Below are positions 1-64,000 of a stretch of DNA of 64,000 bases, piece by piece; within the stretch, counting starts at the first letter, position 1; every line of letters starts with the position of its first letter. The notes below the pieces were generated by a model. It was not told where the DNA came from. It searched no databases and was given only the letters and a program-made list of their open reading frames with translations. Position numbers and translations under genes: made by a program. The DNA comes from Eledone cirrhosa (Eukaryota): positions 69,006,001 through 69,070,000 of the forward strand of contig OZ024744.1 of the NCBI GenBank assembly GCA_964016885.1. The letters are read 5' to 3'.

Positions 1-164
1 GACAACAACACATATGTATAACAACGAGGAGGGCAATATATGGCTAACAATAACAAATTGTTGCATCAGAACACACATCGCAGGAAAAGAGATAAGATAA
101 TCAGTCGTCTCTATGTATGGCGTTGTAACTCCAGGTATAAATGGAGTTTATTTCTTTCCGAGAA

Positions 165-631
165 AGAGAGAGAGAGGCGGGGTATGGTGATAGTGGGAGG
201 GGGAGGGGAGATTGACAGTGACAGAGGGAAGGGTGAGAGAGAGAGTGATGGTGAGAGAGACACGGTGAGAGAGGGAGGTGTGAGAGAGAGACACGGTGAG
301 AGGGGGAGGGGTGAGAGAGAGACGGTAACAGAGAGAGGGGTGAGAGAGTGATGGTGAGAGAGGAAGGCGTGAGAGAGAGAGGGTGAGAGAGAGAGAGGTG
401 GTAGAGAGACGGTGAGACAGAGAGGGTGAGAGAGATGGGTGAGAGAGGTGGTAGAGAGACGGTGAGATAGATGGGTGAGAGAGAGAGAGTGAGAGAGAGG
501 GGTGAGAGAGAGGGGTGAGAGAGAGAGAGACAGTGAGATAGTGGGGTGAGAGAGATGGTGAAAAAGAGAGGGGTGAGAGAGAGACGGTGAGAGAGAGGGG
601 GGTGAGAAAGAGAGAGACGGTGAGAGAGAGA

Positions 632-676
<45 letters not shown>

Positions 677-775
677 GAGAAAGATAGAGACGGTATGTGA
701 GAGAGAAAGAGAGAAAGAGACGGTGTGTGTGTGAGAGAGAGGTGGCGACAGAGAGAACCTAAGAAAGAGATATAG
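165..775. repeat. GA-rich degenerate microsatellite/minisatellite ((GA)n with GGT interruptions)
   Basis: Direct reading; explains the S/L-rich and E/R-rich pseudo-ORFs here. Confidence 0.9.
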
Positions 776-1056
776 AGACAGTATATAACCCTGTATTTCT
801 CCACCTCAGAAAAAAGAGTTGAGCTCGGCGGGATTTGAACTCTGAGCACAGAGAGAGCCGGAATAAATGCGACAAAGCTACCTAGGTGTCCATATAACAA
901 ACATAATAAAGGATGCTACCTAATTTTCGCAGGATCAAGACGCCTTGTATTTTTCTATTTGATTCGTGTTGCATCTCAGCATAAACAATAACAACATTAT
1001 GTATATATGTATGCACGTATAAATACCATTTCACATATATAAATAGCCGTTTCTAC

Positions 1057-1278
<222 letters not shown>

Positions 1279-1482
1279 TTGGTAAACGGAATAGAAAATG
1301 CTGACAAATTGTTCACAGTGAAAAATAGTTTAATTAGGAATAAGTGAGAATTAGTAATAGTATTGGTTAGTATTCAGTTTTGGTTTTAAGTTTTACCGGT
1401 TGCGCATTTCTAATGCTTTTCAAAAATAATTTTGAGATAGAGCGTCCGTGATGTTTGCTCTGATCTGATTAGTTTTGGGAAT
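1279..1482 (+). repeat. ~200 bp interspersed repeat; inverted near-identical copy at ~18195-18392
   Basis: tggtaaacggaatagaaaatgctgac...ttttgggaat is the reverse complement of 18195-18392; both abut (TA)n, as the PLE termini in this window do. Confidence 0.75.
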
Positions 1483-2140
1483 TCTACCTGTTTTTATGTT
1501 AAAAAAGTGGCTCCAGCGGTATTAAAATAAGTTTTGCGCCAATTCGTGTTGCAAAAATTCTTGTGGTCAAAACAATTTTGATTGGTCGGTAGAGGTCATG
1601 TGAATGTAAAAAATTGATTTTGCGCCAAATGTAGGTTTGTGTCGGCTGACTGAGGAATAAGTCTTTCACAACAAATATGTGTGTGTGTGTGTAGTAGTAA
1701 AGAGGTTCGTTGTTGTGATAATGGTCAGCAGGGATGTGTGTGCGAACCGCAGCCTGTTGACAGTTCAAATGCCTATTAAGACAAGTGTGTGTGTGTAGCA
1801 GAGTAATTCGTGGTAGAGGGATGGTCAGTAGGAATGTGTCTGTAAGTGTGTGGGGGATATTTTAACATGTTAAAAGATATTTTTCAGCTCTTGTCTTATA
1901 CGGAGAAGTGTGTGTGTATATGTCTCTTTGTATGCTAATGCATGTGTGTGTGTATATATGTGTGTGTGTGAGAATGTGTGTGGGTGGACCAGTATTTTTT
2001 TCTGGTAAAATGGTGTACATTATTCGATATTTTCAGTAAAATCGATTCTTTCAATAGAACATCAAAAACCTTAATAATAAAAGGTGTGAAATGATATATA
2101 GTATTGGCATAATACCAAGGTGTGTGTGAGTGTGTGTGTG

Positions 2141-2364
2141 TGTGTCCAGATTGTATGTACTGCAAGGGGGATCCATTAGGCCTTGCCGTATTGGAATACC
2201 TGTGCACAAATTGTATACTTGTGCACAAATTGTACACATGTATCTGGAGTGTGTCCAGAAATTGTATACCTGTGTACAAATATGTATCTGGAGTGTGTCC
2301 AGATTGTACGTACTGCAAGGGCAATTCATTAGGTTTTGCCGTATTGGAATACCTGTGCACAAAT
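2141..2364 (+). repeat. Local tandem duplication (~70 bp unit at 2141-2211 and 2294-2364) in a CA/GT-rich repeat
   Basis: tgtgtccagattgta..gtactgcaagg...ttggaatacctgtgcacaaat occurs twice. Confidence 0.75.
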
Positions 2365-2635
2365 ATGTATGTGCCCATCAGTGTGCAATGCATGTGTGCG
2401 TTTATATATGTGTGTGTGTCGGCACGTTTATATCTATAGACATCAAAAGGTATGCAAATTTGTGTATATTTGTGTTGCACCATAGAACATGTGTGTTTAC
2501 GTGTGTCATTGTGTTTATATGTGGGTAGAGATGTGTGCTGATGTAGGTATGTATGTTGACGTGTGTATGTTGTGGGTTCGTCTTAGGGAGTTGTATTGAT
2601 GAACATTACACTCTGGTATTTATTGCTATCATACC

Positions 2636-3478
2636 ATGATTGCTATCATACTGATTGCGGATTTGGTACGGGTGATGAGAAATGTGTCCCGCATGTGCAA
2701 CCCCGAAGAACTAGAGAGACACATACAACACTTCATCCACCGTATGCAGTTCTCTGGCTACAATCAGAGAGATAGAATCAGAGTGTATAAAGGAGCCAGA
2801 ACCAAATGGGAAAAAATGGTAAATAATGACATAAATGGGACCTGCCCCTTGTATAGGAGCAAATTTTGGAATAGAATAGAAAGAACTAAGAACAAGGCCA
2901 ATAGAATAAACTCATGGTATGATAGCAATAAATACCAGAGTGTAATGTTCATCAATACAACCCCTAGAGGCGAACTAGCCTACAAATTTAGAAGGGCCCT
3001 AAAGAAACATAATCTCAATATTAAGATAGTAGAAAGACCTGGTACCTCCGTAAAAACACTTATTAGCAAGACATACCCGTTCCAAAGACCCTCATGTATA
3101 GATAAGAAATGTATAACCTGTAAAATAAGCCCCCATATTAACTGTAAAACTAGAAATGTAGTATATAGCATAAGATGTACTGAAGGACAATGTAGAAACA
3201 AAAATATAGTGTACATAGGTGAGACAGCTCGTAGTATAGGGGAACGAATAAATGAACACTGGCGAGACCTCCAAGATAGTAAAGAATCATCTGTGCTCTA
3301 CCAACATGCTAAGATAGAACACAGGGGTAAATTAGAGAGCATAGAAATAAAAATAGAATCCACACACAAGAAAGACGCAATGTTTAGGCAAATTACAGAG
3401 GCAGTAAGCATAAAAGAATTAAAACCAAAATTAAATAGAAAATATGAGTGGAACAGCAACATCACAACTTACAATTAA
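2636..3478 (+). pseudogene. Penelope-like element, 5'-truncated: RT thumb + GIY-YIG endonuclease
   Basis: CxxxxCxxC linker, NVVYSIRC...YIGETARS, H..EH, terminal 'ITEAVSIKELKPKLN'; clearly homologous to the copy at 52100-52920. Confidence 0.9.
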
Positions 3479-3775
3479 GGACAAAATGAAAACACACACA
3501 CACATAGAACAAACAACTTACAATTGAAAACACACACAAAATGAAAACACACACAAGACAAAATGAAAACACACACACACATAGAACAAACAACCAACCA
3601 ACAATAAATAAATAAATAAACAAACAAATATAAATAGAAAAATAGAAAAATGAACACAAACACACACAGACACCCGGATGTGGCGCATGCGCAAACTGAG
3701 CACGCAACCCACACACAAACAAAATGGCGTAGGATAGAAGAAAGGAAAGGCACAGAAACGAAGAAAGAAATCCCC

Positions 3776-3820
3776 AGTCACTGAAGAGGTCACAGAGTGT
3801 GTGACGAAAGAACTATGACT
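3776..3820 (+). ncRNA. Minimal type I hammerhead ribozyme in the PLE 3' pseudo-LTR
   Basis: Stem I agtca/tgact; CTGAAGA; stem II gtcaca/tgtgac; GAAAG-aa-CTA with a tiny stem III. Confidence 0.75.
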
Positions 3821-4035
3821 ATATATATATAAACAACTATCTGGTTGTGGAACCAACCAACCAACCAGAAATTTATAAATTTGTAAATTTATAAATATAT
3901 AATAAATTAAATTGAAGTGAAAGCAACTGGTGCGTGCGTTTCATATTGGCAACATGACCCTCCCAAAGTATAACAATATCGGTTTCAACACACGATTTCA
4001 GATAAAAAATCTTGCTAAACAAATTCAGAAACGAA

Positions 4036-4099
<64 letters not shown>

Positions 4100-4232
4100 A
4101 TATATAGTCTGAAACTAAAAACCATATCATTTGTACTGCCTCTCTGTTTTCTGTTCATATGATAAACTACATATATATATATGATAATGTTAAATATACA
4201 CCAACACATGTATATACACATAAACACACATA

Positions 4233-4308
<76 letters not shown>

Positions 4309-4497
4309 CATATACACACATACATATATATACACACATATAAACATATATATATATATACACATATATACACACATATACGTACATATATACATATATA
4401 TATATATATACATATATATATACATATACACATATAAACACATATATACACATATATACACAAATACACCCATATATAAATTACAACACATACGCAC

Positions 4498-4535
<38 letters not shown>

Positions 4536-4625
4536 GTGTGTATGTCTTTTAATTTATATATGGATGTATATAAATTAAAACACATTCACATACAAATATA
4601 TATATATGTATATATATATATAGTC

Positions 4626-5764
4626 ATTTCTTTAAGTCGTTTGGAAGCCTCGACAATGCAGATGGGTAAATCTCCGGGTAACAAGATCCGGTGGTGGAGA
4701 GGGAGATGTAAGTGGGTGTACGTTGAGATAAGTGGCGTGTATAAGAATGTAACGTATAGAGGAATGAAGGAAAGAGCGTAAAGGATAAAAATAAAAATAA
4801 CAACATGAGAAGGGGTTACCTTTGGAGAGATTTAATTGTCCCTATATATTTCGGATTCACATCAATCAACTGGGGTTTTTCCGGGGGGGGGGGTCTGTCG
4901 GAAAGGTGCGAAACGTGTCCTCCGCTGTTCGTTGTTTTGAATATCTGAGGTATTCAGCAGAGCGCGCGGGCGCGTGAAATGGAGTCGGTCAGGCAGAGGT
5001 CAGCGGCCGAAGTAGTTCTTTCAATTGTGGGAGTGGGGTGGCGCTAGCTGTCAGTCCAGTCTCTGCCTGTTTGGTGAATGATACTGTGTGTGTGTATGCG
5101 TGTGTTGTTGTCTCGCTTGATTGTGTGTGTGTGTGTGTGTGTGCGTGTGTTGTTGCCTTGTTCCTCTGTATTGGCAGTGTAGTATGTTCGTATGGTGGAA
5201 TGCTACTGTGTGTGTGTGTGCTTGTGTTGCTGTCTCGCTTCTGTGTGTGCGTGTGTTGCTGCATCGTTTGTTAACTTAAACCAACCACCTCATTTCGCTT
5301 CTCTCGGATCGGTTGTTTAATTGTGGCACTAGGCGTTTGATCCAAAGTGCTTCCTTGATACGTAACGTACCGACGTTTCTTTCTGTCGCTAGAATTGTGA
5401 CAATGGGCCTTCCGTCTTTGTTTCCGCATTTGGCTATGTATTTCCGGAAAGACGAGGCCCTGGTTTTAGTGTGTTCCTTGATCCGGATGTGCAACGGTCG
5501 AATTGTGCTACCTATATAGTATTTGTTGCACTTGTTATTCTATCTCATACACGACGTATGTGCTTAGGCAACAGTTCGTATGGCGCATCGGGCAGTCTCT
5601 GAGGGAGCACGCGTCAGTTGATTTCCCGGGTTTCCTGGAGAGTCATCTTCGCAGAGAGGAGCCCGAGTGGGCCAGGTGGATGTCGAGGCCCTATCTCTCC
5701 GGATCTTGTTACCCGGAGATTTACCCATCTGCATTGTCGAGGCTTCCAAACGACTTAAAGAAAT
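4626..5764 (-). mobile_element. PLE fragment (GIY-YIG C-terminus at 5276-5560) bracketed by a 66 bp inverted repeat (4626-4691 / 5699-5764)
   Basis: Minus-strand YIGSTIRPLHIRIKEH...IKEALWIKRLVPQLN; inverted arms read directly. Confidence 0.75.
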
Positions 5765-5808
5765 TTACCTTATTATTCCACAATGCTTCAAGCACACTTC
5801 AATACTCT

Positions 5809-5864
<56 letters not shown>

Positions 5865-5899
5865 AACAAATAAAAATATATAAACACTTACATACACAC

Positions 5900-5938
<39 letters not shown>

Positions 5939-6252
5939 TACATACATATACACACATAACATATATATATATACATATTCATATATATATACATACATAT
6001 ATACATACATACATACGCACATAATACATATAAACATATATATAAAAATATACGCAAACATATATATATATACACACACACATATATACAGTATTAAGAT
6101 GAAGTACGTTCTACATACGGAAAGAGAAGATAGGTAAGAAGTACTTACATGACCATAGTACCATGTTTCGGATCGAGAGGGGGCAGGGGTAGGGTGTGGA
6201 GGTGGTGGAGGGGTATTTTGTCGAGTGGGGTTTTAAAAAAAGGGAATCTTTT

Positions 6253-7400
6253 TTAGCCATCTGGCATTAACACTGGCTTAAGGTATTTGAAAGTTGCCAA
6301 GTTTTTGTGATTGCAATTCGGGCAGTGTTCAGAGAGTTTGTTCAGTAGCGAGCCCTTGGCAAATAATATTTCGTAGCTCTCTGAAATACAAAGGTCGCAG
6401 CATTTGTGTCTTCCCTTGTATGAGCGCGCTTTCTGGAATATTTTAAGCGCGAAGGGGAGGGTCCTTTTGAGGTCCCAGACATAGGAGGCGAGTGTTGTCT
6501 GATTTGATTTTTCCGGTCTTCTGAAAGAGAAGGTATGGGCATACCACCGGGTCTTAAAATTATTGGAAGTCATGCCGATGTAAGTCTTTTTGTTCTTGCT
6601 ATCATCAGTGCCTGAGATGACATCACATTTGTATACGATGTCATTTGTCAGGCATTTGTTTTCAAGTGGGCAGACTTTCTTATTTTGGCAGTTGCACAAG
6701 GCCTCAGTCCGGGGATTGGGTTCGGAGGTAGTTGGCTTATTTATTTTTTTAGAATTGAGATTGGCTATATTCTTAGCTAGGTTAGGTGTAGTGGAGTAGG
6801 AGAGTCTCATTGTGTTCTTATTGAAGATGGTGTAGTACCTATGTTGTATGTGGAAGTGTGTGTTCAGCAAAGTGAAGAAAGTCCTAGCTATAGGTGTAGA
6901 GACCTCTCTATTGAAAGGGGAGTTGTACCAACTGATCTGCCGATGCCTATTCCTCCTAGGTAGACTTGCGGTGGTTTCTAGGAAAGTTATCTTTTCTTTA
7001 AATCTGCTGCGGGCGAGGGCGTCATTGTAGTAGGAGGCGGAGGCGTTAAATATATTTTCATTGGCCGAGAGGCCAGAGATTCTAATTGAGACGCTTTTTA
7101 CTAAGTTATCAGTGATGTTTAGGGGGTGGGTAGAATTAACATTAATATCTCTAAGGGACTCGTTAGGTTTGTGGTACGGGTAATAGAGGGAAGTATCTAG
7201 GTCGAGGGTGACATCTAAAAAGTTGGCCCTAGTCATATTAGATTCTATGGTTATACTAAATCCTCGATTACGGAAGAACGAGCTTAAGTTTCTACGAAAC
7301 CCATCAGTGGTTCTGCGGTTAACCTTGTGCAGGGCGAAGAAGCCATCGTCTCGGTATAAACCTCCGGTGAGGCCAGTAAAGAGGTTCTTCAGGTGATCTA
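6253..7400 (-). pseudogene. Penelope-like element (Penelope/Poseidon type): RT C-terminal part + GIY-YIG
   Basis: GGLYRDDGF near 7345-7368 (-), NFLDVTL, YHKP, CNC..CPL..C, IVYKC...TYIGMT, CDLCISE. Confidence 0.92.
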
Positions 7401-7820
7401 AAATGTTAAGAGGTGATGTAAAATATTAAGAGAAACTTCACAATAAGGGGAATCAACCCAACACTTGAATCTGTTGATGGAACCCTCTCTCTACCTTTGT
7501 CACCCTTATTCCAGTCTTAAAGAATTAGCTTCTAAAGAATTTCCCTTTTCTTTAAACCATTAAACCCCACCCATCCTTTAGACACCTGTCTTACAGGCAT
7601 TGTTAGTCTAAGTGATAAACTACGATTGGTATTCCAAATAAAATTTCGTTTACAGTGTTCTTCCTGCCTTGTTAATACTATAGCTTCAAAGAATTAGCTT
7701 TTAATGAACTCCCTTTTCTTTAAATCCTTCAACCAATGACCTCCACCCATCCCAATCCCCACCCTCTCCTACCACCAGAAAAGAAAAGATATAAATACCA
7801 CCACTTACTTGGACAGAGCC

Positions 7821-7871
7821 AGCTCCCTGATGATTTCTCACGAATGAAACAGTTCTAGACCTGTAGAAGCT
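7821..7871 (+). ncRNA. Type I hammerhead ribozyme, antisense to the adjacent PLE ORF (inverted pLTR)
   Basis: agctcc-CTGATGA-tttc..gaat-GAAAC-ag..ct-GTA-gaagct; related copy at 37977-38021 (-). Confidence 0.75.
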
Positions 7872-7948
7872 CTTATATATTAAAACTTTTATACTCTGCT
7901 ATGTATTGAGTAGCTTACTTACTATGGTTTCCTCCGATTCAACCCGGA

Positions 7949-8042
<94 letters not shown>

Positions 8043-8043
8043 A

Positions 8044-9043
8044 TATATATAGGTTTACATATACATAAACTAGACAGAGCCATAGGTATATATATATGTG
8101 TGTGTGTGTTTTTTTGGCAACTATTCACGGTGTGGCTCAATGACGATTAATTAATTAAATAATCAACAATCAGAGCAATATATAGGAAAGTAAGTCCATA
8201 GAATCATTTGATAAATATATATACACTATTTCTCCTCCCAATCAGCATAATTAACCACACAAAAAATCAATTAAACGAGGCTATAAGTTTAAAATGTATC
8301 TATGAAGAAACAATAGATAAATAAATGATAGCTATTTTATGCGCGATCAACAGCCACAGAACATTTACCTAGTATTTCTAATAGCACGTGGAAACCGGTT
8401 AAATATATTGTTAGCCATACACAATTAGGTATAAAATCAAAGCTAGAAGAAAAAATGTACATAAACATACCAAAATTATGTTTCTACCCCAAGAGGTTTC
8501 ATTCGCTTTTTGGAAATATCCGATCATGGATAAATTCTCGAGTTTAGAAATCATCAGGAAACAAACTCAATTGGACAAAGATTTTTCTTAAATGATCCCC
8601 GCCAGAAACGAATTCAAAATGGTTAAGAATTGTCACATGGCCAGTGGTCAAGTCAGAAAGCTTGTGATTGGTGTCTGACGGCGAGTAGGCTGGTTGCTAG
8701 AAAGCGCAGCCGAATACTGCCTAAATTTTTACTCAACCATACGGGAGTATATAAAATATATAGGTTTACATATACATAAACTATACAGAGCCATATGTAT
8801 ATATATATATATATATGTGTGTTTTGGGCAACGGTGTGGATCAATGATGAATTAATTAATTAAATAATCAACAATCAGAGCAATATATAAGAAAGTAAGT
8901 CCATAGAATCATTTGATAGCGGATAAAATAGCTATCATTTATTTATCTATTGTTTCTTAATTGATTTTTTGTGTGGTTAATTATGGTGATTGGGAGGAGA
9001 AATACTGTATATATTTTATCAAATGATTCTATGGACTTACTTT

Positions 9044-9048
<5 letters not shown>
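8044..9048 (-). mobile_element. Non-coding PLE pseudo-LTR-like unit with partial tandem (8755-8917) and inverted (8918-9048) duplications; family copies at ~12950-13536, ~16170-16625, ~18485-18930
   Basis: Shared blocks (gtggctcaatgac/ga..aattaattaaataatcaacaatcagagcaatata) and a shared HHR; bounded by (TA)n. Confidence 0.75.
8480..8562 (-). ncRNA. Type I hammerhead ribozyme with extended stem II
   Basis: Reverse complement: gtttc-CTGATGA-tttc...~50 nt...gaat-GAAAC-ctcttggg-GTA-gaaac. Confidence 0.75.
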
Positions 9049-9097
<49 letters not shown>

Positions 9098-9414
9098 ATT
9101 ATAGAAGTGTTTAGGAAGTTGTTTAAATACGCACCGATTGCCAAACACACTCTTATAGTTTCAGGAACACACATACACTGAAACGTACTTACTGCTAAGT
9201 ATATATAGACACACAAAGTAAGACTTGTATGTCTGTATATATGAATCTATAGACCTCTAAACGAATATACCTCCACACATGGCTTACAAAGGTAATCTCG
9301 CTTGATTTCTTTGGAAATCTGGTAAAAACAGCTTATAGACGATTTTCTACCCTATTTGTACTAACTGACTGTATTTATAGTTATTTCCTACGTCTGAGCA
9401 TACTAAATTATTTA

Positions 9415-9575
9415 GAGAGTCGCCATGCCTTCCAGCATAGCTACGTCCCTTTACGGTCTGAATTCAAATCCCGCCGAGGTTAACTTTGCCTTTCATCATT
9501 ACAGGGTCGATAAAATAAAGTACCAGTAATGTACTGGAGAATTGCTGGCCTTTTGCCAAAAGTAGAAACAATTAT
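9415..9575 (+). mobile_element. tRNA-derived SINE (5'-decayed)
   Basis: B-box-like gaattcaaatccc, core gcctttcatc..ggtcgataaaataaagtacc, tail ggccttttgccaaaagtagaaacaattatt. Confidence 0.85.
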
Positions 9576-9894
9576 TAATCTCTCAGCACTTTCGAAATTC
9601 CGAACTTTCCTTACGGCATTTGTTTACATTTTCAAAGCTATTTGATTCAACTTTCTAATTCAGATGGGAATTATTGTCAGAGGTCCCTTACCTCAAACGC
9701 TAAAGCATTCAGACGATATCAGAGAAATAAGGGAGTCTATTCCTCATAGCGATCGATCGATGGCATTTGCAGCATTTGCAGTTATTTTCTGCATTTTAGC
9801 AGACTACATTATTTATGAACATCCTAATCTTTCACAGTTTGAACGTTGCATACGATGTTTATATACATACATGCACACATATATATAAATACAT

Positions 9895-9932
9895 GTCTTA
9901 ACGTTTCTGACACTAGTCCTTCATCAGAAGAA
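9895..9932 (-). ncRNA. Minimal hammerhead ribozyme (family also at 15350-15387 +, degenerate, and 34853-34890 +)
   Basis: Reverse complement: ctt-CTGATGA-aggactagtgtca-GAAACGTT-aag; palindromic AACGTT stem III. Confidence 0.65.
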
Positions 9933-10129
9933 GGAATGAGATATTAGATAGATTAAAGGGACGGGCGGGATGGAATTGGAAAAAATGTCTTAAGATAAAA
10001 ATAACAGGCCCATTCATGTTGACATCTCTTGGATTATATATATACATACATGGTGGCTGCCAACTAGTTTTCGAGTACAGCCACTACTTTATATCCATGT
10101 AGGAGAACCCCTACCGATGCACTGAACGA

Positions 10130-10645
10130 GTGTGACTTTTTAGTCCAGCCAGCGACTTGAAAACTCTGGTACAAACACTACACTTGTGACAATTATTGAC
10201 ACATAGTGCTAGGCCCATGGTACCATGTGACGACAAGTGCAGAGAGATCTCCAGATATAAAGCAATGCCTGTGCCGTGAAGCTTTTATAGTGAGCAAAGG
10301 CACTGCACAAAGCCAGTCCCACTCTCTTAACCAAGATGATATTTACCAAAAAGAAGAACAAGTCAACATCATTGGATACCATCAGGGTTGCAGGTGTTAT
10401 ATCAGAGTTTTCCTTCTCCTAGAATTCTGCCTTGACAAAGGCTAAGGGGTCATCTCTCCCGATGATTTTGGAGGGCCATTGACTCTTAGGAGCTCCTTGA
10501 CAGGTTTTGTTTTTAGTCCTGCAGGATGTCCACCCTCCTCACCAAGAAACCTTGGTGGGGTTGCCAGTTTAGTCGCCAACGACCCGACCATGAGACAGAT
10601 TGTACTGGGATACATGTTACCAGTAGCACCAGCTGGTGACCTGAC
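10130..10645. mobile_element. Probable SINE/RTE-related interspersed repeat fragment followed by (CATA)n
   Basis: Higher-GC block with cagagttttccttctcctag and gttgccagtttagtcgccaac motifs resembling RTE-associated repeats; recognised from memory only. Confidence 0.35.
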
Positions 10646-11304
10646 ACATACATACATACATACATACATACATACATACATACATACATACATACATACA
10701 TACATACATACATACATACATACATACATGCGTTCAAACTGAGTCTCAAAATCATGTTCTTTGCAAAAGGTAACTTGGGAGAACGTCGGAGAGGGCCTTT
10801 CAGCGCCTCCGAGTGTCCTTACATGGGGAAATGTGGTCTTCATAAATGCATGATCACAATCTTGTCCATGCGTGTGCCTTGGAGAAGAACTTTGTAAGTA
10901 CTGATACTTAGACATGTGTAAGGCCGGAAATGTCATTATTGATATTTTACTGTCATGGGAAGAAGATAGAGCTTGATGTATTTATTAAATGCTATGCAGT
11001 AAAGTACCGTCGTTCGTTAAATGTAAACATCTGAAATTTCTATGAAGTTTTATGGAGTATGCTGTCTTATGTCTTTACCATTGGGAATACATTTCACGGG
11101 GAAAAGTTTGGTTGATAATCATTTAACTCTGCCTTATGAAATTCGTTGCTGTACCTTTTATCATATCGACATATCCCTGTAAGATATAGATATCTATTAA
11201 TACTAGTGTACTTTTGCCTCAAACTAATGGCAGAGTTGTTAGAACATTGGATAGAATGCTTGATAGTATTCTTTGCGGCTCTCTGCTCACTTTGTTTAAA
11301 TGCC

Positions 11305-11378
11305 ACCGAAGTCATCTTTGACTTTCATCCTTTCGTGGTCGATAAAAAAAAATGTACCGGTCAAGTACTGGGGTCGAT
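11305..11378 (+). mobile_element. SINE core fragment
   Basis: ccgaagtcatctttgactttcatcctttcgtggtcgataaaa..gtacc..actggggtcgat. Confidence 0.65.
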
Positions 11379-12101
11379 TCTTCCTCTATATCTTTTTCTC
11401 ATTTCCTTTCTCTCACTTTCTATCTTTCTCTGGATGTAATCTGCTGTACTCAGGCCTGGAAAGAGATGATCTCCACCAGGCTAAAAATGGCCAAGAAACG
11501 CCGTATGTCAATACGGCGCCACTGCGGCTCTACCAAGAGTTACGGGACCATATACACTATATTGTATAAAGGTCTAAACAATAGTTTATTGAGCACACGC
11601 CTATACTTCTGCTACAGGATACATTTCTTAATGTATTTTGAAATATATATTGATAGTATCGTATTGTGATGAAACGTGGAAATATCTATGAAATTTTATG
11701 GAATTTAGTATCTCATGGTGTGAGAGATATTGTGTTGGTTAGAAAGATGGATAGTTTTTGTGACAGGGTGTATATGTGTGAGGTAAGGTTAGCTAGCTTC
11801 ATACAGATGAAACTAACACTTACACTAGCTTCATACTAATGAAACTAACACTTACACATAACACCAATACCCCTTGGGCTTTTGACCGTGCCTATGTGCG
11901 TGTTATGTGCGTGCTTTCACACGTGTGATATGAAAGTATATTCATGTACACATCGTGTGTGTACGTGCCTGTCGTCTGTCTTTGTGTTTCTGTATGCTTG
12001 CTATTGTCTTAAGGAAAAAGGAGATTAGCTTCCGTTGTAATCTGCTATAGGTTTACACGTTTACACTTTTAGAAATAAGATATTTCCGCCGTCTGACAAT
12101 A

Positions 12102-12149
<48 letters not shown>

Positions 12150-12167
12150 TGTGTGTATGTGCGGGTT

Positions 12168-12268
<101 letters not shown>

Positions 12269-12610
12269 CGTAAACGGAAATAACAACTCAAACGGTACAG
12301 TATATGAAAGGAATATATTAGGTTAACGCTTGAAATAGCAGGAAGAGGGTTATAACGTTTCAGAAGGAAAAACGAGAAATTAGAAAGATTGAAGGGATAG
12401 GTAGGGCGGAATTGGAAAAATGTTTTTAGAGAAAAATAACAGGTCCATTCTTGCTGCCATCTCTTGGAAAACTGTTGATGCTGGCGTTTTGTCTATGATT
12501 TACTTTTTTAGAAAAGTGGATGATGGAGCGCGTCTATCTGAAAGGGAAGAAGCCGTTTAGTATAGAGCTATACGTATGAGCTCATTATATTACAGGGAAC
12601 ATTATATTAA

Positions 12611-12782
12611 GGGCGGAGGATTGGCAGTATCGGCATTTGACGCATAGAGTTACAGCCCTTTATGGTCTGAGTTCAAATTCCACCGAGGCTAACTCTGCCT
12701 TTCATCCTTACGGGGTCGATAAAATAAAGTACCAGTAATACACTGGGTTAATTGCTGGCCTTGTGCCAAAAGTAGAAACAAT
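12611..12782 (+). mobile_element. Full-length tRNA-derived SINE with 18 bp TSD (attatattacagggaaca at 12584-12601 and 12781-12798)
   Basis: A-box-like tggcagtatcgg, B-box gagttcaaattcc, conserved core and tail, TSD. Confidence 0.9.
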
Positions 12783-12827
12783 TATATTACAGGGAACAAC
12801 ATATGTCCTTTAGTACGTTGCTTCATT

Positions 12828-12866
<39 letters not shown>

Positions 12867-12871
12867 TTTAC

Positions 12872-12910
<39 letters not shown>

Positions 12911-12919
12911 AAGGTTTAC

Positions 12920-12952
<33 letters not shown>

Positions 12953-13291
12953 CTTTGCAACGGGTCACTTTGTGGCTCAATGAAGAGTTAATAAATTAAA
13001 TAATCAGAGTTATATATCATAAAACATGTCTATAGAATCACCAGATAAAATATATACCGTTTCCTCTCCCAACTAGCATAATTAACCATATAAAAAATCA
13101 ATTAGACCAAGCTATAAGAATAAAAGCTCCTATGAAGAAATCTCCGACAAATAACCGAAAGCAGCCCTTCGCGGCGGTTGCGACGGAGTATTTATCGAGT
13201 ATTTCGACAGCGTGTATAAATCGACCAGATATACAGTCAACTAAACAGAATTAGGTGTAAAATAAACTAGAAGGAAAGTGATAATATTTAG

Positions 13292-13372
13292 TAACCTCTA
13301 CCATGGTTTCGGCCGCATTTTAAGATATCCGATAACATTGGAAATCTAGAGCACCGGACTCTTCAGGAGTTA
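13292..13372 (-). ncRNA. Type I hammerhead with extended stem II, inside an inverted repeat (13011-13169 / 13378-13536)
   Basis: Reverse complement: taactc-CTGAAGA-gtccg...cggcc-GAAAC-catg-GTA-gaggtta. Confidence 0.75.
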
Positions 13373-13529
13373 GCTCAAAGGGCTGCTTTCGGTTATTTGT
13401 CGGAGATTTCTTCATAGGAGCTTTTATTCTTATAGCTTGGTCTAATTGATTTTTTATAAGGTTAATTATGCTAATTGGGAGAGGAAACGGTATATATTTT
13501 ATCTGGTGATTCTATAGACATGTTTTATG

Positions 13530-13559
<30 letters not shown>

Positions 13560-13561
<2 letters not shown>

Positions 13562-14220
13562 TGACCACACGCCCTCTACCTCCCTCCATCTTCTATAAGC
13601 CAACTGACTCCCATTCCTACCTCGACTTCCCCTCGTTCCACTAACCTACACCAAAATCTCCTTACCCTACATCCACTTCCTCAATTTTCGTCGACTCTGT
13701 AGCCAGGGCCACGATTTCGAAACCCAATCCCAACACATGGCTTCCTGCTTCATCCAGCTTGGATATCGCCCCCACCCCCACCCTGATCCAAGCTACCTTC
13801 CCCCCGTGCCCGTGAAACCTAGCGTACCACAGCCCCCTCAACCCACGACCGTCCCCCCAACAGCCACCTTCCTTTCCTCCTCATCTACTACCCCACTACT
13901 TTCCGGCTCCATATCCTCCTTTTCTCCCGCATCCTCTCTTCTAACCCTGTCACTTCTCACTTCTTTCCAAACCCACCCATTACCATCTTAAAGGGCGCCC
14001 GAAATTCCGTTACCTCCTGGTACGCAATTTTCTTCCCTTCCAGCCCTAGGACTCCACCTGGCTCCCTTCCCTATTCTCGCCCCCGCTGTAACACCAGCCC
14101 CTTCATTTCTAACCTCATTACTCTAACGGGCATTAACAGTTCTTTCCGTATCTGGCACTCCTTTACCTGCACACCACCTATGTTTGTTTAAGGCCTCCGG
14201 TGTTCTCTTTGCAGGTCCTT
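13560..14220 (+). pseudogene. Heavily decayed PLE RT-thumb/GIY-YIG linker remnant
   Basis: Translates FYKPTDSHSYLDFPSFH, NFRRLCS and SFTCT, matching the YYKHTDTHQYL motif region of the 60116-61591 PLE. Confidence 0.6.
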
Positions 14221-14428
14221 AAGCATGCCACCGCATGTAGGTGTGCTTCAGTGTGCGTGTGTGTGTGTGTGTGTATGTGTGTTTTGTTGTATGTCTGTAC
14301 GAATCTGTGAGGATAGTGTGTGTATTAGTTTAAGAGAGAGAGAGAAAGAGAAAAGAGAGAGAAAGAGAGAGAGAGTTAGATAGAGAGAGAGAGAAAGAGA
14401 AAGAGGGAGAGAAAGAGAGAGAGAAAAG

Positions 14429-14555
<127 letters not shown>

Positions 14556-15500
14556 GATCCGTACACAACTGAGGGACATATGACTTGGCATGGATAATCC
14601 CCCCCCCCCGTCACTCGTCACTCCCGTTCCTCAGACCACAGCTCTTTACATGGCTCAGTCATAGCCTCTTTTTACATCCAGGATCGCTAGCCTCATACAC
14701 CAGGATGAGAACAAATCCTGATTGCCTACTTTGAGTCCAGTTTCCTTTATGAACTCAACTCCCCTCCCCAATTACTTAAAACATTAATTACCCTTGCACA
14801 CATACACTCGCCCTTACTTTTATACCTCTAGCCGCTGTCACCCCTAACTTGTCCGCTATCACACCCGTACCTATAGCTCTTTTATGGTCAGATATACACA
14901 TACTTACAGCTCTGTACAGACCAACAACAAACATACACACACCTCTATAGGTCAGGTCTGGACGGATCAACTAACACACATGCTCACACATATACACAGA
15001 CACACACACACACGTTCACTCTCTTAAACTCATGCATACACTATCCTCACAGCTTCTTACAGACAACTAACATATACACACACACACATGCATACACACG
15101 CTCATTCACACCTATATATCCACTCTATATACGAAAGAATATTTTCCTTTTCTGTACTATACCGACGACTTCGATCACAACCTTTAAAAAAAACGGCCAA
15201 CTAAACTTCTTATACCAGCATTGAATTCAATAATTTTCTAAGAGATGGAGAGCAGAATAGATCTGCGATTTCTCAAAGAAATTGTTTTTCGTTTCTGCTA
15301 CTGATCACTCCCATCTATCTTTCTATTTCTCTCTTTAATTTCTCATTTTACTATTTGTTGAAGGACTAGCGTCCGAAACGTTAAGATTCTTTTCCAACTA
15401 TATCAAGCATTAAATTAATATATTTCATCGTTGTATTATATCGTTTGCTTTCTTATTTCTGTTTACTTTTTGCATATATATATATATATGTATATATATA

Positions 15501-15560
15501 TTTATTAAAATAACAGATTAAAGTTTAAGCAAAGAATCGCTGCTTTCACCCTTAACGGGA
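15501..15560 (+). repeat. ~60 bp module (ttattaaaataacagattaaagtttaagcaaagaatcgctgctttcacccttaacggga), six copies in the window
   Basis: Also at 18424-18484, 47669-47723, 47838-47900, 59337-59396 (+) and 59408-59466 (-). Confidence 0.85.
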
Positions 15561-15708
15561 TATTCTGAAACTCATAAATTATATTAAATTATAAATTTAA
15601 GAAATTTATAAATTTCTTAAATTTATAATTTAACTTATAATATATTGGAGTGAACGCAACTGGTGTGTGTGTTTCTTATTAGCAACATGACCCTCCCAAA
15701 GTATAACA

Positions 15709-15791
<83 letters not shown>

Positions 15792-15854
15792 ATGTAGAAA
15801 GGTAACGCATGAGTTGATATATATAAAAACAAACAGTAGAAAGGAAAAAGATTT

Positions 15855-16085
15855 TTTTTCTGTAGAAAATGTTGAAGTGAAATTTTAAAGCATTAATTGA
15901 TTTACAATACCGGTTTCAGCATTAAATGCATTGTCGATTGCGGATATGCAGGATATTGTTAAGATGCATATTTGCAACTTAACAACATTCTGCATATCTG
16001 CAATTGATAATGCATTTAATGCTGAAACCGGTATTGTAAATAAATTAATGCTTTGAAATCTCTTCAACATTTTCTACAGAAAAAT
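15855..16085. repeat. Imperfect fold-back palindrome carrying two opposed hammerheads
   Basis: ttttctgtagaaaatgttgaag...cttcaacattttctacagaaaa arms. Confidence 0.85.
15999..16038 (+). ncRNA. Minimal hammerhead with variant core TTGATAA (U3-A8)
   Basis: tgcaa-TTGATAA-tgcatttaatgct-GAAAC-cg-GTA-ttgta. Confidence 0.65.
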
Positions 16086-16105
16086 ATTTTGCCTTACTAA
16101 TATTT

Positions 16106-16177
<72 letters not shown>

Positions 16178-16499
16178 CTCTGAATGTTGATTATTTAATT
16201 AATTAATTTGTCATTGAGCCACATCGTGAATGGTTGCCAAAAACATATATATATATATATATATAACTATGACTTTGTCTAGTTTATGTATATGTAAATA
16301 TTTATATTTGATAATCACCCATATGGTTGAGATGCAATTTAGGCAGTATTAGGCTGCGCTTTCTAGCAACCAGCCCACTCGCCGTACGGCACCAATCACA
16401 TTCTTTCTGACTTTACCACTGCCACGTCACAGTACTTAGCCATTTTGAATTCGTTTCTGGCGGGGATCATTTAAGAAAAATCTTCGTCCAAGTTAGTTT

Positions 16500-16580
16500 G
16501 TTTCCTGATGATTTCGAAACTCGTGAATTTATCCATTATCGGATATTTCCAAAAGCGAATGAAACTCATGGGGTAGAAAC
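16500..16580 (+). ncRNA. Type I hammerhead with extended stem II (same family as 8480-8562)
   Basis: gtttc-CTGATGA-tttc...gaat-GAAAC-tcatggg-GTA-gaaac. Confidence 0.75.
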
Positions 16581-16865
16581 ATAATTTTGGTATGTTTATG
16601 TACATTTTTTCTTCTAACTTTGATTTTCTTCTATCTTTGGTTGCCCTTGAAACATATATAATAAAATAAATATGGTTTTATAAATATAGTTTCCGTTTAT
16701 TAATATTTGTATATATATATATATATATATAACGAAGGAAATATGGTAAGGAACCAGGTGGACCATAACGCACCAAAGTACTCAATACTTAGGGTAGTAG
16801 AGTGGTTAATAGGAACGAGTAGGACCCCGACGGCTGAGCTCAAGCCGTTTCGACGGCTAATTCTG

Positions 16866-16924
<59 letters not shown>

Positions 16925-17239
16925 TTTGTTCGTACTGCCTCTTTGTTTTGTTCCCGTTCCACTGTTCACTATATATATATATTGTTAACAACCATACACA
17001 AACACGCAAAGAGAGACTATAATAAATAAATAAATAATAGAATATACATTACAATACAACGGGAGGAAACATAATAGTACCACTGTTGATGTCACATGTG
17101 TGTGATGAAAGAACGTTGATAGACTGCATATATATAAATATATATATACATATATATATTTAGATTTAGATTTTTAACCGCTGGTCAATCAATGATAAAC
17201 ATTGATTTGCACCTAAATTAACTATATATATATATATAT

Positions 17240-17503
17240 ACAATATTAAATAAATGGAAACTATATTTATAAAACCATATTTATTTCATTATATATATTT
17301 CAGGGATATCATATTAACAATATGCTATGCCTTCCTCAGACAAAATACAATATAAACAGTTTTATAGCTATTTATCTATAAAACTGTTTATATTGTATTT
17401 TGTCTGAGGAAGGCATAGCATATTGTTAATATGATATCCCTGAAATATATATAATGAAATAAATATGGTTTTATAAATATAGTTTCCATTTATTTAATAT
17501 TGT
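17240..17503. repeat. Near-perfect ~130 bp-arm palindrome with hammerheads at 17282-17347 (-) and 17396-17461 (+)
   Basis: tattttgt-CTGAGGA-aggcatagcatatt.gtt.aatatgatatccct-GAAA-tatatata-atgaaata in each arm. Confidence 0.85.
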
Positions 17504-17588
17504 AATTATACTCCAAATACTTGTCGAGTGCTTTTATATCAGTTATAAATATTTACTAGTTGTAACCCAACAATTTAAATATAACTTT

Positions 17589-17758
<170 letters not shown>

Positions 17759-18143
17759 AGAATCAAAGCTATGTTCAAAGCATTTATTCACTCACAATTA
17801 TTTCATAAGTCTTCGGAGCATTTCTCAATGTTTGTACACATAGTTGACCTCCATTCCAACTCAAGAGACATACAGATACATATATATATATTGATGTACA
17901 GTGGTTTGGATGAAACAATTGTAAGTGAATAAATGCTTTGAACATAGCTTTGATTCTTGTGAATTCTATATAACTGCTCTGTAGAACAACTGATGATAAG
18001 GTAGTAATAAATTACTGGTAATAAGGTAGTAATAAAAAAACTGGTAATAAGGTAGTAATAAATTACTGACCTTCACTGTTTAGGGTTTAAAATATACATA
18101 ACTATAAAAAGTTTTAGTATATACCTAACCATAAATAGTATCC

Positions 18144-18197
<54 letters not shown>

Positions 18198-18391
18198 CCA
18201 AAACTAATCAGATCAGAGCAAACATCACGGACGCTCTATCTCAAAATTATTTTTGAAAAGCATTAGAAATGCGCAACCGGCAAAACTTAAAACCAAAACT
18301 GAATACTAACCAATACTAATTCTCACTTATTCCTAATTAAACTATTTTTCACTGTGAACAATTTGTCAGCATTTTCTATTCCGTTTACCAA

Positions 18392-18424
<33 letters not shown>

Positions 18425-18482
18425 TTATTAAAATAACAGATTAAACTTTAAGCAAAGAATCGCTGCTTTCACCCTTAACGGG

Positions 18483-18564
18483 ATCTTCTAATGATTTCGA
18501 AACTCATTGATTTATCCATGATCGGATATTTCCAAAAAGCGAATGAAACCCTGGGGGTAGAGAT
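18483..18564 (+). ncRNA. Long-stem-II hammerhead copy with a core mutation (CTAATGA)
   Basis: Aligns to 16500-16580; G5 changed to A, so probably inactive. Confidence 0.55.
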
Positions 18565-18941
18565 TTGATTTTGGTATGTTTATATACAATTTTCTTCTAA
18601 CTTTGATTTTGTACCTAATTGTGTATGGTTAACTATATGTCTAGTCAATTTCTACGGGCTATTAGAAATACTAGGTAAATCTTCTGTAGCTGTGGATCGC
18701 GGATAAAATAGCTATCATTTATTTATCTATTATTTCTTCATAGGTACATTTTAGCCTCGCTTAAATGATTTTTTATGGGGTTAATTATGGTGATTGGGAG
18801 AAGAAATACTGTATATATTTTATCAAATGATTCTATGGACTTACTTTCTTATATATTGTTCTGATTGTTGATTATTTAATTAATTAATTCGTTATTGAGC
18901 CACACCGTGAATGGTTGTCAAAAACATATATATATATATAT

Positions 18942-19842
18942 ATATTTAATACATTAACAGAGAAAACTTTAAGCAATAGTCCGACCGGCTTCCGTCTCAC
19001 TCAACAAATATTAGGATATACCTTAGTATAATCCCAATTATACGTTTGGGGTGCTAACTATACGTATTTTGCGGATAGCCAGTTGTATTATTTTATATGA
19101 GAGATAATTAAAATACATCTCTCTTTCCAAACGATCGTTTCATTATAAGTTTTCTACAAATTGGGAAAATAATGTCCAGGTTATGTAGAAGCTTACACAT
19201 AGTCCGTAGGAATATATGTAGGTGGGCACCTATAAATCATCAGTGGATGCCTGACAAATATCAATATAAAAAAAACCTTACCAATATTAATGTTCAGCGA
19301 TGGTACCCCTGCGTGCCAGAATGACTGCCAAATTTGAAATTCCAGCAGTCTCACAATGAGAAATCTCACACTGCCATCAAGCGGAAAAGGGGAGGTCATC
19401 GCAAAACATAAAAGAATAAAATAATATGCACGCGGGTCAATTAATTCTTTCAATAATTTTAACCATGCGTGAAGAACTCAATTGGATATAAAAAAAATAA
19501 ATATATGCATGTATTATTTATACACGCATATAGATATTTTCTGAGGCTAAAAACAGAGACAAGATACCGGAAGAACAATCAATATTTCATACAAAGAATA
19601 AATACGGAAAATCATACCTAAAAAGTATCTGGAAATATTCATCCCTGATGAACGGCCGAGTATAATATTTAATACATTAACAGAGAAAGCTTTAAGCAAT
19701 AGTCCGACCGGCTTCCGTCTCACTCAACAAACATTAGGATATACCTTAGTATAATCCCAATTATACGTTTAAGGTGCTAACTATACGTATTTTACGGATA
19801 ACCAGTTGTATTATTTTATATGAGACATAATTAAAATACATA
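18942..19842 (+). repeat. Direct repeat of ~175 bp (18942-19117 and 19665-19842)
   Basis: atatttaatacattaacagagaaa..tttaagcaatagtccgaccggcttccgtctcactc occurs twice. Confidence 0.85.
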
Positions 19843-19890
19843 TATATATATATATAATATAGAAGTTTACATACACATAAACAAGACAGA

Positions 19891-19926
<36 letters not shown>

Positions 19927-19953
19927 TCTGTCTTGTTTATGTGTATGTAAACT

Positions 19954-20091
<138 letters not shown>

Positions 20092-20454
20092 TTGGTTCTA
20101 TCGGAGTTTACCAATATATATATCCTGGTAAAGATTATAGAAGCTCTATACTAATCATATCCTTGGTCCAGCAGTTATCGAAAAAGGCAGTAGATTATGT
20201 TATAGATTGTTAAAGCACGGAGTGCAGAGCTCAAAATATAATAAATTGTGAGCGAATAACAAATTTAGATTTATAACATAAGTTTATTCCACAAACGTTT
20301 CATATTAAAATAATGTAACAGCATGTAAAAAGTGAGTACAATAACATTCTATAAGCAGAAGCAATTTTAAAAGCAGTATAATAAAATGTAACCATACATG
20401 AACAGACATGTTATCCATGTGCATCCATACATGAACAGACATGTTATTATAGTT

Positions 20455-20484
20455 ACTAGCAGAAAAACCACGCTTCGAGTGATT
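20455..20484 (-). mobile_element. Helitron-like 3' terminus (hairpin + CTAGT)
   Basis: Reverse complement: cactcgaagcgtg-gtttttctg-CTAGT. Confidence 0.45.
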
Positions 20485-20999
20485 TTCTTCTCCCATGTAT
20501 AGTGTGCATATTGATATTATAAGCAAATATACATGCATGTAGATATGATAGATCAAATAAAATCGTAATTGACAATATGCACAAAAATTAAACGAAGACT
20601 GTGTTACACTCTCTTCTGTAATCAGTAAAGTTATCCATGATACATTTAAAGACGATATTATAATAAACTGCATTACGAAGAAATTTTATGAAAACTAAAA
20701 AGGAGAAAATTAGCGACGGAAATATAAACGTTATGATATAACGATGCAAATATATGAACGTTTATATAAGCGATATGTGATGTAGCGTCCGTTATATCGT
20801 AACCGGAAGTATTGACATTTGAAAATTTTAAAAGAAGTGAATCTTAAAATAAGCAATCATTATATATAAGCTACGAAATTTAGTACATAAATTATGTAAT
20901 ATTCATTCATTATTTGTTCAAAGTAATCCAACTTATTTTTCTAACGGGATGAAAAAATGTATTTCGGACGCAGTCCCGCACTCTTCCCTTTATTATGGT

Positions 21000-21203
21000 C
21001 GATTGGCAGTATCGGTAAAGAGTTGGACACCATGCTTTGAAGTATAGAGTTACGGTCCGTTATGATCTGATTTCAAATCCCGCCGAGGTTAACTTTTCCT
21101 TTCATCCTTACAAGATCGATAAAACAAAGTACCAGTCACGCACTGGGTTGATTTAATCGACTTTCCCCTGCCCCAAAATTGTGCCTATATAAGAAACCAT
21201 TAT
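21000..21203 (+). mobile_element. tRNA-derived SINE (older variant with longer tail)
   Basis: ttggcagtatcggt head, conserved core, ends gtgcctatataagaaaccattat. Confidence 0.85.
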
Positions 21204-21518
21204 ATTATGCTAATGGATTTTTAGCAAATTAACACGAAATAAAAAAATGTTTAGTCAATCATGAAATATGTGTGTACAGATATACAAAGAAATATAAAAT
21301 AGGATCGGCATGTTGTTACAAGTTTTTATATTATATGACTCTAATCTGTTGTATTAAATTACTTTTCGCATCTTTTATGTTGTTGCTTATAGCATTATTC
21401 AAATTCCTGAAGTTATATAGATCGGCAGACAATTACCCAATGACAAATACCTGCTGTTACACATTGAAACATATTTAGAATAAAATTATGTTGCAAGCCT
21501 GAATTGGTTATTTCCTCT

Positions 21519-21629
<111 letters not shown>

Positions 21630-21718
21630 GCAGTTATATTTAATTTGTTGGGATTCCAACAAGCTTAAAAGTTTATAACTGATATAAAGCACTCAACAAT
21701 TACTGGAGTAAATATTCA

Positions 21719-22039
21719 ATATATTAATAAATGGAAACTATATATATAAAACCATAATTATTTTATTATATATATTTCAAGGCCAACCAAGGCAGTCTTG
21801 GTGCGCTTTCATCAGATAAAATACAAGATTTGTTTTATAAATATTGACATAACCGTTGAAAAACAACCACTATCCAGCGAAATTTCAACCGTCAAGGTTG
21901 TTTTTCCATGGTTATGTCAATATTTATAAAGCAAATCTTGTATTTTATCTGATGAAAGCGCACCAAGACTGCCTTGGTTGCCCTTGAAATATATATAATA
22001 AAATAATTATGGTTTTATAAATATAGTTTCCATTTATTA

Positions 22040-22045
<6 letters not shown>
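21719..22045. repeat. Fold-back palindrome with hammerheads at 21759-21823 (-) and 21941-22005 (+)
   Basis: tattttat-CTGATGA-aagcgcaccaag.actgc.cttggttgccctt-GAAA-tatatata-ataaaata; perfect 8 bp stem I. Confidence 0.88.
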
Positions 22046-22105
<60 letters not shown>

Positions 22106-22740
22106 AAAGGAATACTAAAAGCTTTTTCCCCTGAATAAAGGAATTTTTCGAGAATGACCGGGGCAGGCCGCACTTGCTACATTTCTCCCACCCAACCCTA
22201 CTCACCGTCTCAACTCATTACTGCTATTAACACTTTTTCAACACACCTACACCCATACACTTATTAAAGGGGGAGAAAAGAAACCCCCACCACACCACAG
22301 ACATGTTAAATCCCTATATATAGAACAACACACCACATACACATCAGTTTGACAAGCGCACCTCAGCGTGAAAGGTCGTTCTAAAAACGAAACAATACCT
22401 CCTACGTTAACCAAGAACTCCTAAGACCTAACCAACAACCAACAACTTAATTTATAAAATCATTTTTTTAAAGAAAAAATTTTTTCTAATCCGGAAAAAA
22501 ATTCTTTTTGGATTTTGTGAAGAAAATAAATTTGTTGAAAGAACAAGTGAAGCCATTTTTTCTTCCCCCCTGTCTTAATATATATATATATATATAATAA
22601 GTTGACGACCCAGCCTAGGTATTAATGCTAGGACCGGTTACATCTCAGCGTACTCAATAGGTAATGTAAAATACACTCCCAGAGTACACACATAGTTATT
22701 CGCTTCAATACAACACACGTAAACGGGTACCTATAGTAGT

Positions 22741-22852
22741 TCCCGAACTCGAGTTTCGGCCACACTTAATGCAGCAGTAGAGTGCACTGTACCTTCTGTC
22801 CACATATATTATGCAACAATGTACAATCGGTGCATGTGGCTTGATCAGTGGG
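22741..22852 (-). ncRNA. Hammerhead-like motif with very long stem II and core CTGATCA, upstream of and antisense to a PLE ORF
   Basis: Reverse complement: ccca-CTGATCA-agccaca...tgtggcc-GAAAC-tcga-GTT-cggg. Confidence 0.55.
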
Positions 22853-23655
22853 CTTCGCCTAATCAATAACCAATCGATCGACAGAATTCGGCTGCAGGTA
22901 ACTGGAATCTTTACGCGTCACAATGCTGTCCCCTGATTGACTACCGATTTATAAATTTACGTGATGACAGGAGACGAAATTCAATTTGTTCCGCTCCCGC
23001 CATAAATACCCAGCCAACGTATCTCAAACACAAATTAATAAGTTTGTGAAAAATTGGTTATTAGAGAAATTCATTCTCTAATCACTGTACAATAGAATGG
23101 TAGCATTCGGCTCTAGTTTCCAAGTTCCATGGCAAGAAATAGTGCGATAGTAACAATGGTAGTGCCTAAAACATTTATGGACATTAAATTCCAACCGGTG
23201 ATTATACGGCGATATAGAGTCGGAATTGTAGATATTTCGGCCAACCTCGTGGGTAAATCTGTCTATTATAGAACTTGTACGATTTAATATGTGAGTGAGA
23301 GAGAAAATGTATAACAGCAATTAGAGTGTATATTAAAACAAAAGACAATAAAAAAAATGTGAAAAATTGTTCAACTTACTCTCATTGTTATTCTGTTAGT
23401 TGGGAGAAAATAATAATAAGTTGACGGAACTAGCATGGGTATCACTTCTAGGACCGGTAACGTTAAATAAACTCCCACTACGGATATTACCTTCCAGTGT
23501 TCCACTACTATATACGTCTCCAGCACCGGTCAGCAGATTCTCTTCACTACGTAGAAGTTTGGCTTTTAGAAGATTCTTCACCACGTGCGAGTTTGGCTGA
23601 GAGCGCTCTATATATCCTCGTGTCCTACACAATTTCGCGTCTCATCAACGTCAGT

Positions 23656-24090
23656 ATGGATTTATACGAACTGGATTACGCCCTGAAGAACATTCCAACT
23701 CCCTCCAACAATGTTTACCAAAAGCTCCTCCTACAAAAAGCGGAAGATCTCGTCAGACGCTTAAGATGGCGAGCCCTAGCTTTTGACGGCAAAATTACAG
23801 GCACCAACAACACCTTCAACCTGAAATCGAGAGCCTACCCTCCTAAGTTAACTGAACTTTCTCCTTTCGAGACGGACCTTCTTGACTTAGTCACTAACAT
23901 TTCCTTTCGCAAACACACTAACACCTTTCAAACGAAACTCAGAAATGATATTAAGAAATTTAGGTCTTCTAATAACACCTTCGTTCTTTCCGACAAAACT
24001 AATAATATTTACGAAGTCGACAACACCACTTTCCGCCACCTGGACCATAACGCTATTACTTCTAAATATAAGAAAGCTAACCCTATGGTT
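23656..24090 (+). pseudogene. N-terminal region of a Penelope/Poseidon-type PLE ORF, 3'-truncated
   Basis: LDYALKNIPTPS...LVRRLRWRALAF...FETDL..LV.NI.FR...FQ.KL..DI...SDKTNNIY, typical of the PLE pre-RT region. Confidence 0.8.
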
Positions 24091-24274
24091 CATGGTTCAT
24101 TCTAACCCTATGTTGTGGAGGTTCATTCTGACATTACGACGAGCTTTAGATTCCAGAGTCGAGCTAGATCGATACAGATCGAACCGTGAGTTGATCGATA
24201 GCGAAACACGCGTCACTACTCAATAAACGTAATGAAGACATAATAAATAGTCCTTATTATTATTATTATTATTA

Positions 24275-25199
24275 AGTCGCTCACGGCCCTCGACCAATCG
24301 GGCAATGTGATCGGTGGAAACTCCACCTCGGCGTTCTATAGAGGATTAGTGGAGGGGAAGAGCGACGACGTACTTGGGGAAACTCTAGGCGTCGACGAAA
24401 ATCAACTAGCCAATCTCTTCGGAAGAACTTTCGGGCCGGGGCCTATGGACAACTTCCAGAAATCTCTGGCCTGGCAGTGCTACCGAGGAGCCTTGCCAGT
24501 TCGAGATAAACTCTACAGGCGTGGAGGTGCCGTGAGCCGGGCATGTCTGAGATGCGCGCAGGGCGACGAAACCGTCCTGTACGCACTCGTCCAGTGTCCG
24601 AAAATTGCTGACTTGTGGGTTTATGTCGAACACCTGCTGTCGCGTGAAGGACGGATCCGGCTATCATCTGAGTCCATCGTGAGGATTGCCCCGCCCTCTT
24701 CCTTTAGCCGGGAAGGGCAGGCAGTTTTTATCTGTCTGGTGGCCATGGCGAAAGAGATAGTATGGTGGACACGTTTGAAAGGGCTGAAGACGAGCACTTA
24801 CCTCTTCGGTGATGCCCTGATTGACTTTTTCAAATTTCATTTGAAAAGGAAAATCAGAGTAGAGAGGGAAGTGCTCTCTTCCCAGCATTTTGTTGAAAGA
24901 TGGGTGAGAGAAGCAAGAATGGCCCGAGTGAATGGGCCTACTCTGAGTATGTATCTGTAAATTAAACGTGGAAAACTGGGAGAGGGCACTTGCCTTGGTG
25001 GTCAGGGTCACTGTGGCCTTTTACTGGGCTTTCTCCACAAATGACCCTCCGAAGTCTACCCCCCATTGGGGAATTTTTCATTGTTATTTATATCCTCTGT
25101 TTTTTTACACGCAGAAATGCCCATTTGTACCGTCCTGTATTGTCCTGTACTGTCCTTAATGTCTACTTTATGTGAACCCTTGTGGTTAATAAAGAAAAC
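24275..25199 (+). mobile_element. 5'-truncated L1/Tx1-type LINE (C-terminal zinc finger + 3' UTR), highly similar to 32912-33854
   Basis: ORF 24307-24960 with CxxC-x8-(Y for H)-x4-C; aataaagaaa followed by (ATT)n. Confidence 0.92.
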
Positions 25200-25208
25200 A
25201 TTATTATG

Positions 25209-25252
<44 letters not shown>

Positions 25253-25265
25253 TATTATTATTATT

Positions 25266-26870
25266 GTTCTTTGAGTCTCAGTCATTGATATTATGTAACT
25301 GGAAAGTTTGTTGAAATGAATATCAAGCGACTACTTGCAGCCTCAGATATTCAGGACGTATTGGAGGCTTCTTGCTGTTCCCGGCAGGCATGCCTTTTGA
25401 AGCGTTCCATCCTTGGAAACTCTTTGAGATAGTACCTAGTGCACCTATGACTATCGGGACCACTTTGACTTCATGGCAGTTCCAAATCCTTTTTACCTCC
25501 CACTTTAAGTCCTGGTATCGGTTAATTTTCTCCCTCTCCTTCTCTTGTACTCTCGTGTCGAATGGGCAGGCTACATCCACAATCAGGCACGATCTTTTTC
25601 CCTTGTCCAAAACCACCAGGTCAGGTCCATTGTGTTCCAGTTTCTTGTCCGTCTGTATCCTAAAATCCCACAGCACCTTCATCTGATCGTTTTCCATTAC
25701 CGACTCTAGTTTATGCTCATACCACTTCTCAAAAAGTGGTAAATTGTTTACTTTGCATAGGTGCCAGTGGATCACCCTGCTCATCACATCATGTCTCCAG
25801 CCTTTATAGGTAGTCTGGGCTAGGTGTTTACACTCGGATACAATGTGAGCCACAGTCTCCTCTCTCTCTCCGCAGATCCTACACAGTGAGACAGCCTCCT
25901 CCTTGTAAATATGGTGTTTCAGCCACTTCGTTTTGAGAGCCTGCTCTTGCGCAGCCATTAGCATTCCTTCTGTAGCTTTTTTAAGGTCTCCTCTTTTCAA
26001 CCAGTTCTATGTCTGTGGATCTCTAAATTCAGTTTTCTCAAAGAAGGCACTGTGAAGGGATTTTTCATGAAGGTTGCTCTTTCTCCTCGTTGTTATTTCC
26101 TCCTTGGACATCCCTGGTCCATTGTCCTCTCCTTCAGTACAATTCTGAGCATTGGCTCCCTACTATCAGTCACGTATTTGTGTAGGTTATTTTTCTCCAT
26201 CTGAACAAAGTCCTCTATGCTGATAAGACCTCTTCCACCTTCAGATCTCCTTAAGTAGAGTCTATCGACATCACTCCTCTTGTGGAACATGTTGTAGATA
26301 GTCAATAGCTTCCTAATCGTCCTATCCATTTCTTTTTGTTCAGCAACATTCCATCTCAGAATTCCGGCACTGTACCTAATAATAGACACAGCTCGGGAAT
26401 TTACTGCACTTATGGTATTCCTACTGTTCAGATGTGACTTTAATACGCTCCTTACTCTCCGAATGTATTCAGATCTTATCAATTCCTTCATTTTTTTGTT
26501 CTTGATGTCATCAGCCTCCAGAACACCTAAATATTTGTATACCTCTTCAGCATCAATTTCTTTTATCATCTCACCTGTTGGTACCTGGATTCCGATGCCT
26601 CTGCTCAACTTACCCCTCTTCATCACAATGACTCCACACTTACTAATACCAAACTGTATACATATATCATTGCTGAAAATACGGACAGTGTCAACAAGCA
26701 CATCCAACTCCTTCTCACTCTTCCCGAAGAGCTTAAGATCGTCCATGAAGAGGAGGTGATTGATGGTAAGCTCTCCTTTTCCCAACTTGTATCCTGCTGT
26801 CACTTTTCGCAGTATAATGGTCAGGGGCATCAGGGCAAGGACAAACAACAGAGGGAACAGACTATCTCCC
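25266..26870 (-). mobile_element. Dong/R4-clade non-LTR retrotransposon, 5'-truncated (RT C-half + CCHC + restriction-like endonuclease)
   Basis: GDSLFPL, HLLFMDDLKL, YKYLG, GGRGL; CRIC..ETVAHIVSEC, RHD, PDLVV..IVDV..K..Y..L; flanked by (TAA)n. Confidence 0.92.
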
Positions 26871-26899
26871 TATTATTATTATTATTATTATTATTATTA

Positions 26900-27085
26900 G
26901 GGCGGCGGATTGGCAGTATCGGTAGAGGGTTGGACGCCATGCTTTCCAGCATAGTTACGTCCCTTTATGATCTGAGTTCAAATCCCACCGAGGTTAACTT
27001 TGCCTTTCATCCTTACGGGGTCGATAAAATAGAGTACCAGTAATGCACTGGGATAATAACTGGCCTTGTACCTAAAGTAGAAACA
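26900..27085 (+). mobile_element. Full-length tRNA-derived SINE inside (ATT)n
   Basis: Head, core and tail as in other copies; (ATT)n on both sides. Confidence 0.92.
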
Positions 27086-27106
27086 ATTATTATTATTATT
27101 ATTATA

Positions 27107-27801
27107 GCGATGAAACCGTTGTGCGCGCACTCGTTCAGTGCCCGAGCATTGCTGACTTGTGGAGCTATGTCGAACAGTTGCTGTCACGTGTGGGACTGAT
27201 CCGGTTGTCGACTGAGTCCATTGTGCAGATGGTCTCGCCGTCTTCCTTTAAGGAGGAAGGGCAGGCGGTTTTCATCTGCCTGGTGGCCATGGCGAAAGAG
27301 ATTGTGTGGTGGACAAGGTTAAAAGGATTAAAGACAAACACTTTCCTCTTCGGCGAATCCCTGATTAACTTTTTCAAGTTTCACTTGAAGAGGAAAATCA
27401 GGGTGGAGAGGCAAGTGCTGCTTTCTAGCAAGTTTGTTGAAAGGTGGGTGAATGTAGCGAGAATGGTCCGAGTGAACGGGACCGCTCTGAATATACGTCT
27501 GTAGTTTGAGAGATGGAAAAATTGAGAGAGGGCGCTTGCCCTGGTGGTCAGGGTGGCTGTGGTCTTTTGTGTGGTTTTCGCCACGAGTAACCCTCGGAGG
27601 TTTCCTCTCTATTGGGGAATTTTTCTGTTTCAATTTTCATTTTATTGTTTATATATATATATGTTTTATGGCTTTTTTCCTTTTCTTATATAATAATAAA
27701 AATATTTACACGCACAAAACCCACATCGCACCGTCCTGTACCGTCCTGTGCCGTCTGTGATGTTTTTCTTGATGTCAGCCCTTGTGGCCAATAAAGAAAT
27801 C
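27107..27801 (+). mobile_element. 5'-truncated L1/Tx1 LINE of a second, diverged subfamily
   Basis: ORF 27121-27504 homologous to 33177-33593; ends cccttgtggccaataaagaaatc(att)n. Confidence 0.9.
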
Positions 27802-28036
27802 ATTATTATTATTATTATTATTGAATGCCATGGTTGACGGAGGCTCGGCTCTGTAAGGTATAGTAATTTTTAACCGTTAAAACAATTGTAAATTGTTTAA
27901 AACTTGAACCAAATTGTTGATAAAGACACCCTCCTCCTCGTGAGAGGGGTCTTTCTGTCCTTTATTTGGCCCTTCGGGGTTAAATAACCAGTTATTGGGG
28001 TTTTGTACCCAATATTCATTTTAAACAAAAAACAAC

Positions 28037-30173
28037 ATGGCTACGAAAAAGAAATTTCATACGTCACTCCCACTCATTCCGTCTTCTTCCTCAATCATCA
28101 CTACAGCAGAGAGAAGATTGTCTCTTTCCATCCCTTCTTTAAATGTGTCTCTCTCCCTCCCTTCTCTTTCGCAAGTGACGAAAGAAAAGAAAATCTCGTG
28201 CAAAGCGTGCAAGGTTTCTCCACGACGACGACGACAGCGACGAAACAGGTGTGCGGGAAATACGAAAACCCAGTTCATTCGTCTGACGTCAGGAATAATA
28301 GCAGTAGCAGCCGTAATAACAACAGCAACAGTGACAATGAAAACAACAGTAGCAGCCGCAAGAGCATCACCAGCAGCATAAACAACAACAGCATTAGCAG
28401 CAGCAACACCAACAACAACCACAGCAACAGCGGCGGAGGCAGTAGTCGTAGTACCTGCAGCAACAACAAAAGTACCAGCAGCTCTGACGACAACAACAAC
28501 AGCAGCAGCAGAGAAAAACCAATCTCATTTGCAGGTATTGCGAAAAACTTGGAAACAATCCCCATAACAAATGAGGAATTAGAGGAAGCGAAGAAGATGG
28601 TGACAAAGAACGGACACCGAGCAATCTGCAAGGCAGCGGAAAAATTTTTCGAAACCCAAGAGCACTGTACGGTCACGTACCGTACAGTAAGTACAAAATC
28701 CCGTAGGGTGGAAAGAGCCACAGAGGCCCAAATACAAAAAGCCTTGGGGTCTGTGTGGCAGCGGAAAACGCACATCACCCGAGGCAAAAAATATGCCACC
28801 GTAGACGTACTTTTTGCCACACCCCAGGAGGCAAAGGCCCAATCAGTAGTGACCCTAAGGAGCGAGGAAATGGTGTTGGTGCCCTCCTACTGCGGGCAAA
28901 AAATTGTGAGGGTCAAACTGACCCACGTCCCCCCCCCGGAATGGCCCCTTCTTGGCTGGCCGCGTCTGTCCTCGTCGGAATCGAGGACAAAACAACTGTA
29001 CTGCAAGTACAGAAAAAAGTAAGAGAAGATTGGGTAGGCACCTCCATTGAGATGCTAATCCAAACCAACCAGGAGTGCATCGAAGCTATCCCGGATGTCA
29101 TAGACTTCGATAACGGCACTCAACTGCCCATAAGTGTTGAGGGCAAACGCCCGAAATGCTTTCGCTGTGGATCGAAGACTCACCTCAGGGCCTTCTGCAA
29201 CGAGAAGACCCTGAGAAAGGAGAAAACCCTCCTCCTTCCGAATACGGCTCCACGGCTACCAGCAACAGGACAAGCGGCAACCAGGAACGATAGGTCCGTG
29301 GCACCCATACCCACTCCACGGAAATCAAAAACAGCAGCAGCAGTGGAAATATTAACAACAACAACAGCAATACCAAATGCAGCTGCAACAGAGACTCCAG
29401 TGCAAACATCACCAACAACAACAAGTGAAAGAGTGGAGCTGGTACCCCTCCCCGACCTCACAGAATCAGACATGGAGTGTGAGGTAGGAGAGGGATGGCA
29501 AAAGGTCGTAAGAAGGCACAAACGCAGAAGCAGCGCATCGTCGCCTTTGAAAAGTGAGGAAAGAAATGAGAAAAGGGTAAAGTCTACTGCAAAGAGACCC
29601 ACAGCAGCAACACCACCAATACCATCACCACCCACACTAGCACAACCATCACCACCGGCGACAACCCCACCGCCAACAACACCTTCAACACCACCACCAC
29701 AAGCACCAACATCGCAAACACAACAACAAAACACACACACCCAGCAACAACGACAAGAAAATAGCAGAACCACACCCCACCCCCAGAAAAACAAATGCAC
29801 GGCAATAAATACACACAACAAGAAACTAATGACTTACATAATTGAACACACAGACATTTCACAACAGGACTACATAATACCAGCACCAATCAAAACGCCA
29901 ACTAACATAAGACTGCTAAAAATAGCACAGAAACAATACACAAACATTAAAACGAAATTCCCCAACGCAGTTGGTGATTTCAGGGACCTAGGAGGAATCA
30001 TCAATCGAAGAGTATATTCAGACATTCTCTTAGAAGAGCCGACGACCAGCCGAAGGGACGATTCAACGGTCCCTTCACCAGACGATCAAGTGAAAAGGGA
30101 TGTAAAAAACCATCCCTCCTCTACCAAAAGTACGGTAAGTGGTCTTTCCCATCTTTTCCACTCTATTTTAAAC
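28037..30173 (+). pseudogene. Tx1 ORF1 (gag-like; low-complexity N-terminus, RRM-like middle, zinc knuckle), frameshifted across three frames
   Basis: ATG 28037 (MATKKKF); segments in ORFs 28037-28381, 28003-29022 and 28755-; shift at the poly-C run near 28930. Confidence 0.75.
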
Positions 30174-33100
30174 ATGACCTCACTCAGAATAGGCAGCATA
30201 AATGCGCGTGGCTTGGGGTCGTCATGGAAGCAGGGTCACCTGCTCAACGACCTCAGGTCACTAAACATAGATGTAGTGGCCATCAGCGAGACCAGAATCT
30301 CCGAAGCACGGGCCTTCGCACCGATCTTCGGCGGCTACGATGTGTACGCATCTCCCAGCCGTCCTGGATCGGGTGGAGGAGTTGCTGTGCTTTTTCGGAG
30401 AGGTTTGGATCTCGCCATACGGGCCATCTTCCTGGACCCAGAGGGTAAGCTGGTGGTGCTGGACGTGACCAGCGGAGACGGGCAAGCTTTCAGGCTAGTG
30501 GCCGTCTATGCCCCGACAGGAGCAGGGCGGCCTGATTTCTTCCGGCGTCTGGAGACCTTTCTTGGAACGTCCCGCTCTTTAGTGTTAGTGGGCGACTGGA
30601 ACGGGATCTTAGATGCACGCTGGGACTGTGTGGGATTAGCGGATAGGGGTGGAGGGTGCAAGAGCCTCACCAACCTGCTCAGGCGTTTTGAACTGTCTGA
30701 CAGGTACCGATTGGATTTCCCGAATGTGCCAATGTGGACTTGGACAAACCGCATAGGGTCATCCAGATCATATCTAGATAGAGTATTTTGTAGGGAAATA
30801 GATAGGTCTAGCATAGGCTGTCCACAATTCAAGATAGTCAGCTACACGGACCACAAATTCGTGATCTGTGTGCTTGACTTAGATAGGTTTCATAGACGAG
30901 GACCCGGCTACTGGAAGCTAAACGCGTCCTTACCAGCGCGTAAGGCCTACAGAGACCGGATTAGCGAACTAGTTAAGCGGGCGTTGACGGGGGCGATCGT
31001 CAACAACAAGTGGTGTTTTGCTCTGAAAAGAGCGATTAGAATAGAATCGATTAGGTTTAGTAAGGCTTTAGCAATAGAGAAAAATAGAGCAGAGGGAGAA
31101 CTAGTTAGAAAATTAGACGAGGCGCTTAGCAAAGGCATTGCGACCGACGTGCTTGCGGCGAAATTGGCCCTTGACCAATTCTTCAATGCAAAGCACGAAG
31201 GTTGCGTTGTCAGAGCAAGGGTGCGTGCTCTCAGACACGAGGGGACGAAAGCCGTTCAATGGGCCCGAGTGGCGGAGGCGCGTCGTGGCAACAAAGCCAC
31301 GATCCGGTCATTGGTGGACCACGACGGGCGCATGCTACTCGATCCCGGGCAAATGTGTGAAGCTTTTCAGCGACACTTCGCTCAGCTGTTCGGGGGCAGC
31401 GGTGGGCCGGGTAGAGGGATGGACTTTAGTGTCTACCTCGACGGACTGCCGCGGCTCTCGGCCACTGAGGCGAAGTGTTGCGAAAAGCCGATAACAGCCG
31501 CTAAAGTAAGGGAGGCAATGACTGGCGGCACAAGGGGTAAATCGCCTGGTTTGGATGGTCTGCCCTATGAACTTTACGTACAGATGCCAGACTTGTTCGG
31601 AGGCCTCTTGTCGGACGTCTACTGCAACTGGCAACAGAACGGGAGAATTCCCAGTTCTGTGAGCCGAGGAGCGGTGGCACTGCTGAGAAAGGATCTGAAC
31701 AAGGCGGATAACATAGACAATTTCCGGCCAATAACTCTGCTAAACACAGAGTTCAAGATTTTGGCCAAGGTGCTAGCAAAGAGGTTGGCGCTTGTCGTTG
31801 GTGGTCTGGTGGGAGAGGCGCAGACATGCGCCATTCCCGACAGATCCATCCACGACAACCTCCACCTCATGCGATACATCATAGAGAGGGTAGCTAAAGA
31901 ACCTGGCACGGGTGGGTCCTTGATCAATTTAGATCAGTCGAAAGCTTTCGATAGGGTCGACCATCGTTACCTAGCGGCAGTCCTGAGGGCGGCTGGCTTT
32001 GGGCCCGTCTTCAGAAGCTGGATCGCTGCCATGCACAGCGACATCTGCTCTGTGGTGAGAGTGAACGGTCACCTGTCGGAACCGTTCAACATCATGCGCT
32101 CGGTCCGCCAAGGATGTCCCCTCTCGTCCCTCTTGTACGTATTGACTCTCGAGCCATTACTACACAGTCTGGAGACGTTGAGGGGAGTCCCGCGCGAACT
32201 AGGATGCGGAAGATCCGTGTCAGCATATGCGGACGATGTCACCGTAGTGGTGTCGAACGCCAAACACATCGAGGCGATCGGCACTACACTAAGAGAATAC
32301 GAAGCGGTGACAGGAGCAATGATCAACCAGGAAAAGTCAGTGGGCCTGCAGCTCGGCACCTGGAGAGGCAGGTCCATGCCGTCCAACAGCGTCGTCGGAC
32401 GCTGGACGGACGGACCGGTTAAATTGCTAGGGCTCTGGTTCGGTCCGGACCTCCAGACGGACAAAAACTTGGACGAGGTGACGAGCAGGGTGGCTTCTCT
32501 CACCCAGAAATGGGTGGAGAGGAAGCTATCCCCTGAAAGGTCGAGCGGAGGTGGCTAACGCGTACATCGCGTCTGTCATCTGCTACCGCCTGACCGTCGT
32601 ACCTTGTCCTAAGCCTCGCCTGACTGCGCTGGAGCGTTTGCTCTTTCGCTTTTTGTGGAAGGGACGTGCTCCGATGGTCAGGCGGTCCATCTGTTGTCAA
32701 CACCCGCTACGTGGAGGGCTGGGCATGCCGTGGCTGATGATGCGCAGGCACGCGCTCAGGCTACGACATCTCCACCTCTTCCTCGACGGTGATCAGGTGT
32801 GGTCGCCGTTTGCTAGGCGCGTATTTCCCCAGCTCGTTTCCTTGACGGAGCTGCAGTCCTGGGTCAAGCGAAGACCGAGAGGGAGCACCTGGAGACTGGA
32901 ATGTCTTCAGGCGCTCACAGCCCTCGACCAATCGGGCAATGTGATCGGTGGAAACTCCACCTCGGCGTTCTATAGAGGATTAGTGGAGGGTAAGAGCGAC
33001 GACGTACTTGGGGAAACTCTAGGCGTCGACGAAAATCAACTAGCCAATCTCTTCGAAAGAACTTTCGGGCCGGGGCCTATGGACAACTTCCAGAAATCTC

Positions 33101-33593
33101 TGGCCTGGCAGTGCTACCGAGGAGCCTTGCCAGTTCGGGATAAACTCTACAGGCATGGAGGTGCCGTGAGCCGGGCGTGTCCGAGATGCGCGCAGGGCGA
33201 CGAACCGTCCTGCACGTACTCGTCCAGTGTCCGAAAATTGCTGACTTGTGGGTTTATGTCGAACACCTGCTGTCGCGTTTAGGACGGATCCGGCTATCAT
33301 CTGAGTCCATCGTGAGGATTGCCCCGCCCTCCTCCTTTAGCCGGGAAGGGCAGGCAGTTTTTATCTGTCTGGTGGCCATGGCGAAAGAGATAGTATGGTG
33401 GACACGTTTGAAAGGGCTGAAGACGAGCACTTACCTCTTCGGTGATGCTCTGATTGACTTTTTCAAATTTCATTTGAAAAGGAAAATCAGAGTAGAGAGG
33501 GAAGTGCTCTCTTCCCAGCATTTTGTTGAAAGATGGGTGAGAGAAGCAAGAATGGCCCGAGTGAATGGGCCTACTCTGAGTATATATCTGTAA
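30174..33593 (+). pseudogene. Tx1 ORF2 (APE + RT + zinc finger), frameshifts near 32530 and 33203
   Basis: Starts MTSLRIGSINARGL; continues in ORFs 32551-33282 and 33177-33593. Confidence 0.92.
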
Positions 33594-33852
33594 ATTAAAG
33601 GTGGAAAACTGGGAGAGGGCAATTGCCTTGGTGGTCAGGGTCATTGTGGCTTTTTACTGGGCTTTCTCCACAAATGTCCCTCCGAAGTCTCCCCCCTATT
33701 GGGGAATTTTTCATTGTTATTTTCATTGTTATTTTTGTTACATCCTCTGTTTTTGTTTTTTACACGCAGAAATGCCCATTTGTACCGTCCTGCATTGTCC
33801 TGCACTGTCCTTAATGTCTACTTTATGTAAACCCTTGTGGTTAATAAAGAAA

Positions 33853-33896
<44 letters not shown>

Positions 33897-33903
33897 GTTA
33901 TTA

Positions 33904-34617
33904 CTCTTTGAGTCTCAGTCATTGATGTTAGTTAACTGGAAAGTTTGTTGAGATGAATATCAAGCCAATACCTGCAGCCTCAGATATTCAGGACGTATCG
34001 GAGGGTTCTTGCTGTTCCCAGCAAGCATGCCTTTTGAAGCGTTCCAAAAAGCGTGAAGGGGCCAATTTTCTTTCACCATCCCTGGAAACTTTTTGAGATA
34101 GTCCCTAGTGCGCCTATGACAATCGGGATCACTTTGACTTCATGGCAGTTCCAAATCCTTTTTACCTCCCACTTTAAGTCCTGGTATCGGTTAATTTTCT
34201 CCCTCTCCTTCTTTTGCACTCTCGTGTCGAATGGACAGGCCACATCCACAATCAGGCACGATCTTTTTTCTTTGTCCACAACCACCAGGTCAGGTCTATT
34301 GTGTTCCAGTTTCTTGTCCGTCTGTATCCTAAAATCCCACAACACCTTCACCTGATCGTTTTCTATCACCGCCTCTGGTTTATGCTCATACCACTTCTCA
34401 GAATGTGGTAAATTGTTTACTTTGCACAGGTGCCAGTGGATCACCCTGCCCATAACATCATGTCTTCAGCGCTTATAGTGAGTCTGGGCTAAGTGTTTAC
34501 ACTCGGATACAATGTGAGCCACAGTCTCCTCTCTCTCTCCACAGATCCTGCACAGTGGGCTAGCCTCCTTCTTGTAAATGTGGTGTTTCAACCACTTCAT
34601 TTTGAGGGCCTGCTCCT

Positions 34618-34619
<2 letters not shown>
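33904..34619 (-). mobile_element. Second Dong/R4 copy, more 5'-truncated (CCHC + REL endonuclease)
   Basis: Homologous to 25266-25950; flanked by (TAA)n. Confidence 0.92.
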
Positions 34620-34678
<59 letters not shown>

Positions 34679-34852
34679 ACTCTGCTTACTTACCGGAAAC
34701 TACACATCGAGTTCTGACTTTAGTGAACCTACAGCAACTGGACGTTACAATCCCTAAGAGATGGCAACATGAATGAACCTGTTCTTTCTCTAAAAACATT
34801 GCTTTCCGATTCCGCGCTGCCCGTCCCTTCAATCTTTCTAATTTCTTATTCT

Positions 34853-34890
34853 ATCTTCTGATGAAAGACTAGCTTCCGAAACGTTAGGAC
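34853..34890 (+). ncRNA. Minimal hammerhead ribozyme
   Basis: tctt-CTGATGA-aagactagcttcc-GAAACGTT-agga. Confidence 0.6.
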
Positions 34891-35040
34891 CTTCCTCCTG
34901 CTATTTCAAGCTTTAAACTAATATATTCCTTCCATATACTGTACCGATTATGTTGTTGCTTCTGTTTCACTTTTACACACACTCACACACACACATGTGT
35001 GTGTGTGTGTATATATATATACATATATATACTTATATAC

Positions 35041-35146
<106 letters not shown>

Positions 35147-35312
35147 ATATATATATATATATAAGAATTAAAATACTAGAGTGTGTTGGAGTTAAACACC
35201 CTCTTCGTATTATAGAAATGACAGTAAAGGTATAGCTCAATGTAATTAAACAGAGCCGAAGAATTATGAAAATAAACCAAAGAACCCTTCAATACATCAA
35301 AAATCTTTATTA

Positions 35313-35350
35313 GCCAACAATGTTTCGTCCTATTAAGGACTCATCAGGGC
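35313..35350 (-). ncRNA. Minimal hammerhead ribozyme with canonical stem II; inverted copy at 41957-41994 (+, CTGGTGA)
   Basis: Reverse complement: gcc-CTGATGA-gtcc-ttaata-ggac-GAAAC-att-GTT-ggc. Confidence 0.85.
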
Positions 35351-35631
35351 AATTAAAGCCATAAGAAGCACTATCGGTCAATACAAGCCAAAAACTTAGA
35401 AGAATATGGAGTGTACATATATTAAAGCATAGGAAAATTATCGGGTAAAAATTATCAAGTAAAAATTGGTAAGGAAGTGAATAACATTTTGAACCATATT
35501 ACAAATATAGTCCAATGCAAAAACTAAAGCTAAACAAAGGTGGTGATATAGAGCGGGAATTATTGTACTATATATAATATAATATAATATAATATAATAT
35601 AATATAATATAATATAATATAATTGATAATG

Positions 35632-35679
<48 letters not shown>

Positions 35680-35709
35680 TTAAAAGGCCCAATATACATA
35701 TATATAACA

Positions 35710-36428
35710 TCCCTAGGTCTTTCTTTTCTATCTTAGAGAAAAATTTCCCTCCTACTAATAAATACCATAGTATTTTTAATAAAAATGTAGTTACACTTTC
35801 ATTCTCTACCACCCCTAATATTAGTTCTCATTTAGCTAGCACTAACAATGGGAAAATTAGGGCTGGATACTCCTCTCTACGTACTACTAGTCTGAATAGA
35901 TCCATAAATACCTTACCACCTGAGCAGACCTTATCTCATAGTAACCCTTCAGCCGATCAATAGCACCCGAAAGTGTAACTGTAGAGTGAGTGCTAACTGC
36001 CCTTTGAGCGGTAACTGCCTCTCTAAGAACATCGTTTATGCTTGTGTAGTTAAAAACCAATTCCTCTAATAGCACATATATAGGCTCTACATCTAACACT
36101 TTTAAGACTAGGTTTAATTCTCATATCTCTAATTTTAAACATGTTAAGTTTAAGAATTCTACTTCTTTAGCACACCATATCTGGGATCTTAAGGGGGCTA
36201 ATATACCATATAGCCTTAATTGGCGAATAGTAGCACGCTCTAATAACCTTTCAACACATACTAAATTTTGTAATCTCTGTATCCTTGAGACCCACTCTAT
36301 AATTTTCTCTAGGGAAACCTTACTTAATAGAAAGTCTGAGATATTCTCTTCTTGCCCCCACGCCATTTCAAATTCTTACTTTTATTATAAACCTAAAGGT
36401 TCTAGTAGTGTAAATTGTATCCATTAGC
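35710..36428 (+). pseudogene. Decayed PLE (linker + GIY-YIG), same type as 6253-7400
   Basis: FFSILEKNFP..KYHSIFNKN..LSFSTTPN, CNC..CPL.GNCL, TYIGSTSNTFKTRF, HIWDLK, CNLCILE. Confidence 0.8.
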
Positions 36429-37976
36429 TGCTATACTCCCTTATCTTTTGGGTTTGGGTTCATTTTGTTTACCACCATCATTATCATCATTATTATTATT
36501 GGTTTTTAACAGCTTTTCATTCTAGCTTTCATAGTCTTTTGGCTACGATACCATATCTATCTTCTTAAATATTATATTTTCACTATTAACACCTTATGAG
36601 TTTATATCTGATTATATATCTTATTTTATATTATTTTATTTTATTTTATTTGGATTCTTCTTTGGATAACTAACCCCCCCTCCCCACACACACACACACA
36701 CACTTGTCATTCACCGCTTCAAATATACTATAATTATATTCAATTCCCTTTTATGCTCCTTTCTATTGTATAATACAGTATATTGATTATGATTTTATGC
36801 TCCTTCGTATCCTCCATACATTTCTTTTTTCTGTCCCCATTGGCCCACCATAATTCTATTTAAAGTCTGTTTATTAGATAACGTTATTCAACTGATAGTA
36901 GAATATTTCATTCTTTTCCAGATATTTTTATAGTGATATCTTGAACTTTGGAAATTTTGATTACTTAAACCATAGCTAATTTTGTATTGACTTATTATGT
37001 ATTTTAAATACTTTCAATATTAATTAATTTAATAGGGTTTTCTAGTCATTTATCCGAGTTTGTTTCCTAAATTTTTTGCTTAACTGCATGTGACAACTAA
37101 GTAAATACTTTTGTTTTTGTTTTTCGATTTCCGGTTGATTTTATTTATATATTTATACTACCGTGCGTAGTTTTCTGTCTGGTTCTCATTCACTTACTCA
37201 CAAATGTCTGTACACCAACCACGTAATTATGTATATCTGTTAGAACACGAAAAGTGTGAAACACAGAATGTTCACTTTTCGTGTTCTAACATATATGCCT
37301 AGCTTCTTTAAAAATTTTTCGGGGATAGCCGTGGTGGTGATCGTATGTGATTGGCTAATTTTCAACCAATCAGAGTACCTCTCTCTATATCTCTTCCACT
37401 GTTACTTACGCCTGTTTCTCTCTATCTGTTCCGTCTCTATTTATATCTCTTACTCTTTCGCTTTGCACTCCTCCCCTTCAATACCATCTCTCCCCCTCTC
37501 TATATATTTGTTACTCTATCGCTGCACGCTCCTCTCCTTCAATATATCAATTACACACGCTTTACACTCCTTTATCCCCAGCGCCCCTATATATACACCC
37601 CCTCTCCCGCATCTATATTTTAATGTACCGTTGCACCGTGAATACATGTGTCTATATATATATATACATATATATTGTATATACACATTCATGTATGTGT
37701 ATACACACTCATGTATGTATATACACTGGTTTTATGTGTGTATTGTAAATTTGTACTGTTAAAACACGAAACTAACATTCGATTGACACTTTGATTACCT
37801 GTACAGGCAATAGTTATTAGAATGCTGTTGAAGTGTGTATATATTTTTGGGGGACATCCTGTATATACACACATTATATATAATACAATAAACAGATAAA
37901 TACACACATATATATATGAGCTTATTTAATTATAAATATTGTGAATTTTTAACTCAGTTCAATTATATATATAAAT

Positions 37977-38021
37977 GGCTTCTACAGGACTAGAACTGTT
38001 TCATTCGAAAGAAATCATCAT
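37977..38021 (-). ncRNA. Hammerhead copy related to 7821-7871, 5'-truncated at the core
   Basis: Reverse complement: TGATGA-tttctttcgaat-GAAAC-agttctagtcct-GTA-gaagcc. Confidence 0.55.
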
Positions 38022-38423
38022 AATATTGAGAGGGGGGACTAGATAAAATATTTCAAATCAAATGTGTATAAGTTATAAGTTAAAATGTATAAATAGAGAC
38101 GATAGTGGAGGTATATCTGTTTAGTGGAACAGTAGACGATAGAATTAAATACAGACGATAATCTCCCTTTAATGAAACAGCAGACGATAGAATTAAGGCA
38201 ATTTAAATTTTAAGCATTTGCATTTTTGCCTTTCATCGTTACGGGGTCGATAAAATAAAGTACCAGTAATACACTGTCACTAGACGACTTTCAAATTGAA
38301 TTGTTGGTTCCATTTCTTTAGTATTTTCAATTGTAGTTATCTACTTAAAAAGCGTTACACGGTTAGAGACATAATTCGTAAGTTATATCTTCCCTATTAA
38401 ACCATTGCATTATTTCGCCTACA

Positions 38424-38610
38424 GGGCGGTGAATTGGCAGTATCGGTAGAGGGTTGGACGCCATGCTTTCTAGCATAGTTACGTCCCTTTACAGTCTGAG
38501 TTCAAATCCCGCCGAGGTTAACTTTGCCTTTCATCCTTACGGGGTCGATAAAATAAAGTACCAGTAATGTACTGGGTAATTTGCTGGCCTTGTGCCTAAA
38601 GTAGAAACAA
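38424..38610 (+). mobile_element. Full-length SINE with 15 bp TSD attatttcgcctaca (38409-38423 / 38610-38624); partial copy at 38225-38276
   Basis: Head, core, tail and TSD read directly. Confidence 0.93.
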
Positions 38611-38833
38611 TTATTTCGCCTACAATAGAACAAAAATGAAATGTTCTTTAAAGAAACAGGAATATAACTTTATAAAAAAAAAAGTTGCATCCGCTTCTTT
38701 TATCATTGATAATTTTTTCGTTTTAATATTAATTGTTTTTTGCAGTTGTTTATATTAAAAATCTTACTGTAATATTTACTTAAACGAAGGCAAACATCTA
38801 AACTTATAGATTAATCTTGAGCGAAGGACTAGA

Positions 38834-38940
<107 letters not shown>

Positions 38941-39329
38941 GAAGAATGATAAAATTTCAAGCAAAGAGTTTAATTAGGTATATTTTGTAATATTATTAAC
39001 TAATTATTATAATTAACGCGCATATTTTGCTATCCTCAAACACGTTTACACATGGCATGAAATATAACTAATCCGAGATGGCTAGGTTTCATCTTCTAAC
39101 TGGATAAACGAAATCCATTATGTCTTGACAACAACATGAGGTAACATTATGTTATTCACAGACACACTTTGTACACTGTTCCATATCAGAATGTATTTCC
39201 TTCGTCACATTCACAAACAGTATTGAAAATATGTTCTTCGGCAAATAAAAATGTTTTGTTCATAATATTTCAACTAGCGATTGCTCTACTCCACGCACGA
39301 CCACCATAAATTAATGACCAGCTCAACAC

Positions 39330-39503
39330 AAGTATTGGTAGAGCGTCAGACACCATGCTTTGCAGTATTGTTATGGTCCTTTGCATTCTAAGTTCAAATC
39401 CTGCCGAGGTTAACTTCGACTTTCATACTTACTAATTCGATAAAATAAAGTACCAGTAATGGACTGCCGTAATGGATTTGTGCCGAAAAATAGAAACACT
39501 ATT
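39330..39503 (+). mobile_element. Older, diverged SINE copy
   Basis: agttcaaatcctgccgaggttaac...gataaaataaagtaccagt...tgtgccgaaaaatagaaac. Confidence 0.8.
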
Positions 39504-40054
39504 AATGTGCAATAAGAGCAAAATATAACGACATTGCTCAATTATTTTATCTAATGTTGTAATAACACAAGGAAATGTTGTTTGTGTATTTTTTTTTATA
39601 TTTGCTCATAGGCTTTTACAATTTCGCTCAGCCAACAACTATTAAAAAGTGAGTTGCTTAAGATAACAATTTAATCACAAATTGTTGCTATCTTTTAATA
39701 CACTCCAACAAGTCATCAAATTATGTACAATAAAAACAAATCTTATTAATTTGCTCAGGGAATATAAAGAAAATGTATATACACTGATAATTGCAATTGT
39801 ATGTAAATATTTTGTTTTTGTATTGTATATTTTATGTTTTCTATTATGTATAATATATTGATTTAATATTGATTGTTTTTTGTAGTTGTTTATATTAAAA
39901 GTCTGAAAATATTTTTATACATCTTACACTAATATTTATAAGATAATTTATAATAACAATTACATAATCTAATTACATTACAACGATAATTTATTATTAA
40001 TATATATCCTGTTTAACTAGAGTTATTACAAGCGTTGCCTTAAAAAAATATTAA

Positions 40055-41012
40055 ACTAGACATGAAAAATGCGCAAGCTCAAAAGTGCCACAGAATGTTA
40101 TAATAAACCTTCAAAAGTGTGGGACTAGAGTTGTTGCTAAAAAATATTGTAATCATTATATATCGTACATTCTGTGGCATCCTTTATAAAAATAGCTTAA
40201 ACCAACGAAGCCTTTATTTTTACGCTATTTCACTTAGTTAATTCTTAGAGTGTAACATATAAAAATAAATACATCTATGTTTAATGTAATAACAGCTATA
40301 AATAATTACGTAATATTATTATCATATACTCATAGTAACAAAATAATTGTGTTGAAACTTAATATGATGCTTATATGAACGATCAAATCTATAATGATAA
40401 TTTCTTAAATATACTAATAGTAAAATAATTTAGTTATCTATTGTTACATTTTCATAGAACTATAATATTAACAATCGTATTGCATTATCAAATTTTTATC
40501 ACTACAAACTTTCATATTGGAATTACCTTAAGCCACTTATTATTACTTCGCTTTCGTACTTTTACAGCTGTAGATATTGCGCTGTATCTTATATCTAATA
40601 TCAATATCTCGTGGTAATTTGCATGAAGTGTAAAATAGGTTTATTAATAACTTTAATATGAAATGTATTATACAGGGCTGCGGAGTCGGTCAAAAATTGA
40701 CTGGCTCCAACTCAGGATCCGATACTCCATTATTTCCTAAATTTCAGCTCCGCAGCTCTGTTATTATATTAATTAATTTATTTTATAGTTGTAAATCATA
40801 TTTTTATATGTTACACTCTAAGAATTAACTAAGTGAAATAGCGTAAAAATAAAGGCTTCGTTGGTTTAAGCTATTTTTATAAAGGATGCCACAGAATGTA
40901 CGATATATAATGATTACAATATTTTTTAGCAACAACTCTAGTCCCACACTTTTGAAGGTTTATTATAACATTCTGTGGCACTTTTGAGCTTGCGCATTTT
41001 TCATGTCTAGTT
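40055..41012. repeat. Inverted repeat with ~210 bp near-identical arms (40055-40265 / 40800-41012)
   Basis: aactagacatgaaaaatgcgcaagctc... versus ...gagcttgcgcatttttcatgtctagtt. Confidence 0.88.
40673..40760. mobile_element. 88 bp hAT-like MITE
   Basis: TIRs CAGGGCTGCGGAG / CTCCGCAGCTCTG; 8 bp TSD-like flanks gtattata / ttattata. Confidence 0.65.
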
Positions 41013-41644
41013 ATACTATGTTCAATATTTTATATTGAAGTTTTATATCATTCCACTTTTTGTAAACGTACTACTGATCTTTATTATTTACCGATTATTA
41101 AATGTACCATTATGTTATGTTAAATTTTGTAAATTCTGTAATATGTTTATATTTTTATAATTTTTGTAATGTTTGGATAATATTTATTTACACCAATTGT
41201 ATAGAAATTTGACCTCCATCTGTTTTCTTGCAATGGTTTTGATATTTTTCCAACATAATTTTTCCAACATAATTTAGTTCTGTACAATATTTTTTCTCAC
41301 CCGGTCTGTAACTCTATATGATTTGTTAAGTTATATGCCATTATATTATAATATTGTTATTATAGTGTTATTGTTACATTTATATTGTTTGTGCAAATTA
41401 ACCGGAGATTATCTATTATTTAATTATATAGTTTATTATATATTATATGTTTACTTTTAATCATTTATTCTTCATTTTATACTGTAAATAATATATGTAT
41501 TATATTATTATTTTTATTTTTATTCTTATTATTCTTATTATTCTTATTTATTTTTAAACTCTTAATAAGGGTTAGTTTGTGCTTGTATTGATGGAAATGT
41601 GTATTGATATATATGTATATATGTGTGCATATGTATATATATAT

Positions 41645-42039
41645 ATATATATATGTATATTGGGCCTTTTAATATTATTATTATTATTATCATTATCAAT
41701 TATATTATATTATATTATATTATATTATATTATATATAGTACAATAATTCCCGCTCTATATCACCACCTTTGTTTAGCTTTAGTTTTTGCATTGGACTAT
41801 ATTTGTAATATGGTTCAAAATGTTATTCACTTCCTTACCAATTTTTACTTGATAATTTTTACCCGATAATTTTCCTATGCTTTAATATATGTACACTCCA
41901 TATTCTTCTAAGTTTTTGGCTTGTATTGGCCGATAGTGCTTCTTATAGCTTTAATTGCCCTGGTGAGTCCTTAATAGGACGAAACATTGTTGGCTAATAA
42001 AGATTTTTAATGTATTGAAGGCTTCTTTGGTTTATTTTC

Positions 42040-42042
<3 letters not shown>
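41645..42042 (+). repeat. Inverted copy of the 35265-35700 pLTR-like segment
   Basis: The same spurious peptide appears in ORFs 35438-35812 (-) and 41579-41869 (+); shared HHR. Confidence 0.9.
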
Positions 42043-42100
<58 letters not shown>

Positions 42101-42107
<7 letters not shown>

Positions 42108-42382
42108 TGAAATCGAAAATGCAACTGGAGTCTTATTTTTTTTTTTAAATATATATATTTATTTGGTTCCTTTACCGGTTTCGCAGTTCTTCTGCTTTTC
42201 AAAAGGTGAGTTGAGATGGAGGGTCTGTGGTTTTTCTCACATGTGAGAAAAACCACAGACCCTCCATCTCAACTTACCTTTTGAAAAGCAGAAGAACTGC
42301 GAAACCGGTAAAGGAACCAAATAAATATATATATATTTTTTTTTAAATAAGACTCCAGTTGCATTTTCGATTTCATCTCTTT
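42101..42382. repeat. Near-perfect spacerless palindrome (~140 bp arms) centred at 42241/42242
   Basis: ...tttttctcac|atgtgagaaaaa...; each arm carries GAAACCGGTA. Confidence 0.92.
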
Positions 42383-42449
42383 TTCTTTATACTTTCACTC
42401 GTGTAGGACACCTCGGTTATTTTTCATTTTGTAAAAAAAACCTCACTTT

Positions 42450-42585
<136 letters not shown>

Positions 42586-43132
42586 TGTGTGTAAAAGTGA
42601 AACAGAAGCAACAACATAATCGGTACAGTATATATGGCAGAGCGATTAGATTTATTTTCTGCCAGTATGTGTCAGATCATATCGATACAAAATAATATAA
42701 ATCGGTAAAAACACTCCAATTTAGTCTATGTGTGATTACGAAATAAGTATATTATAAGTATATTGTTAGACTCGACACATTAAAGTCTGCAGTCATACTA
42801 TGAAAATAAATTGACACTCCGTCAGATCTATTCCTTGACAAGGATGCTTAGCACAAGCCAATTGAAGGGATTCTATGATGTAGCTTGACCTGAATACGAA
42901 AGCAGCCAATTCTCTTTTCAACAAGCATTCTACATGAAAATATCATATTCACATAAAAAAAAAACACCATAAAATAAATAATTTCACAAATGTGTGTATA
43001 TATATATTAACACACACAGACACACACATTCACACACACACACACACTCAATACTGTTAGCAACACACTAGCTAACAGTATTGAGTGTTAGATATTAATG
43101 TTATAAATACTACAACACACACACACACGCAT

Positions 43133-43170
<38 letters not shown>

Positions 43171-43226
43171 GTTTGTGTGTGTGTGTGTGCATACACATAT
43201 TTCTACACACTAGCTAACAGTATTTA

Positions 43227-43408
43227 GGTGGATTGGCAGTATCGGTAGAGGGTCGGACGCCATGCTTTCAAGCATAGTTACGTCCCTTTACGATCTGAGT
43301 TCAAATCCCGCCGAGGTTGACTTTGCCTTTCATCCTTACGGGGTCGATAAAATAAAGTACCAGTATTGCACTGGGTAATTGCTGGCCTTGTGCTTAAAGT
43401 AGAAACAA
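43227..43408 (+). mobile_element. SINE with short TSD agtatttag
   Basis: Head, core and tail intact. Confidence 0.9.
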
Positions 43409-43727
43409 GTATTTAGTGTTTCTTTAGATGTTAGTGCTTCAATGTTTTAAATACTATGACACACACACAAACACACACACACACGCACACACACACACAT
43501 AAACATATATATATATATATATATATAACACATTCCTTTTAATAGAGTTTGTGGCAGCCTAATATAATGAATTGGGCGTTTAACAATTGAACAACATTTG
43601 GACGTGTGTCTACATGTGAGAACTCATATCTGAGGAGATTTTGATTCCAGAGTCAGGAAGAAACATTATTCCATCATTCCTAGATGAAATATGTAATTAA
43701 ATATGATGCAATACTGATTCTGGCTAT

Positions 43728-43892
43728 CAGTATCGGTAGAGGGTCGGACGCCATGCTTTCCAGTATAGTTACGTCCCTTTACGATCTGAGTTCAAATCCC
43801 GCCGAGGTTGACTTTGCCTTACGGGGTTGATAAAATAAAGTACCAGTAATGTACTGGGTAATTGCTGGCCTTGTGCCTAAAGTAGAAACAAT
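43728..43892 (+). mobile_element. SINE, slightly 5'-truncated, small internal deletion
   Basis: Matches the other copies; tail aattattatt. Confidence 0.9.
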
Positions 43893-43915
43893 TATTATTA
43901 TATATATAATAATAA

Positions 43916-44035
43916 ACTGGAGCAGCGTGAAATAAAGTGTCATGCTCAAAAACACAACTCATCACCCAGTCCGAGAATCGAACTCACAACCTTCCGATTA
44001 CAAGCTCAATGCTCTAACCACTAAGCAATGCGCCT
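43916..44035 (-). mobile_element. Second tRNA-derived SINE family (fragment; another at 46686-46772 +)
   Basis: Reverse complement: gcttagtggttagagca (A box), gtgagttcgattctc (B box), tgagcatgacactttatttcacg. Confidence 0.75.
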
Positions 44036-44042
44036 TTATATA

Positions 44043-44161
<119 letters not shown>

Positions 44162-44176
44162 GGTGTGGTGTGGTGT

Positions 44177-44218
<42 letters not shown>

Positions 44219-44309
44219 GTTTAATAAATAAACAGAGAACAAAAAAAACAGAGAAGCAGTACAAATGATATTAGTAGTTAGTTTCAGATATATATTAGTT
44301 TCACGATTC

Positions 44310-44363
<54 letters not shown>

Positions 44364-45234
44364 ACCACACATACGAAGGCTTGTACAAAAAAGAAGACTA
44401 AAACAGTCTTTTGGAATCTTATATCATTTTATTACTAACGTCATTACTGTTATACGCATTTCATTGCCATTAATTATGGAATTACTATGACGTCGTCAGA
44501 CAGTTAATATGTAATTGTTTATACTGTGATATGTTCTGGGAGAGTATTTTTGATGTTGTAACCTCAACCCTGACAAACATATGAATCTTGGTAAAGGATT
44601 CTCTATCTTCAATCATTGGTTGAATGTAGGTCACCTATGATCGTTTCTTATCCAAATGATCTCCCATTTATTATTAGAGGGTTATTTGACCTTTTAAGGA
44701 ATTTTGAATTCCTTAGTAGACGTCTCTGATATGGTTCGTGTAGTGATAATTGGCACCGGGGGAGGGGGGGTCGATAAAACGAGCCAATTGCAGTACTCAG
44801 GCAATTGTAAACTCACATCGTCAGTTAGGCGGGTGTATATGTCCGTCACATTTTGATTACTATGATAACACAAATGCAAGTGTGCTAGAAAGCTATGTCA
44901 GTAGTGTGGATGATAAGAGTTGGGGTTGAAAGCAATATAATATCGCCCACGAGAACCACAACAACAATAGTAATAGCGACGTACACAACCATGTTAACTG
45001 AAGGATGACGGGTAAGCATGAGAAACATAATAGCTATTTGATCGTAATGTAGATCAAGCTTCTCTCGAGTTTTGAAATGCCTTTCCATAGACATACGATG
45101 TATATGTAATTAAATATGAAAGGACGGTGGTGTAATTATAGTTTTAATCAGGATGACCATACAAAATAGCGTGTATGCATACACGCACACAGAGACACAC
45201 ACACAGACACATACACACGCGCGCACACACACAC

Positions 45235-45332
<98 letters not shown>

Positions 45333-45467
45333 TCTGTGCTGCTAAATGATGTTTTAATAATGTACGTATCTGATACATGGAGAGATAGAGAGTGGGTATA
45401 TAGTATATGTAAAATCCCGACCACTTAGCGCCGCAGTCGGGATTTTACATATCTCTATATCTGTGTA

Positions 45468-45529
<62 letters not shown>

Positions 45530-45531
<2 letters not shown>

Positions 45532-45980
45532 CTATATATCTGAAACAGAGAATGTCTGTCTGTCTGTCTGATTGACTTCCTAAAGGTCGAGAACCACCCA
45601 ACCGATTGTTTTCAAACTCTACACATGTAATACTTATGGTCCTGTGGGTGTTTTGACCAAAAATAATTTCAAATTTTCAAAGCCCTAGGGACCGCATTAG
45701 GCGATTTAGCGATCTCTCTATAATTCTTAGTCTTTCATTTTAGATAGATACATAGATATAACGTTCCGCCCTTATAATATCTGTCTGTATGTCTAGCTAT
45801 CTGCATTTCGTCATTATGACGCGATCAGTTTGTGTGTGTATATATGTATATATAGTGTGTGTGTATATACATATTCTTATGCCAGGGAACGTCTTCACGA
45901 ACCAAAGTATCGTCTTCCTGTTTTTCTTCGGTTGCAACGTTTTTCAAAAATTTACTTCTGCATTCACAGATTGATTTTTT
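45530..45980 (+). mobile_element. Non-autonomous Helitron/DINE-like element 5' region; inverted copy 47909-48299 and short copy 47540-47650
   Basis: tctatatatct..aaacagagaat(gtct)n...aaccgattgttttcaaact; copies read directly, family assignment by resemblance. Confidence 0.55.
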
Positions 45981-46341
45981 TATTGATTATATATATATAT
46001 ATCACGATAAATTAACGGAGCCATAGACTCTCTCTATACCCTGTCAATAAAGTACTCAAAGGAGAAGAAATCCTGAACTCTTTAAAATACAATATGTTGA
46101 AAAGGTAATATAATGACTAGTTTCTAGCTTATTAGCTGTCATCAGCACTGTATACCTTACTGTCAGTCGATTGAACGTTCGAAAGTATATACTTTCCTTA
46201 TGCATATTAACGGGTGAGCAGCCTAATTTGCATATTAGTGAGTTAGTCGGCCGGGCGATATGCAAATTAGGCTGCTCAGCCGTTAATATGCATAAGGAAA
46301 ATATATACTTTCAAACGTTCAATCGACTGACATGAAGGTAT

Positions 46342-46384
46342 ACGGTGCTGATGACAGCTAATAAGCTAGAAACTAGTTCATCGT
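46342..46384 (+). ncRNA. Minimal hammerhead; inverted partner at 46113-46151 (-), mutated copy at 49613-49655 (+)
   Basis: acggtg-CTGATGA-cagct.aata.agcta-GAAAC-ta-GTT-catcgt. Confidence 0.82.
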
Positions 46385-46644
46385 TCCTTTGTCAGTGTTT
46401 AACAAAAGGGCAACGATGGTTGCCGAACATTGTACGCTTAATTCGGGCTGTTTGTTTACAAACAAACCGAACATTATAATAAATGTTCGGTAAACCCATA
46501 CGAACATATATATATATATGTGTGCATGTATGTATATATATACATACTACTGTATGTCTGTATACATATATGTATGTACGTATACATACTTATGTTTAAG
46601 TATCAGCCGTACTACGAATGAGAAATGAAATTTCATTTTTTCCA

Positions 46645-46687
<43 letters not shown>

Positions 46688-46875
46688 GCAATTGTAAGGT
46701 TGTGAGTTCGATTCCTGGACCAGGCGATGCGTTATGTCCTTGAGCAAGACACTTTATTTCACGTTGCTCCTTCTACCTGGAGTTGCGACCGATAGATAGT
46801 ATTAGCAATTGGAAAGACCAACGGAAACATTGTTCCCTCGGTCCGATTTGACGAAAGTCGATCGTTTAAGATTTA

Positions 46876-47076
<201 letters not shown>

Positions 47077-47377
47077 ACGGTATATATTGAGTTAGAAACT
47101 CAAAATAGCCTCTTACAATTAAATACCTCAAGGAAAGATATTTTTGCGGACCGTGTAATATAATTGAATATACAAGAGAGATAAACACAGATATATACAT
47201 ATATGTGTTCAAATCGTAAGGGACCAGATTCGCTAGGATGAAAAAAATGTTAACTCTGAACAATCGGGTTTGTCAGACTCAATTTAAAAGAATAAATTAA
47301 GAAAAGAAATACAAACCGAAATTGCGACGATTTGAACACATATGTATATATCTGTGTTTATCTCTCTTTTATATTCA

Positions 47378-47406
47378 GCTAGCAGAATGGCCCGGCGTTG
47401 CTCGGG
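47378..47406 (-). mobile_element. Helitron-like 3' terminus
   Basis: Reverse complement: cccgagcaacgccggg hairpin then ccattctg-CTAG. Confidence 0.6.
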
Positions 47407-48384
47407 ATTTGCTCTAGGGTTATATATTTGATATATATTTATCCTTATCGAGTCTCGTGAAATAAATACGTTTGTTTATATCTTGTTATTGTGTATGCAA
47501 AAATATCTGTACACGAATATATAATTATATATATATATATATCTAAAACAGAGAATGTCTGTCTGTCTGTCTGACTGACTCCCTAAAACTCGAGAACCAC
47601 TCAACTGATTGTTTTCAAACTTTACACATGTAATACTTATGGTCCTGGGATTGTTTTCTACTAGTAAATATTAAAATAACATTAAAGTTTAAGCAAAGAA
47701 ACGCTGCTTTCACCCTTAACGGTATCGTCTACCTAAAAGCAGTATGAAGTACACTAACACTAACTGATGTAATCGTTGGCCTTGTTTGTTTATATTTTGT
47801 TTTTGTGTATGCAAAAATATCTGTACACAAATATATATATTAAAATAACATATTAAAGTTTGAGCAAAGAATCGCTGCTTTCACCCTTAACGGGATTTTC
47901 TGAAACTGAAAAAATCAATCTGTCAATGCAGAAGTAAATTTTTGAAAAACGTTGCAACCGAAGGAAAACAGGAAGACGATACTTTGGTTCGTGAAGATGT
48001 TCCCTGGCATAAGAATATATATATACACACACACTATATATACATATATACACACACAAACTGATCGCGTCATAATGACGAAATGCAGATAGCTAGACAT
48101 ACAGACAGATATTTAAAGGGTGGAACGTTATATCTATGTATCTATCTAAAATGAAAGACTAAGAATTATAGAGAGAGATCGCTAAATCGCCCAATGCGGT
48201 CCCTAGGGCATTGAAAATTTGAAATTCTTTTTGGTCAAAACACCCACAGGACCATAAGTATTACATGTGTAGAGTTTGAAAACAATCAGTTGGGTGGTTA
48301 TAGATTCCATACAGTGGTGGTTTTCCCTGTTTTATTGATAGCACACTCTATCTCTCTCTAGTGTGTTATCTTTTCAACATATTG

Positions 48385-48420
<36 letters not shown>

Positions 48421-48424
<4 letters not shown>

Positions 48425-48723
48425 ACCTTATCTATGTTTTGACATGCTCAGGTTGTCAAGAGCACTACATAGGACAGACAAAAGACAGCCTCGGTCAACG
48501 TATGACCGTCCATAAATCACAAATTAAAATACAGGAATACAGAAAGATTGCATTTAGTGAACATATCGCCGATTGTGCTCTCAACCAACATCCAAACTTT
48601 TTAATTTTCCCTATTTACAAATTCATAGACAACGCTACTTTCATCCAACGTACCAATAAGGAAACATATTTCATTAATAAATTTCAACCACTACTCAATG
48701 CTCTAAAAATCGGACCAATCTAA
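48421..48723 (+). pseudogene. PLE GIY-YIG endonuclease fragment starting directly from (TA)n
   Basis: NLIYVLTCSGCQEHYIGQT..R...H...KETYFINKFQPLLN. Confidence 0.88.
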
Positions 48724-49146
48724 AACTGCAACAAACCATCAAACATTTACAAGAGTTACCTCCCTCACACCCTACCTAATCTTTTTTCTTAAATAAATTA
48801 AATATCACCCAGCAAGAATTGTTTCCCCCTGCATATTAACTCTCTAAAAAGGGAAATCATATGAAACCACAGTCCACCATTTGCCTCCTTCACGGAACCA
48901 TGGTTCAACTAAGCACTCTTGCGATATTAACACATTTTGAACTGCTTCACTTCAATGACTGTGCTTGTAAACAACATTATTTTTTCTTCCACATTGACTT
49001 TTTACGTTCCACATTAAGCACGTTTTTTTTTCCTTTTTCTTTTTTTTTTTCACTTCTTAATGTTATATACAAACCTTGTTTGTATATAACATTATTCTTT
49101 CTGCGCCTTCTGTTTAACATGTGCGACACCACACTAATACATTTCA

Positions 49147-49188
49147 CTATCATTTGATAATGCATATAAATGCTGAAACCGGTAATAG
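49147..49188 (+). ncRNA. Minimal hammerhead with variant core TTGATAA (U3-A8), downstream of the 48421-48723 PLE
   Basis: TTGATAA-tgcat.ataa.atgct-GAAAC-cg-GTA-atag. Confidence 0.6.
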
Positions 49189-49860
49189 ACAATAATTAAA
49201 TATATAAATAGATAAATAAATGCCATTGTTAAATAATAAATAAATCAACTAATACCTTAACACTTCACACAAAGTAAAACATTTTAATCATTTTCTAAGC
49301 CAGAAAAGAGAGAGAGAGAAACAAAAAAGGAAAAAAATATATTTTCTTCCTCATAATCGTCTCTTTCTCCCTGTTTTCATATATATATATATATATATAC
49401 GTTTTTTTTCTTCCCTTTTCCCTTCTTTTCCATACTTATATTTAAATATCAGCCGTACTAAGAGTGAGAAATGAAATTTCATTTTTTCCATTTATCGTTT
49501 TCGGTACGCCCGGCCGACTAACTCACTCGATATGCAAATAAGCTGCTCAGCCGTTAATATGCATTAGGAAAGTATATACTTTCAAACGTTCAATCGACTG
49601 ACAGGAAGGTATACGGTGCTGATGACAGCTAATAAGCTATAAACTAGTTCATCGTTCCTTTGTTAGTGTTGAACAACAGGGCAACGATGGTTGCCGAACA
49701 CTGTACGGCTTAATTCGGGCTGTTTGTTTACAAACAAACCGAACATTATAATAAATGTTCGGGAGACCCATACGTACATATATATATATGTGTGCATGTA
49801 TGTATGTATATACATACTACTGTACGTCTGTATATATATATATGTATGTACGTATTCATA

Positions 49861-49920
<60 letters not shown>

Positions 49921-49923
<3 letters not shown>

Positions 49924-51030
49924 CTTTGTCGCTCTGTTTGTCTGTCTGTCTGTCTGTTTCCTATGCATTCTCAAACTGCTCGGGCAAATCAAATCAAATT
50001 TTACAACGTATTAGACACCTGGGGTGTCAACGTGTAATTTTTATTTTCATTTGGATTAAAACAATATAAGATTTTATCTATAATAATATTTTCATACTCA
50101 ACTATACTAAACCACCGCTACCACCACCACATCACATTTTGTATATGAGTGTCTACGTGTCTGTAAGTGGGTGTGTGATTGCGAGTTCGTTAGGTACGTT
50201 AGGCCTCAAGAATTAACCACACAAACACATCTACACATACATATAGCCTTAGTAAGTTGCATACACATTATCTTCACACTCAGACAATTGAACACACACA
50301 CATCTACACATACAAATACATATGTGTTGACAGACAAGTAATAGGTGTGCGTGACTGTATGTGTGTGTGTCTGTCTTAGTATATGTATGTCAGTGTATTT
50401 GAGAGTGTGTGTAAGTGTATGTGAGACTGTATGTGTGTGTGAGTGTATGTGTGTGTGAGTATATGTGAGAGTGTATGCGTGTGAGAGTGTATGTGTGTGT
50501 GAGTGTATGTGTGATAATTTTTATTTTCATTTGGATTAAAACAATAGAAAACTACAGAGTGACGTCACATTTTGTATATGAATACGTATGTGTCTGTGAG
50601 TGTGTGTGTGCGCGTTCATTATGTACGTTATTAAATACACACACACACATCTATACATACATATACATATGTAGCGACTGACAAAAAATAAGGTGAAAAG
50701 TGTGTGTTTGCGTGAATGTATGTCTGTGTGTGTGCCTATCTTAGTATATGTATGTGAGTCTGTGTGAGAGTGTATGTGTGTGAGTGTGTAGCATCAATTT
50801 CTTCATTTGGACACCAACAAAAAATGACACAATGAATATTGTTTACCCTAAGGTGCTTCAAGATTGACAGATTTTCATTTCTAAATTCTATTATCACCAC
50901 AATTTTGATATTTTAAAAATAAATTATAGATATTTTGAAATAATTATGAGAAGAAAAAAAACCATTGCTTCATATTTATTGTTTAATAATCTGAATAAGA
51001 ACAGCAGTAGCCCGGGCAACGCCGGGTAAT
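49921..51030 (+). mobile_element. Probable non-autonomous Helitron-like element ending in a 3' hairpin (51011-51026)
   Basis: (gtct)n near the start, internal GT-rich repeats, cccgggcaacgccggg hairpin; the expected CTAG is absent where a PLE begins. Confidence 0.45.
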
Positions 51031-51037
51031 AATCCTT

Positions 51038-53330
51038 CGGTCAAAAATACAGATATAATATAAACACAAACACATATATATAGTCTAAGAAAGTTCTTTC
51101 GTTGCACATCTGCAACGTCGTCAGTGGTGCTATTATGTTTCCTCCTGTTGTATTGTATGTCAACGCCATCTTTATTTAATGTTTATTTATTTATTTATTT
51201 TTGTCTTCTCTGCGCATGCGTTTGCGTGTGTGTATAGTGTTTGATGTGTGTTCGCGTTTGGGTGACTGTGTTTTGGTTATTGTATTCTATCTTAGTTTAC
51301 TAGTGTGTGTTTATATGTGTTTGTTGTTATTGTGCTTGTGTATATATTTTGCTGTGGAAAAATGTGTAGAGATAATCAGTGAGAGTTCTGCGACGTCGCC
51401 ACAGACGAACTGGACCTCCTACTTAGACTTACTTATGACACTGACTACCTAGACAGCCATGACCTTAGCCGTTTCTGCCCCAGTAGACCCATAAGAGTTA
51501 GACCCCCCACCATTATCTCAATGGCAAAAAAGACTCCCATAGGAAGGTGGATTGGATGGACCCCCAAAACAATGATCAGGTAAGAAAAATGGTCGCACAT
51601 GCAATAGGGGCTAGTATTAAAACTACCCTAAAAGGTCACACATTCAAATTCAAGGAGATCTACACCCAAAATGAGGGAATCAGCCATTCGCGCCAGCATA
51701 GCTGGTGACGTTACCAACCTTTTTATGGTATGGTGGGAAAGGAAACTCAAAGATCTCCTTGATGAGAGCTCCATAGACCTCATCATGTACTCTCGTTATG
51801 TAGAGGACATTAACATAGTAATAAGGACATCCCCACAAGAGAGTACTAACAAGTATGATTTAGAATGTAGCACAATGGAAAGCATCCAGCAGATAGCTAA
51901 TTCCATACCCCAAAGTATAACTATCGACTACCCTTCCAAACACCCTAACAATAGACTACCTGTATTAGACACGGAACTCTGGATTAACACTGTAGACGAG
52001 AAAGCCCAAATTCTCCACTCACACTTCGCTAAGCCCATGGCCTCCAAATATCTGATACTCAAAAACTCAGCAATGTCCGGTTGTGCTAAGTTTAATATTC
52101 TGATCGCAGACTTGGTACGAGTGATAAAGAACGTGTCCCGCATGTGCGACCCAACAGAAATGGAAAGACACATCCAATACTTCATCAACCGCATGCAGTT
52201 CTCTGGCTACAACAAAAGAGACAGAATCACAGTATACCAAAGGAGCCACGGAAAAGTATAAGACCCTCATAGAACTGGACATGAAAGGAATTTGCCCATT
52301 ATACAGGAGCAAATCATGGAATAGCTTAGATAGGACTAAACATAAGATAGGGAAAGCCACCTCATGGTACGACAACTAGAGATACCAGAGTGTCATGTTC
52401 GTGGACGCTACCCCTGGAGGGAAATTAGCTAACCAGTGTAGAAAGGCCCTGAGAAAGACCCACCTAAAAATTAAGCTGGTAGAAAAGCCAGGAACCACCA
52501 TAAAATCCCTGATCAGCAAAACATACCCTTTTAAGAAAACCCACTGTACTAATAGGAAATGTATTATATGTAAAGTAAACCCTCGGATAAACTGTAAAAC
52601 TAGAAACGTAGTCTATAGCATAAGATGTACAGAGGGTACTTGCAGAAACATGACAACAACATACATAGGTGAGACAGCTCGTAGCATAGGTGAAAGGATA
52701 GACCAACACTGGGGGGAACTAAAAGGACGAAAAAACGGTTCAGTACTATACAAACACACCAGACAACAACATGACGGTAAACATAGACAACATAGAAATT
52801 AAAATAATATCTAAACATAGAAATGACCCAGCAGATAGGCAAATCAGAGAGGCCTGTGAAATAGAACTTAGAAGGCCAAAGTTAACAGAAAAATGAATGG
52901 AATAACAACACCCAAACAAACAATACTGGCCTAAGAGAATCATAAAAAAATAAATAAATAAATAAATACATACACAAGCACAATAACAACAAACACATAT
53001 AAACACACACTAATAAACTAAGATAGAATACAATAACCAAAACACAGTCACCCAAACACGAACACACATCAAACACTATACACACACGCAAACGCATGCG
53101 CAGAGAAGAGTAAAATAAATAAATAAATAAACAGATTAAATAAAGATGGCGTAGACATACAATACAACAGGAGGAACATAATAGCACCACTGACGATGTT
53201 GCAGTTGTGCAACGAAAGAACTTTGTTAGACTATATATATGTGTTTTTGTCTATATTATATCTGTATTTTTAACCGTTGGTCAGTTAATGGTAAACATTG
53301 AGCACCGAATGAATTAACTGATATAAAAGA
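51038..53330 (+). mobile_element. PLE with inverted pseudo-LTRs (51038-51350 / 52965-53276); frameshifted RT (RYVEDI) + GIY-YIG at ~51350-52920
   Basis: ORFs 51671-52261 and 52395-52802; HHR-like cores CTGACGA-gttgca/tgcaac-GAAA at 53185-53230 (+) and 51082-51130 (-). Confidence 0.9.
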
Positions 53331-53464
53331 TACAGAAGCGAAAACCAACCAAACATTGACTGTGTTCTGTTATTAATTCTGGTAATATTATTACAACAAT
53401 ATGACCCTCCCCAAGTATAACAATATTTGTTTCGACACACCATTTCATATCAAAAACCTCGCAA

Positions 53465-53591
<127 letters not shown>

Positions 53592-53604
53592 TTTTAGCTA
53601 GAGA

Positions 53605-53859
53605 GTTGATAAGAAACACAGCAGCACCGCCCTCTCAGAACTGGTGTGGCGTCTCAAACAAGATAACATAGAATACACCATGTCATGGTCCAACCCTTTA
53701 GAGGGGGCGGAGCATGATTCGTGCGATTTGTGTGTCACCGAGATTATGGAAGTAATCGAGAGGGGAGCTCAAGTTATCAATAAAAGGAGTAACCTCTTCA
53801 GCACCTGCCTCCACAGATCTTCTGGAACCTTCCTCAAACTGTACAGACTAGCAACGTAG
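53605..53859 (+). pseudogene. PLE GIY-YIG C-terminal fragment
   Basis: [10 protein letters not shown]...CDLCVTE...INKRS..FSTCLH. Confidence 0.7.
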
Positions 53860-55084
53860 TGGTGCTAGTTGAAGACTATTTCAAACTTGTCCGAGGAAGC
53901 CGGGCGTGGCCACGCAACAACCCCAGCGTCAGGCGAACCTGGAGTCTCTGGGTGTACATGTTTCATGTCCCTTGTTCTTATTCTTATTCATGTCCCTTGC
54001 TTCTTACTGTTGTTTTTTTTATGTATTTTGTCCCATTCTTTTATTATTGTGTTCTCTATATGTGTTCTCGATTTCTTATCTGCTTGTCCTGTCCCTACTT
54101 TCGCTTCCTGTAACTCTCTTCCATAGCCTAACAGCCATTTTGATAGTATTGTTGCCACTGTAGTTAAGACTGAATGCTATAATTATTGCTAGCCTTGTGC
54201 TTTAGAATGATAGAGAGGAATGTATTAACTGTGCATGTATTTATTTATATATTTAAATACCCATCTATGTTTCTATCCCATTTCCGCTTCCTTGTTTCAA
54301 CGGACTACTATTATGGTTAGTTTATTTTTCATGGAAGCGTGGCATTTTCCTGTTGCCGCCGTCACCGTGGTGGGGGTCATCACTGGTATTGTTGGTGGTG
54401 GTGGTGGTGTTACCAATGGGCTTAATACTAACATATATGAATCCACCACTACTACGACGAACGGGGTGGATGATGGGCGGCGTTGGTGCTTGTTGCCGTT
54501 ACCATTGTTGTTGTTGCTATATATGGTCATGGTGATTGATACTACCAACTCTGTGTACCCACCTACCTCTGAACACCTTTTTATTGCTTTGGCGTTATCG
54601 TTGTTATTGTCGACAGGGTGGTACCGTCACTGCGACTGTTGCGGCATGTATACACGACGCTGGTCTGTGTTTTTGCTGTTGTTGTTGTTGTTGTTGTTGT
54701 TGTAAGTGTTTACTGTAGTTGTTGCTTTAGTTGTTGTTGTCAATAGGGTAGTAATATCACTACGACTATTGCGACCAGTGTGGACAATATTGGTCGGCGG
54801 TTTGCTGTTATTGTCGTTATTGTTGTTGTCGTTGTCGTTGTTGTTGTTGTCTATAGGTGGTTTTCAACAAAATATATACCCCTCCCTCCCCCAGAGCTCC
54901 GTGTATTGCTTCCACTGTCTACTGGGTTTTGGCTACACACAGTTCTTCGTTCTTTTCGTCTTTTTCGTTGATAGCTTTTTCTAGCAAACACGACGGCTGG
55001 CAAACCCTTCAAGGAACTCATATGTCTGCTGGGTACACAAGCGATAGGACGTGTTTTTCCTGCCAGTGACATATGAAACATATT

Positions 55085-55381
55085 CGTTTTCATCTGAGGA
55101 AACCGTTCTCATAATCAACAGCAAATGCATGAAGGACATCTCGATTGCATGGTGAACCGTGGAAATAATTATTATTGTTTCTACTTTTTGGCACAAGGCC
55201 AGCAATTACAGTACATTACTGGTACTTTATTTTATCGACCCCGTAGGGATGAAAGACAAAGTTAACCTCGACGGGATTTGAAGTCAGACCGTAAAGGGAC
55301 GTAACTATGCTGGAAAGCATGGCGTCCGACCCTCTACCGATACTGCCAATCCACCGTGGAAATAATTATTATGATTAAACG
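55085..55381 (+). ncRNA. Hammerhead-like motif interrupted by a SINE
   Basis: cgttttcat-CTGAGGA...GAAATAATTATT-atga(tt)aaacg once the SINE and one TSD are removed. Confidence 0.5.
55173..55355 (-). mobile_element. SINE with ~17-20 bp TSD accgtggaaataattattat (55156-55175 / 55353-55372)
   Basis: Reverse complement matches the family; TSD read directly. Confidence 0.92.
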
Positions 55382-55502
55382 ATATATGTAACCTCAGCAT
55401 CTTTTTTGTTATTTTTATAAAATTCTCCATCGTAACTAAAAATAACGATTGTTGAGAGCTTTCTCCTGCTTATTCCTGTTTTTACCAAAACAATCTTTTC
55501 CG

Positions 55503-55603
<101 letters not shown>

Positions 55604-55610
55604 ATATATA

Positions 55611-55661
<51 letters not shown>

Positions 55662-55663
<2 letters not shown>

Positions 55664-58600
55664 AAGGCGGGTAAAATTCCCGAGATCTATGGACGAGTTC
55701 TCTCCAGCGGTCTCTGCTGTCCCTCATTATCGCTGCCATATCCTGCATCTCCAACAGACGAGTGTCTGTCCTTAGGGCATCAACATATGTTAACCTTGGT
55801 CTTCCTCTTCTAGTGTGTCCATGTAGGGGCTCCCAAAGGAGCACTGAGTGCAATGTCAACTCTGGATGTCGGTGAGCATGTCCAGCCAACCTCAGTCTCC
55901 TCTGTGTCACTTTTGAGCTGACTTTTGGGATGCTCCCATACAGCTCTGAGTTTTTCATCCTCAGTGTATACTGATTAATGTTCAGAGCCATCCTCAGCAT
56001 TCTCGTGTAGCACCCATCCACCATCTGAGTGAGTTTCTTGGTCAGTGTCCAAGTCTCAGACCCATACAGCAGCACAGACTCCACTACAGCAATGAAGAGG
56101 CGGATTTTCAGGTCTCTACGAAGGTCCGACTTCCACACCGATCTCAAGCTGTGGCACGTCGCCCAGGCCTTGCTATTCCTCTCAACCACATCATCTTCCG
56201 TATTCCCAATCTTTGCTCCCAAATACAGGAAGTCCTCAACCAATTCCAGCGGCTTCCCGCCTACATTAGTGATCCCCCTCTGGCTTCTCAACATTCTCTA
56301 CCAGATATTTTGTTTTAATCTCATTCATTCTCAGCCCCACACTCATCGACACAGTCTCAACCTCCCGCATCAAATCCTCTGCCTCCTTCACTGTATTTGT
56401 CACCAAAACTATGTCGTCGGCAAATTCAGCATCCGATACCTTTTTCGCCCTAACTCTCCTGCTCTGAGCCGGTGCTACAATAAAGCCAGAGTCCTGGTGT
56501 TTCTCCAGTGCAAGGCGCATACAATAGTCCACTACGATGATAAAAAGGTAGGGAGCCAATGTATCTCACTGGAGCACTCGAGCCAGTATCTCAAAGAACT
56601 CTGTCATCCCATCAGGTGTAATGACTTGGGCTTTGGTGTTGGTGTAGAGCAGTGATATCAGGTCCACTATCTTCTTGGGGATTCCATAAGCCTGTAAGAT
56701 CTTCATCAGGTAGTAACGGTCCACAGAATCAAAGGCCTTCCCAAAGTCAATGAAAACCATGACCGCAGGAATGCACTTTGCTCTAGCTCCCTCTAATATC
56801 CTCCTCAGCATCAGGATGTGACTGGTGGTTGATCTACCCTCTCTGAAGCCGTTCTGGTTGTCCCTGAGCTTCTTCTCCATCTCAGGCTGGATCCTGTTAA
56901 GAATCATCCTGTTGAGCGTCTTTGCCACAAGTGACGTCAGTGAGATCCCCCTGTAGTTGTTGGTGTTAGAGAAATCTCCCTTCTTTGGCACTGGGACGAT
57001 GTTACTGACCCACCACTGATTCGGGGCAACTCCTTTCTCCAGTGCCCCGTTACAGAACCCCAGGATGATATCATAAAAATCACACCTCTTCATCACCTCT
57101 GATGCCACTCCATCTTCTCCATGAGCCTTGCCCTCCTTGATCTTCTTCTTCGCTCTCTGAAGCTCCTCTCTGGTGAAGGGCTCTGTCTCAACATCCAGTT
57201 CCTCAAACAGCCGCCTGATCTCCCCAGTGCTCTGGGCTGTGGAGGGTGGCTCTCCTAGTAGGGTCCTAAAATGGTCTAGCCATTTCCTCTTCCTATCGTC
57301 GGGCCCCGTTCCCTGGATCTGACTCGAACACCTTCTCTTCCTCCCTGTGATCTCGTTGATGATCATCCAGCTCTCCTTACATCCAGATCTGTCAACCGCT
57401 CACTCCACACTTCTGATCTTCTCTATCAGTGCCTCCTCTCTGACCTCAGTGTAAGCGGTACAGAGCTCTTCCCTCATCACCTCCACAGTCTCCATCCTCT
57501 CCTCCGTAGGATCAGCATAGAATTGGTCCCTGGCAGCTTTCAGGTGTTCTCTGGCTGCACACACTTTTGGGTTTGCAGAGCTGACGTGCTTCCCTTTGTT
57601 CTTTTTCCTCGGCACCAGGGTTTCACTTGCTTCCGCCACTGCATTGGTGAAGTGCCCGTACCTCCTCGTCACACTCTCCTCAGTCCATCCAATCTCTCTC
57701 TCCTCTGACTCTCCACACAGAGCACTAAACCTGTTTCTCACTTCCACTGTGAACCTCTCCTGTAGCTTATCATCTTCCTTGAAAGCTCCCCAGTCATAGA
57801 TTGTTCTCCGGGACTGAGCCTTGCTCTTTCTTAAGCTCACGCGGACCTCACTCATAACAAGCCGGTGGTCACTACCCAGTGTACTGAAATAGCTGTATGG
57901 TTCCGTGTTCAGAACACTATTCCGCCACTTTTTCCTCACCAGAATGAAATCAATCTGGGACTTGGACAGGTGCATATCTGAGATGTAGGTCCACATCTTC
58001 CCCAGATTCTTCCTAAACCTTAGGTTGGTCGCCATCAAGTTCGCCTCCAGCAGGGTGTCTCTCAGTAGTCTTCCATTTCAGTTGGTGTTGTTATGGAAGT
58101 ACCAGCAAGGATCTTCACTGCCCTCCTTACTCAGATGTGCATTGAAGTCCCCCAAAACAAGCAGGATATTGTGTGCCTGAGTGGTGTTGACAGCTCTACA
58201 CACCTCCTCATGGAACTCTTCCGCATTCGCATCACTGTCCCCCTCGGTTGGACTATAGGCTGAGATGACTGTCAGTCTTGGGTTTCCATTGAAGGTCACC
58301 CTCAACACTCGCGGGGAGATAGGCATTATTTCCCTCACCAACAGATTGGTTTTTGCACTGAACACAAAACCCACTCCTCCTACTGCAGCATTTGTTGTGT
58401 TCTTCACTGCCGATGTAGTGATGAGCTGGCTCTTCTTCCCAATCATCACACTCCTCACGGGCTTATCGTGTAGAATACTGTGTTCTTGGATCGCAAGTAT
58501 CTGTATACCACTCTCCTCGAACAGATGTCCCAACTCCTCTCTCTTCTCCAGCGTCCGAATAGTCCTCACATTCAAAGTGCCCATTTTGATGGCTCTTCTG

Positions 58601-58973
58601 CAGGACAAAACTGCATTCTTTATATTTGTCTCAGAGACAGCTGATCCATCATCCACTGGCCCTCTCTGTGGCTCTAAGCCAGCAGAGTCATAAAGACCAG
58701 GCTGCTCCTTGACAGTGTAATTAGGGGCTCTAACCCTAGTGCTGTTATATCGACTCTACATATTTCTTGTCAATGGCTACAATACCTTACCGGCGCCACT
58801 CGAATAAGGTAGTTATTTAACCCATAAATGGAGCCCTAACTGGTACTACCACACCGGGCCGGGCCGACCTGGGAGTCATGACAACTAAGGGGTAACTCCA
58901 CATTCCCCACATCTCCTGAACTCCCGAACTGGAGCCTTGCCACTGGATGTAGTTTAATGTCATACCCAGGACA
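55662..58973 (-). mobile_element. Near full-length RTE-clade LINE (APE + RT), disrupted by stops/frameshifts
   Basis: MGTLNVRT, IQE, SAYSPT, LGDFNA, QIDFIL, SDH; KKGD..NYRGISL, QNGFR, FIDFGKAFDSV, FADD, YLGA, LLYGSETW, RGRP..W; no C-terminal zinc finger; (TA)n at both ends. Confidence 0.93.
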
Positions 58974-59009
58974 ATATATATATATATATATAGTAATAAT
59001 ATATATAGT

Positions 59010-59196
59010 AATTGTTTCTACTTTAGGCACAAGGCCAGCAATTACCAGTGCATTACTGGTACTTTATTTTATCGACCCCGTAAGGATGAAAGGCAAAGTC
59101 AACCTCGGCGGGATTTGAACTCAGATGGTAAAGGGACGTAACTATGCTGGAAAGCATGGCGTCCGACCCTCTACCGATACTGCCAATCCACCCACC
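59010..59196 (-). mobile_element. SINE with 19 bp TSD taataatatatatagtaat (58994-59012 / 59197-59215)
   Basis: Family match and TSD. Confidence 0.92.
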
Positions 59197-59464
59197 TAAT
59201 AATATATATAGTAATAATAATAAATTATATATATAGTAATATATATAGTAATAATAATAAATTTGAAGACTAAAATCCAAAGATGACTCGATAAGAATAA
59301 ATATATATCAAATATATAAGAACCGTAGAGCAAATATTTATTAAAATAACAGATTAAAGTTTAAGCAAAGAAACGCTGCTTTCACCCTTAACGGGTAGTT
59401 TGAGAAAATCCCGCTAAGGGTGAAAGCAGCGATTCTTTGCTTAAACTTTAATCTGTTATTTTAA

Positions 59465-59522
<58 letters not shown>

Positions 59523-60115
59523 TATAGATATAGATAGGTAAATATACACGGGTGTGTATGATTGTGTATAGAAGATTATATTAATAAGAGGAATTCCAAC
59601 TTTGTCTGATTTACTCGTTTTATTTACAATCCTTTAAAATATATATAATGGTATTATAATGAAATAGTATGATAGAATATTAAATTCTAAGTGTTAATTG
59701 AACAAGTACTTTCATGCTTTCGCAATCTTCAGGTTCATGATATGTGGTGACAGTCGAGTTTGCAATTTTCAACTGTAATGAGATGGGTAAATTTCCTACC
59801 TTTTATACATTTTATACAGAGAAAAGTGGCTCCAGAATGCAAAGCCCTGTAAACTGTATTTCGACCAATCAGTGTGTAGTTTCACTGAATTACTACAGCT
59901 GATTGGTTTAAGCGTCACGGCTGGTTGAGCATGCTAACGACCAATAGTCATATCCAACGTATCAATTGTTTTGCTTTTTTGAAATGATGAAAATAGCATT
60001 TTCTATTAATCATCACCATCAACATCACTTTTATTATTATTATTATTGTTGTTGTTGTTGTTGTTGTTAGTGGTCGTGGTCATAGTGGTAGTAGAAGTAA
60101 TACCCCTAGGCGTTA

Positions 60116-61697
60116 TTATTGTTCATTTAGCTTGGGTTTGAATTTATCAATAAAATTCTTTTCTTTGATTTTTCTCTTGATTTCATTTGGGCTGTGTAAT
60201 TTGTAGAATGGGAATATTATAAATATTCCCTGACCACATGTTGCCAGGTGGCCGCTTAGGGGTATCTGACGGACATTTGGGTCTCTGATTTGTTGACGGT
60301 GTACCCGTGCACGTTCCGATAGTGCATTTCCAGTTTGACCGACATATAGTTCTTCACAATTCGGGCATTTAATGCAGTAAATTAGATTTCTGCTTTTGCA
60401 GTTCATATTTGCATTTGTGAATATTTTTCCAGTTTTTGTTTTCATATATTGACCGGCGTGTATGGATTGACATGTGCCGCATCGATTATCATTGCATTTA
60501 GATACAGTGAATGATTGGTCTTTGTTGTTAAGGTCAAACTTTGCTTTTGTTAGCAATTGCTTCAAATTTTTTGGCTGTCTTTTACTAAGAGTCAAAGATC
60601 GATCTGTGATTAAGCCTTTTAATTCATTACTTTGAGCAATGATCGGTAGGTTTGCTTTGGCAGTGTTGAAGATATTCTGGTGACATGGGTTGTGTGTCAT
60701 TATAAATGGTATGACCAGTTCTTGGTTTCTTCTTCTTTGGGTTGTTCTAAGTTGTTGTATAGGTATTTTTATAGCCCGCTGTATGCCATTTTCTATAAGT
60801 AGAGATGGGTATTTTTGTTTGAGCAAAAATTCTCTTAGTTCTGTTAGGCGTTTGTACCTGGTATTCGTATCTTCTACAATGGTACAAATTCTTCTGGCTA
60901 GGCAGTATGGGATGTTGCGTTTTGTATGAGGTGGATGGCACGACTTAAAATTCAGATATTGATGGGTGTCTGTGTGTTTATAATATATATCCGTGGTAAT
61001 GGTGGTGTCGTTTTTGATTATCATTATATCTAGGCATGGTAATTTGGTCCTACTCATCTCTTTTGTGAATTGGAGAGATGGGTGTAGGTTATTCAGGAGG
61101 ATATTGAACTCATCCAGAGTATCTAGAGATTCTGTCCAGATGATGAAACAGTCGTCAAGGTATCTCTTCCAAGATTTTTCAATGTACTTTCTAAAGTCAG
61201 TACTATATTTTTCCTCTATTTCTTGGTAGAGTTGTTGTTCTAAGTATCCCATTACAGAGTTCGCGTAAACGGGAGCAAACTTCGTTCCCATCGCTGTGCC
61301 TCTAATTTGGATGTAATTCTTTCCATTGAAGAAGAAAGTGTTGTTTTCCAGAATAAGTTTAACTGCGTCTAATATAAATGGCGCTGTGAATCTAATGGGA
61401 ATCACTTCTCTATGTTTTTCCACCCAGTATTTAACCGCCTTTATTCCTAAATCATGTGTAATGTTGGTGTAAAGGCTTACCACATCAAAACTGAGTAGAA
61501 GTGAATTCGTTTCCGTGGTTTTGGGAAGATGGGACAGGAAGTCGATATCATCCCGGATGAAACTGGGTATGTGAATACATAGTGGTTTCAAAATAATGTC
61601 AACAAAATTGCTTAGACGGTGAGTGGGGCATGTTGGACCAGCTATAATAGGTCTAAGTTTTAAGTCTTTTGGGTGTAATAATTTAATGTACTCACTG
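60116..61697 (-). CDS. PLE reverse transcriptase + GIY-YIG endonuclease (Neptune-like), uninterrupted but 5'-truncated
   Basis: LRPIIAG upstream of the listed start, SFDVVSLYTNI, GTAMG, RYLDD, YYKHT, CxxxxCxxC, LIYCIKC...YVGQT, FKPKLN. Confidence 0.93.
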
Positions 61698-62115
61698 TTT
61701 TATTGATAAATTCAAACCCAAGCTAAATGAACAATAATAACGCCTAGGGGTATTACTTCTACTACCACTATGACCACGACCACTAACAACAACAACAACA
61801 ACAACAATAATAATAATAATAAAAGTGATGTTGATGGTGATGATTAATAGAAAATGCTATTTTCATCATTTCAAAAAAGCAAAACAATTGATACGTTGGA
61901 TATGACTATTGGTCGTTAGCATGCTCAACCAGCCGTGACGCTTAAACCAATCAGCTGTAGTAATTCAGTGAAACTACACACTGATTGGTCGAAATACAGT
62001 TTACAGGGCTTTGCATTCTGGAGCCACTTTTCTCTGTATAAAATGTATAAAAGGTAGGAAATTTACCCATCTCATTACAGTTGAAAATTGCAAACTCGAC
62101 TGTCACCACATATCA

Positions 62116-62154
62116 TGAACCTGAAGATTGCGAAAGCATGAAAGTACTTGTTCA
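62116..62154 (+). ncRNA. Minimal hammerhead; identical inverted copy at 59699-59737 (-)
   Basis: tgaac-CTGAAGA-ttgc.gaaa.gcat-GAAAGTACTT-gttca; palindromic AAGTACTT stem III. Confidence 0.85.
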
Positions 62155-62268
62155 ATTAACACTTAGAATTTAATATTCTATCATACTATTTCATTATAAT
62201 ACCATTATATATATTTTAAAGGATTGTAAATAAAACGAGTAAATCAGACAAAGTTGGAATTCCTCTTA

Positions 62269-62356
<88 letters not shown>

Positions 62357-62670
62357 GGTATATATATATAAGTACATATATATATATATATATGTATATA
62401 TATGTATATATATATATGTATATATATATGTATATATATATATGTATATAATTAAGTTAAAAATGTACATCCATATATGTATACTGAAATACTAGTATGC
62501 ATATGAATACACACACGTATACATATGTAGATGTACCAAGTCTTTCACTGGTTACTTTACTGTGAGTATCCAGCTATTCTGTATGTAAACACACAGACAA
62601 ACCGGTTTTTAGAGTCATACTGGTTTTTGAGGAAACACCTTTCCTCTATTCTCCAGAAAGCCAGACAAGG

Positions 62671-62715
62671 AATATTGAACTAGTTTCGTTGTTGTTACAA
62701 CTCATCAGCAATATT
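62671..62715 (-). ncRNA. Minimal hammerhead ribozyme
   Basis: Reverse complement: aatattg-CTGATGA-gttg.taacaa.caac-GAAAC-ta-GTT-caatatt; 7 bp stem I. Confidence 0.88.
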
Positions 62716-62798
62716 TACCTATCTACCGGCCTTTCTGGAGAATCGTAAAAGCACATATCGTTATATGCTTTTTCTATGAAAATTAGTATATGTATATA

Positions 62799-63039
<241 letters not shown>

Positions 63040-63129
63040 ATTAACACTCGGAGGTAAAATTCCATTTCACTACGCCCCCCCCCCCCCTCCTCTTATGTAT
63101 ACACATGAATATCTGAGTAAACGGTGAGA

Positions 63130-63200
63130 CACACACATATATGTGTGTAGGGATGTATGGATGTATGTACGTGTGGGTATATATGTATGTGGGTGTGTGA

Positions 63201-63278
<78 letters not shown>

Positions 63279-63667
63279 ATGTGTGTATATATGTGTATAT
63301 GTACATGTATGTATGTGTATGATTGTATATATATGTGTGTATATGTATATATATATATATATATATATGGAATGATATGTATGTTTATGTGTGTGTGTAT
63401 GTATGTGTATGTACCTATATATATATGTGTGTGTGTATGTGCATATATGTATATATGTGTGTACATGTGTATGTTTCTGTTTGTGTATATGTATGTATGT
63501 ATGTAGATGTATGTGTATATATATGTATTTATATGTATATATATGTGTATGTGTATATGTGTCTTTATGTGCTCGTGTGTACGCACATATATATATGTAT
63601 ATATGTATGTGTGTATGTATGTGTGTGTATGTGTATATATATGTATATATATATATGTATGTATATA

Positions 63668-63709
<42 letters not shown>

Positions 63710-63771
63710 CATGTATGTTTATGTATGTATGTGTGTATGTATGTACTTGTATGTGTATGTGTATGTATGTG

Positions 63772-63802
<31 letters not shown>

Positions 63803-63940
63803 GTGTGTATATATATGTATATGGATATATATGTATGTGTATATGTATGTGTATATGTGTGTATGTGTCTGTATGTGTTTATGTGTACATATATGTATGT
63901 GTATATGTATGTATATATATGTATATATATGTATATATAG

Positions 63941-64000
<60 letters not shown>
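63130..64000. repeat. Compound (TA)/(TG)/(TATG)n low-complexity tract
   Basis: Direct reading. Confidence 0.95.

Follow-up and report, generated by a model that had tools for sequence, protein, structure and literature searches.

The DNA examined here (the window, a stretch of 64 kb), whose host is likely an octopod, harbours, at 24254-34677, six retroelements and seven (ATT)n runs placed end to end, each element being bounded by ATT. We consider it probable that six copies of different ages came to lie stepwise in one (ATT)n/(AAT)n microsatellite, and that two enzymes, not three, brought them there. The elements are three Tx1-type LINE copies, two LINE fragments of the Dong type and a SINE.

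Layout of the stack

All seven period-3 runs read ATT on the plus strand. Orientation is fixed by class: the Tx1 copies and the SINE lie on the plus strand, the Dong copies on the minus strand. No element is nested in another or interrupted; every copy is uncut by its neighbours. The mapping thus bears out the first-pass annotation, which had described six uninterrupted elements of class-fixed orientation between (ATT)n spacers.

On the left, a (TTA)7 run of 21 bp (24254-24274) separates unique flank from Tx1a, which is truncated on this 5' side; the run is not bordered by the tail of any recognised element. Tx1a (24275-25199, plus strand, 925 bp) is 5'-truncated and comprises the ORF2 C-terminus with zf-RVT and the 3' UTR, including a 3' hairpin at 25175-25187. 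An imperfect (ATT)22 (25200-25265) joins it tail to tail with Dong a (25266-26870, minus strand), a 5'-truncated LINE of the R4/Dong type of 1.6 kb, which retains the C-terminal part of the reverse transcriptase (RT), a CCHC finger and a PD..D endonuclease. The next run, (TAT)9.7 (26871-26899), lies between the 5' ends of Dong a and the SINE; it is target-derived, because element tails cannot sit between two 5' ends. The SINE (26900-27085, plus strand, 186 bp) displays an A-box-like motif at 26911-26922, a B-box-like one at 26976-26984 and the site of a Tx1-like 3' hairpin at 27062-27072. Its 3' end is separated by (ATT)6.7 (20 bp, 27086-27105) from the truncated 5' end of Tx1-2 (27106-27801, plus strand, 696 bp; 3' hairpin at 27778-27788), which belongs to a second subfamily. 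The Tx1-2 tail, in turn, is followed by (ATT)7 (21 bp, 27802-27822) and the 5' end of the long Tx1 (27823-33854, plus strand; 3' hairpin at 33830-33842). A further tail-to-tail joint, an imperfect (ATT)16 (33855-33903), leads to Dong b (33904-34618, minus strand), 715 bp of endonuclease region and 3' end, 5'-truncated like Dong a. The target-derived (TAT)19.7 (34619-34677) lies between its truncated 5' end and unique flank.

Outside the stack, the remaining 53,501 bases of the window contain two perfect ATT runs of at least 6 units, amounting to 66 bp, and four of at least 5 units; the background cover by perfect runs of at least 6 units is 0.12%. That seven runs of the right polarity should fall precisely on the ends of elements far exceeds what chance would give, albeit in a locus that was chosen as striking. 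For the left flank, neither the window nor the animal contigs of G001 and G002 yielded an informative match, and there was none to the GIY-YIG element of the window or in the Atlas. A repeat in the right flank begins about 78 bp outside the stack in all four aligned copies, and therefore the stack splits no recognisable host repeat. The two flanks share no outer duplication and are not connected by a continuous host repeat; neither has a ribozyme match in Rfam.

The two LINE families and the ages of their copies

The Dong fragments, of which the stack holds 3' portions only, carry RT, CCHC finger and PD..D endonuclease motifs. They are 68% and 73% identical to a relative with a single ORF of 1158 amino acids. 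This relative finds its best solved matches among R2 proteins and lacks an APE match. No named R4 sequence is among the 120 matches listed. In both stack copies (2/2), (TAA)n in element sense is present at the 3' end as well as at the truncated 5' end. In the G001/G002 animal contigs, all 17 runs of at least 5 units within 300 nt of Dong-like matches have the Dong polarity, as counted in 13 stretches picked for such matches, with 10 further runs lying farther than 300 nt away. Dong-(TAA)n-Dong stacks also occur in these contigs. That the Dong of the stack targets (TAA)n, as the first-pass annotation had it, can hardly be doubted in view of the two stack copies and the 17 concordant runs.

The long Tx1 is a LINE of the APE-RT Tx1 type. 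Its 5' UTR contains a hairpin at about 27925-27951. ORF1 starts at about 28037 and has a CX2CX4HX4C knuckle, seen in translation, at 29157-29198; ORF2, from 30174 on, encodes APE, RT and a C-terminal zinc region. The element had been called full. With 6.03 kb it is indeed nearly so, but frameshifts break its ORFs near 28190, 28930, 30104, 32530 and 33202, and completeness of its 5' end is no more than plausible. Pfam recognises Exo_endo_phos and RVT_1 on the long Tx1 and zf-RVT on Tx1a; it gave no match to ORF1 of the long Tx1, while zf-CCHC passes the cut-off in ORF1s of sister Tx1 elements. A CCHC knuckle in ORF1 is a mark of Tx1 among animal L1-group elements. Among solved proteins the Tx1 profile is closest to L1 (human L1 ORF2p, 4e-105, versus 1e-37 for R2). 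In an RT tree built without named Tx1 references, the element falls into a clade of four rows that includes an Argonauta protein (support 100/99) and is sister to an array-forming family (99/99). Tx1a is 97.2% identical to the long Tx1, Tx1-2 80.8%.

The ages of the copies can be read from their divergence. Between the two Tx1-ATT-Dong units, the Tx1 parts differ at 26 of 924 sites (2.8%) and the Dong parts at 54 of 683 (7.9%; Fisher p = 4e-6), Dong b being 92.1% identical to Dong a, which also has a 32-bp deletion near 25409. Such unequal divergence rules out a single duplication of the 1.7-kb unit. The elements of the stack are very probably separate insertions. Contigs of run X9 differ from the long Tx1 at 25/2370, 8/626 and 20/1104 letters and from Dong a at 82/1205; for run X1 the figures are 14/1516 and 18/217, respectively. 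The long Tx1 is, thus, about 1-2% away from its family contigs. At all 11 listed sites where Dong a deviates, the allele of Dong b is the one that most reads carry. Since the Tx1 is young and Dong a diverged, Tx1a most simply came second and landed on a pre-existing ATT run. Dong a could instead represent a rare subfamily and itself be young.

Joints of the kind seen in the stack are also found in reads. In run X14, at least 1,444 reads (1,090 + 354, with about 36 starts) connect a Tx1 3' end to a Dong 3' end, 76,031 reads leave the Dong 3' end with a loose end resembling ATT, and a Dong-ATT-Dong joint is represented by 253 reads with a single start. None of the contigs or reads in the runs compared spans the whole stack. 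Dong inserting into Tx1 tails would also yield tail-to-tail joints, so these are no proof of Tx1 specificity.

The Tx1 5' ends adjoin ATT in all three copies in this window (21, 20 and 21 bp), and two of these ends are internal truncations. Because 3/3 5' ends meet ATT, and because the tail of an older Dong bears a young Tx1, the Tx1 family likely prefers (ATT)n as its target, as judged from three copies in one striking locus. In the sister Tx1 clade (43-44% identical in amino acids) ATT junctions are absent; one solo copy is flanked by a 13-bp duplication without microsatellite character. In metagenome and viral contigs the Tx1 3'-end pattern had no match. Protein scans revealed 59 distant loci in metagenomes, nearly all below 50% identity, and another 44 in three bacterial MAGs, the latter all outside the Tx1 family of the stack, but no viral locus; ATT ends and hairpin were absent at the 12 metagenome loci examined.

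The SINE, a possible mechanism and its rivals

The SINE is short, non-coding and dispersed, with 13 blast rows in the window, the stack copy included. Its pol III box-like motifs are visible, and neither ARAGORN nor Rfam gave a tRNA match. Compared with the majority of its relatives in the window, the stack copy differs at 7 of 170 positions (4.1%; range 1.2-9.7%). Among the eight copies outside the stack, none is preceded on the 5' side by a perfect (ATT)5 run; four have target duplications of 15-20 bp that begin with ATT or ATA, a fifth has a doubtful one of 9 bp, and the copy at 59192 sits in a degenerate ATT/ATA tract. The G001/G002 contigs contain no match to the SINE, and their animal host is therefore no close stand-in.

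The 3' end of the SINE resembles that of Tx1. In a gapless alignment 13-17 of 26 letters are equal, versus 8-10 with Dong; the only other LINE end compared, by eye, was that of another APE-RT LINE of the window, which ends in (TA)n and is not similar. SINE and Tx1 3' ends have a hairpin C-(CUUGU)-G in common, with changes on both sides of the stem at 3 of 4 pairs. Its covariation of 0.506 was reached by 0/500 shuffles and exceeds all slid controls, in a 26-nt window picked after the motif had been seen, with a stem of 3-5 bp and about three independent lineages in the alignment. The hairpin is present in all nine end variants of the sister Tx1, while five background matches to the motif form stems of 1-2 pairs only. 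In the stack copy the closing pair is mutated. The stem letters of the SINE are closer to the sister Tx1 clade than to the Tx1 family of the stack (exact match of 12 nt). Minimum-free-energy folding of SINE ends did not differ significantly from shuffles (z-scores 0.51 and -0.76). Because its outside copies lie away from ATT arrays and its 3' hairpin is common with Tx1, the SINE is probably a passenger mobilised by a protein of the Tx1 clade. If it reports the specificity of its partner, that specificity would be loose.

From these observations a mechanism can be envisaged. Copies would arrive one by one via target-primed reverse transcription. The R4-type protein of Dong would insert in the (TAA)n sense; a Tx1-type protein would likely favour the same repeat in the (ATT)n sense and likely ferry the SINE, too. 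Each insertion would leave ATT on both sides, namely the encoded tail and a target duplication of about 15-21 bp, so that every event would add target. Dong a, the SINE and perhaps Tx1-2 would form an older core, from which the stack would have grown outward by the younger Tx1a on the left and the long Tx1 and Dong b on the right. The preference of Tx1 would probably be relaxed and in part result from pairing of the (AUU)n RNA tail with the nicked (AAT)n strand. A wider reading is tentative and, in our view, rather doubtful: a cephalopod Tx1 clade might aim at copies of its own 3' terminus and thereby rebuild its target; one branch would have taken to (ATT)n, on the strand opposite to Dong, a sister branch would, without any microsatellite, line up as many as about ten intact copies head to tail, and the 3' hairpin of the clade would license a very abundant octopus SINE. 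If so, Tx1 would be a main driver of SINE expansion in octopuses and of repeat hotspots anchored in microsatellites.

Stepwise arrival has to compete with other explanations. It is unlikely, albeit worth serious thought, that (ATT)n is merely the tail of Tx1, whose sites, as with the SINE, are weakly biased to AT-rich ones starting with ATTA, the stack being a rare pile-up in which Dong alone is truly specific. The outside SINE copies do lie in ordinary AT-rich sites, the sister Tx1 clade lacks a microsatellite target, and Dong by itself accounts for the joint reads. Yet Dong could not place ATT at a truncated Tx1 5' end, the 20-21 bp of ATT at 3/3 Tx1 5' ends contrast with the low background cover, and Tx1a is younger than the adjoining Dong. 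A version with three independent classes, each strictly microsatellite-specific and maintained as a selected safe harbour, strikes us as very improbable: the stack SINE is flanked by ATT on both sides, its relatives' duplications often begin with ATT and one relative occupies the tract at 59192, but the count of 0/8 outside copies with a perfect (ATT)5 run on the 5' side, the Tx1-like 3' end and the fact that SINEs encode no enzyme speak against it. Of the three-class convergence originally proposed, the Dong polarity and the likely ATT preference of Tx1 survive, the SINE as a third class does not.

L1-group proteins are known to jump between templates. The trio of SINE, Tx1-2 and long Tx1, having the same orientation, ATT ends and the 3' hairpin in common, might accordingly stem from a single event, in which the RT jumped from RNA to RNA and the ATT between them represents RNA tails. 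This is hardly probable, as the SINE is 4.1% away from the majority of its relatives and the long Tx1 only about 1-1.8% from its family contigs; moreover, it does not account for Tx1a, which is bordered by (TTA)7 and unique flank. Finally, part of the stack might be due to a mis-join, ectopic recombination between (ATT)n runs or a local Tx1-Dong duplication. Internal joints unspanned by reads or contigs, flanks without outer duplication or continuous host repeat and the twofold presence of the 1.7-kb unit would fit. We nevertheless deem it improbable: the halves of the unit diverged unequally, the internal runs are just 20-29 bp long, the joint type recurs in the reads of another sample, and comparable Dong stacks exist in independent assemblies.

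Significance and known systems

If stepwise arrival is true, (ATT)n joins the list of Tx1 targets, and nature has set up a two-enzyme test, an APE versus a restriction-like endonuclease on opposite strands of one trinucleotide repeat. Such ATT repeats would gather insertions with time. The process could also explain how repeat hotspots arise in octopus genomes; these have been mapped in PMC13282606, which, in the part available, gives no targeting mechanism. The abundant octopus SINE would acquire a candidate partner LINE; SINEs make up about 11.6% of the O. vulgaris genome. ATT/AAT microsatellite markers in octopuses may often be retroelement junctions. The principles, i.e., microsatellite targeting, convergence and target regeneration, are already known.

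Microsatellite families of Tx1 comprise Kibi in (TC)n, Koshi in (TTC)n and crocodilian ones in (TTCC)n/(TTTC)n (PMC4494074, PMC3812793), the criterion being that more than 20% of the genomic copies are flanked by the target (PMC4494074); Tx1-1_ACar is telomeric (PMC10088271). In the available parts of these three papers (ATT)n is not named as a Tx1 target, and neither such a target nor the SINE-Tx1 link was found in print. Like the Kibi/Koshi type, the stack family is a Tx1-type APE LINE that ends in a microsatellite with fixed orientation, a likeness by description; the candidate target here is (ATT)n and the host a mollusc. R4-clade elements that sit in (TAA)n and carry the repeat on either side are Dong of Bombyx mori, DongAg, DongBg and Rex6 (PMC3812793, PMC1635306, PMC3774820), and in Octopus vulgaris Dong-R4 is abundant and recently active, with 1,129 recent insertions (PMC13282606, Table 1). 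From these REL-type LINEs with (TAA)n at both ends, the Dong of the stack, as judged from its 3' fragments, shows no difference. The crocodilian SINEU is mobilised by Tx1-Mar (PMC4494074). Like the stack SINE, it is a short retroposon with a Tx1 protein as its likely carrier and with the target bias of that carrier; its head, however, derives from snRNA, whereas the stack SINE has pol III box-like motifs and is linked to Tx1 by a short covarying 3' hairpin.

SART and TRAS insert in opposite orientations. Both reside in insect telomeric repeats (PMC10088271) and resemble our case as two LINE families that form interspersed stacks in one short repeat, but they are both R1-clade APE elements at telomeres, whereas the stack involves two enzyme classes and an internal microsatellite. 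The precedent for convergence is Keno, a Tx1 element with APE, and Utopia, an REL element, which both target U2 snRNA genes (PMC4640811). There, too, an APE-type and an REL-type LINE independently reached one multicopy target. Keno and Utopia, however, share one gene site with identical 3' flanks; the stack occupies a microsatellite that would be entered from opposite strands and would multiply with each insertion.

Anatomy of the stack

The stack at 24254-34677 is real and instructive. Sequence reading, TRF and a run scan agree with the first-pass annotation that six elements are separated and bounded by seven ATT-sense runs (24254-24274, 25200-25265, 26871-26899, 27086-27105, 27802-27822, 33855-33903 and 34619-34677). 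They are the truncated Tx1a (+), Dong a (-, 25266-26870), a SINE (+), Tx1-2 of a second subfamily (+), the long Tx1 (+, 27823-33854) and Dong b (-, 33904-34618); the 64-kb window holds no Tx1 or Dong copies beyond these. The long 6-kb element has Pfam matches to APE and RT, Tx1a to zf-RVT. Dong a matches RT and zf-RVT weakly, and its translation contains a CCHC finger and a PD..D motif. In profile comparison, the long Tx1 ORF2 is nearest to human L1 ORF2p, a full-length relative of the minus-strand element to R2 proteins; the best named homologue is an Argonauta hians protein (58-63% identity), which makes an octopod the likely host. The reading frames of the long Tx1 are broken by frameshifts. 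Its 5' UTR contains a stable hairpin (27900-27970, z = -3.2); a comparable inverted repeat with C-rich and G-rich arms is found in the 5' UTR of the sister family (Tx1 relatives with 43-44% identity).

The window also harbours a dispersed repeat (34756-34975; copies at 12264-12465, 9895-10038 and 15238-15470) whose CTGATGA...GAAAC motif is hammerhead-like; Rfam gave no match for it. Such motifs are typical of Penelope ends. Three more elements lie on the minus strand at 55660-58755, 60116-61699 and 6253-7425: a further APE-RT LINE with a (TA)n end, and two Penelope-like elements with GIY-YIG matches, one of which also matches RT. As judged from the accessible part of PMC13282606, L1-Tx1 and Dong-R4 are among the recently active elements of O. 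vulgaris.

Targets, tails and order of arrival

That Dong targets (TAA)n in a fixed polarity, as had been proposed, was supported by animal contigs with Dong-like copies that sit inside two bacterial MAGs, G001 and G002. In 13 stretches picked for Dong-like matches there were 27 runs of at least 5 units. Of these, 17 lay within 300 nt of such a match; every one of the 17 had Dong polarity, and 12 were located no more than 120 nt 5' of the nearest match. Dong-(TAA)n-Dong stacks were seen as well. Dong in (TAA)n is already published, and the survey agrees with the polarity in the accessible parts of PMC3812793, PMC1635306 and PMC3774820. L199 (G002:C16) contains a threefold tandem repeat of an ~8.16-kb unit that includes (AAT)13-28 runs and Dong-like fragments. 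The Dong-rich G001 contigs C16, C52 and C61 (370-540 kb) place ~1.3 Mb of animal DNA within a species-representative bacterial MAG, which is host contamination; P0242, labelled a Herbaspirillum MAG gene, is likewise a Tx1 relative at 69%.

Are the runs targets or mere tails? The run at 26871-26899, where a Dong 5' end faces a SINE 5' end, adjoins no 3' end, nor does that at 34619-34677. No recognised 3' end adjoins 24254-24274, yet its left flank could be the end of an unrecognised element. At 23467-24253 a 212-aa ORF, which we take to resemble a Penelope-type N-terminus, terminates at short local duplications around 24075-24135; the next 150 bp, closing with AATAAA directly ahead of the first ATT run, may be the 3' terminus of a seventh, unrecognised element. 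The Dong 3' terminus (25266-25275, 33896-33904) shows an imperfect AAT/AAC tail ahead of the pure repeat. Since this tail is common to most reads of X14, a RAD sequencing run of another sample (loose end at 25271), the "spacer" is partly encoded by the element.

All three Tx1 5' ends adjoin ATT (21, 20 and 21 bp) in differing registers, and the 3' ends meet the repeat in a single fixed one, as expected if the tail is encoded and the 5' junction imprecise. Outside the stack, perfect runs of at least 6 units make up just 66 of 53,501 bases. It is chiefly these observations that argue for an ATT preference of Tx1; they come from three copies at one locus picked for being striking. Likely, the window Tx1 is (ATT)n-preferring, of the microsatellite-targeting Tx1 type, beside a Dong of ordinary behaviour.

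Given the polarity and the usual course of target-primed reverse transcription, Dong RNA, ending in (UAA)n, would prime on the (TTA)n strand, and Tx1 RNA, ending in (AUU)n, on the (AAT)n strand. An encoded tail plus target duplication would leave repeat on either side of each insertion, so that the number of targets grows and new insertions need not break into an existing element. Endonuclease specificity and/or tail-target pairing are candidate contributors to the Tx1 bias.

Tail-to-tail Tx1-Dong joints would follow from this geometry alone. Reads of 4 of 16 listed runs were aligned to 25270-33850; the evidence on this joint type comes from X14, where the positions at which reads start and stop agree with SphI and MluCI sites. 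The Tx1 3'-Dong 3' joint was found in at least 1,444 reads with ~36 starts (best two rows; 2,281 other joint rows), i.e., 1.1% of the 136,210 reads spanning the Dong site to the Dong 3' end. Reads over the final 146 nt of Tx1 whose mate lies downstream number ~5,500, compared with 27,305 for a similarly sized internal Tx1 fragment. On these figures a Dong 3' neighbour is present, very approximately, at 5-20% of Tx1 3' ends, against 2.4% expected from the window flanks; PCR copies, size selection and subfamilies make the estimates crude. The reads show that joints of this type exist and recur; the order of the two arrivals cannot be read from them. None of the aligned records crosses the entire stack.

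The Tx1-ATT-Dong unit is present twice, with unequal divergence of its halves (26/924 vs 54/683 differences, p = 4e-6), which points to separate insertions of different ages. The long Tx1 is ~1-1.8% and Dong a 6.8-8.3% divergent from contigs of two other runs; at all 11 listed sites at which Dong a departs from the majority letter, Dong b carries it (best 40 of 2,031 rows). The stack SINE is 4.1% away from its relatives. With a clock of 0.0036 per million years, as in the accessible text of PMC13282606, the divergences correspond roughly to 4 vs 19 million years, provided that the octopus clock fits and that Dong a does not belong to a rare subfamily. Tx1a is younger than Dong a and would thus have entered an ATT run already there. 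In the simplest order the older core came first, and younger elements would have been added at both edges.

The SINE and the sister Tx1 clade

The SINE was originally considered a third class converging on the repeat, a view that its flanks and its 3' hairpin argue against. None of eight copies inspected outside the stack has a perfect (ATT)5 run 5' of it; four have 15-20 bp duplications beginning with ATT or ATA, one a doubtful 9-bp match and three none. The last 26 nt, a comparison window picked once the motif had been seen, align gaplessly with Tx1 ends (13-17 matches, shuffle p <0.0001 to 0.04), with Dong at only 8-10 matches (p 0.6-0.99). Around a common 5-nt loop the stems are GGC/GCC (SINE), GCC/GGC (Tx1-2) and AACC/GGUU (Tx1), with 3 of 4 pairs changed on both sides. 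Stems of at least 3 pairs occur in 11 of 12 element-end motifs of the window vs 0 of 5 background matches, and 9 of 9 sister end variants have 4-5 pairs; the stack SINE copy has lost the closing pair.

SINEs and their partner LINEs commonly share 3' tails, as stated in the accessible part of PMC4824008. We infer that the partner is some Tx1-clade LINE, the stem letters matching the sister family better than the window family; together with the flanks this means that the SINE is no third converging system, and suggests relaxed specificity of the partner. The link is a promising lead. Older SINE variants lie at 21001-21200 and ~54193; the C-rich end tract of the former aligns with the sister Tx1 3' UTR (shuffle p 0.004-0.012).

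The sister relatives form head-to-tail arrays in animal contigs of G002 (66 matches, period 6.4-6.9 kb; C3-C19, loci L060-L100, L131-L160 and L204-L211), comprising several subfamilies with mostly intact 1155-aa ORF2s. Their junctions show no ATT or TTAGGG repeats but subfamily-specific spacers of ~12-18 nt; a solo copy in G001 has an ordinary 13-bp duplication. At L205 the flank ahead of the first array copy is similar to the spacer, a hint of self-targeting. A tree of 37 rows, built without any named Tx1 reference, joins the window family (4 rows, 100/99) and the sister group (16 rows, 100/98) at 99/99. ATT junctions are therefore not clade-wide, whereas stacking is recurrent.

Relation to known systems

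An octopus SINE-Tx1 pair was not found in the open-access literature. Nor was an (ATT)n-targeting Tx1, although the target list of PMC4494074, accessible in part, may already name it. Published Tx1 targets, in the accessible portions of PMC4494074, PMC3812793 and PMC10088271, are (TC)n, (TTC)n, (TTCC)n, (TTTC)n and telomeric repeats. A Tx1-driven SINE is already in print with SINEU (PMC4494074), as is, with Keno and Utopia, the convergence of APE and REL elements on one target (PMC4640811, in its accessible part).
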